Assembly: GCF_000006765.1 (NCBI RefSeq)
Contig: NC_002516.2
Strand: one strand, 5' to 3'
From: Pseudomonas aeruginosa PAO1
Lineage (GTDB): Bacteria; Pseudomonadota; Gammaproteobacteria; Pseudomonadales; Pseudomonadaceae
Length of the DNA: 64,000 nucleotides
Below the pieces are notes generated by a model. It saw only the letters and a program-made list of their open reading frames with translations, was not told where the DNA came from and did not search any database. Of the stretch, positions 1-64,000 are shown piece by piece; position 1 is the first letter of the stretch, and each line of letters starts with the position of its first letter. The position numbers and the translations under genes were made by a program.

Positions 1-533
1 ATGGGCTCTCCCTCGGGTTCGTCGCGGAAACGCATCCAGCCGCCCATCTGGCGCGACTTGTTCGAAGAGAACGGCAGGCCGCCCACTGCCCAGCGCATGG
101 CGATGTAGCGAGTGAACTCCGGGGTCACGTTACGGATATAGGGCAGCTCCTGGCTCTCTTCGGGGCCCTTCATCCCGGCCGCCGGCAACGCTTCCACCGC
201 CACCGCCGATGCGCGGGCGACGCCGAAACTGGCCTGGACCAGCGTCACCACCTGCTCGCCCTGACGGACCTCGACCTGGACCTGGCTCACCGCCTTGCCC
301 TCGCGCAACAACCGGGCGCTGAAGCTCGCCGGCTGCTCGGGGGCCAGCGGTCCGACGAAGCTGACGCCGATGGAGCGCAACGGACGCCCCGCCTCGACCA
401 CCGCAAGCATGGCCTCGTAGGCCAACGCCACCACCAGGCCACCGAAGGTGGCGCGGCCCTGGCCCCAACTGGCCGGTACTACCACCGAGGAAGGGTCGCG
501 GCGGACCGCCTGGATCAATTCGGAAAAATTCAT
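1..533 (-). CDS. Acyl-CoA thioesterase, TesB-like double hot-dog family (PA2871-like); 3' end runs off the window
   Basis: Manual translation from ATG at 533: MNFSELIQAVRRDPSSVVVPASWGQGRATFGGLVVALAYEAM..., with the WGQGRxxFGG hot-dog thioesterase motif; open to position 1. Confidence 0.85.
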   Translation of the reverse strand, partial: MNFSELIQAVRRDPSSVVVPASWGQGRATFGGLVVALAYEAMLAVVEAGRPLRSIGVSFVGPLAPEQPASFSARLLREGKAVSQVQVEVRQGEQVVTLVQASFGVARASAVAVEALPAAGMKGPEESQELPYIRNVTPEFTRYIAMRWAVGGLPFSSNKSRQMGGWMRFRDEPEGEP

Positions 534-613
534 GTGTGCCTCGCGAGGGGATTCGAGGGCCCATCTTAGGCGAGGCGATCCTTGGGAAAAAGCCGATCGG
601 AATACCGGCGGCC

Positions 614-1384
614 TCAGTGCCCGGCAAGCGCCTGCTGCAATGTCGACAGGGCCCGTCCGGCACGCTCCCGGGCCAGTTCGAAGCGTGCCGTCCAGACCTC
701 GCGCACGGGCGCCAGGTCCGGCTCGCGCTGGCATCGCAACAGCCACTGTTCGAGGTCGTGCCAATCGCCCAGCGCCGACTGGGCCGCCTTGAGCGGCGCC
801 AGCAGCGAGCCGGGAATGCTGCAATCGTGCGGATAGGCCTCCAGCCCGTAGCGCACGCGCTTGATCCGCAGCCGTAGCGGGTGCCAGTGCTCGTAGGTGG
901 TGTCCGCCAGCTCGGCGCGCAGGGTCTTCCATTGCCGGCGCAGGCGCTTGCGCACCCGGCCGTGCAGGCCATCCAGCACGGCATGCCGCTGGGCCGTACG
1001 CAACAGGGCCGGCCAGACGTCCAGGCAAAGCTGCAGGCGGTGCAGCGGCTGGCTGGCGAGAACCGCCACGTAGCCGGACTCCAGCACCGGCCGGCGCACC
1101 GCCAGCGCATCCCGCAGCCCTTCGGCGGCGAGCGCCGGCAGCAGCACCTCCAGGTCGCGGATCGGCCCGCTGAGCCGCCCGACCTCGGCGGCGGCATGCT
1201 CCAGCTCCTCGACGCCGGGGACTCCGCGGATCGGCCGCAGCAGGCTGCGCAGACGGCGCAGGGCGATGCGCAGGTCGTGCAGTGCCTCGCCATCCGTGCG
1301 CGCCTCCAGGCGGGCGACCGCCGACATCAACGCCACCTGCTGGCCGATCACCTCGGCCAGCAGTTCATCGATGAACCCCGTCAT
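614..1384 (-). CDS. CHAD domain protein (PA2872-like), putative polyphosphate binding
   Basis: 256 aa; EALHDLRIALRRLRSLL, HPLRLRIKRVRY and LGDWHD CHAD motifs; ATGA overlap with tgpA stop. Confidence 0.9.
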   Translation of the reverse strand: MTGFIDELLAEVIGQQVALMSAVARLEARTDGEALHDLRIALRRLRSLLRPIRGVPGVEELEHAAAEVGRLSGPIRDLEVLLPALAAEGLRDALAVRRPVLESGYVAVLASQPLHRLQLCLDVWPALLRTAQRHAVLDGLHGRVRKRLRRQWKTLRAELADTTYEHWHPLRLRIKRVRYGLEAYPHDCSIPGSLLAPLKAAQSALGDWHDLEQWLLRCQREPDLAPVREVWTARFELARERAGRALSTLQQALAGH

Positions 1385-3387
1385 GCCTGCTCCTCTCCCC
1401 GGCCATCCCGCGTGGGCGTGCGCACCAGGCGCCAGGGCAGCGCCCGGCGCAATGCGCGCAGACGCAACCCTGGATCATCGGCACCGCCGTGTCCATAGCG
1501 TTGCGCTTCGAACGCGCCGACGAAGGCCGCGATGGCTGGCGCCTGCGCCGGCAGGACGCGGGCGGCGCGCTCGCCGTAGGAGCGTAGCCCTTCGCCGGGG
1601 GAACGGCGCAGGCCATGCATCTCCAGCAGGCGTTCGAAGCGGCGCAGTTGGCGGCTGCGCAGATCGCCACGGCCTTGCCAGGGCTTGAGCAGGAACAGCG
1701 CGAGCAGACCGACCGACAATATCGCCGCGGCACCGAGCAACAGGCCCAGTCGGGTCGGATCGAGCCCGCCGAACCAGCGCTGCAGGAAGGCGCCCTGCTG
1801 CTCACCCTGGTAGGCCAGGACCCAGCGTTGCCAGCCGTAGTTCAGGCTGTCCCAGGCCAGACGCATGTCGTTGAGCCAGGGCAGGCCACGGTAGCGCAAC
1901 GGCGACAGCGGCGCGTCGGCGAGGTACTCGCTGTCTCCGGCCAGGGCCTGCTCCAGCCCCTGTTCGATCCGTTCGGGCGCCACCTGGTAGGTCGGGTCGA
2001 CGCTCAGCCAGCCCTGCTCCGGCTGCCAATACTCGACCCAGGCGTGGGCGTCGAACTGATGCACCAGCAGGTAGTTGCCCGCCGGATTCAGCTCGCCGCC
2101 CTGGTAACCGGCCACCACTCGCGCAGGAATGCCCGCGGCGCGCAGGACGAAAGCCATCGCCCCGGCGTAATGCGCGCAGAAGCCGCTGCGCGTGTCGAAC
2201 AGGAAATCGTCCACCCCGTCGGCGCCGGTCGCTGGCGGTTTCAGGGTGTAGGCGAAGGGCTCGTGGTTGAAGCGCTGCAACAGGGCCGCGACCAGCGCCT
2301 GCGGTTGCGCATGGGCCTGGCGCAACTCGTCGGCCAGCGCTCGCGCGCGCGGATTGCCGTGCATCGGCAACTGCAGGTTGCGCCAGCGCGTGCGCGGATC
2401 GATGCTGGACTCGCGCAGCGCCTGTGGCCAGGAACTGACTCGGTAGAACAGACGTTGCTCGACCGGCTGCCGCCGCTGCAGGTGGAAATCGCTCATCAGG
2501 CGCGTGTCGGTCTGGTCGGTCTGCGCCACGTCGAGGGCGAACAGCCAGGGCTGCGAACTGGGCTGCATGATCACGTCGTAGCGCAGCTCAGGGCCACGCT
2601 TCTGCCAGTGCAGAGCATCCTCGCCCGACCATTGCGGCGCCTGAGCCCAACGTCGTCCGTCGAAACGCTCCATGGTCAAGGCGCGCCAGTAGAGCTGCTC
2701 GCGCGGCGGCAGTGCGCCCTCGAAGCGGACCCGGAACGCCAGTTCGGCGGAGCGCCCAAGCTCGGCGATATCCCCTGGCGCCATGCTCTCCGAGAGTCCG
2801 GTGACCCCCTTGTTGCCGGGCATCGGCAACGACCACAGCGGCCCCAGGCGGGGGAAGAACAGGAACAGCAGGAGCATCAGCGGCAGCGCCTGCAGCAACA
2901 GCCCGCCGGCCAGCCGCAGGGTCGGCCAGGGCCGGCTGGCGAAAGCGCTCTGCTGCAAGCCGATCAGCGCCGCCAGCAACGCGGTCACCGGCAGCAGGCT
3001 GTACAGCGCGGCGAGGAAACCGTCGTCGAACAGGTAGCCCACCACCACTGCGAAGAAACCGAGGAACACCAGTACCAGCGCATCGCGGCGGGTCTTCATT
3101 TCCACCAGTTTGAGGATGAACGCGGCGATCAGCAGCACCGCCCCCGCGTCCAGGCCCACCAGGCTGCCGCGCGACAACCAGACCCCGGCCCCGGCGAGCA
3201 GCGCCAGGGCCAGCTTGACCCAGGCGCGCGGATAGCCGGCACGCATGCGGAAGACCTGCACCCGCCAGGCCGCGCAACCGAGCCACATGGCCGCGATCCA
3301 CAGCGGCATGTAGGCCAGGTGCGGCAGGATCACCAGTACCTGCGCCACCAGCAGCCAGACCAGCGCGACCCGCGGAATCGCGTTCAT
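1381..3387 (-). CDS. tgpA: Membrane-anchored transglutaminase-like protein TgpA (PA2873)
   Basis: 668 aa from ATG 3387 (MNAIPRVALVWLL); N-terminal TM segments; GFCAHYAGAMA (Cys) and HAWVEYW...D transglutaminase triad. Confidence 0.92.
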   Translation of the reverse strand: MNAIPRVALVWLLVAQVLVILPHLAYMPLWIAAMWLGCAAWRVQVFRMRAGYPRAWVKLALALLAGAGVWLSRGSLVGLDAGAVLLIAAFILKLVEMKTRRDALVLVFLGFFAVVVGYLFDDGFLAALYSLLPVTALLAALIGLQQSAFASRPWPTLRLAGGLLLQALPLMLLLFLFFPRLGPLWSLPMPGNKGVTGLSESMAPGDIAELGRSAELAFRVRFEGALPPREQLYWRALTMERFDGRRWAQAPQWSGEDALHWQKRGPELRYDVIMQPSSQPWLFALDVAQTDQTDTRLMSDFHLQRRQPVEQRLFYRVSSWPQALRESSIDPRTRWRNLQLPMHGNPRARALADELRQAHAQPQALVAALLQRFNHEPFAYTLKPPATGADGVDDFLFDTRSGFCAHYAGAMAFVLRAAGIPARVVAGYQGGELNPAGNYLLVHQFDAHAWVEYWQPEQGWLSVDPTYQVAPERIEQGLEQALAGDSEYLADAPLSPLRYRGLPWLNDMRLAWDSLNYGWQRWVLAYQGEQQGAFLQRWFGGLDPTRLGLLLGAAAILSVGLLALFLLKPWQGRGDLRSRQLRRFERLLEMHGLRRSPGEGLRSYGERAARVLPAQAPAIAAFVGAFEAQRYGHGGADDPGLRLRALRRALPWRLVRTPTRDGRGEEQA

Positions 3388-4337
3388 CGCGCCGCTCCGA
3401 ACAACGCTAGCGCACGCAGGCAGGCCTCGCGCTGGGCCTCGCCGCTGGCCGGTTGCAGGCGTGTGCCGGGCAGCGCCAGGCCATAGGGCTGCTGCCGCGC
3501 GGAGAGTTCCAGGACTGCATGGCACAAGCGGCCCAGGCGACTTTCGAGATCCCCGCCGAGGCGCTCGAATTCCAGCCACAGGTCTTCCCCACCGAGCGCG
3601 GCGAAGTCCTTCACCAGCAGCCCCTGGCCACGGGAAAACGCCTTCCAGTGCAGGCGCCGCCGCGAGTCGCCCGGCTGGTAGGCGCGCAGTCCCTGGTAGT
3701 CGTCGACGCCCGCGCTCGCCAGCGCGCGCCCCTGGTCCTCGGCATCCTCCGCGCCCGGCGCGAGGAGCGGCTCGCCGGCCTGCGGCCGAGGGTAGACCAG
3801 CGCCTGCTGGCGCAGGTCGACCCAGCTCCAGGCCACCAGCAGGCCGAGGGGAAAGCGACTCTCCACCCGCAGGCGCCCCGGCCGCAGCCAGCCGCGTCGC
3901 TCGGTCGGGTGGAACAGCAGCACCTCGGCAGCCGCGTCGCCTGCCAGGTCGGCGTATTCCAGCGGCCGCTCCGGCCAGCCGACGGCGATGGCCTGGCGCG
4001 CCCGCCGCGGGCTTTCCAGGCGCACCCGGAAACCGGCGCGCTCGCCGGCGAACACCGGGTCCGCTCCCAACGCGGTGAGGCGCAGGCCGGCAAGGTTGCG
4101 ATAGGTATGGAGGATGGTCACCACGCCCAGGGACAGCAGCAGGAAGGTCAACCCGTAGGCCAGGCTGTTCTGGTAGTTGATCGCCGCCAGCAGCATCACC
4201 AGCAGCGCCAGGCCGAAAGCGCCGCCCTGGCGGGTCGGCAGGATGAATACGCGGCGCTGGTTCAGCTCGACGCTGCTCGCCGGCGGTATCCGTCGGTTCA
4301 GCCAGCGCTGCCAGCGCGGCCAGTTGCGCAGGCGCAT
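3384..4337 (-). CDS. DUF58 domain protein (PA2874-like)
   Basis: 317 aa from ATG 4337; DYQGLRAYQPGDSRRRLHWKA is a DUF58 motif; lies between MoxR and transglutaminase genes. Confidence 0.88.
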   Translation of the reverse strand: MRLRNWPRWQRWLNRRIPPASSVELNQRRVFILPTRQGGAFGLALLVMLLAAINYQNSLAYGLTFLLLSLGVVTILHTYRNLAGLRLTALGADPVFAGERAGFRVRLESPRRARQAIAVGWPERPLEYADLAGDAAAEVLLFHPTERRGWLRPGRLRVESRFPLGLLVAWSWVDLRQQALVYPRPQAGEPLLAPGAEDAEDQGRALASAGVDDYQGLRAYQPGDSRRRLHWKAFSRGQGLLVKDFAALGGEDLWLEFERLGGDLESRLGRLCHAVLELSARQQPYGLALPGTRLQPASGEAQREACLRALALFGAAR

Positions 4338-5254
4338 CAGAGCGCCGGGACTTCGCGCAACAGCCATTGCACCAGCGCGCCGCCACCGTGCCCGGTGGGG
4401 TCCGCCTGGTCGCGCAGGCGATGCCCGGCGACCGCCGGCAACACCGCCTGGACGTCTTCCGGAATCACATAGTCGCGTCCCGCCAGCAGCGCCCAGGCAC
4501 GCGCCGCGGCGAGCAACGCCAGGCTACCGCGCGGCGACAGGCCGAGGGCGAAGGCCGGCTGCGTGCGGGTCGCTTCGACCAGGCGCAGCACGTAGTCCAC
4601 CAGCGCGTCGCTGGCGCGGATCTTCGGCACTTCGGCCTGGAAAGCGGCCAGCGCCGCATGGTCGAGCAAGGGTTCCAGGCGCGGCAGCAGATCGCGCCGG
4701 GCTTCGCCGAGCAACAGCGAGCGTTCCGCCGCGCGCCCGGGGTAACCCAGCGACAGGCGCATCAGGAAGCGATCCAGCTGCGATTCCGGCAGGGAGAAGG
4801 TGCCGCCCTGGCTGGCCGGGTTCTGCGTGGCGATGACGAAGAACGGTTCCGGCAAGGGCCGGGTGGCGCCCTCGATGGTCACCTGGCCTTCTTCCATCGC
4901 CTCGAGCAAGGCGCTCTGGCTTTTCGGCGTGGCGCGGTTGATCTCGTCGGCAAGCACCAGTTCGGCGAAGATCGGCCCGGGATGGAAGACGAATTGCCCG
5001 CTGTCCTTGTCGAACACCGAGGTACCGAGGATATCGCCCGGCAGCAGGTCCGAGGTGAACTGGATGCGCTGGAAACTGAGCCCGAGCACCCGCGCCAGGG
5101 CATGGCTGAGGGTGGTCTTGCCCATCCCCGGCAGGTCTTCGATCAACAGGTGCCCACGGGCCAGCAGGCAGGCCAGGGCCAGGCGCACCTGGCGGTCCTT
5201 GCCCAGGAGAATCTCATCGACCGCCTTCAGGCAGGCTTCCAGGGTGTTCAGCAT
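4337..5254 (-). CDS. MoxR-family AAA+ ATPase (PA2875-like)
   Basis: 305 aa; HLLIEDLPGMGKTT Walker A, LADEINRATPKSQSALLEAM, ATQNP, LDRF. Confidence 0.95.
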   Translation of the reverse strand: MLNTLEACLKAVDEILLGKDRQVRLALACLLARGHLLIEDLPGMGKTTLSHALARVLGLSFQRIQFTSDLLPGDILGTSVFDKDSGQFVFHPGPIFAELVLADEINRATPKSQSALLEAMEEGQVTIEGATRPLPEPFFVIATQNPASQGGTFSLPESQLDRFLMRLSLGYPGRAAERSLLLGEARRDLLPRLEPLLDHAALAAFQAEVPKIRASDALVDYVLRLVEATRTQPAFALGLSPRGSLALLAAARAWALLAGRDYVIPEDVQAVLPAVAGHRLRDQADPTGHGGGALVQWLLREVPAL

Positions 5255-5284
5255 CCCGACCTCGCGTTTCCGGGGAAAACAGCG

Positions 5285-5312
5285 ATCCTACTGGCCTGGG
5301 GCCAGCCGGCAA
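5285..5312 (-). promoter_or_regulatory. Putative sigma70 promoter for the MoxR-tgpA operon
   Basis: Minus strand TTGCCG-N16-TAGGAT, about 30 nt upstream of ATG 5254. Confidence 0.4.
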
Positions 5313-5483
5313 GGCACTTGCAATTTTTCCTCACGAAACTGTGAAACCGTTGCCACCGGTACTTGCCGGAGTGCCCGCTACAAGCCTAGACGCTGGGGAG
5401 GGACAGGCGCGGATGATGCCTGCGCCAGTCCGGCTCGACACGGCGCGCGACGGTCGCCGACGGCAGGCGTGGGGGAAGCCGCC

Positions 5484-6182
5484 TCAGCCCAGTTCGGCGA
5501 CGATCGCCGCCAGCGCCTTGGCCGGGTCGGCGGCCTGGCTGATCGGCCGGCCGATCACCAGGTAATCGGAGCCGGCGTCCAGGGCCTGGCGCGGGGTGAG
5601 GATGCGCCGCTGGTCGTCCTGGGCGCTGCCGGCCGGGCGGATGCCCGGCGTGACCAGTTGCAGGCCCGGATGGGCGGCCTTCAGCGCCGGCGCTTCCTGG
5701 GCCGAGCAGACCAGGCCGTCCATGCCGGCCTTCTGCGCCAGGGCGGCGAGGCGCAACACCTGCTCCTGGGGCTCGATGTCGAGGCCGATGCCCGCCAGGT
5801 CCTCGCGCTCCATGCTGGTCAGCACGGTCACGCCGATGAGCAACGGCCTGGGCCCGCTGAAGGCCTCCAGCGTCTCGCGGCAGGCGGCCATCATGCGCAG
5901 GCCGCCGGAGCAGTGCACGTTGACCATCCACACGCCCATCTCGGCGGCGGCCTTCACCGCCATCGCCGTGGTGTTCGGGATGTCGTGGAATTTCAGGTCG
6001 AGGAACACCTCGAAGCCCTTGCCACGCAAGGTCTCGACTATACCCGCGGCACAACTGGTGAAGAGTTCCTTGCCGACCTTCACCCGGCACAGTTTCGGGT
6101 CCAGCTGATCGGCCAGCGCCAGGGCGGCCTCACGGGTGGGGAAATCCAGGGCGACGATGATGGGGGACTGGCAGGCGGACAT
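5484..6182 (-). CDS. pyrF: Orotidine 5'-phosphate decarboxylase
   Basis: 232 aa; [33 protein letters not shown]. Confidence 0.98.
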
Positions 6183-6278
6183 GGGCTCTCTCGCGGCGAA
6201 TCGAAAACGGCGCGCATTGTCGCAGAATCCGGCCGTTTGCCGTAGCCCGGAACGCGCCGGGGAGATGAACGTCGTGGA

Positions 6279-7172
6279 CTAGAGGCGGGCGCGGAGCAGT
6301 TGCTCCAGCCAGTCGACGAATGCCCTGACCCGCCGCGACAGATGCCGCCGGTGCGGATACAGGGCGTACGCCGGCATCGCTTCGGCCCGCCACTGCGGCA
6401 GCACCTCGCGCAGCTCGCCGCGTTGGAGGTGCTCGCGCACGTCGTAGGCAGGGATCTGTATCAGGCCCAGTCCGGACAGGCAGCAGGCGATGTAGCTTTC
6501 CGCGTTGTTCACCGTGACCCGGCTGCGCAACGCGCGGGTCAGGGTGCGCCCATCCTCGCGGTACTCCCAGGGCAACACCCGGCCGCTGCTGGGCGAGGCA
6601 TAGTTGACCGCCCAGTGCCGGTCGAGGTCGGCTGGCGTCCGTGGCTCGCCATGCTCTTCCAGGTAGGCGGGACTGGCGCAATTGATCAGTTGCATCTCGC
6701 CGAGGCGTCGCGCCACCAGGCTGCTGTTGCCCAACTGGCCGACCCGCAGGACGCAGTCGACGCCCTCCTGCACCAGGTCCACCGAACGGTCGCTGGAGCC
6801 CAGTTCCAGTTCGATGTCCGGATGCTGGCGGAAGAATTCCGGCAGCGCCGGGGCGATCAGCAGTCGCGCCACCCGGCTCGGCACGTCGACCTTGAGCCGG
6901 CCGCTGGCGCGGCTGCCGTCGTGGAACAGGCTCTCCAGCTCCTCCATGTCTTCCAGCAGGTGGCGGCAACGCTCCAGCACCACGCTGCCGTCGTGGGTCA
7001 GCTGGACCTGCCGGGTGGTGCGATGCAGCAGCCGGCTGCCGAGTTGCGCTTCGAGCTGCTGGACCGCCGCCGAGACCGTCGCCCGCGGCATGTCCAGCAG
7101 GTCCGCGGCCTTGGTGAAGCTGCCGGTTTCGGCAACGCGCAGGAACACGCGCATGCTGTCCAGACGATCCAT
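6279..7172 (-). CDS. bvlR: LysR-type regulator, CrgA-like (PA2877, BvlR)
   Basis: 297 aa; MDRLDSMRVFLRVAETGSFTKAA HTH, LLHRTTRQVQLT; position after pyrF. Confidence 0.8.
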   Translation of the reverse strand: MDRLDSMRVFLRVAETGSFTKAADLLDMPRATVSAAVQQLEAQLGSRLLHRTTRQVQLTHDGSVVLERCRHLLEDMEELESLFHDGSRASGRLKVDVPSRVARLLIAPALPEFFRQHPDIELELGSSDRSVDLVQEGVDCVLRVGQLGNSSLVARRLGEMQLINCASPAYLEEHGEPRTPADLDRHWAVNYASPSSGRVLPWEYREDGRTLTRALRSRVTVNNAESYIACCLSGLGLIQIPAYDVREHLQRGELREVLPQWRAEAMPAYALYPHRRHLSRRVRAFVDWLEQLLRARL

Positions 7173-7289
7173 GGGCAGGCCCCTTCTCTCTATTCGGGAT
7201 GGCTGGACAGTCTATCCATGCCACCTACGTTTATCCAAAGAACCCGGACCAATAGCCTGGAGTCCCTACTCTACTTCCTGGATCCGCAG

Positions 7290-7859
7290 ATGCCCCATGC
7301 AGCGCTTTTGCTTCCTCCCAGCGCGTCCCCGCTGCCGGAAGTGGTCGGTTTCTGGCGCGATGCCGGCCCTACCCTCTGGTTCGCCAGGAACGCCGATTTC
7401 GACCGGCGCTTCCGCGAGCGCTTCACCCACCTCTACGAGCTTGCCTGCGCCAACGCGCTGCGCCCGGCTGCCGATGAAGCCGAGGACCATCTCGGCCTGC
7501 TGTTGCTGCTCGACCAGTACCCGCGCAACGCCTTCCGTGGAACCCCGCGCATGTACGCCAGCGACGCCCAAGCGCGGCGCTGGGCGGAGCGGGCTCTGGG
7601 ACAAGGCCTCGACCGCCAGGTCGGGGACGCGCTGCGGCTGTTCTTCTACCTGCCGTTCGCCCATGCCGAGAACCTTGCCGACCAGGATCGCTCGGTAGCG
7701 CTGAACCACGGACTCGGCCAGCCCTTCCTCGCCCACGCTCGTGAGCATCGCGAGATCATCCGCCGCTTCGGGCGCTTTCCCCATCGCAATCCGATCCTCG
7801 GTCGCCCGTCCAGCGCCGAGGAACTCGCCTTCCTCGCCGCCGGCGGCTTCGCCGGCTGA
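7290..7859 (+). CDS. DUF924 family protein (PA2878-like)
   Basis: 189 aa from ATG 7290; VVGFW..AGP..WF, LLLDQYPRNAFRG, HAENLADQ, IIRRFGRFPHRNPILGR. Confidence 0.88.
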   Translation: MPHAALLLPPSASPLPEVVGFWRDAGPTLWFARNADFDRRFRERFTHLYELACANALRPAADEAEDHLGLLLLLDQYPRNAFRGTPRMYASDAQARRWAERALGQGLDRQVGDALRLFFYLPFAHAENLADQDRSVALNHGLGQPFLAHAREHREIIRRFGRFPHRNPILGRPSSAEELAFLAAGGFAG

Positions 7860-7881
7860 ACCGGGGCTCAGCCGGCCCTCC

Positions 7882-8772
7882 CTAGATAGGCAGGTCGCGA
7901 TCCAGCAAGCGGTCCAGCAACCAGTTGGCCGCCGGTCCCAACGGCCGCTGCCGCGACCAGACCACGTCCACCGCCTGGCTGCGCGGCCAGCCGGACACCG
8001 GCAACTCCTTCAGCCGTCCGTTGGCGTAGCCGCTGACCAGCCAGCGCGGCAGCTCGGCCCAACCGAAGCCGTGGGTGGCCATTTCCAGCAGCAACAGGTA
8101 GTTGGGCGCCGACCAGCAGCGCCCGCCGCTGGACGGCAGGCCGTCGTTGATCGCCGCGCCGGTCTCGCTATAGGTGTTCAGGCGCAGCAGACGCCATTCG
8201 GAAAGGTCGCGCTCGCTGACCCGCTCCAGACCCGCCAGCGGATGGTCGACGGCGGCGAACAGGCCGAACTCGGCACGCTCGGCGACCGCCGCCACGCCCA
8301 GCTCCGGCGGGTAGTGCGGCTGCGCGGCGAGCAGGCCGAGGGTGGCGCGGCCGCGGCTGACCTGGGCGATCACGTCCTGGTCCTCGGCGATCAGGCATTC
8401 GAACTCCAGCTCAGGGTAACGCTCGTCCAGTTCGGCCAGGCGCGCCTCGTAGCGCGCCGAATGGTAGGTGTCGGATAGCGCCAGGGTCACCCGTGGCTCC
8501 GAGCCGCCGGCGAGCAGCGCGGCGACCCGGCGCAGGCGGTCGGATGCGCCGAGGACCTCCTCGACCCGTCCCAGCAGGGTGCGTCCGGCCTCGGTCAGTT
8601 GCGGCTGGCGGCCACTGCGATCGAAGAGTTCCAGGCCGAGGTCGATCTCCAGCCGGGCAATGGCCTCGCTGACGGTCGACTGGCTCTTGCCCAGCTTGCG
8701 CGCGGCGGCGCTGAAGGAGCCGAGGGAAACGGCCTGGACGAAGGCCTCGAGGGATTCGGGCGACAAATGCAT
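7882..8772 (-). CDS. LysR-type regulator of the divergent PACE gene (PA2879-like)
   Basis: 296 aa from ATG 8772; LEAFVQAVSLGSFSAAARKLGKSQSTVSEAI HTH. Confidence 0.92.
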   Translation of the reverse strand: MHLSPESLEAFVQAVSLGSFSAAARKLGKSQSTVSEAIARLEIDLGLELFDRSGRQPQLTEAGRTLLGRVEEVLGASDRLRRVAALLAGGSEPRVTLALSDTYHSARYEARLAELDERYPELEFECLIAEDQDVIAQVSRGRATLGLLAAQPHYPPELGVAAVAERAEFGLFAAVDHPLAGLERVSERDLSEWRLLRLNTYSETGAAINDGLPSSGGRCWSAPNYLLLLEMATHGFGWAELPRWLVSGYANGRLKELPVSGWPRSQAVDVVWSRQRPLGPAANWLLDRLLDRDLPI

Positions 8773-8787
8773 ATCGGTTTTTCCGAT
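8773..8787. promoter_or_regulatory. LysR recognition site (T-N11-A dyad)
   Basis: Perfect ATCGG-TTTTT-CCGAT dyad directly adjacent to the LysR start codon. Confidence 0.7.
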
Positions 8788-8863
8788 GGTATCCAACTTA
8801 ACCCTATCCCAAAGACCGATGACAATACAGCCCGACTTCAACGACGAACCGGGAGCGTTCGCC

Positions 8864-9334
8864 ATGACCCACACCCACACCGCCCTCGACAAGACTCTCA
8901 AGGAGCGGATCTTCCACGCCCTGGCCTTCGAGGGCCTGGCCGTCCTCCTCACCGCGCCGGTGCTGTCGCTGGTGATGAACAAGCCCCTGGCGCACATGGG
9001 TGCGCTGACGCTGATGTTCTCCACCGTGGCGATGCTCTGGAACATGCTCTTCAACAGCCTCTTCGACCGCGCCCAGCGGCGCATGGGCTTCCAGCGCACC
9101 CTGCAGGTCCGGGTGCTGCATGCGATGCTTTTCGAGCTGGGTCTGATCGTGGTGCTGGTACCGCTGGCCGCCTGGTGGCTGTCGATCGGACTGGTCGAGG
9201 CGTTCCTCCTCGACATGGGCCTGATCCTGTTCTTCCTGCCCTACACCATGGCCTTCAACTGGAGCTACGACGTCCTCCGCGCACGCCTGGTGGAAAGCCG
9301 CCAGGCCAAGGCCGCCGGTTGCGACGCCGGCTAG
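8864..9334 (+). CDS. PACE-family (AceI-like) efflux transporter (PA2880)
   Basis: ERIFHALAFEG, WNMLFNSLFD, RVLHAMLFE, YTMAFNWSYD tandem BTP motifs; GGGAG RBS before ATG 8864 (alternative start 8819). Confidence 0.92.
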   Translation: MTHTHTALDKTLKERIFHALAFEGLAVLLTAPVLSLVMNKPLAHMGALTLMFSTVAMLWNMLFNSLFDRAQRRMGFQRTLQVRVLHAMLFELGLIVVLVPLAAWWLSIGLVEAFLLDMGLILFFLPYTMAFNWSYDVLRARLVESRQAKAAGCDAG

Positions 9335-9342
9335 GCCGGCGT

Positions 9343-10254
9343 TCAGGCCGTCAGCCGCTCGCGCAGGCGGCCGAGCATGCCGAGCAGGCTGCCGACCCGT
9401 TCCTTCTCGCGCTCGTCGCGCGGCACCTCGGCCAGCCGGTCGACCTCCGGCAGGCTTCGCCCGCGCCACAGCAAGGCCTGCTCGGCGGCCGCCTTCAGGC
9501 CTTTCTCGAACAATCCCCTGCGGATCGGCTTGGGCAGGTAGCGGAATATCTGCGCCTGGTTGATCAGTTCGAGCAGGGCCTGGGTGTCGCGGAACGGCGT
9601 AACCACCAGGCTGAGCAGGCGCGGATGGGCCTGGGCCAGGGATTTCAGCAGCGGCGCGGTATGCTCCCCGGCCAGCTTCAGGTCGCTGACCAGCACCTCC
9701 ACCGGTTCGGTGTTCAGCCACACCAGCGCCTCGGCCAGGTTGCGCGCGCGCAGCAGGCGATGCCCGCCGGCATGGCAGAAGGCCCCGACGCAGTCCAGGG
9801 TTTCCGGGTCGTCGTCGAGCAGCAGCACGCTCAGCGGCGCCGCCAGCGTGGCCGCGGGCGGCGCCGGCAGGCCCTGGCGGCTGGCGATCTCCGCCGCCTG
9901 GCGCAGGGTGAAGGCCATTTCCTGGGGATTCCAGGGCTTGGTCAGGTAGCGGAAGATGCCACCGTCGTTGAGCGCGTCGACGGCGGCATCGAGGTCGGAA
10001 TAGCCGGTGAGGAGAATCCGCAGGGTCTCCGGATAGCGCTCGCGAGCCTGCGCCAGCAGTTCGGCGCCGCTCATCTGCGGCATGCGCTGGTCGCTGACCA
10101 GCACCTGTATCCGTTCCGTCTTCAGGCGCTCCAGGGCGCGCCGCGGGTCGCTCTCGGTGAGCACCTCGTAATGGCGGCGGAACTGCATGGCCAGGCTGCG
10201 CAGGATGCGCTCCTCGTCATCGACGAAGAGAATGCGGACGGGAGATGGGCTCAT
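9343..10254 (-). CDS. Response regulator with two receiver domains and no output domain (PA2881-like)
   Basis: 303 aa; REC1 ILFVDD...VSDQRMP...LTG...KPW; REC2 LLLDDD...VSDLKL...LPKP. Confidence 0.9.
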   Translation of the reverse strand: MSPSPVRILFVDDEERILRSLAMQFRRHYEVLTESDPRRALERLKTERIQVLVSDQRMPQMSGAELLAQARERYPETLRILLTGYSDLDAAVDALNDGGIFRYLTKPWNPQEMAFTLRQAAEIASRQGLPAPPAATLAAPLSVLLLDDDPETLDCVGAFCHAGGHRLLRARNLAEALVWLNTEPVEVLVSDLKLAGEHTAPLLKSLAQAHPRLLSLVVTPFRDTQALLELINQAQIFRYLPKPIRRGLFEKGLKAAAEQALLWRGRSLPEVDRLAEVPRDEREKERVGSLLGMLGRLRERLTA

Positions 10255-10255
10255 G

Positions 10256-11557
10256 TCAGGCGCTCCGTTTCAGTTCGCGGGCCTGCTCTCGCGGCAGGCT
10301 GATGAGGAAGCGGGTTCCGCGGCCCGGTTCGGAGGCCACGCGGATGGTCCCGCCATGTTGCTGGATGATCTTGTAGCTGATCGACAGGCCGAGCCCGGTG
10401 CCCTGCCCCACCGGCTTGGTGGTGAAGAACGGGTCGAAGATCCGGCCGAGGACCTCGGCGGGCATGCCCTTGCCGTTGTCCTGCACGGAGAGGAACACCT
10501 GGCGCTCGTCGGCCCAGCTCTTCAGCAGGATGCGGCCGAAACGCTCCATGGCCTGCGCGGCGTTGGTCAGCAGGTTCAGCAGCACCTGGTTGATCTGCGA
10601 CGGCGCGCAGGCGATAAGCGGCAGCTCGCCGAGCTGGCTGCTGATCTCGGCCTTGTCCTTGATGGCGGTGCGGGCGATCAGCACGGCGTTGCGCACGCAG
10701 TCGTTGAGGTCGACCTCCTCGCTGAAGGCGCGGTCCAGGCGGGCGAAGTCCTTGAGCCCGGAAACCAGCTCGCCGATCTGGCCGAGGCCGTAGCGGGTAT
10801 CGACGAACAATTGCCGCAGGTCCTCGCGCAACTGTTCGACGGCGGCTTCGCGGCGCACCGCGTCGGCCGCCTGCAGCGCCTGCGCCAGGCGCGCTTCGTC
10901 GCACTGCGGGTCGCCCAGGCAGTCGACCAGCGCCGCCTGGGCATCGGCCAGGCGCAACAAGGGATCGCTCAGCTCCTCCAGCAGCGCCAGGTTGTTGCCG
11001 ACGTAGCCGAGCGGCGTGTTCAGCTCGTGTGCGACCCCGGCCACCATCTGCCCGAGCGAAGCCATCTTTTCCGACTGCACCAGTTGCGCCTGGGACTCCT
11101 TGAGGTCCACCAGCGCTTTGCGCAGCACCCGGTTGCGCTGGGCGATGCGCGCCTCCATGGCCTTCAGCAGGTCGAGCACAGTGCCCAGGCCACGGTAGCG
11201 GCCCTCTTCGTCGACCAGGGCGAAGTCCTCGGTGATCGGATACTGCAGGCGACCGGTGACCTGCTGCGCCGCCTCTTCCAGGCTGGCGCCGAGGGAGACG
11301 CTGAGGGGCGCCCGGTTCATGACGTCGCGCACCGGATGGCGGCCCCAGAGGTCGCGGCCGAAACGCTGCATGAAGATGTCCTGGAGGGTGTAGCGGCTGA
11401 CCAGGCCGAGGACCCGGCGCTCGTCGTCGACCACCGGCAGCGAGAGGAAGGCACGGTGCTCCGGCATCAGCAGGCGGTCGGCGACGTCGCTGATGCTCAT
11501 CGCCGGAGTCAGGGGTTCCACCGGGCGCAACAGACGGGACAACGCGCTCGGAGACAT
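10256..11557 (-). CDS. Soluble sensor histidine kinase with N-terminal CBS pair (PA2882-like)
   Basis: CBS motifs ([28 protein letters not shown]); H-box VAHELNTP; N, G1, F, G2 boxes ([24 protein letters not shown]); no TM segment. Confidence 0.92.
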
Positions 11558-11778
11558 CGGCAACCTCTCGCTGGCAGGCCCGGACGGGGCAATGAAGGGA
11601 TACCCGCCAGTTAAGCAATGTCAGATTGCCAACATGTGACAGGCATCACGCCGACCAGGCTCAGCGCTTTCTCCGCCCGCAACTTCCAAGCGCCGCCGGG
11701 AGTCTCAACCACAGGACCTCGCGCCGGAACGTTGCCTGACAGAAAGGCAAACCCGGCGTATGGTGAACATTCATATCG

Positions 11779-11961
11779 ATGAGGGAGAACAACATGCCCT
11801 GGTACGCCTGGTTGATCATCGTCCTCGCCCTGGGCTCCATCGTCGGCGGACTCCTGCTGCTGCGCGACTCGGCGAAGAAGCTGCCGTTGAGCGAGGAACA
11901 GCTCAAACGCATCCATGAACGCAACGCCGAGCTGGACGCGCAGGAGGCGAAGGACCGCTGA
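11779..11961 (+). CDS. Small single-TM protein, DUF2897-like (PA2883-like)
   Basis: 60 aa; MPWYAWLIIVLALGSIVGGLLLLRDSAKK hydrophobic N-terminus and charged tail. Confidence 0.8.
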   Translation: MRENNMPWYAWLIIVLALGSIVGGLLLLRDSAKKLPLSEEQLKRIHERNAELDAQEAKDR

Positions 11962-12193
11962 ACCTATTGGCCTGCCGGCGGGTCACTAGGTCTCGTAGGA
12001 AAACCCCGGCGGGCGAAAAACCGGCAAGGCGAAGGCTCGCGGGGCGGAGTCATGCGGGCCGCGCGTGGTTTTTCCTGCGCAACCTGGGGTTCGTTCCCCG
12101 TGTGTTTCCCTCTGGCAGAAGGTCCGTTCCTTGCGCTTTTCCCATCCGCGGGTCGAAATGCCTTTAGAATCCCTCCTTTAAACGGGAGGCTGC

Positions 12194-12958
12194 ATGCTCG
12201 GGCGTCTGATACCGCTTCTACCCATTCTGTTCCTGCTCGGGGGCTTCTTCACCGGGCACATCGCGCTGCTGACGGCGGTCATCGTCCTGCTCTACATCAT
12301 CTGGGTGACCTACGCCGAGCGCTGGCTGCCGACCCTGCTCTGGTGGCCGGTGAGCCTCGCCGCCAGCGCCCTGATCGCCATCCACTACCTGCCCGGCTTC
12401 ATTCCCCTGCGCCTGTTCCCCTGGGACCTTGCCAGCGCCAGCCCGCCGATCCAGATGATCTGGCTGCCCTGGGACAAGGCCCTGGTCGCCCTTACCCTGC
12501 TCGCCTGGTGGCTACGCCGGCCGAAGCAGCCGCTGGTGTCGCTGGATATCACCGCGCTGGCCTTCTGCCTGACCTTCTTCGTGGTGCCGCTGCTGTCGAT
12601 CATGACCAATGCCGCGAGCTGGCAGCCGAAGTGGCCGGATGCCTTCTGGTGGTGGCTGGTACTGAACGTCGGGGTGGTCTCGCTGGCCGAGGAGGCTTTC
12701 TTCCGCGGCCTGCTGCAAAGCCAGTTGATCCGCTGGTTCGGCGCCTGGCCGGGAATCATCGTCGCGACCCTCGCCTACGCCGCGCTGCACCTGCTGGTGA
12801 ACCCGGTGTACGCGCTGCTGGCCGGGATCGCCGGGCTGGGCTACGGCATGGTCCTGCACTTCAGCGGGCGGCTGTCCCTGGCGGTGCTGCTGCACGCCTC
12901 GATCAACACCCTGCACTTCCTCCTGCTGAGCTACCCGTTCCGCCTGATCTCCGAGTGA
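12194..12958 (+). CDS. CPBP/CAAX (Abi) intramembrane metalloprotease (PA2884-like)
   Basis: 254 aa multi-TM; AEEAFFRG, YAALH, LHASIN motifs. Confidence 0.9.
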   Translation: MLGRLIPLLPILFLLGGFFTGHIALLTAVIVLLYIIWVTYAERWLPTLLWWPVSLAASALIAIHYLPGFIPLRLFPWDLASASPPIQMIWLPWDKALVALTLLAWWLRRPKQPLVSLDITALAFCLTFFVVPLLSIMTNAASWQPKWPDAFWWWLVLNVGVVSLAEEAFFRGLLQSQLIRWFGAWPGIIVATLAYAALHLLVNPVYALLAGIAGLGYGMVLHFSGRLSLAVLLHASINTLHFLLLSYPFRLISE

Positions 12959-13555
12959 TCAGGCGTTCTTGATCACCAGCGCCAGGGCCTCCTCGGCGAG
13001 CTGGTCGAGACTCATCGGTCCTTCCGGACGGAACCAGGTGGTGGTCCAGGACAGCGCGCCGGTGAGGAAGCGCCGCAGGATGAACGGATCGCCCTGGCAG
13101 TAGCCGGCCAGCCGCGCCTCCCCCAGCACGTCGAGCCACATCTGCTCGTAGATGTCGCGCAGGCCGAGGATGTACGCCTGGCCTTCGGCGGACAGCGAGC
13201 GCCACTCGTAGACCAGCACCGCCATCGCCTCGCCGGTGCCGCCCATGATCGATTGCAGCTCGCAGCGGATCAGTCCCAGCACCCGCTCGCGCAGGTCCTC
13301 GGCGTCGGCCAGGGCGGCGCGCATCAGGGCGGTGTTGTAGAGGATGGTCTCTTCCATCACCGAGCGCAGGATCTCGTCCTTGCTCTTGAAGTGATGGAAG
13401 ATGCTGCCCGACTGGATGCCCACCGCGCTGGCCAGGTCGCGCACCGTGGTGCGTTCGTAGCCTTTGCTGCGGAACAGGTGGGCGGCGGTCTGCAGCAGCT
13501 TGCCGCGGGCGCTTTCCGGATCGGTGAGCTGTCCGGTAGCCACCAGCTCCAGCAT
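12959..13555 (-). CDS. atuR: TetR-family repressor of the atu operon
   Basis: TetR HTH (KGYERTTVRDLASAVGIQSGSIFHHF); divergent from atuA; possible upstream TTG start at 13582. Confidence 0.93.
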   Translation of the reverse strand: MLELVATGQLTDPESARGKLLQTAAHLFRSKGYERTTVRDLASAVGIQSGSIFHHFKSKDEILRSVMEETILYNTALMRAALADAEDLRERVLGLIRCELQSIMGGTGEAMAVLVYEWRSLSAEGQAYILGLRDIYEQMWLDVLGEARLAGYCQGDPFILRRFLTGALSWTTTWFRPEGPMSLDQLAEEALALVIKNA

Positions 13556-13726
13556 CACTTCCCGGGCTTTCTGATCGTCCAACGCTGAGTACCCCTTTTC
13601 CGGATCGTCGGCGGCTCGGTGCCGCTCATCCGCGCGCCCGGCCGCTCCGTATTTGCCGAGCGGCCTCGGGATTGCCCCGCAAGTGCTTGTCGGCATTCAT
13701 GAAATGTATGCCTGCGAAGACGACCG

Positions 13727-13792
13727 AGCAAGCGCTTGGGTAACAGCCGAGAACGGATTTGTTTCTGCCCTCTTCTCAACCAAGCGCTTGCT
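13727..13792. promoter_or_regulatory. AtuR operator: two inverted 13-bp boxes separated by 40 bp
   Basis: AGCAAGCGCTTGG (13727-13739) and its exact reverse complement CCAAGCGCTTGCT (13780-13792); matches the established AtuR operator architecture. Confidence 0.9.
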
Positions 13793-13835
13793 TGGTAATG
13801 TCGCCCCACACTTCCGCCGTCACGGGTCAAGAACA

Positions 13836-15638
13836 ATGCAAAAGACCGTACGCATCGGCTGCGCCTCGGCCTTCTGGGGCGACACCTGCACCGCGGCCGC
13901 GCAGCTGGTGCGCGGCGCGCCGCTGGACTACCTGGTGTTCGACTACCTGGCCGAGATCACCATGTCGATCATGGCCGGCGCCCGCCTGAAACAGCCGGAC
14001 GCCGGCTACGCCACCGATTTCGTCGAGGTCCTCGCACCGCTGCTGGGCGAGATCGCCGAGAAGAAGATCCGCGTCATCAGCAACGCTGGCGGGATCAATC
14101 CGCAGGCCTGTGCCGCCGCCCTCGCCGCGGCCTGCGAGAAGGCCGGGGTGCAGTTGAAGATCGCCGTGCTCCATGGCGACAACCTGCAAGCGCGCCAGGC
14201 CGAACTGGCCAAGTCCGGCATCCGCGAGATGTTCAGCGACGCGCCTTTCCCGCCGATGTGCGTCTCGCTCAACGCCTACCTCGGCGCACCGGGCATCGTC
14301 GAGGCCCTGCGCCTGGGCGCGGACATCGTGATCACCGGCCGGGTGGTCGACAGCGCGGTGGTCAGCGCCGCCCTGGTGCACGAGTTCGGCTGGGCCTGGG
14401 ACGACTACGACCGACTGGCCCAGGCCGCCCTCGCCGGGCACATCGTCGAATGCGGCGCGCAATGCACCGGCGGCAATTTCACCGACTGGGAGCAGGTGCC
14501 GGACTACGAGCACATCGGCTTCCCCATCGTCGAGGTCGAGGCCGACGGGCGCTTCGTGGTGACCAAGGCGCCCGGCACCGGTGGCCTGGTCAGCGAACTG
14601 AGCGTCGGCGAACAGATGCTCTACGAGATCGGCGACCCACGCGCCTACCTGCTGCCCGACGTGGTCTGCGACTTCACCGAGGTGCGCCTGCGCCAGGCCG
14701 GTCCCGACCGGGTCGCGGTGGAAGGCGCGCGCGGCCTGCCGCCCACCGACCGGTACAAGGTCAGCGCCACCTATCCGGACGGTTTCCGCTGCACCGCCAG
14801 TTGCCTGATCGCCGGCATCGATGCGCTGAAGAAGGCCGAGCGGGTCAGCCAGGCGATCATCGCCAGGACCGAGGAAATCTTCGCCGAGCACGGCTGGGAG
14901 CCCTACCGCGAGGTCAACGTCGAACTGCTCGGCAGCGAAGCCACCTATGGTCCCCATGGGCGACGGCAGGACAGCCGCGAAGTGGTGGTCAAGCTGGCCG
15001 TCCGGCATCCGCGCAAGGAAGCCCTGGTGCTGTTCTCCCGCGAGATCGCCCAGGCCGCCACCGGGATGGCGCCCGGCCTGACCGGCATCGTCGGCGGCCG
15101 GCCGACGGTGTATCCGGTGATCCGCCTGTTCTCTTTCCTGATCGACAAGGCGCAATGCGCGTTGAGCGTGGAGATCGACGGCCAGCGCCATCCGCTGGAA
15201 CTGCCGGTCCTCGAAGCCTTCGACCCGGCACGATTGGCCGAGGCGCGCCAGCCGCCACGCCCGGAGCAGCCCGCCAGCGCCAGCGTGCCGCTGCTGAAGC
15301 TGGCGGTGGCGCGCTCCGGCGACAAGGGCAACCACAGCAACATCGGGGTCATGGCGCGGCGTCCGGAGTACCTGCCGTGGATCGCCGAGGCGCTGGAGGA
15401 AGGCGCGGTGGTGGACTGGATGCAGCATGTGCTCGACCCGCAGACCGGCCGGGTCGGCCGCTGGTACCTGCCGGGCAGCCACAGCCTGAACTTCCTGCTG
15501 GAGAACGCCCTCGGCGGCGGCGGCGTCGCCAGCCTGCGCATCGACCCGCAGGGCAAGGCCTTCGCCCAGCAGTTGCTGGAGTTCCCGGTGGCGGTGCCGC
15601 AGGCGCTCGCCGACGCGCTGGAAACGCAGGGCAGATAA
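13836..15638 (+). CDS. atuA: Acyclic terpene utilisation protein AtuA (DUF1446)
   Basis: 600 aa from ATG 13836; [27 protein letters not shown]. Confidence 0.95.
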
Positions 15639-15710
15639 CCACGACCAGGAACGACGAATGCGGCGTTCCGCTGCAACCACCCCACGGGATTCATCGGAGT
15701 CACCAGAACA

Positions 15711-16589
15711 ATGAGCTACGACTCGATCTTCCGACCTGGCCTGTTCGACGGCCAGACCATCATCGTCACCGGCGGCGGCAGTGGCATCGGCCGCTGCACC
15801 GCCCATGAGCTGGCGGCCCTCGGCGCCCACGTGGTGCTGGTCGGACGCAAGGCGGAAAAGCTGGAGAAGACCGCCGGCGAGATCGTCGAAGACGGCGGCA
15901 GCGTCAGCTGGCACGCCTGCGACATCCGCGAGGAGGAAGCGGTGAAGACGCTGGTGGCGAATATCCTGGCCGAACGCGGGACCATCCATCACCTCGTCAA
16001 CAACGCCGGCGGCCAGTATCCCTCGCCCCTCGCTTCGATCAGCCAGAAGGGCTTCGAGACCGTGCTCCGCACCAACCTGGTCGGCGGCTTCCTGGTCGCC
16101 CGCGAAGTGTTCAACCAGTCGATGAGCAAGACCGGCGGCAGCATCGTCAACATGCTCGCCGACATGTGGGGCGGCATGCCCGGCATGGGTCACTCCGGCG
16201 CCGCACGCTCCGGCATGGAGAATTTCACCAGGACCGCCGCCGTCGAGTGGGGCCATGCCGGCGTGCGGGTCAACGCGGTGGCGCCGGGCTGGATCGCGTC
16301 CAGCGGCATGGATACCTACGAAGGCGCGTTCAAGGCGGTGATCCCGACCCTGCGCGAGCACGTGCCGCTCAAGCGCATCGGCAGCGAGTCGGAAGTCGCC
16401 GCCGCCATCGTCTTCCTGCTCTCCCCCGGCGCCGCCTTCGTCAGCGGCAACACGATCCGCATCGACGGCGCCGCCAGCCAGGGCAGCCGCGCCTTCCCGC
16501 TATTCAAGGGCAAGCCGGGACAGAGCCGCGCGTACAACGGCTTCCACCGCGCCTACCTGCCCGACGTACTGAAGGACCAGGAGGACTGA
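15711..16589 (+). CDS. atuB: Citronellol/citronellal dehydrogenase (SDR)
   Basis: 292 aa; TGGGSGIG, NNAGG; operon position. Confidence 0.93.
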   Translation: MSYDSIFRPGLFDGQTIIVTGGGSGIGRCTAHELAALGAHVVLVGRKAEKLEKTAGEIVEDGGSVSWHACDIREEEAVKTLVANILAERGTIHHLVNNAGGQYPSPLASISQKGFETVLRTNLVGGFLVAREVFNQSMSKTGGSIVNMLADMWGGMPGMGHSGAARSGMENFTRTAAVEWGHAGVRVNAVAPGWIASSGMDTYEGAFKAVIPTLREHVPLKRIGSESEVAAAIVFLLSPGAAFVSGNTIRIDGAASQGSRAFPLFKGKPGQSRAYNGFHRAYLPDVLKDQED

Positions 16590-16590
16590 C

Positions 16591-18207
16591 ATGCCCGCGA
16601 TCCAGTCGGAACTCGACGTCAACGGCGAGGACTTCGCCCGCAACCGCGAGGCCATGCTCGCCGCCGTGGCCGGCTTCCGCGAGTTGGAGCAGAAGGTCCT
16701 GGACAAGGCCGCCGAGGCCAGGCCGAAGTTCGAGAAACGCGGCCAGCTGCTGCCGCGCGAACGCCTGGCGCTGCTGCTCGACCCGGGCGCGCCGTTCCTC
16801 GAACTGTCCTCGCTGGCCGGCTACAAGCTGCACGACGACAAGGACGGCACCCAGGCCGGCGGCGGGATCATCGCCGGGATCGGCTACATCGCCGGGGTGC
16901 GCTGCCTGGTCAGTGCCAGCAACAGCGCGATCAAGGGCGGCACCATCTCCCCGACCGGGCTGAAGAAGACCCTGCGCCTGCAGCAGATCGCCATGGAGAA
17001 CAAGCTGCCGGTGGTGACCCTCACCGAAAGCGGTGGCGCCAACCTCAACTACGCGGCGGAGATCTTCGTCGAAGGTGCGCGCGGCTTCGCCAACCAGGCG
17101 CGGATCTCCGCCATGGGCATTCCCCAGGTCACCGTGGTGCATGGTTCCAGCACCGCCGGCGGTGCCTACCAGCCGGGGCTGTCGGACTACGTGGTGGTGG
17201 TACGCGGCAAGGCCAAGATGTTCCTCGCCGGGCCGCCGTTGCTCAAGGCCGCCACCGGCGAGATCGCCAGCGACGAGGAGCTCGGCGGAGCCGAACTGCA
17301 CGCGCAGGTCGCCGGCACCGCGGAATACCTGGCGGAAAACGACGCCGACGGCGTGCGCCTGGCCCGCGAGATCGTCGGCATGTTGCCGTGGAACGCACAA
17401 CTGCCGGCGCGCCCGGCGCGTTCCTGGCGCGAACCGCTGTACCCGGTGGAGGAGCTGCTCGGGGTGGTTCCGGCCGACCCGAAGAAGCCCTACGACGTCC
17501 GCGAGATCGTCGCGCGCATCGCCGACGGCTCCGAGTTCCTCGACTTCAAGAACGAGTTCGACGGCCAGACCGTCTGCGGCCACCTGCGCATCGAGGGCCA
17601 CGCCTGCGGCCTGATCGGCAACAACGGACCGATCACCCCGCAGGGCGCGGCCAAGGCGGCGCAGTTCATCCAGCTCTGCGAACAGAGCAACACGCCGCTG
17701 CTGTTCCTGCACAACACCACCGGCTTCATGGTCGGCACCGAGTCGGAGCGCCAGGGCGTGATCAAGCACGGCTCGAAGATGATCCAGGCGGTGGCCAACG
17801 CCCGCGTGCCCAAGCTGACCCTGGTGGTCGGCGGCTCCTACGGCGCCGGCAACTACGCGATGTGCGGACGCGGCCTCGACCCGCGCTTCATCTTCGCCTG
17901 GCCGAACAGTCGCACCGCGGTGATGGGCGGTGCCCAGGCCGGCAAGGTGCTGCGCATCGTCACCGAGGAGAAACACGCCAAGGAAGGCAAGGAAGCCGAT
18001 CCGAAGATGCTCGAGATGCTGGAAACCGTCACCGCGCAGAAGCTCGACAGCCAGTCCACCGCGCTCTACGGCACCGCCAGCCTGTGGGACGACGGCCTGG
18101 TCGACCCGCGCGACAGCCGCAGGCTGCTCGGCTACCTGCTGGATATCTGCGCGGAAGCCGAGGCGCGGCCGCTGAAGGGCAACAGCTTCGGGGTCGCGAG
18201 GTTCTGA
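16591..18207 (+). CDS. atuC: Geranyl-CoA carboxylase, carboxyltransferase (beta) subunit
   Basis: 538 aa; LLPRERLALLLDPG, GGSYGAGNYAMCGR. Confidence 0.95.
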   Translation: MPAIQSELDVNGEDFARNREAMLAAVAGFRELEQKVLDKAAEARPKFEKRGQLLPRERLALLLDPGAPFLELSSLAGYKLHDDKDGTQAGGGIIAGIGYIAGVRCLVSASNSAIKGGTISPTGLKKTLRLQQIAMENKLPVVTLTESGGANLNYAAEIFVEGARGFANQARISAMGIPQVTVVHGSSTAGGAYQPGLSDYVVVVRGKAKMFLAGPPLLKAATGEIASDEELGGAELHAQVAGTAEYLAENDADGVRLAREIVGMLPWNAQLPARPARSWREPLYPVEELLGVVPADPKKPYDVREIVARIADGSEFLDFKNEFDGQTVCGHLRIEGHACGLIGNNGPITPQGAAKAAQFIQLCEQSNTPLLFLHNTTGFMVGTESERQGVIKHGSKMIQAVANARVPKLTLVVGGSYGAGNYAMCGRGLDPRFIFAWPNSRTAVMGGAQAGKVLRIVTEEKHAKEGKEADPKMLEMLETVTAQKLDSQSTALYGTASLWDDGLVDPRDSRRLLGYLLDICAEAEARPLKGNSFGVARF

Positions 18208-18231
18208 CTGAAACAGGCGAGCCGGCGACAG

Positions 18232-18274
18232 CCCCTCTCCCCGCTCTCCCTGAAGGAAGAGGGTTGGGAGAGAG
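18232..18274. repeat. REP-like purine/pyrimidine hairpin between atuC and atuD
   Basis: CCCCTCTCCCCGCTCTCCC...GAAGAGGGTTGGGAGAGAG imperfect inverted repeat resembling the CCCTCTCCC/GGGAGAGGG intergenic repeat class. Confidence 0.45.
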
Positions 18275-18323
18275 CAAGCGGATCCTGCCGGAAAACAATG
18301 ATGCCCAGGAGGAAAGACAACCC

Positions 18324-19484
18324 ATGATCTTCACCCAGGAACACGAGGAACTCCGCCGCACCGTTCGCAGCTTCGTCGAGCGGGAAATCAACCCCAACGT
18401 CGACCAGTGGGAAAAGGACGGCCGCTTCCCGATCCACGAGATCTTCCGCAAGGCCGGCGAACTCGGCCTGCTGGGCATCTCCAAGCCGGAGAAGTTCGGC
18501 GGCATGGGCCTGGACTACAGCTACTCGATCGTCGCCGCCGAGGAATTCGGCAGCATCACCTGCGGCGGCATCCCGATGGCCATCGGCGTGCAGACCGACA
18601 TGTGCACCCCGGCCCTGGCCCGCTTCGGTTCCGACGAGTTGCGCGAGGAGTTCCTCCGCCCGGCCATCGCCGGCGAGATGGTCGGCTGCATCGGCGTCTC
18701 CGAGGTCGGCGCCGGCTCCGACGTCGCCGGCCTGAAGACCACCGCGCGCAAGGACGGCGACGACTATGTGATCAACGGCAGCAAGATGTGGATCACCAAC
18801 TCGCCGTCGGCCGACTTCATGTGCCTGCTCGCCAATACCTCCGACGACAAGCCGCACGTCAACAAGTCGCTGATCGTGGTCCCGATGAAGACCCCGGGCA
18901 TTACCCTCAGTCCGCACCTGGACAAGCTCGGCATGCGCAGTTCGGAGACCGCCCAGGTGTTCTTCGATAACGTCCGCGTACCGCAGCGCAACCGCATCGG
19001 CGCGGAAGGCGCCGGCTTCATGATGCAGATGCTGCAGTTCCAGGAAGAACGGCTGTTCGGCGCGGCCAACATGATCAAGGGCCTGGAGCACTGCATCGAC
19101 GTCACCATCGAGTATTGCAAGGAGCGCAGGACCTTCGGCCAGCCGCTGATCGACAACCAGGTCATCCACTTCCGCATGGCCGAGATGATGACCGAGGTCG
19201 AGGCGCTGCGCGCCCTGGTCTACCAGGCCACCGAGCTGTACGTGAAAGGCAGGGACGTGACGCGCCTGGCTTCCATGGCCAAGCTCAAGGCCGGCCGCCT
19301 CGGCCGCGAGGTCAGCGACGCCTGCCTGCAGTACTGGGGCGGCATGGGCTTCATGTGGGACAACCCGGTCTCCCGCGCCTACCGGGACACCCGCCTGGTA
19401 TCCATCGGCGGCGGTGCCGACGAGATCATGCTCGGCATCATCTGCAAGCTGATGGGCATCCTGCCGGGCAAGAAGAAAGGCTGA
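18324..19484 (+). CDS. atuD: Citronellyl-CoA dehydrogenase
   Basis: 386 aa from ATG 18324; acyl-CoA dehydrogenase motifs SEVGAGSDV, YVINGSKMWITN, IGGGADEIM. Confidence 0.95.
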   Translation: MIFTQEHEELRRTVRSFVEREINPNVDQWEKDGRFPIHEIFRKAGELGLLGISKPEKFGGMGLDYSYSIVAAEEFGSITCGGIPMAIGVQTDMCTPALARFGSDELREEFLRPAIAGEMVGCIGVSEVGAGSDVAGLKTTARKDGDDYVINGSKMWITNSPSADFMCLLANTSDDKPHVNKSLIVVPMKTPGITLSPHLDKLGMRSSETAQVFFDNVRVPQRNRIGAEGAGFMMQMLQFQEERLFGAANMIKGLEHCIDVTIEYCKERRTFGQPLIDNQVIHFRMAEMMTEVEALRALVYQATELYVKGRDVTRLASMAKLKAGRLGREVSDACLQYWGGMGFMWDNPVSRAYRDTRLVSIGGGADEIMLGIICKLMGILPGKKKG

Positions 19485-19504
19485 CGTTCCAGGAGGAAAC
19501 CGGC

Positions 19505-20299
19505 ATGAGCCTGCCGCATTGCGAGACCCTGCTGCTGGAACCCATCGAGGGCGTCCTGCGGATCACCCTGAACCGCCCGCAAAGCCGCAACGCCATGAGC
19601 CTGGCGATGGTCGGCGAACTGCGCGCGGTGCTCGCCGCCGTGCGCGACGACCGTAGCGTGCGGGCGCTGGTGCTGCGCGGCGCCGACGGGCACTTCTGCG
19701 CCGGCGGCGACATCAAGGACATGGCCGGTGCCCGCGCCGCCGGGGCGGAAGCCTACCGCACGCTGAACCGCGCCTTCGGCAGCCTGCTGGAGGAAGCCCA
19801 GGCCGCCCCGCAACTGCTGGTGGCGCTGGTGGAAGGCGCGGTGCTCGGCGGCGGTTTCGGCCTGGCCTGCGTGTCGGACGTAGCGATCGCCGCCGCCGAT
19901 GCGCAGTTCGGCCTGCCGGAAACCAGCCTCGGCATTCTCCCGGCGCAGATCGCGCCTTTCGTGGTCCGCCGCATCGGCCTGACCCAGGCCCGCCGCCTGG
20001 CCCTCACCGCCGCCCGCTTCGACGGCCGCGAGGCGCTGCGCCTGGGCCTGGTGCATTTCTGCGAGGCCGACGCCGATGCCCTCGAACAGCGCCTGGAGGA
20101 AACCCTCGAGCAACTGCGCCGCTGCGCGCCGAACGCCAACGCCGCCACCAAGGCCCTGCTGCTGGCCAGCGAAAGCGGCGAACTCGGCGCCCTGCTGGAC
20201 GATGCGGCGCGCCAGTTCGCCGAAGCGGTGGGCGGCGCCGAAGGCAGCGAAGGCACCCTGGCCTTCGTACAGAAACGCAAGCCGGTCTGGGCCCAGTGA
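19505..20299 (+). CDS. atuE: Isohexenylglutaconyl-CoA hydratase (crotonase fold)
   Basis: 264 aa; FCAGGDIK, VLGGGFGL, FGLPETSLG. Confidence 0.94.
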   Translation: MSLPHCETLLLEPIEGVLRITLNRPQSRNAMSLAMVGELRAVLAAVRDDRSVRALVLRGADGHFCAGGDIKDMAGARAAGAEAYRTLNRAFGSLLEEAQAAPQLLVALVEGAVLGGGFGLACVSDVAIAAADAQFGLPETSLGILPAQIAPFVVRRIGLTQARRLALTAARFDGREALRLGLVHFCEADADALEQRLEETLEQLRRCAPNANAATKALLLASESGELGALLDDAARQFAEAVGGAEGSEGTLAFVQKRKPVWAQ

Positions 20300-20344
20300 G
20301 CCACGACCGCGAAACAGGGCAACAGCCTCCAGGAGCCGAACGAC

Positions 20345-22330
20345 ATGCCCAGCTTCAACAAGATCCTCGTCGCCAACCGCGGTGAAATCGCCTGCCGGGT
20401 GCTGCGCACCGCCCATGAACTGGGCTACCGCAGCGTCGCCGTGTACAGCGAGGCGGACGCCGACACCCGCCATGTGCAACTGGCCGACGAGGCCGTGTGC
20501 ATCGGCCCGGCAGCGGTGGCGCAGTCCTACCTGAACCTCGAGGCGATCCTCGACGCCGCCCGTCGCAGCGGCGCCGAGGCGATCCACCCCGGCTACGGCT
20601 TCCTCTCCGAGAACGCCGAGTTCGCCCGTGCCTGCGAAGCCGCCGGGATCGTCTTCATCGGCCCGGATGCGGAAGCCATCCACCTGATGGGCAGCAAGCG
20701 CCTGTCGAAGATCGCCATGCTCGCCGCCGGGGTGCCGTGCATCCCCGGCTACGAAGGCGCCGAACAGGACGACGCGACCCTGCGGCGCGAGGCCGAACGC
20801 ATCGGCTACCCGCTGATGATCAAGGCCAGCGCCGGCGGCGGCGGCCGCGGCATGCGCCTGGTGGAGGAACCCGGCCAACTGCTGGAACAGTTGCGCACTG
20901 CGCGCTCGGAAGCGCTGGGCGCCTTCGGCAGCGCCGAGCTGATCCTGGAGAGGGCCGTGCTGCGCCCGCGCCATGTGGAGATCCAGGTGTTCGGCGACCG
21001 CCACGGCAACCTGCTCTACCTCGGCGAACGCGACTGCTCGGTGCAGCGCCGCCACCAGAAGGTCATCGAGGAAGCCCCCTGCCCGGTGCTCGATGCCGAC
21101 CTGCGTCGCGCCATGGGCGAGGCGGCGGTGAAGGCCGCGGCCTCGGTCAACTACGTGGGCGCCGGCACCGTCGAGTTTCTTCTCGGCGAGGATGGTCGCT
21201 TCTACTTCCTGGAGATGAATACCCGCCTGCAGGTCGAACACCCGGTCACCGAACTGGTCACCGGCCAGGACCTGGTGGCCTGGCAGATCCGCATCGCCGA
21301 GGGCCATCCGCTGCCGCTGCGGCAGGAGCAGGTGGAACTGCGCGGGCATGCCATCGAGGTCCGCCTCTACGCCGAGGACGCCGGTCGCGGCTTCCTGCCG
21401 CAGACCGGCACGGTGCTGCGCTGGGACCCGGAACTGCTGCCCGGCGTACGCATCGACCATGGCCTGGTCGAGGGGCAGGCGGTGACGCCCTTCTACGACC
21501 CGATGCTGGCCAAGCTGATCGCCTACGGGGCGACCCGCGACGAAGCCCGGCGCAAGCTGATCCGCGCGCTGGAGCGCTGCGTGCTGCTGGGGGTCGACGG
21601 CAACCAGCGGTTCCTCGCCAACCTCCTGGCGCATCCGGACTTCGCCGCCGGCGAGGCGACCACCGCCTTCATCGGCGAACGCTTCGCCGAAGACCCCAGC
21701 CTGCAACCGCGCCAGCCGGGCGCCGAGGAACTGGCCCTGGCCGCCGCCCTGCTCTACCAGGCCGGCGCCGAGGCCAGTGCGCACCAGCCCGGCCTGGCCG
21801 GCTGGCGCAGCGCCGCCGGGGCACCGTGGAAGATCGTCCTGAAGCACGCCGAACAGCGCCTGGAGATCGGCCTGGAGGTCCTCGAAAGCGGTCGCCGGCC
21901 GCGACTGCTGGCGCGCCTGGAGCGACGCGAGATCGCCGTGCGCCTGCTCGACTGCGACGGACGCTGGGCCAGCGCCGAACTCGACGGCATTCGCCGCCGC
22001 CACGCCTACCACCTGGACGGCGGGCGCCTCTGGCTATACGGCCACGGCGGCAACCTCGAACTGCTCGACGTCACCCACGCCGGCGCCAGCGCCCAGGTCG
22101 GCGCCAGTTCCGGCACGCTCAAGGCGCCGATGGACGGCGCCATCGTCGAGGTGCTGGTCGGCGAGGGCGAACGGGTCGGCAAGGGCCAACTGCTGCTGGT
22201 GCTGGAGGCAATGAAGATGGAACACCCGCTGAAGGCCGGAGTCGACGGCGTGGTCCGCCGCGTCCAGGTCGGCCGTGGCGAGCAGGTGCGCAACCGGCAG
22301 GTGCTGGTCGAGGTGGAAGCCGACGCCTGA
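20345..22330 (+). CDS. atuF: Geranyl-CoA carboxylase, biotin carboxylase/BCCP (alpha) subunit
   Basis: 661 aa; ANRGEIA, HPGYGFLSEN, EMNTRLQVEHP, EAMKM biotinylation motif. Confidence 0.96.
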   Translation: MPSFNKILVANRGEIACRVLRTAHELGYRSVAVYSEADADTRHVQLADEAVCIGPAAVAQSYLNLEAILDAARRSGAEAIHPGYGFLSENAEFARACEAAGIVFIGPDAEAIHLMGSKRLSKIAMLAAGVPCIPGYEGAEQDDATLRREAERIGYPLMIKASAGGGGRGMRLVEEPGQLLEQLRTARSEALGAFGSAELILERAVLRPRHVEIQVFGDRHGNLLYLGERDCSVQRRHQKVIEEAPCPVLDADLRRAMGEAAVKAAASVNYVGAGTVEFLLGEDGRFYFLEMNTRLQVEHPVTELVTGQDLVAWQIRIAEGHPLPLRQEQVELRGHAIEVRLYAEDAGRGFLPQTGTVLRWDPELLPGVRIDHGLVEGQAVTPFYDPMLAKLIAYGATRDEARRKLIRALERCVLLGVDGNQRFLANLLAHPDFAAGEATTAFIGERFAEDPSLQPRQPGAEELALAAALLYQAGAEASAHQPGLAGWRSAAGAPWKIVLKHAEQRLEIGLEVLESGRRPRLLARLERREIAVRLLDCDGRWASAELDGIRRRHAYHLDGGRLWLYGHGGNLELLDVTHAGASAQVGASSGTLKAPMDGAIVEVLVGEGERVGKGQLLLVLEAMKMEHPLKAGVDGVVRRVQVGRGEQVRNRQVLVEVEADA

Positions 22331-22381
22331 GACAACCCGCCGCTCATCCGCAACGACAACGACAAGAAAACGGAGACGCCC

Positions 22382-23206
22382 ATGTCACTGCACGGCAAGA
22401 CCCTGTTCATCACCGGCGCCAGCCGCGGCATCGGCCGGGAGATAGCCCTGCGCGCCGCGCGCGATGGCGCCAACCTGGTGATCGCGGCGAAGAGCGCCGA
22501 GCCGCATCCGAAGCTGGAAGGCACCATCTTCAGCGTCGCCGCCGAGGTCGAGGCCGCCGGCGGCCAGGCCCTGCCGCTGCAACTCGACGTGCGCGACGAG
22601 CAGGCCGTGGCGGCGGCCATGGCCCGCGCCGCCGAACGCTTCGGCGGGATCGACGCGCTGGTCAACAACGCCGGGGCGATCCGCCTGGTCGGGGTGGAAA
22701 AGCTGGAGCCCAAGCGCTTCGACCTGATGTACCAGATCAACACCCGCGCGGTGCTGGTCTGCAGCCAGGCCGCCCTGCCCTACCTGCGCAGGAGCGCCAA
22801 CGGCCACATCCTCAGCCTGTCGCCGCCGATCAACCTGGCCGGCAGGTGGTTCGCCCAGCACGGCCCCTACACGGTCACCAAGTACGGCATGAGCATGCTT
22901 ACCCTGGGGATGCACGAGGAGTTCGGGAAATACGCCATCAGCGTCAACGCGCTGTGGCCGAAGACCATGATCGCCACCGCCGCCATCGAGTTCGAGCTGG
23001 GCAGCCGTGACGCCTTCCGCCGCGCGCGCACCCCGGCGATCATGGCCGACGCCGCGCACGCCATTCTCACCAGCGAGGGGCGCAGCCTCAGCGGGCGCCT
23101 GCTGGTCGACGAGGAATTGCTGCGCGAGCGCGGCCAGAGCGATTTCGAGCAGTACCGCTACGACCCGGAGGGTGGCGCGCTGGTGCCCGACCTGTTCCTC
23201 GACTGA
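22382..23206 (+). CDS. atuG: Short-chain dehydrogenase AtuG
   Basis: 274 aa; ITGASRGIG, YTVTKYGMS. Confidence 0.93.
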   Translation: MSLHGKTLFITGASRGIGREIALRAARDGANLVIAAKSAEPHPKLEGTIFSVAAEVEAAGGQALPLQLDVRDEQAVAAAMARAAERFGGIDALVNNAGAIRLVGVEKLEPKRFDLMYQINTRAVLVCSQAALPYLRRSANGHILSLSPPINLAGRWFAQHGPYTVTKYGMSMLTLGMHEEFGKYAISVNALWPKTMIATAAIEFELGSRDAFRRARTPAIMADAAHAILTSEGRSLSGRLLVDEELLRERGQSDFEQYRYDPEGGALVPDLFLD

Positions 23207-23368
23207 GGTCTCCGACGAAAGGCGCGCGGCGCTCTGCGGCGGGCTTCCGGGCTATTTGCCGAAGTGCCCCGGGGCGACCGCGCAACGGTCATAGCCGAGG
23301 CGGCGGCTGCGGTCTAGAGTCGCGGGAGCGTCCTACGCCCCGCACAACAACGACAAAGCGCGAGAGCC

Positions 23369-25195
23369 ATGACCCACGCCGACCTGATCACTTTCAACCG
23401 TTTCGTTGCCCGCCTGCCTGCCACCTTCGGCCGCGTGCCGCGCATGCTGCGCGGCCTGTACTACACCGCGATCCGTAACCGCGAGAAGAGCCTGTCCCTG
23501 GGCTGGGCGCTGGAGCGCGCGGCACGCCTGTACCCGGACAACCCGGCGGTGCTCGACGGCCAGCGGCGGATCAGCTACGCCCTGTTCAACGGCTGGGCCA
23601 ATCGCCTGGCGCGCGCCTTCAAGGCCGAGGGCGTAGGCCACGGCAGCGTGGTCGCGGTGATGCTGGAGAACCGCGTCGAGCTGCTGGCGATCCTCGCCGC
23701 CCTGGCCAAGCTCGGCGCCATCGGCGCACTGGTCAACACCACCCAGCGCGGCAAGGTCCTGGTGCACAGCCTGAACCTGGTGAAGCCCGGCCACTTCGTG
23801 GTCGGCGAAGAGTTGCGCGAGGTGTTCGAGGAAGTCCGCCATGAGGTGCTCGGCAACGCCGGCCATTGCTACTGGGTCGACGACGGCGACACCCTCGGCG
23901 ATCCCGGCTCGCCGCCGATGGGCTGGCGCAACCTGATGCGCCTGGCCCAGGGACAGACCTCGGAGAACCTCGAGGACACCGGCAGGGTGCGGCTCAAGGA
24001 CTCCTGCTTCTACATCTACACCTCCGGCACCACCGGCCTGCCGAAAGCCTCGATCATGAGCCACGGCAAGTGGATCAAGGCCTACGGCGGCTTCGGCCAT
24101 TCCGGCCTGGGCCTGGGCCGCGACGACGTGCTCTACCTGACCCTGCCCTGCTACCACAACAACGCCGTGACCGTCTGCTGGAGCGCGGCGCTCGCCGGCG
24201 GCGCGGCCATGGCCCTGCGCCGCAAGTTCTCCGCCAGCGGTTTCTGGAAGGACGTGCAGCACTACCGGGCGACCTGCTTCGGCTACATCGGCGAACTCTG
24301 CCGCTACCTGCTGAACCAGCCGCCGTGCGCCGAGGAACGCGGCAATAGCCTGACCTGCATGATCGGCAACGGCCTGCGCCCGTCGATCTGGGCCGAGTTC
24401 AAGCAACGCTTCGAGATCCAGCGGATCACCGAGTTCTACGCTTCCAGCGAAGGCAACATCGGCTTCACCAACGTATTCAATTTCGACAATACGGTGGGCT
24501 TCTCCCCAGCCACCTACGCCATCGTCCGCTACGACCTGGAGAACGACCGCCCGGTGCGCGACGCCAAGGGCTTCATGGAGAAGGTCGGCAAGGGCGAGGT
24601 CGGCCTGCTGATCAGCGAGATCAGCGCGAAGTGGCCGTTCGACGGCTACACCGATCCGGCCAAGAGCGAAGCGGTGATCCTCCGCGACGTGTTCAAGAAG
24701 GGCGACGCCTGGTTCAACACCGGCGACCTGATGCGCGACATCGGTTTCAAGCACACCCAGTTCGTCGACCGTCTCGGCGACACCTTCCGCTGGAAGGGCG
24801 AGAACGTTTCCACCACCGAGGTGGAAAACGCCCTCGGCGCCTTCGACGGGGTCGAGGATGCGGTGGTCTACGGCGTGGAGATTCCCGGCACCAACGGCCG
24901 CTGCGGGATGGCCGCGCTGCGCCTGGCCGATGGCGTCGAACTGGACCGCGACGCTCTCGCCGCGCACCTCGACCGCGAGTTGCCGGCCTATGCCACACCG
25001 GTGTTCCTGCGCCTGCTGCGCGAAGTCGAGACCACCGGCACCTTCAAGTACAAGAAGACCGACCTCAAGCGCGACGCCTACGATCCCGCGCGGGTCAGCG
25101 ACAAACTCTTCGTCAGGTTGCCCGGCAGCGCCGGCTACCAGCCGCTGGACGCGGAGCTGTACCAGGCGTTGCAGGAGCAGCGCTACCGCTTCTGA
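23369..25195 (+). CDS. atuH: Long-chain acyl-CoA synthetase, FATP-like
   Basis: 608 aa; YIYTSGTTGLPK, FVDRLGDTFRWKGENVSTTEVE. Confidence 0.94.
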   Translation: MTHADLITFNRFVARLPATFGRVPRMLRGLYYTAIRNREKSLSLGWALERAARLYPDNPAVLDGQRRISYALFNGWANRLARAFKAEGVGHGSVVAVMLENRVELLAILAALAKLGAIGALVNTTQRGKVLVHSLNLVKPGHFVVGEELREVFEEVRHEVLGNAGHCYWVDDGDTLGDPGSPPMGWRNLMRLAQGQTSENLEDTGRVRLKDSCFYIYTSGTTGLPKASIMSHGKWIKAYGGFGHSGLGLGRDDVLYLTLPCYHNNAVTVCWSAALAGGAAMALRRKFSASGFWKDVQHYRATCFGYIGELCRYLLNQPPCAEERGNSLTCMIGNGLRPSIWAEFKQRFEIQRITEFYASSEGNIGFTNVFNFDNTVGFSPATYAIVRYDLENDRPVRDAKGFMEKVGKGEVGLLISEISAKWPFDGYTDPAKSEAVILRDVFKKGDAWFNTGDLMRDIGFKHTQFVDRLGDTFRWKGENVSTTEVENALGAFDGVEDAVVYGVEIPGTNGRCGMAALRLADGVELDRDALAAHLDRELPAYATPVFLRLLREVETTGTFKYKKTDLKRDAYDPARVSDKLFVRLPGSAGYQPLDAELYQALQEQRYRF

Positions 25196-25208
25196 GCACC
25201 GTGGCGGC

Positions 25209-25799
25209 CTACTGGCGGAACTCGAACTGCAACTCGGCCCCTTCCAGGGGCCGCGACACGCCCAGTTCGCGGTCGCGATAGAGCAACTGGCCGTTGAGGC
25301 GGAAGTCGCTGTCGTCCTTTTCCTCGAACATCGGCGGCAACAGCGGCTTGGGCTTATGGGTCTCTTCCGTGCCGGGCGGCGCCATCTTCTGCACCAGTTC
25401 CTTCGGCAGGCGCAGGTCCAGCTTGGCGCTCGGCAGCGGCTTGCGTACCTCGGGGTCGAGACGAGCGGTGGAAGCGCGCTTCGCCGGCGCCGGCTTGTCC
25501 TTGGCGACCGGCCTGCTGGCCGGCTTCGGCGGCGCAGCCGCAGGCTTCGGCTTGGCCGGCGGCTTGGGTTCGGCAACCTGCTCCGCGGCTGGCGCGACCT
25601 TCTTCGAAGCTGTTTTCGGCGCGGCAGGCACGGCAGGCGCTGGCTCCGCTCGTTCAGGCTTCACTGGCTTGGCAGGGGCGCGCTGCTCCTGCGGCGGTGC
25701 TTCCGGGGCTTTCTTTTCCGGTGCCTTGGAGCCGTCATCGCAGGCCGCCAGGAAGCAACCGAAAAGAACAACGACGCAAATTCGGCAAAGACGTTTCAT
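25209..25799 (-). CDS. Hypothetical lipoprotein with Pro/Ala/Lys-rich linker (PA2894-like)
   Basis: 196 aa from ATG 25799; signal MKRLCRICVVVLFGCFLAAC with LAAC lipobox. Confidence 0.8.
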   Translation of the reverse strand: MKRLCRICVVVLFGCFLAACDDGSKAPEKKAPEAPPQEQRAPAKPVKPERAEPAPAVPAAPKTASKKVAPAAEQVAEPKPPAKPKPAAAPPKPASRPVAKDKPAPAKRASTARLDPEVRKPLPSAKLDLRLPKELVQKMAPPGTEETHKPKPLLPPMFEEKDDSDFRLNGQLLYRDRELGVSRPLEGAELQFEFRQ

Positions 25800-25976
25800 A
25801 GTCACGCAGGTATGGCCAATTGCGGCAATGCTGACGGCAGACTGCAACCAAGGCAAGGGGTCACTATCGTCATCCTGGCACTCTCTCTGTTGTTCGCCCC
25901 ATGTCTAACCTGTCATGCGCGGGTAACCGCTTGATGTCAGCCCGCGACGCCGCCGCCGCGTCGCGGGCCATGGTCG

Positions 25977-26741
25977 TCACGGCCGTTTCCTGGCGCTCGC
26001 GGCTATCGTCGCGAGGCGTTCCAGTCGTTCCACCAGGTTCTCTCCGGGGAAACGTTTCTGCAGCTCGGCCAACTGGGTCGCGGCCTGCTCCGTCTTGCCC
26101 TGCTCACGCAGGGCAAGGACCGCCCCGAGCGCCTCGTCGAGCACCTCCGGCTTCACCGCAACCGCCTTGCCCCTGGCCTGGGCGACGAAGTCGCCGGCCA
26201 GCGCCGCCTGGACCTTCGCCTGCTGCGCGGCCTGGGCCGGCGGTCGGTCGGCCAGGGCAGCCGGAGCCGGCGGCGCGGCCTCGGCCATCAGTTGCGGCGC
26301 CTCCCCGGACGATGCGTAGCTGGCCAGCAAGGCCGGGGGCTCCGACATCTCGCCGGACAGCGGAGCCGGCGCCGCCGGCGCGCGCATGGCCCGCTTCGCC
26401 GCAGCGGCCCCGGCGACTCCGTCGCGCAGGGGCACATCGCTGAACGCCACTTCGGGGCGGGCCTGGCGCTCGGCGTCGTCCAGCACGTTGTGGCTGACCA
26501 GCCCCAGCACCAGCGCCACGCCCAGCAGGCTGGCGAAAGCCGCCTGCCAACGCGGCCTGCGGGAGGCTTCCAGCCAGCGCCGCCACCAGGACCGGGCGGG
26601 TTCGACATGCGCCGCCTGGCGTCGCGCGGCGGCGAGGATCGCCTGGTCCAGCGCCGGCGCCGGCTGCTGCGGCGCGTGGGCGCGGAAATGCGCCAGCATC
26701 TGCTCTTCGGCGACGCTCGCGGAATGCTTCTGTGGGTTCAT
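25977..26741 (-). CDS. sbrR: Anti-sigma factor SbrR (PA2895)
   Basis: 254 aa from ATG 26741; PAPALDQAILAAARR N-terminus, single TM segment; ATGA overlap with the ECF sigma gene. Confidence 0.85.
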   Translation of the reverse strand: MNPQKHSASVAEEQMLAHFRAHAPQQPAPALDQAILAAARRQAAHVEPARSWWRRWLEASRRPRWQAAFASLLGVALVLGLVSHNVLDDAERQARPEVAFSDVPLRDGVAGAAAAKRAMRAPAAPAPLSGEMSEPPALLASYASSGEAPQLMAEAAPPAPAALADRPPAQAAQQAKVQAALAGDFVAQARGKAVAVKPEVLDEALGAVLALREQGKTEQAATQLAELQKRFPGENLVERLERLATIAASARKRP

Positions 26742-27322
26742 ACCGCCACCTCCTCGGCCAGCAGCCGGCGCAGCTTCTGCACCGCGTAGCGGAAACGGCT
26801 CTTCACCGTCTCCAGCGGCGACTGGGTGAGCGTGGCGATCTCGGCCAGTTCCAGTTCGCCGTGGGCGCGCATCAGGAATACCTCGCGCTGTTCCTCGGGC
26901 AGGGTCTCCAGCGCGCTCTGCAAGCGCTCGCCGTCGCGGCTCAGGCTGAGCTGCTGCTCGGGGCCGGCGCCCTGGTCGGGTTGCGCGTGCAACTGTTCGT
27001 CGTAGCTGTCCTGCAACGGCTGGCGCTGGCCATGCTTGCGCCAATGATCGATCAGGCGGTTGCGGGCGATCTGGTAGAGCCAGGTGCGGAAGCTCGCCCG
27101 GCCCTGCGGCTGGCTCTCGCTGCGGATCAGGCTGAGCCAGGTTTCCTGGTAGATCTCGTCGGCCAGTTCGGTCTGTCCGGCCAGGCCGCAGAGAAAACGG
27201 TAGAGACCTTGCCGATGGCGCTGGTAGAGCACCTCGAAGGCCGCGCTGTCGCCTTTGCGGTAACGCGCCAGCAGCGTTTCGTCGCTGCCGGCGGCCGTCG
27301 TGGCGCTGGTGGAGGCATGCAT
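26738..27322 (-). CDS. sbrI: ECF sigma factor SbrI (PA2896)
   Basis: 194 aa from ATG 27322; AFEVLYQRH, ADEIYQETW, FRTWLYQIARNRLIDHWRK, LETVKSRFRYA. Confidence 0.9.
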   Translation of the reverse strand: MHASTSATTAAGSDETLLARYRKGDSAAFEVLYQRHRQGLYRFLCGLAGQTELADEIYQETWLSLIRSESQPQGRASFRTWLYQIARNRLIDHWRKHGQRQPLQDSYDEQLHAQPDQGAGPEQQLSLSRDGERLQSALETLPEEQREVFLMRAHGELELAEIATLTQSPLETVKSRFRYAVQKLRRLLAEEVAV

Positions 27323-27556
27323 GCCGCTGGTCGACTCCTGTCCTGTGTCAAAGGCGACCGAGAGCAGGCTCATCGGCCACATCCTTCGCGGCACGCATCG
27401 GCGTCGCCACGAAACGCCCGGGCCGTCGCCAGAAGCGCGGCCGGAGCGGCTATCGGTAGACATTTTCCAGCGTCGGACAGTTCGGCGAAAGTGCCGGTCC
27501 GGATGGAAGCCGGGAAAAACATCGAGACGACCTCGTCGTGCAGCGGAGATACCCGC

Positions 27557-27586
27557 TGAGACGAAGCTGTCGGTGGATTCGGGTTA
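27557..27586 (-). promoter_or_regulatory. ECF-type promoter, probably SbrI autoregulatory
   Basis: Minus strand TAACCCG-N16-CGTCTCA, fitting the ECF AAC...CGT consensus, upstream of sbrI. Confidence 0.65.
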
Positions 27587-27650
27587 ATCCCCGGGAAAAT
27601 TCTTCGCGGACTGTCGCGGGGCGCCCCTCAGCCAGGGGAGCGCCTCGCGC

Positions 27651-29090
27651 TCAGGCGGCGATAAGGCCTTCCTGGCAAAGCTGCCCGGCAAGCATGCCGA
27701 GGGTCATGATCGCCCGCTCCGCCTCGCGGTTCCAGGGAATCCCGCAGGTCAGCCGCAGGCAGTTGTTGAACTGCTCGGTGTTGCTGAAGATCAGCCCCGG
27801 GGCGATGCTGATGCCCTGCTCCAGGGCCCGCACGTGGAGTTCCTTGGTGTTGACCTTGGCCGGCAGGCTGACCCAGAGGATGAAGCCGCCCTTGGGCCGG
27901 GTCATCTGCGTACCTTCCGGGAAGTACTGCTGCACCGCCAACTGGTAGGCGGTCATGTTCTTCCGGTACTCCTGGCGGATGTAGCGCAGGTGGCGGTCGT
28001 AGCCGCCGTTCTCCAGGTAGGCGGCGACGCCCATCTGGGTCACGGTGCAGGCCGAATGGGTGGTGAAGGTCTGCAAGCGACGGATCTCCTCCTGGTAGCG
28101 CTCGGCGATGATCCAGCCGATGCGTACGCCGGGCGAGATGGTCTTGGAGAAACTCGAGCAGTAGATCACCCGGCCGTCGCGGTCGTGGGACTTGAGCGAG
28201 CGCGCCTGGCCCTGGTCGAACATCAGTTCGCCGTAGATGTCGTCCTCGACCACCCCGATGTTGTGTTCGGCGGTCAGTTTCAGCAGTTGCTTCTGGCGAT
28301 CCTCGGGAATCGTCCCGCCGAAGGGATTGCTCAGCCGCGCGGTCAGCACCAAGGCCTTGATCGACCACTGGTTGGCCGCCAGTTGCAGCGCTTCAAGGCT
28401 GATCCCGGTGCGCGGGTCGCTGGGGATCTCGATGACCTTCAGGCCCAGCACGTCGGCCAGTTGCAGCAGGCCGTAGTAGCTCGGCGACTCGGTGGCGATC
28501 AGGTCGCCGGGACGGGTCAGCACCCGCAGGGCCATGTGGATCGCATCCACGCAGCCGTGGGTGATGGTCACCTGCGATGGGTCGACCACCACGCCGGCGT
28601 CGCGCATGCGGATCGCCACCTGCCGCCGCAGCGGCTCGAAACCGGGGCTGAACATGTAGCTGAACGCCCGTGGGCTCTGGAAGCGGGTGACCTTGGCCAG
28701 TTGCTGGTGCAAGGCGCGCACCGGCAGGTAGTCCACGTGCGGCACCGCCGCGCCGAGCGGGAATACCCCTTCGCGGCGGGACTCGGCGAGCACCTGGTTG
28801 ATGATGCTGCTGCGGGTGACCAGGCCGGGACGCTCGACCCGCGCGATATCCGGGGTCGGCGCGGTCAGCGCCGGGGTGCGGTGGACGTAGAAGCCGGATT
28901 GCGGACGGGCGCGGATCAGTCCCTGGTCCTCGAGGGTGGCGTAGGCCTGCAGCACGGTGGCGTGGCTGACGTTCAACTGGGTACTGAGCTTGCGCACCGA
29001 CGGTACCCGCTCGCCCGGCTGGTAGACGCCACGGCGAATGTCCTCGGCCAACTGCTGGGCGATGCGTTGGTAAAGCAGCAGATTGGTCAT
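27651..29090 (-). CDS. MocR/GabR (GntR HTH + PLP aminotransferase domain) regulator (PA2897-like)
   Basis: 479 aa from ATG 29090; RVPSVRKLSTQLNVSHATV HTH, VEDDIYGEL, SFSKTISPGVRIGW. Confidence 0.93.
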   Translation of the reverse strand: MTNLLLYQRIAQQLAEDIRRGVYQPGERVPSVRKLSTQLNVSHATVLQAYATLEDQGLIRARPQSGFYVHRTPALTAPTPDIARVERPGLVTRSSIINQVLAESRREGVFPLGAAVPHVDYLPVRALHQQLAKVTRFQSPRAFSYMFSPGFEPLRRQVAIRMRDAGVVVDPSQVTITHGCVDAIHMALRVLTRPGDLIATESPSYYGLLQLADVLGLKVIEIPSDPRTGISLEALQLAANQWSIKALVLTARLSNPFGGTIPEDRQKQLLKLTAEHNIGVVEDDIYGELMFDQGQARSLKSHDRDGRVIYCSSFSKTISPGVRIGWIIAERYQEEIRRLQTFTTHSACTVTQMGVAAYLENGGYDRHLRYIRQEYRKNMTAYQLAVQQYFPEGTQMTRPKGGFILWVSLPAKVNTKELHVRALEQGISIAPGLIFSNTEQFNNCLRLTCGIPWNREAERAIMTLGMLAGQLCQEGLIAA

Positions 29091-29311
29091 GGCGGGTTTT
29101 CCTCGGCGATTGAACCGAAACAGTAGCTCAATTCGTGAAACTGCTCCAGAACAGTTCGGCCGACAACCAGGCATACAGTCGCAAAACTGTACGGGTCGGT
29201 CGCAGAGACGGCGCGTTCGCGAGGAAAAGAAAACCCGGTCGGTCGCCACCGGCCGGGTGCGGGCGGGAAACAGTCCGCCAAGAGCCGCCTGGGGAGCGGC
29301 CATAGGGAAAG

Positions 29312-29680
29312 TCAGAAACGCAACGCGTCCGCCGCCGCGCTCTCGCCGGTCAACGCTTGCCAGGCGAAGGGGCTTGGCGCCAGGCCGAGATCGCCGAACA
29401 GGCGGTAGTCCGGGACGGCGGCGGGCTGGCGGGCGGCCGGGGAAAAATCATCGCGGCCGAGGCGGGTGACCAGAACCCGGGCCTGCACCTGCAACGCCAC
29501 CAGGCTGAGGCTTTCCCGCGCCGTGCAGCCCACCTCGCCGCACGCCACCGGCGAGTCCTCCAGCAGGAGTTCCTGGCGGCGTGCTTCGGCAACCGCGCGG
29601 AGTTCGGCGGCGAAGGACGGCTGGCACAGGCTCAGCAACAACGGCAGGACGAAACGGGCAAAGCGGGGCTGGCGGATCAT
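29312..29680 (-). CDS. Hypothetical exported protein (PA2898-like)
   Basis: 122 aa; signal-peptide-like N-terminus (RFARFVLPLLLSLCQPSFA) and a CGEVGC pair. Confidence 0.6.
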   Translation of the reverse strand: MIRQPRFARFVLPLLLSLCQPSFAAELRAVAEARRQELLLEDSPVACGEVGCTARESLSLVALQVQARVLVTRLGRDDFSPAARQPAAVPDYRLFGDLGLAPSPFAWQALTGESAAADALRF

Positions 29681-29765
29681 GCGGATTCCTCGGCTGCGGC
29701 GGGATGGCTCCCGGGGGCTGGCGAGGATTGTTCCGCAACTGGCGGTCGAGATGTTTCGAACCCGG

Positions 29766-30404
29766 TCAGGCGAGTTCGTGGAGCCAGTTCATCACGCCCA
29801 GGGCGATCAGTTCGGCGTCACTGTTGAGGCCTATCTTGACCATCGCGTTCTTCTTGTGGGTGCTGATGGTCGACACGCTGCGCATGGTCCGCTGGGCGAT
29901 CTCGCTGACCGTGTCGCCACGCGCCAGGCGCCGGAGGATGTCCACCTCGGTGGGGCTCAGCGGCTTGCCGGTATGCCGCTGCGGGTGCAGGCCGGGGTCG
30001 AGGAAGGTCTGTCCGAGCGCCATGCACTCCAGCGCCGCCTTCAACGTCTCCAGCGGGCTGCGCTTGCTGATGTAGGCCGAGGCGCCGCTGCGCAGGACCG
30101 CCTTGGCCAGCAACGGCGCGCTGAACACCGAGTAGACCATCACCTTCATTTGCGGGCAGTGCCGGGTCAGCCATTCCACCAGGTGGATACCGTCGCGGCT
30201 GCGCTGGCCAGGCAAGCCCAGCTCGGTGATCAGGATGCTTTCCGGCGGCAGGTCGGCCAGGCGCTCCACCAGGCTGTCGCTATCGCCGACCACCGCCAGC
30301 ACCTGGCGTCCGCACTCCTCGCTGAGGTAGCGCTGCAGCGCCCACTGCATGACCGGGAAGGAATCGGCGATCACCAGCCCCGGCAGGGTTTCGTTCGAAC
30401 TCAT
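29766..30404 (-). CDS. NarL/RcsB-like regulator with an atypical receiver (PA2899-like)
   Basis: 212 aa; LuxR HTH LSPTEVDILRRLARGDTVSEIA...STISTHKKNAM; receiver has ITELGLPG. Confidence 0.9.
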   Translation of the reverse strand: MSSNETLPGLVIADSFPVMQWALQRYLSEECGRQVLAVVGDSDSLVERLADLPPESILITELGLPGQRSRDGIHLVEWLTRHCPQMKVMVYSVFSAPLLAKAVLRSGASAYISKRSPLETLKAALECMALGQTFLDPGLHPQRHTGKPLSPTEVDILRRLARGDTVSEIAQRTMRSVSTISTHKKNAMVKIGLNSDAELIALGVMNWLHELA

Positions 30405-30544
30405 TGCGCCTCTCTACTCGTTATAACGAAATACAAGGTGCTTATGCTGCACGGATTGCTGCTCGAACTAGTTCGATCCCGATGATAGCCCGCTCTTGCG
30501 CAAGTTCTGACAGAGAAATCCGGCGCCACCCGGTTCGCCAGGCG

Positions 30545-30578
30545 AAAAAAGCCCCGGACCCTTTGGGGTACCGGGGCT
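30545..30578 (-). terminator. Intrinsic terminator after the OmpA-family gene
   Basis: Minus strand AGCCCCGGTACCCCAAAGGGTCCGGGGC-TTTTTT: GC stem followed by a U run. Confidence 0.8.
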
Positions 30579-30597
30579 CCCTGCGGCGGCGCGGGGC

Positions 30598-31407
30598 TCA
30601 GCGCGGCGCGCTGAGCTGGCCCTTGTCGTTGGAGAAGACGATCTCCACCCGGCGGTTCTGCGCCCGCCCCCGGTTGGAGGCGTTGTCGGTGACCGGGAAG
30701 GCTTCGCCGTAGCCGACCACCTGCATGCGCGCGGGATCCACGCCGAGATCGGCGAGCACGTCGGCCACCGCCTGGGCGCGCTCGCGCGACAGGTCGAGGT
30801 TGGCCTGCCTGTCGCCGACGCTGTCGGTATAGCCTTCGATGCGGATCACCCGCCGCGGATTGAGCTGGAGGAACTGCACCAGCTTCAGCGCGGTGCGGTT
30901 GGCCGCCGGCTTGAGTTCGGCGCGGTTGAAGTCGAACAGCACGTCGCCAAGGGTGAGCACCAGGCCACGCTCGGTTTCCTCGGTGCTGAGACTGGCGATC
31001 TCCTCGCTCAGGCGCTGGCCCTGCTCCTGCACGCTGAGCAGCTTGGCTTCGCGCAGGGCCAGTTGCAGGCGCTCGCGCTCCAGTTGCAGGCGGGTCAGGC
31101 GCTCCTGGTTGAGGTTGAGCAAGGCGTGCTGGCGAGCGATCTCGCTGTAGCGCTGGCTCAGGTAGGCATACTGGATCACGTCGCTGCTGCTGCCCCAGTA
31201 GCTGGACAGGCGTTCGGCGCGGGCCAGCGATTCGCCGGCGCGGATCACATCCTTGGGCGCCGCGCGGAGCACGTCGGAATCTTCCTTGACCTGGTCGAAC
31301 TCGCTCTGCGCCTTGGCCAGCGACTGTTCGCTGAGCTTGTGGTCGGCGCAGCCAGCCAGCGCGGCGCAGGCCAGCAGGGTGGCGAAGAGAGTCGCTTTGC
31401 CCGGCAT
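30598..31407 (-). CDS. OmpA/Pal-family lipoprotein with DUF4398-like N-terminus (PA2900-like)
   Basis: 269 aa from ATG 31407; LAGC lipobox; DVLFDFN, IEGYTDSVG, LSRERA, NRRVEI. Confidence 0.92.
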   Translation of the reverse strand: MPGKATLFATLLACAALAGCADHKLSEQSLAKAQSEFDQVKEDSDVLRAAPKDVIRAGESLARAERLSSYWGSSSDVIQYAYLSQRYSEIARQHALLNLNQERLTRLQLERERLQLALREAKLLSVQEQGQRLSEEIASLSTEETERGLVLTLGDVLFDFNRAELKPAANRTALKLVQFLQLNPRRVIRIEGYTDSVGDRQANLDLSRERAQAVADVLADLGVDPARMQVVGYGEAFPVTDNASNRGRAQNRRVEIVFSNDKGQLSAPR

Positions 31408-31766
31408 CAGTCGGTCTCCCCCAGTTGCTTGCGCAGACGTTTCAGGCTCTTGTCCAGCTCGCCGAGCTGGTCCTTGCTCTTCTGCGTCAGCACCTTGGAC
31501 TCGGCGAGGCGTGCATCCAGCTCGGCCTGCTCGGCCAACAGGCGCGCCTTCTTGTAGGACTCCGCGGTCATCGCGATCTGCGCCGCGGCGTACTTGTCCT
31601 GGGCCAGTTTCAGCTCGGCCACGTCGTCGGTGGCACCCACCGCCTTGGCCTGCTCCAGCGCCTGTTCGGTCAGGCGCATCTGCTCCAGCGGAGCCGGGTC
31701 GTTGCTCGCACAACCGCTCAGGGTCAGCGCGGCGAGGCCTGCGGCCATCATCCATCGAATGCTCAC
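31407..31766 (-). CDS. DUF4398 lipoprotein (PA2901-like)
   Basis: 119 aa; LSGC lipobox; helical, AEQAELDARLAE motif. Confidence 0.88.
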   Translation of the reverse strand: MSIRWMMAAGLAALTLSGCASNDPAPLEQMRLTEQALEQAKAVGATDDVAELKLAQDKYAAAQIAMTAESYKKARLLAEQAELDARLAESKVLTQKSKDQLGELDKSLKRLRKQLGETD

Positions 31767-32611
31767 AAGTCACTTTCCTGCGTAGTCGAACTGGCGCCGG
31801 AAGCCGGCAATTGCTGGGCTTTCCAGCGTTCGAGATTGTCCTGCAAGAGCGTTACGGGAACGCCGGCAGCCGACAATTCTGTCATCTTTTTCGCCAGTTG
31901 TCCGCGCAGCCACGGATCGTTGCAGGCGGAGTTGTGCGACAGCGTCAGGTACAGCCCCTCGCTGCTCAGCACCGGTTCCAGCGCCTCCAGGTCGTCGGCC
32001 ATGCCCAGCGCCTCGACCTGGGCCTGCCCGGGCAACGCCTGGTAGAGGAGGAACTCGCTGCGCTTGAGCATCAGGTCCTGCAAGCCCTGGGTCAGGCTCG
32101 GCACCGGCTTCAGGTCGAGACTGGCCTTGGCGAAGCGGTCGAACTCCTCGCCCAGGCTGCTGCCGGCCAGCACGCTGCCCTTGTGCCCGATCAGGTCGTC
32201 GCGGCCGATGAACGGGAACGCGGCGTCCTTGTTCACCCAGACCACCCCGCTGGTCATCAGGAACGGCGGATGCATATAGTCCATGCTGCCGAGCCGTGCC
32301 AGGGTCAGGTAGGCCCCGGCGAGCAGGTCGGCGCGACCGCTGGTCACCTCTTCCTGGGCCTTCTCCCAGGAGCCGCTGTAGAGCACGTCGATGCGCACGC
32401 CGAGCTCCTTGCCCAGGCGCTGCAACAGGTCGGCATTGGCTCCGATCAGGCGCTTCGGATCCTGCGGGTCGCGCCACAGGTAGGGTGGGTACTCCGGGTT
32501 GCCGGTGGCCACCAGGCGCTCGCAGGAGCCGGCCGCCGCGGCCAGCCCCGGAACGAACAGCGCCGCCAGCAGGATGCCGGCCAGGCGGCACGGGGAACAG
32601 CGAAAGGACAT
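31763..32611 (-). CDS. Family 3 periplasmic solute-binding protein (PA2902-like)
   Basis: 282 aa from ATG 32611; signal peptide; EYPPY, GANADLL, GRADLL. Confidence 0.85.
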   Translation of the reverse strand: MSFRCSPCRLAGILLAALFVPGLAAAAGSCERLVATGNPEYPPYLWRDPQDPKRLIGANADLLQRLGKELGVRIDVLYSGSWEKAQEEVTSGRADLLAGAYLTLARLGSMDYMHPPFLMTSGVVWVNKDAAFPFIGRDDLIGHKGSVLAGSSLGEEFDRFAKASLDLKPVPSLTQGLQDLMLKRSEFLLYQALPGQAQVEALGMADDLEALEPVLSSEGLYLTLSHNSACNDPWLRGQLAKKMTELSAAGVPVTLLQDNLERWKAQQLPASGASSTTQESDL

Positions 32612-32680
32612 GGATTCAGGCTCCGCGGTACAGGGATGCGCGCAGCAGTCTGCCACATTTCCGCGCGCGCTCCCGCCCCG

Positions 32681-34360
32681 CTATTCCGATGGGTACCAGC
32701 GCGGCGTGTAGACCCAGGCTTCGCCGTCGGCGCGCGGGAAGCTGCGGGTAGTGGACGAGCCGATGATCACCAGGGTGCGCATGTCCACCTGCTCCGCACG
32801 CAGCTCGCCCAGGGTGGTGCGCAGCAGGCGCTCACCGGGCCGCCCGATGTCGCGACCGAGCACCACCAGGGTCTGCGGCGAACGATGGCGGGCGACGATC
32901 TCCAGCGCCCGTCCCAGTTGCCAGGGCCGCGCCCGCGAGATCGGATTGTAGAAAGCCATCGCCAGGTCGGCGGCGCCGGCCAGGTCCAGGCGCCGCTCGA
33001 TCACCTCCCAGGGCTTGAGGTTGTCGGACAGCGACAGCACGCAGAAATCGTGGCCCAGAGGCGCCCCCGCCCTGGCCGCGGTGGCCAGGGCCGCCGAGAC
33101 GCCAGGGAAGATCCGCAGCTCGACCGCGTCCCAGGCCGGCTCGCCAGCGCCATGCAGGGCTTCCAGCACCGCGGCGGCCATGGCGAACACGCCGGGGTCG
33201 CCGGACGATACCAGCACCACCGCCCTGCCCGTCGCCGCCAGTTCGAAGGCATGCCGGGCGCGCTGCAATTCCTCGCGGTTGTCGCTGCCATGCAGCACCT
33301 GTCCGGCGCGGAAGGGTCCGGCCATGTCGACGTAGGTCTGGTAGCCGAGGATGTCCTCGGCCTCGTCCAGTGCCCGCCGCGCCGCAGGCACCATCAGCTC
33401 GGCGCAGCCGGGCCCCAGGCCGATCACTGTGAGTCGGCCGCGACGCTGGCCGATGCGGTCCATCGCCAAGGGCGCGGCGGCCACCGCCAGCCGGTCGCCG
33501 ACCTGCTCGGCGGCGGGCAAGGCCTGGCGCAGGCGCGCAGCGGGATCGGCCTGCGGCAGGAAGCGCAGCGGTACGCCGAGCGCATCGGCGGCGGCCTGCA
33601 GGCGCGGATCGGCCATCCGCGCGCTGTCGGCCAGCAAGCCGCCGAGCGCCGCCGCGGCCAGGCCGGCATCGACCAGCGCCTGGCGCACCGCGTCCGCCGC
33701 CGCGTCGGCAGGTTCGAGCGCCGCCAGCACGCAGCGCGGATGGATCAGCAGTTCCTCGGCCCGCGGCGCACGCGCCGAGGGCGTTACGTGAATCGCCAGC
33801 GCTGCCTCCGGGTCGCGCGGCAAACGGGCCGCGTCGAGCCAGTCGGCGGCACCCTCGACGCGCACCGGCTGGCCACCGAGCAAATCGGCAACGAAGCGCT
33901 TGCCCTGCTCCAGGTCGGCCAGGACATAACCGGCGGGCGGGTTGAGCACGCAGGTGCCGAAGCGCAGCTCGCCGCTGGTGGTGATCGCCGGCGCCACGGC
34001 CAGCACCTCGCCGATTTCCCGCGCCAGCCGGTTGACCCCGGCCAGCCCGCCGAGCAGCGGCACCACCGCGCTACCGTCCTCGGCCAGGGCCAGCACCGGC
34101 GGCTCCGCTCCCTTGCGTTGCAACAACGGCGCCAGGCTGCGAATGACGATGCCGGCGGCGCACAGGGCGACGATCGGGCGGTCGGCGCAATACAGTTCGC
34201 GCAGGGTGTCGCCGAAGTCCGTATAGGAACGGTCGGCCTCGACCCGCCCGGCGAGCCCGTGGACCAGCGCCCCGGGATAGCGCGCCTGGACCCGCCGCGC
34301 GGTATCCAGCGCGCCCTGGCCGAGGATGACGATGGCCGGAACCTGCTGGGTGTCACTCAC
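32681..34360 (-). CDS. cobJ: CbiG/CobE-CobJ fusion, precorrin-3B C17-methyltransferase
   Basis: 559 aa; N-terminal CbiG (AAGIVIR, EPPVL, GANRL-like, ITTSG); C-terminal [25 protein letters not shown]. Confidence 0.93.
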
Positions 34361-35105
34361 CGCCGGCCCCTCCCTGCCACTTGTCGCCGGGAACGACGAT
34401 CAGCGAGAAGTACGGCGAGGCCATCGGCTCCACCCGTTCCAACGGCACGATCCGCTGGTTGGCCATGGTCGCCCGCTCGACGTACAGCGCGCGGCGCTCG
34501 AGGCCAAGCTCGACCAGCACGCGGCGGACCTTGTCGAAATTGCGGCCGAGCTTCATCACCACCGCCGCGTCGGCATCCGCCAGGCGCCGGCGCAACTCCT
34601 CCTCGGGCAGCACTCCGGAGAGCACCGAGAGGCTCTGGTTGCGGTACACCAGCGGCGCACCGAGCACCGCCGCGCCGCCGAGCATCGAGCAGACGCCAGG
34701 CACCACTTCGCTTTCGTAGCGCGTCGCCAGGCGGTCGTGCAGGTACATGTAGGAACCGTAGAAGAACGGGTCGCCCTCGCAGATCACCGCCACGTCGCGG
34801 CCGGCGTCCAGGTGCGCGGCCAGCTGTTCGGCGGCGGTGTCGTAGAAATCGCTGATGATGGTCTCGTAGCACAGCGGCGGTTCCAGCTTCTCGGTGGTCA
34901 CCGGATAGACCAGCGGCAGGCGCACCTGGGCCTGGTCCAGGTGCGCCTCGATGATGCCGAAGGCGTTGCCCTTCTTGCCCTTGGCCACGAAATAGCCGAC
35001 CACCGGCGCCGCGCGCAGCAGGCGCAGGGCCTTGAGGGTGATCAGTTCGGGATCGCCGGGCCCGACGCCCAGGCCCAGCAGGCGGCCCTTCACGACACTC
35101 ATCAT
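34353..35105 (-). CDS. cobI: Precorrin-2 C20-methyltransferase
   Basis: 250 aa; [30 protein letters not shown]. Confidence 0.95.
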
Positions 35106-35728
35106 TCGCGCTCCGTGGCCAGGGCGTTCACCGCCGCGGCGGCCATGGCGCTGCCGCCACGGCGACCGCGGACGATCACGTAGGGCACCCCGCGGCTATC
35201 GGCGGCGAGCATCTCCTTGGATTCCGCGGCGCCGACGAAGCCGACCGGGAAGCCCAGGATCAGCGCCGGTTTCGGCGCGCCGGCGTCGAGCATTTCCAGC
35301 AGGTAGAACAGCGCGGTCGGCGCGTTGCCGATCACCACCACGCTGCCCTCCAGGTGCTCGCGCCAGTGCTCCAGGGCCACCGCCGAGCGGGTATTGCCGA
35401 GTTCCGTGGCGAGCGCCGGCACGTCCGCTTCGTTGAGGGTGCAGATCACCCGGTTGGCGGCGGGCAGCCGCGAGCGGGTCACGCCTTCGGCGACCATCCG
35501 CGCGTCGCAGAGGATCGCCGCGCCGGCGGCCAGCGCGGCGCGGCCGGCGGCGCCGGCGCCGGGCGAGAAGCGCAGGTCGTCGACCACGTCGACCATGCCG
35601 CAGGCGTGGATCACCCTGACCGCGAGCTTTTCAAGGTCGGCCGGGATGCCGGCGAGGTTCGCTTCGGCGCGGATGGTAGCGAACGACTGGCGATAGATCG
35701 CCTGGCCATCGCGGATGTAGTCAATCAT
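35102..35728 (-). CDS. cobH: Precorrin-8X methylmutase
   Basis: 208 aa from ATG 35728; [42 protein letters not shown]. Confidence 0.96.
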
Positions 35729-37095
35729 GCGGGTTTTCCGGAAGTGGGCTGGGAAGGCAGGGCCGCCAGGTAGTCGGCGGCCGTGGCGAAAGTCAGGCGG
35801 CTGGCCAGCAACTGGCCGAATCCGGGGTGACATGGGTCGTGCCGGTACAGGTCGTAGAACCCGCCGCTGCGCGCCAGCAGGGTGAGCGGCGCGCGGTGGG
35901 CGGCGGCGCAGGACCGTTCGCAGCCGCACAGGTGCAGTTGCGGCAGGTCGCTGCGCGGGCCGAGGCGTTCGGCCAGGCGCAAGGCGTCGCCCTTGGTGTC
36001 GGCCAGGCCTCTGGCGCAGGCGCTGGAACCGCTGCAGGCGATCAGCCGCGCCAACGGCGCATCGGGCTCGGTCAGCAGGCCGAGTCCGCGCAGGCCGAGC
36101 AGCGCCTGGTCGGCCTCGGCATGCGCCAGGTTCGGCAGGAGCACGCCTTGCCAGGGGGTCAGGCGCAGGCTGCCGTCGCCATGGCGTTCGACCAGCTCGG
36201 CCAGGCCTTCCAGGCAAGCGCTGTCGAGCCGGCCGAGCGGCGCCGCCGCGCCGACCATCACCAGGCCCGGCTGGCGTTGCGGCTGGACGCCGAGATGACT
36301 CCACGGACGCCCCGGCGAACGCCGCCAGGCCGCCACCCGCTCGTCACGCCGCAGAGGGAAATCCAGGCGCGCCTGCAAGGCCTCCAGCAAGGGTTCTCCG
36401 TCCAGCTCCTGCAACAGGTGGCGCATCCGCGTCTGTTGCGGCTGGGCGCGCTCGAGGAACAGGTCGAGCAACGCCAGCACCAGGGACTCGCCCCGCTCCG
36501 CCGGCAACGCCGCCAGGGGGCGGTCGCGGGCCGGGCAGCCGGCGAGTCCGAAGACCAGCGTCGCGGTCGGCGCCGCGGGCATCGGCGAGAGCCAGATGTC
36601 ATGGGGATGTTCGAGCATCGCCAGGTCTTCGCCGCCGTCCAGCTGGATGGCGAACTTGGCCGACAGCGCGTGGTAGCGGCTGTCCGCCTGGAGCCGCAGC
36701 AACAGCCGAGCGGCCAGCGGGCGCACGTCCAGCGACAGGTGCGGATCGAGCCCGGCGGCCGGGCTGAGCATCAGGTTGCGCACGTCGTCGGCGCCGGCCA
36801 GGGACCCATGCCGGGGACCGAGGCCGGCGTCCAGCAGGCGGCGGACAAGCCGCTCTTCCTCGCCGCGACGGACGCCGCGCAATTGCAGGTTGGAACGGTT
36901 GGTCGTCTCGATCACGCCGCTGGCGCAATCCCGCGCCGCGGCCGCCACGGCGCGTGCCTGGGCGGCGTCCAGGCGGCCGGCGTCGAGCTTGATGCGGCAG
37001 ATGCCGCCGTCCAGCGCCTGGACGATACGCAGCAGGCCGGGACAGGGCGACGGACGTGGTACGGGCAGGGGCGCCGGGGTCTGGTCGTCGTTCAA
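35725..37095 (-). CDS. cobG: Precorrin-3B synthase (Fe-S monooxygenase)
   Basis: About 456 aa from a probable TTG at 37095; CPGLLRIV..DGGICRIK, ETTNRSNLQLRG, ACSGSSAC, HLCGCERSCA. Confidence 0.88.
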   Translation of the reverse strand: MNDDQTPAPLPVPRPSPCPGLLRIVQALDGGICRIKLDAGRLDAAQARAVAAAARDCASGVIETTNRSNLQLRGVRRGEEERLVRRLLDAGLGPRHGSLAGADDVRNLMLSPAAGLDPHLSLDVRPLAARLLLRLQADSRYHALSAKFAIQLDGGEDLAMLEHPHDIWLSPMPAAPTATLVFGLAGCPARDRPLAALPAERGESLVLALLDLFLERAQPQQTRMRHLLQELDGEPLLEALQARLDFPLRRDERVAAWRRSPGRPWSHLGVQPQRQPGLVMVGAAAPLGRLDSACLEGLAELVERHGDGSLRLTPWQGVLLPNLAHAEADQALLGLRGLGLLTEPDAPLARLIACSGSSACARGLADTKGDALRLAERLGPRSDLPQLHLCGCERSCAAAHRAPLTLLARSGGFYDLYRHDPCHPGFGQLLASRLTFATAADYLAALPSQPTSGKPA

Positions 37096-37199
37096 AAACG
37101 CTACTCGAATCGGCGTCGCGGCGACCGCACCGCTGTCCCCCAGGGACAGACCACGGCATCGGTACACCCCGCCCGATGTTGGCACTCGCGACTGGTTTC

Positions 37200-37395
37200 G
37201 GCGGCAGGTCTCCTGGCTCGCAGCCCGGCGTTCCACCCGGGGGAGGAACCTCCGCTTCGCGCCGCCTTCCCGGTAATCCAGTGGCGAATGGCGCGAATAC
37301 AGGCTGCATACAGTTGCGGGGGCAGCCACGGCTAGGCCCGGGCTTCGAAAAGACCGCGGCTCCGTGTTCCCTCTTCGGCCCTCGTTGGCCCCGCG
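37200..37395 (-). ncRNA. Cobalamin (AdoCbl) riboswitch upstream of cobG
   Basis: Minus strand GAAGAGGGAA...GCTGCCCCCGCAACTGT...GCCACTG...GGGAAGGC...GAGCCAGGAGACCTGCC B12-box. Confidence 0.93.
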
Positions 37396-37521
37396 CTAAC
37401 GCGAAAGGGCCGGGCACCGACGAACGCGCTATTATGCCGCCCAGCCCGGGGCCGGGAAAACCCATTCCGTCCGGAAGCCGTCGCGGGCCCTTCACAGACG
37501 CATTTCAGGAGTATCGGAACC

Positions 37522-38769
37522 GTGTCATCGGCAGACTCGACGCCGCCCTGGCTGACCCTGGTGGGCATCGGCGAGGACGGTTATCCCGGCCTCGGCAAGC
37601 AGGCCCGGCGTGCCCTGCTGCAAGCCAGCCGGATCGTCGGCGCGGCGCGCCAGCTGGAACTGCTGCCGCCGTGCATCGGCGCCGCCCGCGAAACCTGGCC
37701 GACGCCGTTCTCCCTGGAACCATTGCTGGCCCGGCGCGGCCAGCCGACCTGCGTGCTGGCCAGCGGCGACCCGATGCTGTTCGGCGTCGGCGCCAGTCTC
37801 GCCCGGCAACTGCCGGCGACCGAACTGCGGGTCCTGCCGGCGCCTTCCTCCCTCTCGCTGGCCGCCGCCCGCCTCGGCTGGGCCCTGCAGGAGGTCGCCT
37901 GCCTGTCGCTGGTGGCGCGCCCGCTGGCAGCGCTGCAGGCACAGGTCCACGACGGCCGGCGCCTGCTGGTCCTCAGCAACGACGGCGACAGCCCGGCCGC
38001 CATCGCCCGCCTGTTGAACGCCCGTGGCTTCGGCGCCAGTCGCCTGAGCGTGCTGGAACACCTCGGCGGGCCGCTCGAGCGCCGTCTCGACGGCCTCGCT
38101 GGCGACTGGTCGCTGCCGCGCGCCGCCGATCTCAACCTGGTGGCGGTGGAATGCCGCGCCGGCGCCGGCGCCGTGCGCCTGCCGCTGACCCCGGGCCTGG
38201 CCGACGAGGCCTATCGCCACGACGGCCAGTTGACCAAGCGCGACGTCCGCGCCGTGACCCTGGCGCGCCTGGCGCCCTGCCCCGGCGAGCTGCTCTGGGA
38301 CGTCGGCGCCGGTTGCGGCTCCATCGGCATCGAATGGATGCGCGCGCACCCCAGTTGCCGGGCGATCGCCATCGAAGCCAACGACGAGCGCCAGGAACAT
38401 ATCCGCCACAACCGCGACGCCCTCGGCGTACCGACCCTACACCTGGTCGCCGGCAGCGCCCCGGAGGCCCTGCTGGAACTGCCCGAGCCGGACGCCATCT
38501 TCATCGGCGGCGGGGTCACCGCCGAGGGCGTGCTGGAAACCTGCTGGGAGCGCCTGCGGCCCGGCGGCCGCCTGCTCGCCAACGCGGTCACCCTGCAGAG
38601 CGAACGGGTGCTGCTCGACTGGCAGCAACGCCTGGGTGGCGACCTCACCCGCCTCGGCGTCGCCCACGCGCGACCACTGGGCGGTTTCGACACCTGGCGC
38701 CAGGCCTTGCCGATCACCCTGCTGGAATTGCGCAAGCCCGCCGCCAGGAAGCCTCCCCGCGATGCGTGA
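37522..38769 (+). CDS. cobL: Precorrin-6B C5,15-methyltransferase (decarboxylating)
   Basis: 415 aa; [42 protein letters not shown]. Confidence 0.95.
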
Positions 38770-39862
38770 GGAAACCCCCGAGCAGCCCGCGCCGTTGCGC
38801 AGCGGCTACACCACCGGCAGTTGCGCCACCGCCACCAGCCTGGCGGCGGCGCGCCTGCTGCTGGGCGGCACGATCAGCGACGCGGTGCAGATCGTCCTGC
38901 CCAAGGGCCAGCAGGTGCTGATGCGCCTGGAATTCTGCCGCGCCTGGGAAAACGGCGCGGAAGCCGGCACCCTCAAGGATGCCGGCGACGATCCCGACGT
39001 CACCCATGGCGCCCTGGTGTTCGCCCGGGTGCGCCTGAGCGCCGAGCCTGGCGTGCGCTTCCATGCCGGCCCCGGGGTCGGTACGGTGACCCGCCCGGGG
39101 CTGACCCTGGCGGTCGGCGAGCCGGCGATCAATCCGGTGCCGCGACAGATGATCGAACGCCACCTCGCCCAGCTCGCCGCCGAACGGGGCTACGCCGGCG
39201 GCTTCGAGGTCGCCATCGGCGTGGAGGGCGGCGCCGAGCTGGCGCTGAAGACCATGAACCCGCGCCTGGGCATCCTCGGCGGGCTGTCGATCCTCGGCAC
39301 CAGCGGCATCGTCCGGCCGTTCTCCTGCTCGGCCTATATCGCCTCGATCCATCAGGGCATCGATGTCGCTCGCGCCAACGGCGTCCGTCACATCGCCGCC
39401 TGTACCGGCAACGCCAGCGAGGACGCCATGCGCCGGCGCTATGCGCTGCCGGAGATCGCCCTGATCGAGATGGGCGACTTCGCCGGCGCGGTGCTCAAGC
39501 ACCTGCGCAGGGCGCCGGTGGAAAAGCTCAGCCTGTGCGGCGGCTTCGGCAAGATCAGCAAGCTCGCCGGCGGCCACCTCGACCTGCACAGCCGCCATTC
39601 CAGCATCGACCTGCCGCAATTGGCCGGCTGGGCCGCCGCGCTCGGTGCCAGCACCGCGCTACAGGACAGCATGCGCGCCGCCAACACCAGCCAGCAGGCG
39701 CTGGCCCAGGCACACGCCGAAGGCGTGGCCCTGGGCGATGCGGTCTGCGCCCACGCCCTGCGCTTCGCCCGCGGCATCGTGCCCACCGAGGTGGCGCTGG
39801 AAGTCTTCGCCATCGACCGCCAGGGCAACCTGGTCGGCCAGGCCTGCGAGGAGCGCCGATGA
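38762..39862 (+). CDS. cbiD: Cobalt-precorrin-5B C1-methyltransferase
   Basis: 366 aa from ATG 38762; [42 protein letters not shown]. Confidence 0.95.
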
Positions 39863-40587
39863 AGCGCCTGTTGCTGCTCGGCGGGATCGGTGAGGCCCTG
39901 GCCCTCGCCCGCCGGCTCGGTCCGGCGCATCTCTACAGCCTCGCCGGGCTGGGCAAGGTGCCCGGCGACCTGGCCTGCCGGGTCCGGGTCGGCGGCTACG
40001 GCGGCGCCGAAGGGCTGGCGGCGTTCATCGACGAGCAGGGCTTCGACCTGCTGGTGGACGCCACCCACCCCTACGCCGCACGGATCAGCCAGAACGCCGT
40101 GCGCGCCGCGCGACTGGCCGGAGTGCCCTGCTGGGCGCTGCGCCGGCCCGGCTGGCAGGCCGGGCCCGGCGACGACTGGCGCGAGGTAGCCGACTGGCGC
40201 GAGCTGATCGCCGCCCTCACACCCTTCCGCCGTCCGCTGTTCACCCTCGGCCGCGAACCGCTGGAGCATCTCGGCCAGGTCCCGCCGCACCAGCACTGGA
40301 CCGTGCGCTGCCTGCAAGGCCAGCCGGCCGCGCCGCGCGCCGAGGTGATCGGCGCGCGCGGGCCGTTCAGCCTGGATGGCGAACGGGCGTTGTTCGAGCG
40401 CCTCGCCTGCGACGTGCTGGTGAGCAAGAACAGCGGTAGCCAGGCCACCGAGCCGAAGCTCCAGGTGGCGCGGGAAATGGGCCTGCCGGTGCTGGTCCTG
40501 GCGCGTCCGGCGCTGCCGCCGGCGGACCGCGAGTTCGCCGACGGCGAGGCGCTGCTGACGGCGATCCGCGATTGGGAAAGCGCCTGA
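39859..40587 (+). CDS. cobK: Precorrin-6A reductase
   Basis: 242 aa from ATG 39859; [34 protein letters not shown]. Confidence 0.93.
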
Positions 40588-40641
40588 AGCGAACGCCCAC
40601 CCACTCGCTGCGACCTGTCCCGCCTCCGTCTCCGGCGCCGC

Positions 40642-41211
40642 TCACGCCGCGCTGAGATGCTCGTAGAGAATGGTCGCGCCGACCAGGATCAGCACCACCC
40701 CGCCGACCATCTCCGCGCGCTTGCCGGTCACCGCGCCGAGCGCCCGGCCGAGCATGGTGCCGAGGGTGACCATGGTCATGGTGGCCAGGCCGATGGCACC
40801 GGCGGCGAGGAAGATGTTGACGTCGACGAAGGCCAGGCCGACGCCCACCGCCAGCGCGTCGATGCTGGTGGCCAGCGCCGTCACCGCGAGAATCCAGAAC
40901 GAATGCTGGCCGGGCTTTTCCTGTTCCGTCGCATGATCCGCGCGCAGGCCGTTGTGGATCATGTGCAGGCCGAGCAGCACCAGCAGGACGAAGGCGATCC
41001 AGTGATCCCAGTCGGCGACGAACTGGCTGGCGGCCTGGCCAAGCAGCCAGCCGACCAGAGGGGTGATGGCCTCGATCACGCCGAAGATTATCCCGGTGCG
41101 CAGCGCCTCCGACAGGCGCGGCCGATCCAGGCTGGAGCCCTTGCCGATGGCCGCGGCGAAGGCATCGGTGGACATGGCGAAGGCGAGGAAGATCAGGGAA
41201 ACGGGATTCAC
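40642..41211 (-). CDS. mntP: Manganese efflux pump MntP (PA2910)
   Basis: 189 aa from GTG 41211; [14 protein letters not shown] and [13 protein letters not shown]204 repeats. Confidence 0.95.
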
Positions 41212-41236
41212 GCGGATACTCCAGCCGGGCATGAGT

Positions 41237-41380
41237 CAACGACATGACCCCGCGGCCCGGCTTCGGCGCAGGAATGTCGTTGGTCTCACCAATCCGGTTG
41301 GATGCGCTGGCCATGGCAGGTTGCCAAGAATGTTGACCAGCGCGCCGTCAACGGGTGACGGCAGGCTACTCCCCAAGGAA
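41237..41380 (-). ncRNA. yybP-ykoY (Mn2+) riboswitch with downstream hairpin
   Basis: Minus strand CCTTGGGGAGTAGCC...TCAACATTCTTGGC...GTGAGACC signature, then a CAACGACAT/ATGTCGTTG 9-bp stem. Confidence 0.9.
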
Positions 41381-41477
41381 GGCCGGCAGCATAGCAGGCC
41401 GGCGTGAAGAAAATGTGATGACCCGGGAAGCTGCGCCAGGGCGTGGGGTCCGGCGAAGAAAGACTGCACAAGCGAAT

Positions 41478-41492
41478 TGTTATAGTATAACA
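41478..41492. promoter_or_regulatory. Zur box
   Basis: Perfect 7-1-7 palindrome TGTTATA-G-TATAACA in AT-rich context upstream of the TonB receptor leader. Confidence 0.8.
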
Positions 41493-41554
41493 TTTTATTC
41501 AATCCAGATCGTTCAAGGCTTGACTGGAAACGGTGCGGATGTTCCCATCCGGCC

Positions 41555-41735
41555 CGTTCCAGGTGCCTCCTGCCGCCGCGCAGGAGGTGAAACGGGAAGC
41601 CGGTGCGTCACTTCGGTGATCAGTCCGGCGCTGCCCCCGCAACGGTAAGCGAGCGAAATCCTCTTCAGGCCACTGTGCTCCGGCATGGGAAGGCGAGGAT
41701 TTCACGACCCTCGCAAGCCCGGAGACCGGCCTGCA
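41555..41735 (+). ncRNA. Cobalamin riboswitch upstream of the TonB-dependent receptor
   Basis: AGGTG...GAAACGGGAAGCCGGTG...CCGGCGCTGCCCCCGCAACGGT...GCCACTG...GGGAAGGC...AAGCCCGGAGACCGGCC. Confidence 0.93.
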
Positions 41736-41847
41736 ACGCCCTGTTGGCACACCCGCGGTGGGCGGGAGCGAGCCGGTTGTTCGAGGCGCTGTCGCGCCTG
41801 CGATTTCCTGCGCGTTCCGTCCTGCCCGGTCATGAGATGGAACGCCC

Positions 41848-44004
41848 ATGCCCCGCTTCAGCCGTTTGCGCACCGAGCCTTTCGCCCTCGGCCTCTCCAC
41901 CAGCCTGCTGCTGGTACCGCCCGCCCTCGCCGAAACCGAGGAAGCCGCCCTCGCCCTGCCCAGCCAGTTGGTCAGCGTTCGCCAGGATCCCGCCGAACTC
42001 GACCACATCGACCTCGCCACTCCGGTCAGTGCCGGTTCGCGCCTGGGCCTCAGCGCCCTGGACACCCCGGCGAGCACCAGCAGCATCAGCGGCGAGGAAG
42101 TTCGCCGACGCAACAACCCCAGCGTCCAGGCCGCCGTCACCCGCAGCCCCGGCATCAGCTTCATCGGCACCCCCGGAGATGGCGGTACCGGCCTCTCGGC
42201 GCGCGGCTTCAGCGGCCACGCATCGGTGATGCAACTGTTCGACGGCACGCGCCTGTACACCGGCATGGGCACGGTGAACTTCCCCAGCGATCCGTGGATG
42301 GTCGAGCGCATCGACGTGATCCGCGGCCCGGCCTCGGTGCTGTACGGCGAAGGCGCCACCGGCGCGGTGATCAACGTGGTGCCGAAGAAGCCTTTCGCCG
42401 GCGAGATCCGCAACCACCTGCGCCTCGGCTACGGCTCCTACGACAACCGCCAGTTGGCCCTGGACAGCGGCGGCTCGCTGACCGACAGCCTCAGCTACCG
42501 GCTCAACCTGAACCAGCAGCAGAGCCACGGCTGGATCGACCGTGGCGACTCGCGCAACCTGGGCATCAGCGCGGCGCTGCGCTGGCAGGCCAGCGACGAT
42601 CTGGCCTTCACCCTCGCCCACGACTATGGCGACCAGGAGCCGATGAACGACTTCGGCACCCCGCTGGTCGGCGGCAAGTACCACAAGCGCCTGCGCGAGA
42701 AGAACTACAACGTGCGCAACGACGTGCAGCGCTACAACGACCAGTGGACCCGCCTGACCAGCGACTGGAGCCTTTCCGACAGCGTCACCGCGAGCAACCA
42801 GTTGTACTACATCAAGGCCCGCCGCCACTGGCGCAACGCCGAAACCTACGAATGGGACGTCCCGCGCGAAGAGCTGTTGCGCAGGGACTACCTGCGCATC
42901 AGCCACGAGCAGGAGCAGATCGGCGACCGCCAGACCTTCGCCTTCCAGCACGCCCTGTTCGGCCTCGACAGCCGCACCCTGGTCGGCGCCGAGTACAACC
43001 GCATCCGCTTCCGCCTGAGCAACAACTCGCCCTATACCGATGTCGGCGGCGACTACATCGACCCCTGGCATCCCGCGCCCGGCTACTTCGAAAGCCGCTC
43101 GCCCTACCGGCCGCACTCGCGCAGCCAGACCCGCACCTTCGCCCTGTTCGCCGAGAACCGCCTGCAGCTCAACGAGCGCCTGTCGCTGGTGACCGGGGTG
43201 CGCCGCGACCAGAACCATATCGACCGCGACGACCTGCGCGCCGGCACCCGCAGCGACCGCAGCCTGCAGGGCGGCAACTGGCGCGCCGGGCTGGTCTTCG
43301 CGCTGACCCCGGAACTGTCGCTGTACGGCCAGTACTCCACCAGCGAGGACGGCGTGAGCAACCTGATCACCCTCAACGCGGCCCAGCAGCAGATGGACCT
43401 GACCCACTCGAAGCAGACCGAGGTCGGCCTCAAGCAGCTGTTCCCGGACGGTCGCGGCGAATGGACCCTGGCCGCCTACCATATCGTCAAGAAGAAGCTG
43501 CTCAGCGCCAACCCGCTGCCGCCGCACGACGCGCAGCAGGTCGGCCAGCAGAGTTCGGACGGCCTGGAGGCCAGCCTGGAACTGAACCTGGCCCAGGACT
43601 GGCGGCTGTCGGCGAACGCCGCGCTGGTGCGTGCCGAATACGACGACTTCGACGAAACGATCGACGGGCAGACCTACTCGCGCAACGGCAACCGCCCCAG
43701 GAACGTGCCACGGCGCACCGCCAACCTCTGGCTGGACAAGTCCTTCGCCGAGACCCTGCGCGTCGGCGCCGGGCTGCGCTACGTCGACCGGCGCTACGCC
43801 GACGCCGCCAACCAGGCCAGCCTGCCCGGCTACACGGTGGTCGACGCCAACCTGGGCTGGCGGGTACGGCCGGACCTGACCCTCGGCCTTGAGCTGTACA
43901 ACCTGTTCGACCGCCAGTACGCCCTGGCTGACAACAACAACGGCCAGCAATGGATCGTGGGCCAGCCACGCTCGTTCAACGTCACCGCCGACTTCAGTTT
44001 CTGA
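41848..44004 (+). CDS. TonB-dependent outer membrane receptor (PA2911-like)
   Basis: 718 aa; signal peptide; VERIDVIRGPASVLYG plug motif; LYNLFDRQY...PRSFNVTADFSF terminus. Confidence 0.95.
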   Translation: MPRFSRLRTEPFALGLSTSLLLVPPALAETEEAALALPSQLVSVRQDPAELDHIDLATPVSAGSRLGLSALDTPASTSSISGEEVRRRNNPSVQAAVTRSPGISFIGTPGDGGTGLSARGFSGHASVMQLFDGTRLYTGMGTVNFPSDPWMVERIDVIRGPASVLYGEGATGAVINVVPKKPFAGEIRNHLRLGYGSYDNRQLALDSGGSLTDSLSYRLNLNQQQSHGWIDRGDSRNLGISAALRWQASDDLAFTLAHDYGDQEPMNDFGTPLVGGKYHKRLREKNYNVRNDVQRYNDQWTRLTSDWSLSDSVTASNQLYYIKARRHWRNAETYEWDVPREELLRRDYLRISHEQEQIGDRQTFAFQHALFGLDSRTLVGAEYNRIRFRLSNNSPYTDVGGDYIDPWHPAPGYFESRSPYRPHSRSQTRTFALFAENRLQLNERLSLVTGVRRDQNHIDRDDLRAGTRSDRSLQGGNWRAGLVFALTPELSLYGQYSTSEDGVSNLITLNAAQQQMDLTHSKQTEVGLKQLFPDGRGEWTLAAYHIVKKKLLSANPLPPHDAQQVGQQSSDGLEASLELNLAQDWRLSANAALVRAEYDDFDETIDGQTYSRNGNRPRNVPRRTANLWLDKSFAETLRVGAGLRYVDRRYADAANQASLPGYTVVDANLGWRVRPDLTLGLELYNLFDRQYALADNNNGQQWIVGQPRSFNVTADFSF

Positions 44005-44056
44005 AGCCGGCGCCGCGGCAATCGTCTCTGCTGAACCACCGGACCTGCGAGTAGCC

Positions 44057-44830
44057 ATGTCGTCCCTTCACCTCGATGCCCTGCACTGGTCGCCCGACGC
44101 CTCCACCGAGTTGCTGCGCGGCGTGCATCTGGAAGTCCCGGCCGGCAGTTTCGTCGGCCTGATCGGCCCCAACGGCAGCGGCAAGACCAGCCTGCTGCGC
44201 TGCGCCTTCCGCTATGCGCGACCGCAGCGCGGCCGGGTGGTGCTCGACGGCGACGACCTCTGGCGCCAGCCGCCGCGCTGGGCCGCCCGGCGTATCGCGG
44301 TGGTGTTGCAGGAATTCCCCGAGGACTTCGGCCTCGCCGTCGAGGACGTGGTCGCCATGGGCCGCACGCCGCACAAGGGCCTGTTCGACGGCCACGGCGC
44401 GGACGACCGCCAGCGGGTCCGCCAGGCGCTGCTCCAGGTCGGTCTCGAAGGGCGTGCCGCGAGCCCCTTCGCCAGCCTCTCCGGTGGCGAGAAGCAGCGC
44501 GCCCTGCTGGCTCGCGCGCTGGTCCAGGAACCGCGCCTGCTGATCCTCGACGAACCGACCAACCACCTCGACCCGCGCTACCAGCTGGAGCTTCTGCGCC
44601 TGCTGCGCAGCCTCGGCCTGAGCACCCTGGCGAGCTTCCATGACCTCAATCTGGCGGCGGCCTTCTGCGACCGCCTCTACGTGCTCGACGGCGGCCGCAT
44701 CGTCGCCCAGGGCACGCCGACCGAGGTGCTCGACGCCGACCTGCTGTGGCGGGTATTCGGCGTCCGCGCCCTGGTCGACCGCCACCCCCTCGCCGACCAC
44801 CCGCGCCTGACCTGGATTACCCAAGCATGA
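44057..44830 (+). CDS. ABC ATP-binding subunit, FecE/BtuD family (PA2912-like)
   Basis: GPNGSGKT, LSGGEKQR, LDEPTNHLD, HDLNLA. Confidence 0.95.
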   Translation: MSSLHLDALHWSPDASTELLRGVHLEVPAGSFVGLIGPNGSGKTSLLRCAFRYARPQRGRVVLDGDDLWRQPPRWAARRIAVVLQEFPEDFGLAVEDVVAMGRTPHKGLFDGHGADDRQRVRQALLQVGLEGRAASPFASLSGGEKQRALLARALVQEPRLLILDEPTNHLDPRYQLELLRLLRSLGLSTLASFHDLNLAAAFCDRLYVLDGGRIVAQGTPTEVLDADLLWRVFGVRALVDRHPLADHPRLTWITQA

Positions 44831-45798
44831 AGCACCCGATCCTGCACCACCTGCTGCTCGGCGCCCTGCTCGCCTGCGCCGATGCCGCGCTGGCCGAGCG
44901 CTACCCGCTCAGCGTGCGCAGCTGCGAGCGCGAAGTGACGTTCGAGCGCGCGCCGTCGCGCGCAGTCAGCCACGACATCAACCTCACCGAGATGATGGTC
45001 GCCCTCGGTCTGCAAACGCGCATGGTCGGCTATACCGGCATCAGCGGCTGGTGGAAGAATGCCGATCCCGGATTGATCGCCGCGCTCAAGCCGCTGCCCG
45101 AGCTGGTGGCGCGCTACCCCACGGCGGAAACCCTGCTCGATGTCGACGCCGACTTCTTCTTCGCCGGTTGGGGCTACGGCATGCGCGTCGGCGGCGACCT
45201 CACTCCGGCCAGCCTGGAGCCGCTGGGGGTGAAGGTCTACGAGCTGAGCGAATCCTGCGCGCAGATCGGCGAGCCGCGCCGCGCCAGCCTCGACGAGCTG
45301 TACCGCGACCTGCGCAACCTGGGGCGGATCTTCGACGTCGAACCGCGCGCCGAGCGCCTGGTCGCCAGCCTCCAGGCACGCATCGAGCGCGCCCGCGCCG
45401 GCATCCCGGCGAACGCCGAGGCGCCGCGGGTGTTCCTCTACGACAGCGGCGAGGACCGCCCCTTCACCTCTGGCCGCCTGGGCATGCCGCAGGCGCTGAT
45501 CGAGGCCGCCGGCGGCCGCAGCGTGACCGACGACGTGGCGGCCAGTTGGACCCAGGTCAACTGGGAAAGCGTGGTCGCCCGCGATCCGCAGGTCATCGTC
45601 ATCGTCGACTACGGCGAGACCAGCGCCGCGCAGAAGCAGCGCTTCCTCGAAGAGAACCCGGCGCTGCGCAGCCTGACCGCGATCCGCGAGCGACGCTTCA
45701 TCGTCCTGCCCTATAACCAGGCCACGCCGGGCATCGGCAACGCCGCGGCGATAGAAACCCTGGTCGCCGGCCTCCACCCTCGGGCGCCACGTCCATGA
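44827..45798 (+). CDS. Periplasmic metal-chelate binding protein, type III (PA2913-like)
   Basis: 323 aa from ATG 44827; signal peptide; FERAPSRAVS, AEMM-like, VNWESVVARDPQVIVI. Confidence 0.9.
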   Translation: MKHPILHHLLLGALLACADAALAERYPLSVRSCEREVTFERAPSRAVSHDINLTEMMVALGLQTRMVGYTGISGWWKNADPGLIAALKPLPELVARYPTAETLLDVDADFFFAGWGYGMRVGGDLTPASLEPLGVKVYELSESCAQIGEPRRASLDELYRDLRNLGRIFDVEPRAERLVASLQARIERARAGIPANAEAPRVFLYDSGEDRPFTSGRLGMPQALIEAAGGRSVTDDVAASWTQVNWESVVARDPQVIVIVDYGETSAAQKQRFLEENPALRSLTAIRERRFIVLPYNQATPGIGNAAAIETLVAGLHPRAPRP

Positions 45799-46826
45799 CC
45801 CTGTTCCGCAGCCCTCGCGCCTATTGCCTGTTGCTGGGCAGCCTGGTCATGTTGCTCGGCCTGTCCTGCGTGGTCGCCCTCGGCTTCGGTCCGGCGCGAC
45901 TGGACAGCGGCCTGGTCGGCCGCATCGTCCTCCAGCGCCTGTTCGGCGTGGCGGCGGAGCCCGGTGCCTGGAGCGCCGGCCAGGAGCACATCGTCTGGCT
46001 GATCCGCGCCCCACGGGTACTGCTCGGCGCCTGCGTCGGCGCCGGCCTGGCGCTGGTGGGAGCGGCGCTGCAGGCGGTCACGCGCAATCCGCTGGCCGAT
46101 CCGCACCTGCTCGGCGCCACCTCCGGCGCGACCCTCGGCGCGGTGTTGGTGGTGCTCTACATCGGCGAGGTGATCGGCCTGCTGACCCTGCCGCTGGCGG
46201 CCTTCCTCGGCGCCCTCGGCAGCATGCTGCTGGTGCTCGGCGTGGCCAGTCGCGGCGGCCGCCTGGGCAGCGACCGGCTGTTGCTGGCGGGGGTCGCGGT
46301 GTCGTTCGTGCTCCTGGCGCTGGCCAACCTGCTGCTGTTCCTCGGCGACCACCGCGCCGCCTCCTCTGTGCTGTTCTGGATGCTCGGCGGCCTCGGCCTG
46401 GCGCGCTGGTCGTTGATCTGGCTGCCGGCGCTGTGCGTGGCCGGCGGCCTGCTGGTACTGCTCGGGCTGGGCCGTGCGCTGAACGCGCTGATGGCCGGCG
46501 AACAGACCGCCGTGACCCTCGGCCTGGACGCCCGTCGCGTACGCCTGTGGGTCTTCATCTGCTGCTCGCTGCTGACCGGCGTGCTGGTCTCGGTGAGCGG
46601 CGCCATCGGCTTCGTCGGTCTCATGCTGCCGCACGCCGCGCGCCTGCTGGTGGGTGCCGAGCACCGCCGACTGCTGCCGGTGTGCGCCCTGCTCGGCGCG
46701 CTGTTCCTGGTCTGGATGGATGTCGCCGCGCGTACCCTGATCGCCCCCCAGGACCTGCCCATCGGCATCGCCACCGCGGCCATCGGCGGGCTGTTCTTCA
46801 TTCTCCTGCTGCGTCGCCGCAGCTGA
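45795..46826 (+). CDS. FecCD/BtuC-family ABC permease (PA2914-like)
   Basis: 343 aa; IRAPRVLL, NPLADPHLLG, GAIGFVGLMLPH, LPIGI. Confidence 0.95.
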   Translation: MTLFRSPRAYCLLLGSLVMLLGLSCVVALGFGPARLDSGLVGRIVLQRLFGVAAEPGAWSAGQEHIVWLIRAPRVLLGACVGAGLALVGAALQAVTRNPLADPHLLGATSGATLGAVLVVLYIGEVIGLLTLPLAAFLGALGSMLLVLGVASRGGRLGSDRLLLAGVAVSFVLLALANLLLFLGDHRAASSVLFWMLGGLGLARWSLIWLPALCVAGGLLVLLGLGRALNALMAGEQTAVTLGLDARRVRLWVFICCSLLTGVLVSVSGAIGFVGLMLPHAARLLVGAEHRRLLPVCALLGALFLVWMDVAARTLIAPQDLPIGIATAAIGGLFFILLLRRRS

Positions 46827-47693
46827 TCAGAACAGATCCAGCGGGATCTTCAGGTAACGCACCCCGTTGCCTTCCACCGGCGGCAGGTTGCCGCCGCGCA
46901 TGTTGACCTGGATCGCCGGCAGCATCAGGGTCGGCATGCCGAGGGTGGCATCGCGCTGCTGGCGCATGGCGACGAACGCCTCCTCGTCGACGCCTTCGCG
47001 GACGTGCACGTTGTGCCGGCGCTGCTCGCCGACGCTGGTTTCGCAGCGGTGCTCGTCGCGGCCGGGAGCCGTGTAGTCGTGGCACATGAACAGGCGGGTC
47101 GCGTCGGGTAGCGCGAACAGGCGCTGGATCGAGCGATACAGCTGGCGCGCGTCGCCGCCGGGGAAATCGCAGCGGGCGGTGCCGTAGTCGGGCATGAACA
47201 GGGTATCGCCGACGAAGGCGCTGTCGCCGACCAGGTAGGTCATGCACGCCGGGGTATGCCCCGGGGTATGCAGCGCGCGGCATTCCAGGGCGCCGATGCG
47301 GAACGACTCGCCGTCCTCGAACAGGTGCTCGAACTGGCGGCCGTCCACCGGGAACGCCTCGCCGAGGTTGAACAGGCCGGAGAATTTCGCCTGCACCTGG
47401 GTGATTCGCGCGCCGATGGCCAGGCACCCGCCCAGTTCGCGCTGCAGGAAGATGGCCGCCGACAGGTGGTCGGCGTGCACGTGGGTCTCCAGCAGCCATT
47501 CCACCTGCAGGTCGTGCTGGCGAACGTGGGCGATCAGGCGTTCGGCGCTGGCATGACTGGTGCGCCCGGCGGCCGGGTCGTAGTCGAGCACCGGGTCGAC
47601 GATGGCGCAGGCGCGGCTGGACGGGTCGCGCACCACGTAGCTGTAGGTGGAGGTGGCCGGGTCGAAGAAGGCAGTGATGTCGGGTTTCAACAT
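46827..47693 (-). CDS. MBL-fold persulfide (sulfur) dioxygenase, ETHE1/Blh-like (PA2915-like)
   Basis: 288 aa; ETHVHADHLS, TPGHTPAC, GDTLFMPDYGTARCDFPGG, MCHDY. Confidence 0.9.
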   Translation of the reverse strand: MLKPDITAFFDPATSTYSYVVRDPSSRACAIVDPVLDYDPAAGRTSHASAERLIAHVRQHDLQVEWLLETHVHADHLSAAIFLQRELGGCLAIGARITQVQAKFSGLFNLGEAFPVDGRQFEHLFEDGESFRIGALECRALHTPGHTPACMTYLVGDSAFVGDTLFMPDYGTARCDFPGGDARQLYRSIQRLFALPDATRLFMCHDYTAPGRDEHRCETSVGEQRRHNVHVREGVDEEAFVAMRQQRDATLGMPTLMLPAIQVNMRGGNLPPVEGNGVRYLKIPLDLF

Positions 47694-47812
47694 GGAGGTT
47701 CCTTGCGCGGCGTGCTGACGGCGACCGCGCCATGGCTACGGATCGTCCCACCATAGCCAACCCGGGCCCGGCGTACCAACCCACAGGTTTGTCAGGAAGC
47801 TACCGGACCGCC

Positions 47813-48406
47813 TCAGAGCAGCAGGGCGGCCCAGGCCGATGCCAGCAACAACAGCGCCATGCCCTGGTTGAAGCGTTTCATCAGCGACGGCGAGCGCAGC
47901 AGCCGCGCGCTGCCGACGCCGAGCAAGGCCCAACTGGCCAGGCACGGCAGCGAAACCAGGAAGAACAGCAATGCCAGCAGGCCGATCCGCCCGGCCTGTC
48001 CGGCGCCTTCCCCGGCGAACAGTGCCAGCGCGGCGAGGGCCATCATCCAGGCCTTGGGATTGACCAGTTGCAACGCCGCGCCGCCGAGCACGCCGAGGCG
48101 CCGCGGCGGCTCCGCGCCGTCGATGCCGCCCGCGCTGCGGAACAGGCTCCAGGCCAGGTAGCTGAGCCAGCCGACGCCGAGCCAGGCGAGCCCCTGCTGG
48201 AGCAGCGGATGGCGTCGCAGCAACTCGCCCAGGCCGAGCCCGAGCAGCAGGATCAGCGCCGCCACCGCCGCGCAGGCGCCGAGCACGATCGGCCAGGCGG
48301 CGGCCAGGCCGTGGCGCTGGCTGTTGCTCAGGACCAGGATGTTGGTCGGTCCGGGGGTGATCGAGGCGACGACGGCGAACAGCAGGAAGGGCACGAGGGA
48401 TTGCAT
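47813..48406 (-). CDS. LysE/RhtB-family exporter (PA2916-like)
   Basis: 197 aa; SITPGPTN, LQLVNPKAW. Confidence 0.92.
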   Translation of the reverse strand: MQSLVPFLLFAVVASITPGPTNILVLSNSQRHGLAAAWPIVLGACAAVAALILLLGLGLGELLRRHPLLQQGLAWLGVGWLSYLAWSLFRSAGGIDGAEPPRRLGVLGGAALQLVNPKAWMMALAALALFAGEGAGQAGRIGLLALLFFLVSLPCLASWALLGVGSARLLRSPSLMKRFNQGMALLLLASAWAALLL

Positions 48407-48456
48407 GGACGGGCTCCTGTGGCGGGGGAGCCTTCATCCTGGCGACGCGCCGGGCC

Positions 48457-49293
48457 TCAGTCTGGAAGCTGGGTGCACTGCCGGCGGTAGGCCGCCGGGG
48501 TCATCCCGTAGGCGCGCCGGAACCAGCGGCCGAGATGGCTCTGGTCGGCGAAACCGAGAGCGCTGGCGAGGTCCGCCGGTTGCCCGCCGACAGCGAGCAT
48601 CTGCCGCGCCTTGGCCAGGCGCAACTGGACCAGGTAGGCGTAGGGTGGCAAGCCGTAGGCGGCCTTGAATGCACGGTTCAGGCGGAAGCGGTCGGTGCCG
48701 CAGGCGCTGGCCAGCTCGTCCAGGCCGATGTCCTGGTAGAAGTGCGCATGCAGGTAGTCGCGGGCTTTCTGCGCCACCAGCGGCAGGCGCGGATCGAATG
48801 GCTTCGCCTCGCGCCAGCCGAGGTGCACGCGCAGCCGCTCCAGCACCAGCTCCAGGGCGGTCTGCCGCAGCAGTCGCAGCTCGCGGCCATGCAGGACGCG
48901 GAAGGCCTGGGCGATGGCCAGGGTCAGGCGCGGGTCTTCGGTGAGGTTGGCGTGGAAGCCGGGGTCGCGGTCGCTGGGCGCATCGTCGAAGGTCGCCCGC
49001 AGTTCGCGCCGCAGCCAGTCCGGCTGCAGGTACAGCATCGAGTAGGTGAAGCCGCCGGCGATCGGCGCGCGACCGTCGTGGATCTCCCCCGGTTCGACCA
49101 GGAATACCTGGCCGGCGGTGCTGTCGTGTCGGCGTCGGCGGCAGTTGAATTGCTGCACGCCGATCTCGGTGTAGCCGATCAGGTAGCTGTCGTGCCAGTG
49201 CGGATCGTAGGCGTGGCCCTCGAAATGGGCGCGCAGGGTCTCGATCCCGGTCTCGGCGTCGCGGGCCAGGTCGATCCAGTCTCGGCTCCCCAT
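48457..49293 (-). CDS. AraC-family regulator with cupin domain (PA2917-like)
   Basis: 278 aa; YDPHWHDSY, C-terminal LGFADQSHLGRWFRRAYGMTP. Confidence 0.93.
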   Translation of the reverse strand: MGSRDWIDLARDAETGIETLRAHFEGHAYDPHWHDSYLIGYTEIGVQQFNCRRRRHDSTAGQVFLVEPGEIHDGRAPIAGGFTYSMLYLQPDWLRRELRATFDDAPSDRDPGFHANLTEDPRLTLAIAQAFRVLHGRELRLLRQTALELVLERLRVHLGWREAKPFDPRLPLVAQKARDYLHAHFYQDIGLDELASACGTDRFRLNRAFKAAYGLPPYAYLVQLRLAKARQMLAVGGQPADLASALGFADQSHLGRWFRRAYGMTPAAYRRQCTQLPD

Positions 49294-49503
49294 CGTGCGT
49301 CAGGTCTTCCCACTCGTTGGTTTCGTCGCCGCGACTATAACGCGCCCGTCCCGGGGTTCTAGAAGATTCGTGCAGGCGGCTGCGCTCCTCCGGAGGCGGG
49401 AATTGATCGGCGTTTCTGGACAATCTATCCAGGCCGCCGCGATTACTCCGCAAGGCCGCCCTCCCTAGACTGGGTTCTCCACTCACCGCAGGAGAAACAC
49501 CCC

Positions 49504-50277
49504 ATGGTCGACCACTCCATCAAAGGCAAGACCGTCCTCATCACCGGCGGCGCCAAGAACCTGGGCGGGCTGATCGCCCGTGATCTCGCCGCCCACGGCG
49601 CGAAGGCGATCACCATCCACTACAACAGCGCCGCGAGCAAGGCCGATGCCGACGCCACCGTCGCCGCGCTGCAGGCAGCCGGAGCCAAGGCGGTAGCGCT
49701 GCAGGGCGATCTCACCAGCGCCGCGGCCATGGAAAAGCTGTTCGCCGACGCCATCGCCGCGGTGGGCAAGCCGGACATCGCCATCAACACCGTCGGCAAG
49801 GTGCTGAAGAAACCCATCACCGAGATCAGCGAGACCGAATACGACGAGATGAGCGCGGTCAATTCCAAGTCTGCGTTCTTCTTCCTGCGCGAAGCCGGCA
49901 AGCACGTCAACGACAACGGCAAGATCTGCACCCTGGTGACCTCTCTGCTTGGCGCCTATACCCCGTACTACGCCGCCTATGCCGGCACCAAGGCGCCGGT
50001 GGAGCACTTCACCCGTGCCGCTTCCAAGGAGTTCGGCGCGCGCGGCATCTCGGTCACCGCGGTCGGCCCGGGCCCCATGGACACGCCCTTCTTCTACCCC
50101 GCCGAAGGTGCCGATGCGGTGGACTACCTGAAGAACGCCGCGGCCTTGTCGCCGTTCTCCAAAACCGGCCTGACCGACATCGACGACGTGGTGCCGTTCA
50201 TCCGCCACCTGGTCAGCGAAGGTTGGTGGATCACCGGCCAGACCATCCTCATCAACGGCGGCTTCTCCACCAAGTGA
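49504..50277 (+). CDS. Short-chain dehydrogenase/reductase (PA2918-like)
   Basis: 257 aa; ITGGAKNLGG, YAGTK catalytic YxxxK, ITGQTILINGG; AGGAG RBS. Confidence 0.93.
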   Translation: MVDHSIKGKTVLITGGAKNLGGLIARDLAAHGAKAITIHYNSAASKADADATVAALQAAGAKAVALQGDLTSAAAMEKLFADAIAAVGKPDIAINTVGKVLKKPITEISETEYDEMSAVNSKSAFFFLREAGKHVNDNGKICTLVTSLLGAYTPYYAAYAGTKAPVEHFTRAASKEFGARGISVTAVGPGPMDTPFFYPAEGADAVDYLKNAAALSPFSKTGLTDIDDVVPFIRHLVSEGWWITGQTILINGGFSTK

Positions 50278-50327
50278 GCCACGCAGCGGCCGCCACGGCG
50301 GTCGCTGCCTGCCTGCGGAAACCCTTC

Positions 50328-50585
50328 ATGCACGTGACCCTGGTAATCGCCGGCGGCATCGTCCTGCTCGGCCTGTTCCTGCTCTTCGGCAAACTCTGGG
50401 ATGCCGGGCCGGCGCTCGCTGCCGGCCTGTTCCTGCCGACCTGGCTGGCCGTCGCGCTGGTCAACCTGTGGGTCGGCGTCCAGCACGCCGGCTACGGCTT
50501 GCGCGAAGAACTGCCGATCCTGCTGCTGGTCTTCCTGGTCCCGGCGGCACTGGCCGGCGTGGCGATCTGGCTGGCGCCGCGCTAG
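50328..50585 (+). CDS. Small membrane protein (PA2919-like)
   Basis: 85 aa from ATG 50328; three hydrophobic segments; NLWVGVQHAGY..REELP. Confidence 0.8.
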   Translation: MHVTLVIAGGIVLLGLFLLFGKLWDAGPALAAGLFLPTWLAVALVNLWVGVQHAGYGLREELPILLLVFLVPAALAGVAIWLAPR

Positions 50586-50596
50586 GCGGCGGCGCT

Positions 50597-52234
50597 TCAG
50601 ACGCGGAAACGGCCGACCAGCCGCGCCAGTTCCGAGGACAGCTCGGACAGCCGGCGGCTGGCCCCGGTACCCTGCTCCGAATGTTCCGCCGCCTGGGCGG
50701 AAAGCTCGCGCACCTCGCTGATGTTGCGGGCGATTTCGTCGATTACCCGGCTCTGCTCCTCGCAGGCCGAGGCGATCTGCGCGGCGAGGTCGTTGATCCG
50801 CCCCACCGCGTCGCCGGTGGCGGCCAGCACGCCGTCGACCCCGGCGGCGCGCTCGACGCTGTCGCGCGCCTTGAGGCTGCCCGACTGCATGGCCCGCACG
50901 GCGTTCTGCACCCCGGCCTGGAGGCGCTCGATGCGCGCCTGGATGTCCTTGGTCGAATCCTGGGTACGCGCCGCCAGCGCCCGCACCTCGTCGGCCACCA
51001 CGGCGAAACCGCGACCCTGCTCGCCAGCCCGCGCGGCTTCGATGGCGGCGTTGAGGGCGAGCAGGTTGGTCTGTTCGGCGATGCCCTTGATCACCGTCAG
51101 CACCGCGTCGATGCTGGCGGTTTCCTGGGCCAGTTGCTGGATGCTCTCGGAACTGCTCTCCACTTCCTGCGCCAACTGGCGGATCACCTCGATGGTCGCT
51201 TCCACCACGTTGGCACCCTCGCGCGCCTGCCGGCGGGCGTCATCGGCCACCTGCGCGGCGCTCTGGGCGTTGCGCGCCACCTCATGGACGGCACTGCTCA
51301 TCTGCGTCGCGGCGGTGCTGACCTGGTCCACCGATGCGTGCTCGCTGTTGATCAGACGATCGTTGGCGGCGGTCATGCCGGCCAGCGAACCGGCGGAATC
51401 GGCGACCTCGCCGGTGACCCGGCCGACCTCGCGGATCAGCGGCTGCAACTTGTCGAGGAAGGCGTTGAAGGCGCTGCCGAGGCGGCCGGGTTCGTCGCGC
51501 GAAGTGACCTCCAGGCGCACGCGCAGGTCGCCATCGCCGTTGGCGATCTCTTCCAGGCGTTGCAGCAGACGCTGCAACGGACGGGTCACCAGGCCGGGGA
51601 ACACCAGCACCAGCGACAGGCACACCAGCAGGCCGAACGCCACCAGCGCCACCTGCTGCCAGCGGTGGCGCTCGCCCAGCGCGGAGGACGCCTCGCCGTC
51701 GGCGGCCGCGGCCGCCTCTTCCATCTCGTCGAGCTGGTTGATCACCTCGCGCATCGCCCCGAACTGGCGATCGCTGTCACCGTAGCTGAGCTGCGCCGCG
51801 GCGCTCGGATCGCTGGCCGCCAGGCTCAGCACCCGCGCCGAGGTCGCGCTCCAGAGGGCATAGCCGCGCTCGAACTCGGCGACCTTGGCCAGTTCCGCCT
51901 CGCCCGGCTGCATCGCCGCGTACTGGCGCACCCGATCCAGGGCCTGCTGCAGGTTTTCCGCGTGATCGTTCCTCAGGCCGGCAATCTGCTCGGCGCTCAG
52001 GTGGCCCTCGAGCAGGCTGCGCTCGGCGACGAAGGCCTGGTAGAGATCGCGGTCGGCGTTGAGCAGCAGGGCGATGCCGGGGAGAAAACGCTTGCCCAGG
52101 CGCTGGTTGGATTCGTTCAGCTGGGCGATGCCATGCACGCCGAGCGCGCCCACCAGCAGCAGAAGCACCGCGAGCAGGAGGATCGGCAGGGCGATTTTCC
52201 TGCGGAACGACAGGTTAGCGAACCATTGCAGCAT
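50597..52234 (-). CDS. Methyl-accepting chemotaxis protein (PA2920-like)
   Basis: 545 aa from ATG 52234; two TM segments, periplasmic helical [41 protein letters not shown]. Confidence 0.96.
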
Positions 52235-52263
52235 GCCGGCATCCTCGCTCGTGGCTTTCCAGG

Positions 52264-52291
52264 CTATCGGTCGCAGCACGATCGATCTTGA
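52264..52291 (-). promoter_or_regulatory. Putative sigma28 (FliA) promoter of the MCP gene
   Basis: Minus strand TCAAG-N15-ACCGATAG, about 30 nt upstream of ATG; spacer about 1 nt longer than consensus. Confidence 0.45.
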
Positions 52292-52318
52292 GCGACCGTA
52301 CGTCCGTGCCAGTAGGAA

Positions 52319-53272
52319 TCAGACTAGCAGGCGCAGGGTTTCGAACAGGCGCCGGTCATCCTTCTTCGCCGAGCGGGCGTGGCGGCGGATCGCCTGCAGC
52401 AGGCACTCGACGAAACATTGCGCCGGATTGCTGAGGGCTCCGCCGCGCCGGGTGATGATGCCCAGCCGTCGTGGCTCGAAGGTTTCCCGCAGCGCCAGCG
52501 GCACCACCCGGCCGAGCAACGGCGGGGCGGCGCCGATGATCGCCGGCACCCAGGTGCACATGTCGGCCTGCTCCACCAGGGTCTGCAGGATCGCCACGGA
52601 GTGCGCGCGGACGATGCGCCGCTCGTCGATCAAGGCACCGTGGCGCCAGAACAGCTCGCGCATCAGGGCGTCGTGGCCGTCGCCGGTGTAGTTCAACGCC
52701 CAGTCCTGTTCCAGCAGCTCGTGGATCGAGCCGCAACCCGCCAGCGGATGCCCCTGGCGGACCAGCACCGCGGTGTCGTAGTCGAGCAGCTTCTCGCAGG
52801 CGAATTCCTGGGCCGCCTGGGCGCCGTGCAGCGGGCCGATGGCGAAATCCATGCTGCCGTCGCGAAGCAATGGCTGGGCCACCGCCATCAGGCTTTCGAA
52901 AAGCTCCAGGCGCACCTCCGGCATGCGCTCGCGGAACGCCTGCACCGCCTCCGAGAGGAAGGTCAGCGCCACCCAAGGCGTCACCCCGATGCACAGCCGG
53001 CCGCTGGCCTGGCCACGCAGGTGGTCGAGTTCGACCTGCGCGTGCTCCAGTTGCTTGAGCACCAGCCGGGCGTGGATCAGCAGCGCCTTGCCGTATTCGG
53101 TGAAGGTCAGGCCGCTGGGCGTGCGGACGAACAGCGGCAGATGCTGTTCGGTTTCCAGTTCGCGCAGCGCGCGGGTCACGGCCGCCTGGGAAATCCCCAG
53201 GGCGCGGGCGGCGGCGCGGATGCCGCCGGCGTCGGCACTGGCGACCAGGGCTTGCAACTGGTGGAGTTTCAC
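52319..53272 (-). CDS. LysR-type regulator (PA2921-like)
   Basis: From GTG 53272: KLHQLQALVASADAGGIRAAARALGISQAAVTRALRELE. Confidence 0.9.
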   Translation of the reverse strand: MKLHQLQALVASADAGGIRAAARALGISQAAVTRALRELETEQHLPLFVRTPSGLTFTEYGKALLIHARLVLKQLEHAQVELDHLRGQASGRLCIGVTPWVALTFLSEAVQAFRERMPEVRLELFESLMAVAQPLLRDGSMDFAIGPLHGAQAAQEFACEKLLDYDTAVLVRQGHPLAGCGSIHELLEQDWALNYTGDGHDALMRELFWRHGALIDERRIVRAHSVAILQTLVEQADMCTWVPAIIGAAPPLLGRVVPLALRETFEPRRLGIITRRGGALSNPAQCFVECLLQAIRRHARSAKKDDRRLFETLRLLV

Positions 53273-53285
53273 GGGCTTACCGAGG

Positions 53286-53304
53286 TGACAACGAAAGGTT
53301 GTCA
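53286..53304. promoter_or_regulatory. LysR operator between PA2921 and the amidohydrolase operon
   Basis: Perfect 7-5-7 dyad TGACAAC-GAAAG-GTTGTCA. Confidence 0.7.
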
Positions 53305-53408
53305 TCATAGCCAAAGCGAGCCTCCCCGCCAGTCCCCCGCTTGCCTACCATCGGCTTCGACAACGCCCCGCCGCCCACCGGTCGGAGCCCTTGAGGAGAA
53401 CAAGAAGA

Positions 53409-54578
53409 ATGACCGAGCCTGCCGTCCTGCCCGCCATCGCGGCGCTGCGGGAAGAGATGGTTACCTTGCGCCGCCATATCCATGCCCACCCGGAGTTGGG
53501 TTTCGAGGAACGGCGAACCGCCGCGCTGGTCGCCGAATGCCTGGAGGCCTGGGGCTACCAGGTCAGCCGTGGAGTGGGTCGCACCGGCGTGGTCGGCACC
53601 CTGTGCCGCGGCGAGGGCCCAGCGCTGGGCCTGCGCGCCGACATGGACGCGCTACCGATCCAGGAAGCCACCGGCCTGCCCTACGCCAGCCAGGTGGACG
53701 GCGTGATGCACGCCTGCGGCCACGACGGCCACACCGCGATGCTCCTCGCCGCGGCCAGGCACCTGGTCGAGTCGCCGCACTGGCGCGGCACCCTGCAACT
53801 GATCTTCCAGCCTGCCGAAGAGGGCCTCGGCGGTGCCCGCGCGATGCTCGACGACGGGCTGCTGGAGCGCTTCCCCTGCGACGCCATCTTCGCCATGCAC
53901 AACGTCCCGGGATACCCCGTCGGCCACCTCGGCTTCCATCCCGGCCCCTTCATGGCCTCGGCCGATACCGTGGTCATCCGCGTGATCGGCAGTGGCGGCC
54001 ACGGCGCGGTGCCGCAGCGCACCGTCGACCCGGTGGTGGTCTGCTCCGCCATCGTGCTGGCCTTGCAGAGCATCGTCTCGCGCAACGTCGACCCGCAGGA
54101 CACCGCGATCGTCAGCGTCGGCGCGATCCATGCCGGGACGGTCTCCAACGTGATCCCGGCCAGCGCCGAAATGATCCTCAGCGTCCGGGCCCTGACCGCG
54201 GAAACCCGTGCCCTGCTGGAGCGCCGCATCGGCGAACTGGCCCGCGGCCAGGCCGCCAGCTTCGGCGCGCGGGCGGAGGTCGACTACCGGCATTGCCATC
54301 CGGTGCTGGTCAACCATCCCGGGCAGACCGCGTTCGCCCGCGAGGTGGCCCGCGACTGGCTGGGCGAGGAATGCCTGATCGACGGACTGCGGCCGTTCAC
54401 CGCCAGCGAGGATTTCGCCTTCATCCTCGAACGCTGTCCCGGCAGCTACCTGGTGATCGGCAATGGCCAGGGCGAGAGCGGCTGCCAGTTGCACAACCCC
54501 GGCTACGACTTCAACGACGACTGCCTGGCCGTCGGCGCCAGCTACTGGGTGCGACTGGCCGAGCGCTTCCTGGCCTGA
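53409..54578 (+). CDS. M20D amidohydrolase, hippurate hydrolase/aminoacylase-like (PA2922-like)
   Basis: 389 aa; HAHPELGFEE, RADMDALP, MHACGHDGHT, FQPAEEG, ASEDF, LHNPGYDFND. Confidence 0.93.
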   Translation: MTEPAVLPAIAALREEMVTLRRHIHAHPELGFEERRTAALVAECLEAWGYQVSRGVGRTGVVGTLCRGEGPALGLRADMDALPIQEATGLPYASQVDGVMHACGHDGHTAMLLAAARHLVESPHWRGTLQLIFQPAEEGLGGARAMLDDGLLERFPCDAIFAMHNVPGYPVGHLGFHPGPFMASADTVVIRVIGSGGHGAVPQRTVDPVVVCSAIVLALQSIVSRNVDPQDTAIVSVGAIHAGTVSNVIPASAEMILSVRALTAETRALLERRIGELARGQAASFGARAEVDYRHCHPVLVNHPGQTAFAREVARDWLGEECLIDGLRPFTASEDFAFILERCPGSYLVIGNGQGESGCQLHNPGYDFNDDCLAVGASYWVRLAERFLA

Positions 54579-54637
54579 GCCAGGGTTTTCAACGGGCGCG
54601 CGGCCTGGCGCGCGCGGATCGACAGAGGACAACCACA

Positions 54638-55423
54638 ATGACAAGAACCCTCGGCAGCATCGCCCTCTCCCTCCTCCTCGCCGCACCGGCCGGCGCCGCC
54701 GACTGGACAGGCAAGGTCCTGCGCCTGGGCGTCGACCCGACCTACCCGCCGCTCGAATACAAGCAGCCGGACGGCCGCCTGGCAGGCTTCGGCATCGAGA
54801 TCGGCGAAGCCCTCTGCGCGGAGCTGCGAGCCCGCTGCGAATGGGTCGAAAGCAACTGGGACGGCATCATCCCGGCGCTGCTGTCGCGCAAGATCGACGC
54901 CATCGTCTCGTCGATGACCATCACGCCGAAACGCGCACAGCACATCGCCTTCACCGACCGCGTCTCCAACGCGCCGAGCCGCCTGGTGGTACGCCGTGGC
55001 TCGGCGCTCCTGCCCGACGCCGAGAGCCTGCGCGGCAAGCGCGTGGGGGTCGGCCAGGGCTCCAACCAGGAGGCCTACGCCAAGGCCGAATGGGCCGCCA
55101 AGGGGGTGCGGGTCGTCTCCTACCAGAACCAGGACCAGGTCTACGCCGACCTCGTCATGGGCCGCCTCGACGCCTCGCTGCAAGGCGCGGTGCAGGCCAG
55201 CTACGGCTTCCTCGACAAGCCGGTCGGCAAGGATTTCGAACTGGCCGGAGCGGTGCTGGACGACCCTCGCTACTTCGGGGTCGGCGACGGCATCGGCCTG
55301 CGCAAGGAGGACGTGGCGCTGCGCGAGGACCTGAACAAGGCGCTGGCGACGATCCGCGCCAACGGAACCTACGCGCGAATCAACGCCCGCTACTTCGACT
55401 TCGACCTCTACGGCACGCCCTGA
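54638..55423 (+). CDS. hisJ: Polar amino acid ABC transporter binding protein
   Basis: 261 aa from ATG 54638; DPTYPP, SSMTITPKR, GDGIGLRK; substrate not proven. Confidence 0.8.
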   Translation: MTRTLGSIALSLLLAAPAGAADWTGKVLRLGVDPTYPPLEYKQPDGRLAGFGIEIGEALCAELRARCEWVESNWDGIIPALLSRKIDAIVSSMTITPKRAQHIAFTDRVSNAPSRLVVRRGSALLPDAESLRGKRVGVGQGSNQEAYAKAEWAAKGVRVVSYQNQDQVYADLVMGRLDASLQGAVQASYGFLDKPVGKDFELAGAVLDDPRYFGVGDGIGLRKEDVALREDLNKALATIRANGTYARINARYFDFDLYGTP

Positions 55424-55478
55424 ACGGCGTCCGGCCGCTTTTCACCTCGACCGACAACAACAAGCAATGGAGAGTGAA

Positions 55479-56168
55479 ATGTTCCTCGACGGCTTCGGCC
55501 CGCAGATACTCGCCGGCACCCTGGTGACCCTGAAACTGGCGCTGGGCTCCCTGCTCGGCGCCGTGCTCATCGGCCTCCTCGGCGCCAGCGCCAAGCTCGC
55601 CGCCAACCGCCCGCTGCGCGCCCTGGCCAGCGGCTATACGACGCTGATCCGCAGCGTCCCCGACCTGGTCATCATGCTGTTGCTGTTCTTCAGCCTGCAG
55701 ATCCTCCTCAACCGCGTCACCGACGCCCTCGGCATCGGCCAGGTCGACATCGACCCGTTCGCCGCCGGCTGCGTCACCCTGGCGTTCATCTATGGCGCCT
55801 ACTTCACGGAAACCTTCCGCGGCGCCTTCCAGGCGGTCCCGGCCGGCCAGGTCGAAGCCGCGCAAGCCTACGGCATGGGGCGCTGGCGAGTGTTCCGCCG
55901 GGTACTCCTGCCGCAGATGCTGCGCTACGCCCTGCCGGGCATCGGCAACAACTGGCAGGTGCTGGTCAAGTCCACCGCGCTGGTCTCGATCATCGGTCTC
56001 GGCGACCTGGTCAAGGCCACCCAGGACGCCGGCAAGGGCACCCTGCAGTTCTTCCACTTCACCCTGGTCTGCGGGCTGATCTACCTGGCCATCACCGCAA
56101 TCTCCAACGCCGCGTTGCTGTGGCTGGAGCGGCGCAGCTCGCTGGGCGTCAGGAGGCCGCTGCCATGA
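55479..56168 (+). CDS. hisQ: Polar amino acid ABC permease (HisQ family)
   Basis: [32 protein letters not shown] loop. Confidence 0.85.
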
Positions 56169-56878
56169 ACGCGGTACTCGACGAATACTGGCAGGCCTAC
56201 CTGTGGACCGACGGCCTGCAACTGACCGGACTGGCGATGACCCTGTGGCTGCTGATCCTCGCCGTGGCGCTTGGCTTCCTGCTGGCCATCCCGCTGGCGG
56301 TGGCGCGGACCTGCGGCAACCCGCTGCTGCGCTACCCGGTCTGGCTCTACACCTACGTGTTCCGCGGCACCCCGCTGTACATCCAGTTGCTGTTCTTCTA
56401 CACCGGCGTCTACAGCCTGAATGCCATACGCGCCCAGGACTTTCTCAACGCGTTCTTCCGCGACGGCTTCAACTGCACGGTGCTGGCCTTCGTCCTCAAC
56501 ACCTGCGCCTACATGACGGAAATCTTCGCCGGCGCGATCAGGAACACGCCCCACGGCGAAGTGGAAGCGGCGCGCGCCTACGGCATGGGCGGCTTCACCC
56601 TCTACCGGCGCATCGTCCTGCCCTCGGCGCTGCGCCGGGCACTGCCGTACTTCAGCAACGAAGTGATCCTGATGCTGCATTCCACCTCGGTGGCGTTCAC
56701 CGCCACCGTGCCGGACCTGCTCAAGGTGGCCCGCGACGTCAATTCCGCCACCTATGCGCCGTTCCTGTCCTTCGGCATCGCCGGCGCGCTCTACGCCGGC
56801 ACCGCCTTCCTGCTGATCTGGCTGTTCCGCCGTGGCGAGCTGCGCTGGCTGGCCTACCTCAGACCGCAAACCCACTGA
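56165..56878 (+). CDS. hisM: Polar amino acid ABC permease (HisM family)
   Basis: [37 protein letters not shown]. Confidence 0.85.
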
Positions 56879-56898
56879 CCTCTCCCGGAGACACGCGC

Positions 56899-57666
56899 AT
56901 GTACAGCCTGCAGGTCGAAGACATCCACAAGCGCTACGGCAGCCATGAGGTGCTCAGGGGCGTTTCGCTCAGGGCCGGCAAGGGAGACGTGATCAGCATC
57001 ATCGGCTCCTCCGGCTCGGGCAAGAGCACCTTCCTGCGCTGCGTCAACTTCCTGGAAAAGCCCTGTGCCGGGCACATCCGCGTCGGCGACGAGGAACTGC
57101 GCACCCGTCCCGGCGCCCTGGGCGAGCTGCGCGCCGCCGATCCCCGGCAGTTGCAGAGGATCCGCAGCCGGCTGGCGATGGTCTTCCAGCATTTCAACCT
57201 GTGGAGCCACCTGACGGTGCTGGAGAACGTGGTCGAGTGCCCGGTCAACGTCCTGAGAATGAACCGCGACGACGCCGTGGCCCGCGCGCGCCACTACCTG
57301 GCCAAGGTCGGCCTGGCGGAGAAGGTCGAACGGCAGTATCCCTGCGAACTCTCCGGCGGCCAGCAACAGCGCGTGGCGATCGCCCGCGCCCTGGCCATGG
57401 AGCCGCAGGTGATGCTGTTCGACGAACCGACCTCGGCGCTCGATCCGGAACTGGTCGGCGAAGTGCTGAAAGTCATGCAGCAGTTGGCCGAGGAAGGTCG
57501 CACCATGGTCCTGGTCACCCACGAGATGGCGTTCGCCCGCCAGGTTTCCAGCCATGTGATCTTCCTCCACCAGGGCGTGATCGAAGAGGAAGGGACGCCG
57601 GACCAGGTGTTCGGCGCGCCGCGCAGCGAACGCCTGCGCCAGTTCCTCGCCGGCAACCTGAAATGA
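56899..57666 (+). CDS. hisP: Polar amino acid ABC ATPase (HisP family)
   Basis: [38 protein letters not shown]. Confidence 0.88.
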
Positions 57667-57675
57667 GCCCGGGGC

Positions 57676-57906
57676 TCAGCGCGACGGCGCGAGGAAACGC
57701 ACGAAGACCAGCTCCGGATCACCTTCGTCGAGGTTGTCGATCACCCCGCTCGGCTGGAATCCCTTGCGCTCCAGCAGGCGCCGCATCGGCAGGTTGGAGC
57801 GGTTGCAGGAAGTGAACAGGCGGTCGCCGCGACAGTCGTCCCGCGCCTGCCGCAGCAACGCGCTGGCGATGCCGCGCCGGCGGCAGTCGCGGGCGACCGC
57901 CGCATC
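57676..57906 (-). pseudogene. 5'-truncated GNAT acetyltransferase remnant
   Basis: In-frame *DAAVARDCRRRGIASALLRQARDDCRGDRLFTSCNRSNLPMRRLLERKGFQPSGVIDNLDEGDPELVFVRF: acetyl-CoA motif A and motif B retained, preceded by TAG with no N-terminal half. Confidence 0.8.
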
Positions 57907-57987
57907 CTAGACGTTTTCACAGGTCAGGGCACGTCGCCGCGGCGCATGATCTATAGTCGCCCGGATCAGCCCCAGAGGATGCCGGAC

Positions 57988-59319
57988 ATGCCCCGTTCGA
58001 TCGTCATCGTCCACGGCTGGAGCGACGATTCGAAGTCGTTCCGCCGCCTCGCCGAGCAGTTGGAAGCCTGGTTCGGCAGCGCGCCGACGCAGATCCGCCT
58101 CACCGACTGGATCTCCCTGCAGGACGACGTCACCTACGCCGACCTCGCCGCCGCCCTGGATCGCGCCTGGACCGCCCAGGGACTGTCGCGGGCACCGCGC
58201 ACGGTTGACGTGGTGGTGCACAGCACCGGCACCCTGGTGCTGCGCGACTGGCTGACCCGCCACTTCGACCCCGCCAGCGCGCCGGTCAAGCGCTTCCTGA
58301 TGCTCGCCCCGGCCAACTTCGGCTCGCCGCTGGCGCACAAGGGACGCTCCTTCATCGGTCGCGTGCTGAAAGGCTGGAACCGCTTCGTCGGGCAGACCGG
58401 CACCCAGGTGCTGAAGGGACTGGAGCTGGGCTCGCCGTACTCCTGGCAACTCGCCGAGCGCGACCTGTTCGGCGCCGAGGCCTGGTACGGCGCCGACCGC
58501 CTGCTCGCCACGGTGCTGGTGGGCAATGTCGGCTACAGCGGCGTCGAAGCCATCGCCAACGAGGCCGGCAGCGACGGCACTGTGCGGATCGCCACGGCGA
58601 ACCTCAACGCCTGCCGCCTGAGCCTCGAACTGGATGTCCGCCAGCGCGCCAGGCCCGGCTGGCGCCTGGAAGAATCGCGCGGCGAGATCGCCTTCGCCAT
58701 CGTCGACGGCGAGAACCACGCCAGCGTGGCGCTGAAGGACCGCGGACCGAAGAACCCGCATACCCTGGAGCTGATCCGCGCCGCACTGGAGGTCGAGGAC
58801 GCCGATTACCGGAGCAGCGGCGCAAGCTTCCCCTGGCAGCGCCGCATCGATCAGCTCGACCCCGGCATCGAGCGCCGCTCGCCGCGCTACCTGAACCTGG
58901 TCAGCCACGTCTGCGACGACCTCGACCAGGAGGTGCGCGACTACTTCATCCAGTTCTTCCGCAAGCTGAACAGCGACCGGCGTTTCGAGCAGCGCTTCTA
59001 CGAGCAGGTCATCGCCGACGTCCATCCCTACGAGGACAACCCCGCCTACCGCTCGCTGTACCTGTCGATCGAGTCCCTCGACGACCTGCTCGCCGGCTTC
59101 GCCGTGGACACCCTGTCGCTCAGCGTGTCGGCCCAGCCGCCGTTCGATCCGCCGCGCCAGCCGGTCGGCTATACCGCGGTGGGCCCCGGCGACAGCGAAG
59201 GCCTGGCAATTCCGCTGGCGCAGGTGCCGCGCTTCCTCGCAGCCCACCGCACCCTGCTGCTGCGCATCCGCCTGACGCGCCTGGTGGACAGCGGCGTATT
59301 CGTCTTCAGGAACCCCTGA
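57988..59319 (+). CDS. Uncharacterised alpha/beta hydrolase, lipase/esterase-like, with extra C-terminal domain (PA2927-like)
   Basis: 443 aa; IVHGWSD, DVVVHSTG nucleophile elbow, LAPANFGS, SDGTV, ENHASV; no signal peptide. Confidence 0.85.
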   Translation: MPRSIVIVHGWSDDSKSFRRLAEQLEAWFGSAPTQIRLTDWISLQDDVTYADLAAALDRAWTAQGLSRAPRTVDVVVHSTGTLVLRDWLTRHFDPASAPVKRFLMLAPANFGSPLAHKGRSFIGRVLKGWNRFVGQTGTQVLKGLELGSPYSWQLAERDLFGAEAWYGADRLLATVLVGNVGYSGVEAIANEAGSDGTVRIATANLNACRLSLELDVRQRARPGWRLEESRGEIAFAIVDGENHASVALKDRGPKNPHTLELIRAALEVEDADYRSSGASFPWQRRIDQLDPGIERRSPRYLNLVSHVCDDLDQEVRDYFIQFFRKLNSDRRFEQRFYEQVIADVHPYEDNPAYRSLYLSIESLDDLLAGFAVDTLSLSVSAQPPFDPPRQPVGYTAVGPGDSEGLAIPLAQVPRFLAAHRTLLLRIRLTRLVDSGVFVFRNP

Positions 59320-59374
59320 ATCGGCGCCCGGCCCCCCGCCCCGCTGGGCAGACACCCAGGCTGGGCGCAGGCGA

Positions 59375-60884
59375 TCACGGTTGGCCTTCGGGCCACTCGA
59401 CCCGCTGCAATGGCGCGCCGCCGCGCCCGAGGCGATGGACGATGCCGCTGCCCCGGCGCAGATCGACCCGCACCAACCGCCCGCCTTCCTCTCCACGGCC
59501 GCTGAGAAGCAGGTTGTGGGCATCCAGGCGGAACAGCCGCTCGGGACGCTCGATGGGCAGCTCCAGGGTCCAGAGCAAGCTGCCGTCGCCAGACACCGAG
59601 CTGAGCAGCAGCTCGCTACGCTCGGCCAGGCTGCGCCGGTGCAGCACCAGCCAGTTGCCGTCGACTCGCCAGGGACGGCGCGCCAACCTGGAATCGCCGC
59701 CCGGCAGCGCCGAGGCATAGCGACGGTACAACGCCTCCTCGCGCGTCTGCTCGTCGCGCCGGCGACGGTACTCGGCATCCGCCGCCGCCTCCAGGTCGGC
59801 GACCCGTTCCCGCCAGGCATCGTGCGCGGCAATCCAGCGTCGCCGTTCCTGGCGGTAGGCGTCACGCGCCGCAAGGAACGCACGGGTACTGGGAAAACGC
59901 TCCACGCGCTCGTCGAACTCTTCCGGCGGCTGCGGCTCGGGCGGCAGCGACGGATGCTGGCGCTGCCGCTCGGACGGTCGCTCGAGCAGCCGCTGCGGCT
60001 CTTCGGCAGCGGCTGGATCGGGCAGCAGGCCAGCCTGCAGGAAGGCCGCGTCGAGCAGCGGACGCAGTCGATTCTCCGCCGGCGACCGCCAATCCAGGGT
60101 GCCCAGTGACAGGCGCTGGCGTCGCGCCCGTTGGTTCGCTGCCGGCAGCGCCTCGCCACGCTCCAGCGCTCGGGCCTCGTGATCGCTGGCGAGGATCAGC
60201 AGGCGTCCGTCGGGCAGGCGCGTCAGGCCCGGCGCCTGCCAGTCGATCCCGGCATTCGCCGGCGGCGGCGGGTCGCCGTGGAAATACCGCGCGGCATCGA
60301 CTTCCGGAGCTTCGCGCAGGGCCAGGCTGTCGCCGTCGAGGAACCAGACGCGGCCGTCCAGCGCGAGCATCAGCAATCCGCCCCGGCCTTCGTCGTAGCG
60401 ATAGGCGTCCTTCCCCCAGGGCGCCGACTTCAACGGCAGGCCGCCAGTGCGCCGCTCCAGCTCGTCGAACGCCAGCGCAGGGGCGGCGTCGCGCCGGTCG
60501 AGTACGTAGAGTTCGTTGCGCAGGAAGAACAGGTAGCGCGACGACTGGCCCAGCAGTTCGCCGGAACCCCCAGTCGTCGCCGCGCTCGTTGTCGGCATCC
60601 AGGCGCATGCTCCAGCGCAGGCTGCCGTCCTCCAGGTCGACCACCTGGGCATAGCTGCGGCTGCTGCCGTGTACCACGCCGTTGTGCACTTCGTTGGCGC
60701 GATAGTCGTCGAGGGTGAACGCCAGGTAGGAATGGCCCTGTTCCTCGAAGACCAGTTGCGGCCCGCTGAACCCGGCCTCGTCGTACTGGCCGAGAATGAA
60801 ATGGATGGCCACCGGCAAACCGACCAGCAGGCCCAGGCCGAGTACCGCCCAGAGGACGGCGAAAAGCGTCGCTCCCTTCTTCAT
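59375..60884 (-). pseudogene. Frameshifted membrane-anchored beta-propeller-like protein (PA2928-like), 502 aa if repaired
   Basis: Sensible N-terminus from ATG 60884 (MKKGATLFAVLWAVLGLGLLVG...DDW) switches frame at a G5 run (60567-60571) into the ORF ending 59375 (GSGELLGQSSRYLFF...); total 1510 nt = 3n+1. Confidence 0.85.
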
Positions 60885-61006
60885 GCAACTCCCATGCGTC
60901 CCGCGATCCTGGGACCGTCCCTCAACTGGCGACGGCATGAACGGCGCATTCTAGGGAGCCGCCGGCCTCGCTTCAAAGGCGGCAAGCGGCCATCAGTGGT
61001 CCATGC

Positions 61007-61621
61007 TCATGGGCTTTTCGCCCCCAGCAGGACGCCGAAACCAACCAGCAGGGCGCCGAAGAACTGGTCGATGCGCCGGCGGAAACGCAGGAGCCGGCCG
61101 CGCACCGCCGGGCTCGAGAGAAAGCAGGCGACCAGGCCGAACCAGGCCACGTGGGCGAGCGCGATGAAGGCCCCGTAGCCCAGTTGCGCCGGCAACGCGG
61201 TATGCGGATCGATCACCTGCATGAACAGGCTGACCACGAACAGGCAGGTCTTCGGATTGAGCGCATTGGTCAGGAAGCCGCTGCGCAACATCGCCCAGGA
61301 CGAAACCCCGGCGCCGCCCGCCGCCTCCTCCGCCACCGAGTCCTCTCGCGCCAGCAGCATGCGCAGGCCGAGGAACACCAGGTAGGCGGCGCCCGCCAGC
61401 TTCAGCGCGGTGAACAGCGCCAGCGACTCGCGCACCAGCACGCCGACGCCGAGGATGCTGTAGCCGACATGTACCGTTACCCCCGCGCCGATGCCCAGCG
61501 CGGTGAGCAGGCCGGCGCGGCGGGAATACAGCAGGCTGTTGCGCGAGACCATGGCGAAATCGGCGCCGGGGCTGATCACCGCAAGCACAGTGATGGTCAG
61601 GAAAGCTAGCAACTCTGTCAT
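61007..61621 (-). CDS. LysE/RhtB-family exporter (PA2929-like)
   Basis: 204 aa from ATG 61621; ISPGADF, TNALNPK. Confidence 0.92.
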   Translation of the reverse strand: MTELLAFLTITVLAVISPGADFAMVSRNSLLYSRRAGLLTALGIGAGVTVHVGYSILGVGVLVRESLALFTALKLAGAAYLVFLGLRMLLAREDSVAEEAAGGAGVSSWAMLRSGFLTNALNPKTCLFVVSLFMQVIDPHTALPAQLGYGAFIALAHVAWFGLVACFLSSPAVRGRLLRFRRRIDQFFGALLVGFGVLLGAKSP

Positions 61622-61686
61622 GCCTGGAAGGCTCCAAGGTAGAATGGACGACACAATCTACCGGTCTCCAGCGCCGAGCGAGAACG

Positions 61687-62613
61687 ATGAATACTGACAA
61701 TCATGGTGAGGAAAACTCACCATTCAGGCGCCGTCGCCTGCCCTCGCTGAACGCCCTGCGCTGCTTCGAGGCCGCCGCCCGCCTGGAGAACTTTTCCCGT
61801 GCCGCCGAGGCCCTGTGCCTGACCCACGGTGCCATCAGCCGCGCCGTGCGGACCCTGGAGGAGGAACTCGGTTGTGCGCTCTTCGAACGCCGCGGCCAGC
61901 GGGTTTTCCTCAGCGAGGCCGGCAGGCGCCTGCTCGCCGGCACCGGCCCGGCCCTCGACCTGATCGAGCGCACCAGCGAGACCCTGCGCGCGGAGGCCGG
62001 CCCCACCGCGCTGGTGCTGTCCTGCGAACCGACCTTGCTGATGCGCTGGCTGATCCCGCGGATCGCCGGATTCATGCAGGAACAGCCACGACTGTCGATC
62101 CAGCTGGTCGCCGGCGGCGGGCCGTTCGCCTTCGGCCACGGCATCGACCTGGCGATCCGCCGCAACGACTTCCTCTGGCCGCCCGGCAGCCATGCCCACT
62201 GGCTGTTCGACGAGCAGGTCGGGCCGGTCTGCCGGGCGAGCGACGTCGAACGGCATTTCCACCTCGATGCAGGACCGCCCGGGCTTCGCGCCGTCGCACC
62301 GCGCCTGCACACGGCGACCCGCCCGCAAGCCTGGAACACCTGGACCCGTCTCGCCGGACAGGCGCCGGCGACGACCGAAGGGCAGCGCTTCGAGCACTTC
62401 TACCTGAGCCTGCAGGCGGCCGGCGCCGGACTCGGCGTAGCCATCGGCCCCTGGCAACTGGTGCGCGACGATCTGTCCGCCGGCCTGCTGGCGGCGCCGC
62501 TGGGATTCCTCGCCGACGGCAGCAGCTATCACCTGCTGACCCCGCGACCGTTGCAGGCCGGAGAGCCTGCCACGCTGCTGCTGGAATGGCTGCGCCGCAG
62601 CGCGGCGGCCTGA
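61687..62613 (+). CDS. GcvA-like LysR regulator (PA2930-like)
   Basis: 308 aa; LPSLNALRCFEAAARLENFSRAAEALCLTHGAISRAVR. Confidence 0.93.
   Translation: MNTDNHGEENSPFRRRRLPSLNALRCFEAAARLENFSRAAEALCLTHGAISRAVRTLEEELGCALFERRGQRVFLSEAGRRLLAGTGPALDLIERTSETLRAEAGPTALVLSCEPTLLMRWLIPRIAGFMQEQPRLSIQLVAGGGPFAFGHGIDLAIRRNDFLWPPGSHAHWLFDEQVGPVCRASDVERHFHLDAGPPGLRAVAPRLHTATRPQAWNTWTRLAGQAPATTEGQRFEHFYLSLQAAGAGLGVAIGPWQLVRDDLSAGLLAAPLGFLADGSSYHLLTPRPLQAGEPATLLLEWLRRSAAA
61703..61723. promoter_or_regulatory. LysR operator inside the 5' end of PA2930
   Basis: Perfect 8-5-8 dyad ATGGTGAG-GAAAA-CTCACCAT. Confidence 0.65.
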
Positions 62614-62623
62614 TGCGGCCCGC

Positions 62624-63214
62624 TCAGGGCCAGGCGCGCAGCGCCCGTTCGACCACCGCCAGCAGGCGCTCGCAAGGCACCCGGTCCTTGGCCTGCACGC
62701 TGAGGCCGAACAGCACGGTGGCATAGAAGGTCGCCAACTCCTCCACGTCGGTGTCCGCCGCCAGGTCGCCGTCAGCGATGCCGCGCCGCATGCGCTCACG
62801 GAACAGGCGGATCGACTCGCCGCGCTCGGCGCTCAACGCGTCCCGCACCGCCTCGCTTTCCGGGGTTCCGGTCAGCGCCGCGAGCACCACCAGGCAACCG
62901 CGCGGGAACTCGTCGGAACAGAAGCGCGCGACGGTCTCGCGGAGCAGCTCGGCCACGCCCTCGCGGGCGCTCGGCGCGCCATCGAGGACATCCCGGCGAT
63001 AGCGGCCGTGCTGGCCGAGATAGTGGGCCAGGGCTTCGCGGAACAGCCCTTCCTTGCTGCCGAAGGCGGCGTACAGGCTGGGCGGCCTGATTTCCATCGC
63101 CTCGGTCAGGGCCGCCAGCGAAGCGCCTTCGTAGCCACGCACCCAGAACACGTCCATGGCTCGCTGCAGGGCTGTGTCCCTGTCGAATGCCCGTGGCCTG
63201 CCTCGCGTTGCCAT
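62624..63214 (-). CDS. cifR: TetR-family epoxide-responsive repressor CifR
   Basis: 196 aa from ATG 63214; GRPRAFDRD, RPPSLYAAFGSKEGLF; divergent from morB. Confidence 0.9.
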   Translation of the reverse strand: MATRGRPRAFDRDTALQRAMDVFWVRGYEGASLAALTEAMEIRPPSLYAAFGSKEGLFREALAHYLGQHGRYRRDVLDGAPSAREGVAELLRETVARFCSDEFPRGCLVVLAALTGTPESEAVRDALSAERGESIRLFRERMRRGIADGDLAADTDVEELATFYATVLFGLSVQAKDRVPCERLLAVVERALRAWP

Positions 63215-63227
63215 CCTGACCTCCATT

Positions 63228-63300
63228 ATTTGTATCGATCACTATAAATTTACTTGACGAGCGTTGCCATCGCCATATTATTTAGCGACCGATACAGATA
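63228..63300. promoter_or_regulatory. Two CifR-type operators overlapping the morB sigma70 promoter
   Basis: ATTTGTATCGATCACTATAAAT (63228-63249) and an inverted related site, reverse complement TGTATCGGTCGCTA (about 63283-63296); TTGACG-N16-TATTAT at 63254-63281. Confidence 0.7.
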
Positions 63301-63339
63301 TTCAAGCCATCTCCCTGCCGCCTTCGAAAGGAAAAGACC

Positions 63340-64000
63340 ATGTCCAACCTGCTCCTCTCCCCGCTCGCCGTAGGCAACCTGGCCTTGCGCAACCGCATTG
63401 TCATGGCGCCGATGACCCGCTCCCGGGCGCAACAGCCGGGCGACGTGCCGACCGCCCTGAACGCTCTCTACTATGCGCAGCGCGCCGGCGCCGGGCTGAT
63501 CGTCAGCGAGGGCACGCAGATTTCCCACCTCGGCCAGGGCTACGCCTACACCCCCGGTATCTACAGCGAGGCGCAACTGGCCGGCTGGCGCCAGGTCACC
63601 GAGGCGGTGCACGCCGCCGGCGGACTGATCGCCGCGCAGCTCTGGCATGTCGGGCGCATGTCGCATCGCTCGCTGCAGGCCGGCGGCGAGGCGCCGATCG
63701 CGCCCTCGCCGATCCAGGCCAAGGCCCAGGTGTTCATCGCCGATGGCCAGGGCGGCGGATCCATGGCGCCGGCCGACGCGCCGCGGGAAATGACCCTGGA
63801 AGACATCCGCCGGGTCCGCGACGAATTCGTCCGCGCCGCACGCAACGCGCTCGACGCCGGCTTCGACCTGGTCGAGCTGCATGGCGCCAATGGCTACCTG
63901 ATCGACCAGTTCCTCGCCAGCGCCAGCAACCGGCGCAGCGATGCCTATGGCGGTAGCCTGGAGAACCGCGCGCGGTTCCTGCTGGAGATCGTCGACGCGC
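63340..64000 (+). CDS. morB: Old yellow enzyme family ene-reductase (morphinone reductase); 3' partial
   Basis: From ATG 63340: LRNRIVMAPMTRSRA, YYAQRA, GLIVSEGT, QLWHVGR, ELHGANGYLIDQFL, RSDAYGGSLENRARF. Confidence 0.93.
   Translation, partial: MSNLLLSPLAVGNLALRNRIVMAPMTRSRAQQPGDVPTALNALYYAQRAGAGLIVSEGTQISHLGQGYAYTPGIYSEAQLAGWRQVTEAVHAAGGLIAAQLWHVGRMSHRSLQAGGEAPIAPSPIQAKAQVFIADGQGGGSMAPADAPREMTLEDIRRVRDEFVRAARNALDAGFDLVELHGANGYLIDQFLASASNRRSDAYGGSLENRARFLLEIVDA

Follow-up and report, generated by a model that had tools for sequence, protein, structure and literature searches.

The intergenic region between bvlR (PA2877) and the DUF924 gene PA2878 of Pseudomonas aeruginosa PAO1 and the region upstream of the SDR gene PA2918, 42 kb away, are probably copies of one ancestral LysR-type promoter module, which would have been split in this organism and would be read by BvlR at both places. 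The two stretches match well beyond chance. In other bacteria the SDR gene is linked to a LysR-type regulator (LTTR) gene and the layout of the SDR promoter is conserved, and BvlR itself belongs to this family of regulators. Taken together, these observations indicate that BvlR very probably controls both promoters. Positions are given in the window, that is, the whole stretch of 64,000 nucleotides that was analysed. It corresponds to PAO1 3224001-3288000, as fixed from gene coordinates in the supplementary table of PMC8041468, in which PA2916 (3271813-3272406) is the window ORF 47813-48406, PA2918 (3273504-3274277) the ORF 49504-50277 and PA2878 (3231218-3231859) the frame ending at 7859.

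At the first site, pyrF (5484-6182, minus strand) and bvlR are followed by the DUF924 gene and by a second LysR gene on the minus strand (Table 1). bvlR, which is equated with PA2877 and PA14_26880 in PMC10687435, is divergent from the DUF924 gene across an intergenic region of 117 bp. At the second site the order is AraC-family gene, SDR gene and a hydrophobic ORF of 85 aa, and the next gene, named by synteny with the P. paraeruginosa locus, encodes a convergent chemoreceptor. Both P. aeruginosa and P. paraeruginosa have the AraC gene in divergent orientation to PA2918. PA2918 is assigned to the NCBIfam equivalog NF009385 (492 bits, cutoff 296) and its closest solved structure is 5thk, a putative dehydrogenase. 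The closest solved structure for the DUF924 protein is 2i6h, the hypothetical protein Atu0120. The small ORF, presumably cotranscribed with the SDR gene, has no Pfam or NCBIfam match. In the PAO1 annotation used by PMC8041468, PA2878 begins at window position 7218. An ATG at this position overlaps the last base of the operator, would place the -10 element within the coding sequence and is missing in P. paraeruginosa. Translation from 7290 begins with a conserved MPHA, and PA2878 homologs elsewhere are also 189 aa long. We therefore prefer 7290 to the annotated 7218 as the likely start codon.

Table 1. Genes and predicted promoter elements at the bvlR-DUF924 and PA2918 sites (window positions).
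Feature	Position	Strand	Basis or remark
bvlR (PA2877), LysR-type regulator, 297 aa	6279..7172	-	Pfam HTH_1 and LysR_substrate
DUF924 gene (PA2878), 189 aa	7290..7859	+	Pfam DUF924
Operator O1 CTGGACAGTCTATCCAT, CTGGAy-N5-rTCCAG family	7203..7219	+	22.0 bits with the foreign operator-only matrix
TTTATCC box	7230..7236	+	10 nt after O1, 17 nt before -10
-10-like TAGCCT	7253..7258	+	CTAGACT/CTAAGCT in the same family column
AraC-family regulator (PA2917), divergent from SDR PA2918	48457..49293	-	outside the conserved module
ATTGATC, fits upstream box ATTGnnC	49402..49408	+	-14 to -8 from the operator
Operator O2 CTGGACAATCTATCCAG	49416..49432	+	top match in the window
TTACTCC, weaker copy of the TTATC box	49443..49449	+	same offset from the operator
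-10-like TAGACT	49466..49471	+	family column, exact 34-nt spacing
SDR oxidoreductase (PA2918), 257 aa	49504..50277	+	Pfam adh_short
Small hydrophobic ORF, 85 aa, presumably PA2919	50328..50585	+	ORF conserved 3' of SDR

An earlier note on this DNA had reported an ungapped alignment of 7191-7260 with 49404-49473 at 42 of 70 positions, and our recount gives the same figure. It also holds that the core is identical at 15 of 16 positions, CTGGACAGTCTATCCA (7203-7218) against CTGGACAATCTATCCA (49416-49431), and that the spacing of 34 nt from TCCA to a -10-like element is exact, with 7219-7252 leading to TAGCCT and 49432-49465 to TAGACT. The dyad TGGA-N7-TCCA described in the note is present but falls short of the dyad of the family, which is wider, and the putative operator is accordingly redefined as the 17-bp dyad CTGGAy-N5-rTCCAG. 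A LysR-type layout had also been proposed. The positions of the secondary site and of the -10 are indeed conserved, although on their own they are not statistically significant. As to the proposal that the DUF924 gene and the remote SDR gene are both under BvlR control, with binding as a prediction from sequence, four comparative points support it: the SDR ortholog directly adjoins a BvlR-like LTTR gene elsewhere, often together with DUF924; the operator, a TTATC box and a TAGACT-like -10 lie at fixed spacing in those promoters; a matrix made from promoters outside P. aeruginosa singles out, within the window, the two sites of the note and no others; and at the bvlR-DUF924 region P. paraeruginosa shares these three blocks with PAO1 despite a diverged spacer and 5'UTR.

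Orthologs of PA2918 with 79-89% identity are present in Achromobacter, Ectopseudomonas, Burkholderia, Serratia and many metagenome contigs. Linkage was counted over 78 metagenome SDR loci, P. aeruginosa-like loci excluded, and an LTTR was counted when it had at least 50% identity to BvlR. A BvlR-like LTTR gene (52-66% identity) lies directly beside the SDR gene at 57 of these 78 loci, and at 37 of the 42 that have enough flanking sequence. The 57 linked LTTR genes are either divergent (29) or downstream on the same strand (28), and a DUF924 gene is also found at 8 loci. Over all the comparisons made, LTTRs encoded beside an SDR ortholog are 52-72% identical to BvlR. In Achromobacter xylosoxidans A8 the LTTR gene is divergent from the SDR gene and its product is 58% identical to BvlR over the full length; in Ectopseudomonas toyotomiensis the order is SDR, an 84-aa ORF and a LysR gene whose product has 62% identity, again over the full length. 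The reverse test leads to the same neighbourhood. Among the matches listed, the best ones to BvlR outside P. aeruginosa and P. paraeruginosa are 64-72% identical, and the relatives in Variovorax (70%), Collimonas (68%) and Hahella (64%) are each encoded divergently from an SDR gene. The SDR gene stands alone in Collimonas and is followed by a small ORF in Variovorax and Hahella, the latter also with DUF924. An ORF of 84-89 aa after the SDR gene is shared by P. paraeruginosa, Ectopseudomonas, Achromobacter, Variovorax, Hahella and a P. aeruginosa island, with 46-69% identity by tblastn. In PAO1, bvlR adjoins the DUF924 gene of the module and the SDR gene itself is 42 kb away.

The complete module, with SDR, small ORF, DUF924 and LTTR genes unsplit, occurs in Hahella chejuensis (L099), in two metagenome contigs (L023 and L048) and in an accessory island of some P. 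aeruginosa genomes (L094-L096, 4001-6714), where it consists of SDR, an 87-aa ORF, DUF924 and LysR. The PAO1 arrangement resembles it in the four gene families and in the operator, TTATC box and -10 layout upstream of SDR. It differs in that the P. aeruginosa core genome has the module in two pieces, with the promoter present twice and DUF924 directly behind one of the copies. In each of the three genomes the island adjoins BrxR and type I restriction-modification genes, and in one of them (L094) IS66. The island operator, TTTTCTGGATGATCTATCCAG, differs little from both core sites and its LTTR is 58% identical to BvlR; with operators so similar, cross-talk between the island LTTR and BvlR is possible.

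A search with BvlR over genome contigs gave 8 loci with one close ortholog, that of P. paraeruginosa, which is too few for footprinting. Gibbs sampling was run on the 160 nt upstream of SDR at 75 non-redundant loci, the P. aeruginosa core locus not among them. The sampling was not seeded by the window, and two accessory-island copies were included in it but left out of the matrices described below. It converges on TTTTTCTGGATAATCCATCC, mostly 85-125 nt before the SDR start codon, and the motif of the SDR promoters from outside P. aeruginosa reads TTTCTGGAyArTCyATCCAG. Two flavours of the operator can be distinguished, CTGGAy-N5-rTCCAG at all loci with a downstream LTTR and some divergent ones, and CTGAC-N7-GTCAG at many divergent loci, with CTG-N11-CAG common to both. 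Twenty-six promoters of the first flavour share a fixed layout of operator, 10 nt, (T/C)T(T/G)ATC, 17 nt and CTAGACT or CTAAGCT, these class-a promoters carrying TTATC or CTGATC where the bvlR site has its TTATC box. Both window sites fit this layout base for base (7203-7219, 7230-7235 and 7253-7258 at bvlR; 49416-49432, 49443-49448 and 49466-49471 at PA2918). Six promoters align without gaps from the operator through the -10, and between the LTTR-SDR region of Variovorax and the bvlR-DUF924 region the alignment runs from the operator through CAATAG(A/C)CTGG.

A 62-nt promoter matrix built solely from the 26 foreign promoters was used to scan the window. It places 49412-49473 first with 41.1 bits and 7199-7260 second with 21.1 bits; the third match scores -3.1 bits and the best score in 100 simulated windows is 7.8 bits. 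With an operator-only matrix, O2 scores 28.8 and O1 22.0 bits against a simulated maximum of 21.4. The downstream part taken alone, with TTATC box and -10, gives 2.0 bits at bvlR and 7.9 bits at PA2918, below the random maxima, and therefore the shared -10 and the conserved TCC pointed out in the note fit the layout without being independent evidence. With a mixed 24-nt matrix of both operator classes and the T-rich flank, the bvlR site comes third at 12.8 bits, a score reached in 34 of 100 simulated windows and not significant alone.

Upstream of the operator, 57 promoters carry an ATTGnnC box at a distance of 8-14 nt (A 0.89, T 0.86, T 0.91, G 0.68, C 0.74), in divergent and downstream-LTTR arrangements. 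This box accounts for the matches at the left end of the 70-nt alignment, and the bvlR promoter retains only TTCG of it. It may extend the LTTR site or belong to the promoter of the divergent gene. The genes of two more distant BvlR homologs (L002 and L003, 53% and 44% identical) are transcribed divergently from genes for an aldo/keto reductase-like protein and an unrelated SDR. Their promoters, upstream of position 3001, carry another, AT-rich repeat, ATCGAAT...TTCGAA, which indicates that operator specificity changes towards the margin of the family.

Family membership of BvlR is shown by sequence grouping as well as by gene neighbourhood. In a maximum-likelihood tree of LTTRs, the 57 SDR-linked proteins form a group with BvlR and its counterpart in P. 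paraeruginosa (support 93/91), while LTTRs linked to other genes and the two other LysR proteins of the window fall outside. The latter two genes, PA2879 (7882-8770, minus strand) and PA2921 (52319-53314, minus strand), named by the PMC8041468 coordinates, lie near the two sites; their products are 25-38% identical to BvlR in the HTH region and stand outside its family. The recognition helix, PRATVSAAVQQLE, varies little within the clade and is different in the outgroups. The nearest named NCBIfam LTTR models are those of E. coli YafC (216.8 bits, cutoff 470) and AaeR (170.8 bits, cutoff 425). BvlR scores best with these two, yet far below their cutoffs, so that it is not a member of either, and their targets and operators are unrelated to those of BvlR. 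Within the tree BvlR is sister to the SDR-linked clade and not nested in it. PA2918, on the other hand, nests deep in a tight SDR clade of 80-89% identity, a long way from the Variovorax, Collimonas and Hahella SDRs. BvlR and PA2918 may thus be of separate descent, an old bvlR-DUF924 remnant and an SDR unit acquired later without its LTTR. Since the operators are nearly identical, such separate histories leave the binding prediction unweakened, though they give room for another regulator.

It is conceivable, if unlikely, that the dyads are genuine LTTR operators but that BvlR serves only its own divergent promoter and PA2918 is under another regulator. Candidates for the latter would be an unrecognised family paralog encoded outside the window, the LTTR of the island where a strain has it, and the AraC neighbour PA2917. 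The discordant SDR and LTTR phylogenies are in line with this, as are the second family member of some strains, 58% identical to BvlR, and the AraC gene divergent from PA2918 in both species; the direct search for paralogs covered 64 kb of the genome. Against it, the two operators differ at only 1 of 16 core positions (2 of the 17 of the dyad) and both fit the family consensus, and no other P. aeruginosa protein appears among the best 120 matches to BvlR (down to 64% identity) or among the best 120 to the island LTTR (down to 72%). Among those matches and in the 64-kb window, BvlR is the only LTTR of the SDR-linked family seen in the core genome. PA2917 was rejected as a candidate for reading the dyad. 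In other taxa the SDR loci keep the operator and have no AraC neighbour, save for one weak AraC-like fragment of 32% identity (L075). AraC proteins normally read direct repeats and not a dyad of 17 bp. BvlR is left as the most probable reader at PA2918 as well as at its own promoter.

The comparison of PAO1 with P. paraeruginosa is informative at the bvlR-DUF924 region. The operator is identical at 15 of 17 positions and TTTATCCAA and ACCAATAGCCTGG are identical, whereas the 10-nt spacer matches at only 3 of 10 and the 5'UTR has diverged. This is a conservation footprint over the operator, TTTATCCAA and ACCAATAGCCTGG. The TTTATCC box is identical in P. paraeruginosa and Variovorax. At PA2918, O2 is identical in P. 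paraeruginosa, but nearly the whole intergenic region is as well, and hence conservation there is uninformative. The proteins of the bvlR neighbourhood differ in identity between the two species, with 75% for DUF924 (L001 2351-2887 against window 7290-7859), 91% for BvlR and 97% for PA2879; the DUF924 protein diverges unusually fast for the product of a core gene.

We consider it improbable that the ancestral promoter survives at the two sites only as an evolutionary relic, retained through recent descent but without any present use in regulation. The near-identity of the PA2918 region in P. paraeruginosa would agree with such a history, and so would the degenerate TTATC box at this site (TTACTC). 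The bvlR site speaks against it, as the operator, TTTATCCAA and the -10 block have been kept there while spacer and 5'UTR strongly diverged, and the genes behind both promoters are intact.

A different specificity has been reported for BvlR by HT-SELEX, with the motif TBRTTAACATGTTAAYVA for PA2877 (PMC8041468, supplementary file 9). The same seed is given five times in this file, including for NagR and, as a variant, for PA3771, and no seed in it contains CTGGA or TCCAG. The PA2877 motif is, like our dyad, a dimeric palindrome ascribed to the same protein, but its sequence, TTAACATGTTAA, is unrelated to CTGGAy-N5-rTCCAG, and it is absent from the own promoter of bvlR. NagR is a GntR-family regulator, and the assignment of the seed to unrelated regulators as well weakens the PA2877 motif as evidence, which suggests a recurrent artefact or non-specific enrichment in that dataset. 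Even so, this is the one published motif and the one experimental result for BvlR specificity, and it disagrees with the dyad. If TTAACATGTTAA were nevertheless the true specificity of BvlR, some other factor would have to read the dyad. This seems highly improbable, since no other candidate reader emerges from the seeds and the operator and the LTTR gene are found together in dozens of taxa.

In the literature searched, we found no direct BvlR target or credible operator. PA2877 is absent from the supplements of the ChIP-seq atlas, and the searchable literature has no mention of PA2918, PA2878 or PA2919, nor of a link between BvlR and PA2878 or PA2918. PMC10687435 cites bvlR as a regulator of the T3SS, cupA fimbriae, exotoxin A and microcolony formation, with T3SS, cupA and toxin A repressed according to McCarthy et al. 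2014 as cited there, and describes the bvlR mutant as NaOCl-sensitive.

The similarity of the two stretches was also examined by itself. With up to 3 mismatches allowed, the 16-mer core has no occurrence in the window beyond these two, and shuffled sequences give a mean of 0.23. When the 70-mer was slid along both strands of the window (mean 17.7 matches, sd 3.6), the best non-self match was 42, at 49404, and the binomial tail multiplied by 128,000 positions is 0.006. Outside the 16-mer core, 27 of 54 positions are still identical (P=8e-4). A similarity greater than chance is thereby confirmed. One 15/16 match in 64 kb is not rare and many regions had been scanned for the earlier note, but coincidence can be rejected with a negligible residual probability, as the foreign matrix picks both sites more than 24 bits above the third and the second-best match of the 70-mer is only 33/70.

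BvlR binding, the regulatory direction and the TSSs are predictions from sequence, and the following scheme would account for the observations. The ancestral promoter would have consisted of an ATTG box, the 17-bp dyad CTGGAy-N5-rTCCAG, 10 nt, a TTATC box, 17 nt and a TAGACT-like -10. In most bacteria it would drive an operon that encodes the SDR and a small membrane protein, at times also DUF924, with a dedicated LTTR gene adjoining, either divergent or at the end of the operon. In the P. aeruginosa group the operon would have undergone fission into bvlR and the divergent DUF924 gene (PA2877/PA2878) on the one side and SDR and the small ORF (PA2918/PA2919) on the other, 42 kb apart, each half retaining the ancestral promoter and the SDR half coming to lie next to an AraC gene unrelated to it. 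Both copies of the dyad would be bound by BvlR. Because O1 (dyad CTGGAC-AGTCT-ATCCAT) is situated 31-47 nt upstream of the bvlR ATG, a placement typical of negative autoregulation, we propose that BvlR represses its own transcription. Together with a co-inducer it would activate the weak PA2878 and PA2918-2919 promoters, where the TTATC box overlaps the -35 position.

The features of the two target promoters are consistent with this scheme. Both have a fair -10 (TAGCCT, TAGACT), a poor -35 (TTTATC, TTACTC) and a spacing of 17 nt. A sigma-70 consensus scan found no consensus promoter at either site, as is expected of an activator-dependent promoter. Transcription would start near 7265 (PAO1 3231265) for the DUF924 gene and near 49478 (PAO1 3273478) for PA2918, and the start codons of PA2878 and PA2918 lie 32-33 nt after the -10. 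If the TSS is about 7 nt after the -10, the centre of the operator falls at about -54 at both sites, O1 included. The TTTATCC box could be a -35-like element, the activation site of the LTTR, or both.

Classical LysR-type divergent promoters, such as those of CbnR, BenM/CatM and OxyR, combine autoregulation with a recognition site and an activation site. The bvlR arrangement is of this standard type in kind: the LTTR gene is divergent from its presumed target across a short intergenic region, an interrupted dyad of 15-17 bp lies upstream of the target -35 and overlaps the leader of the regulator gene, and a weak -35 is accompanied by a second conserved box at the -35 position. Unlike the classical promoters, it has a dyad of the form CTG-N11-CAG in place of the textbook T-N11-A, with a centre predicted at about -54 as against about -65, and the operator recurs 42 kb away, at a second promoter without an adjacent LTTR gene. 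The mechanism itself is not surprising and the regulatory architecture is ordinary.

For BvlR, the analysis provides a defined 17-bp operator with a position matrix, the first-line candidate targets PA2878 and PA2918-2919, a corrected likely start of PA2878 and a rationale for regarding control of a conserved oxidoreductase module as its primary job. We tentatively suggest, as one possibility among others, that BvlR, known so far only as a 'virulence regulator', is the sensor-regulator of a small, widely conserved three-gene detoxification or redox unit (SDR, small membrane protein and DUF924) that was split, with duplication of its promoter, in P. aeruginosa; an SDR unit that arrived by horizontal transfer, having lost its LTTR, may even have come under the control of the old bvlR-DUF924 remnant. 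If so, the effects on T3SS and cupA and the NaOCl sensitivity would be downstream consequences of that three-gene unit. The two sites make the BvlR regulon directly testable and offer a handle on DUF924 and on the NF009385 SDR family.
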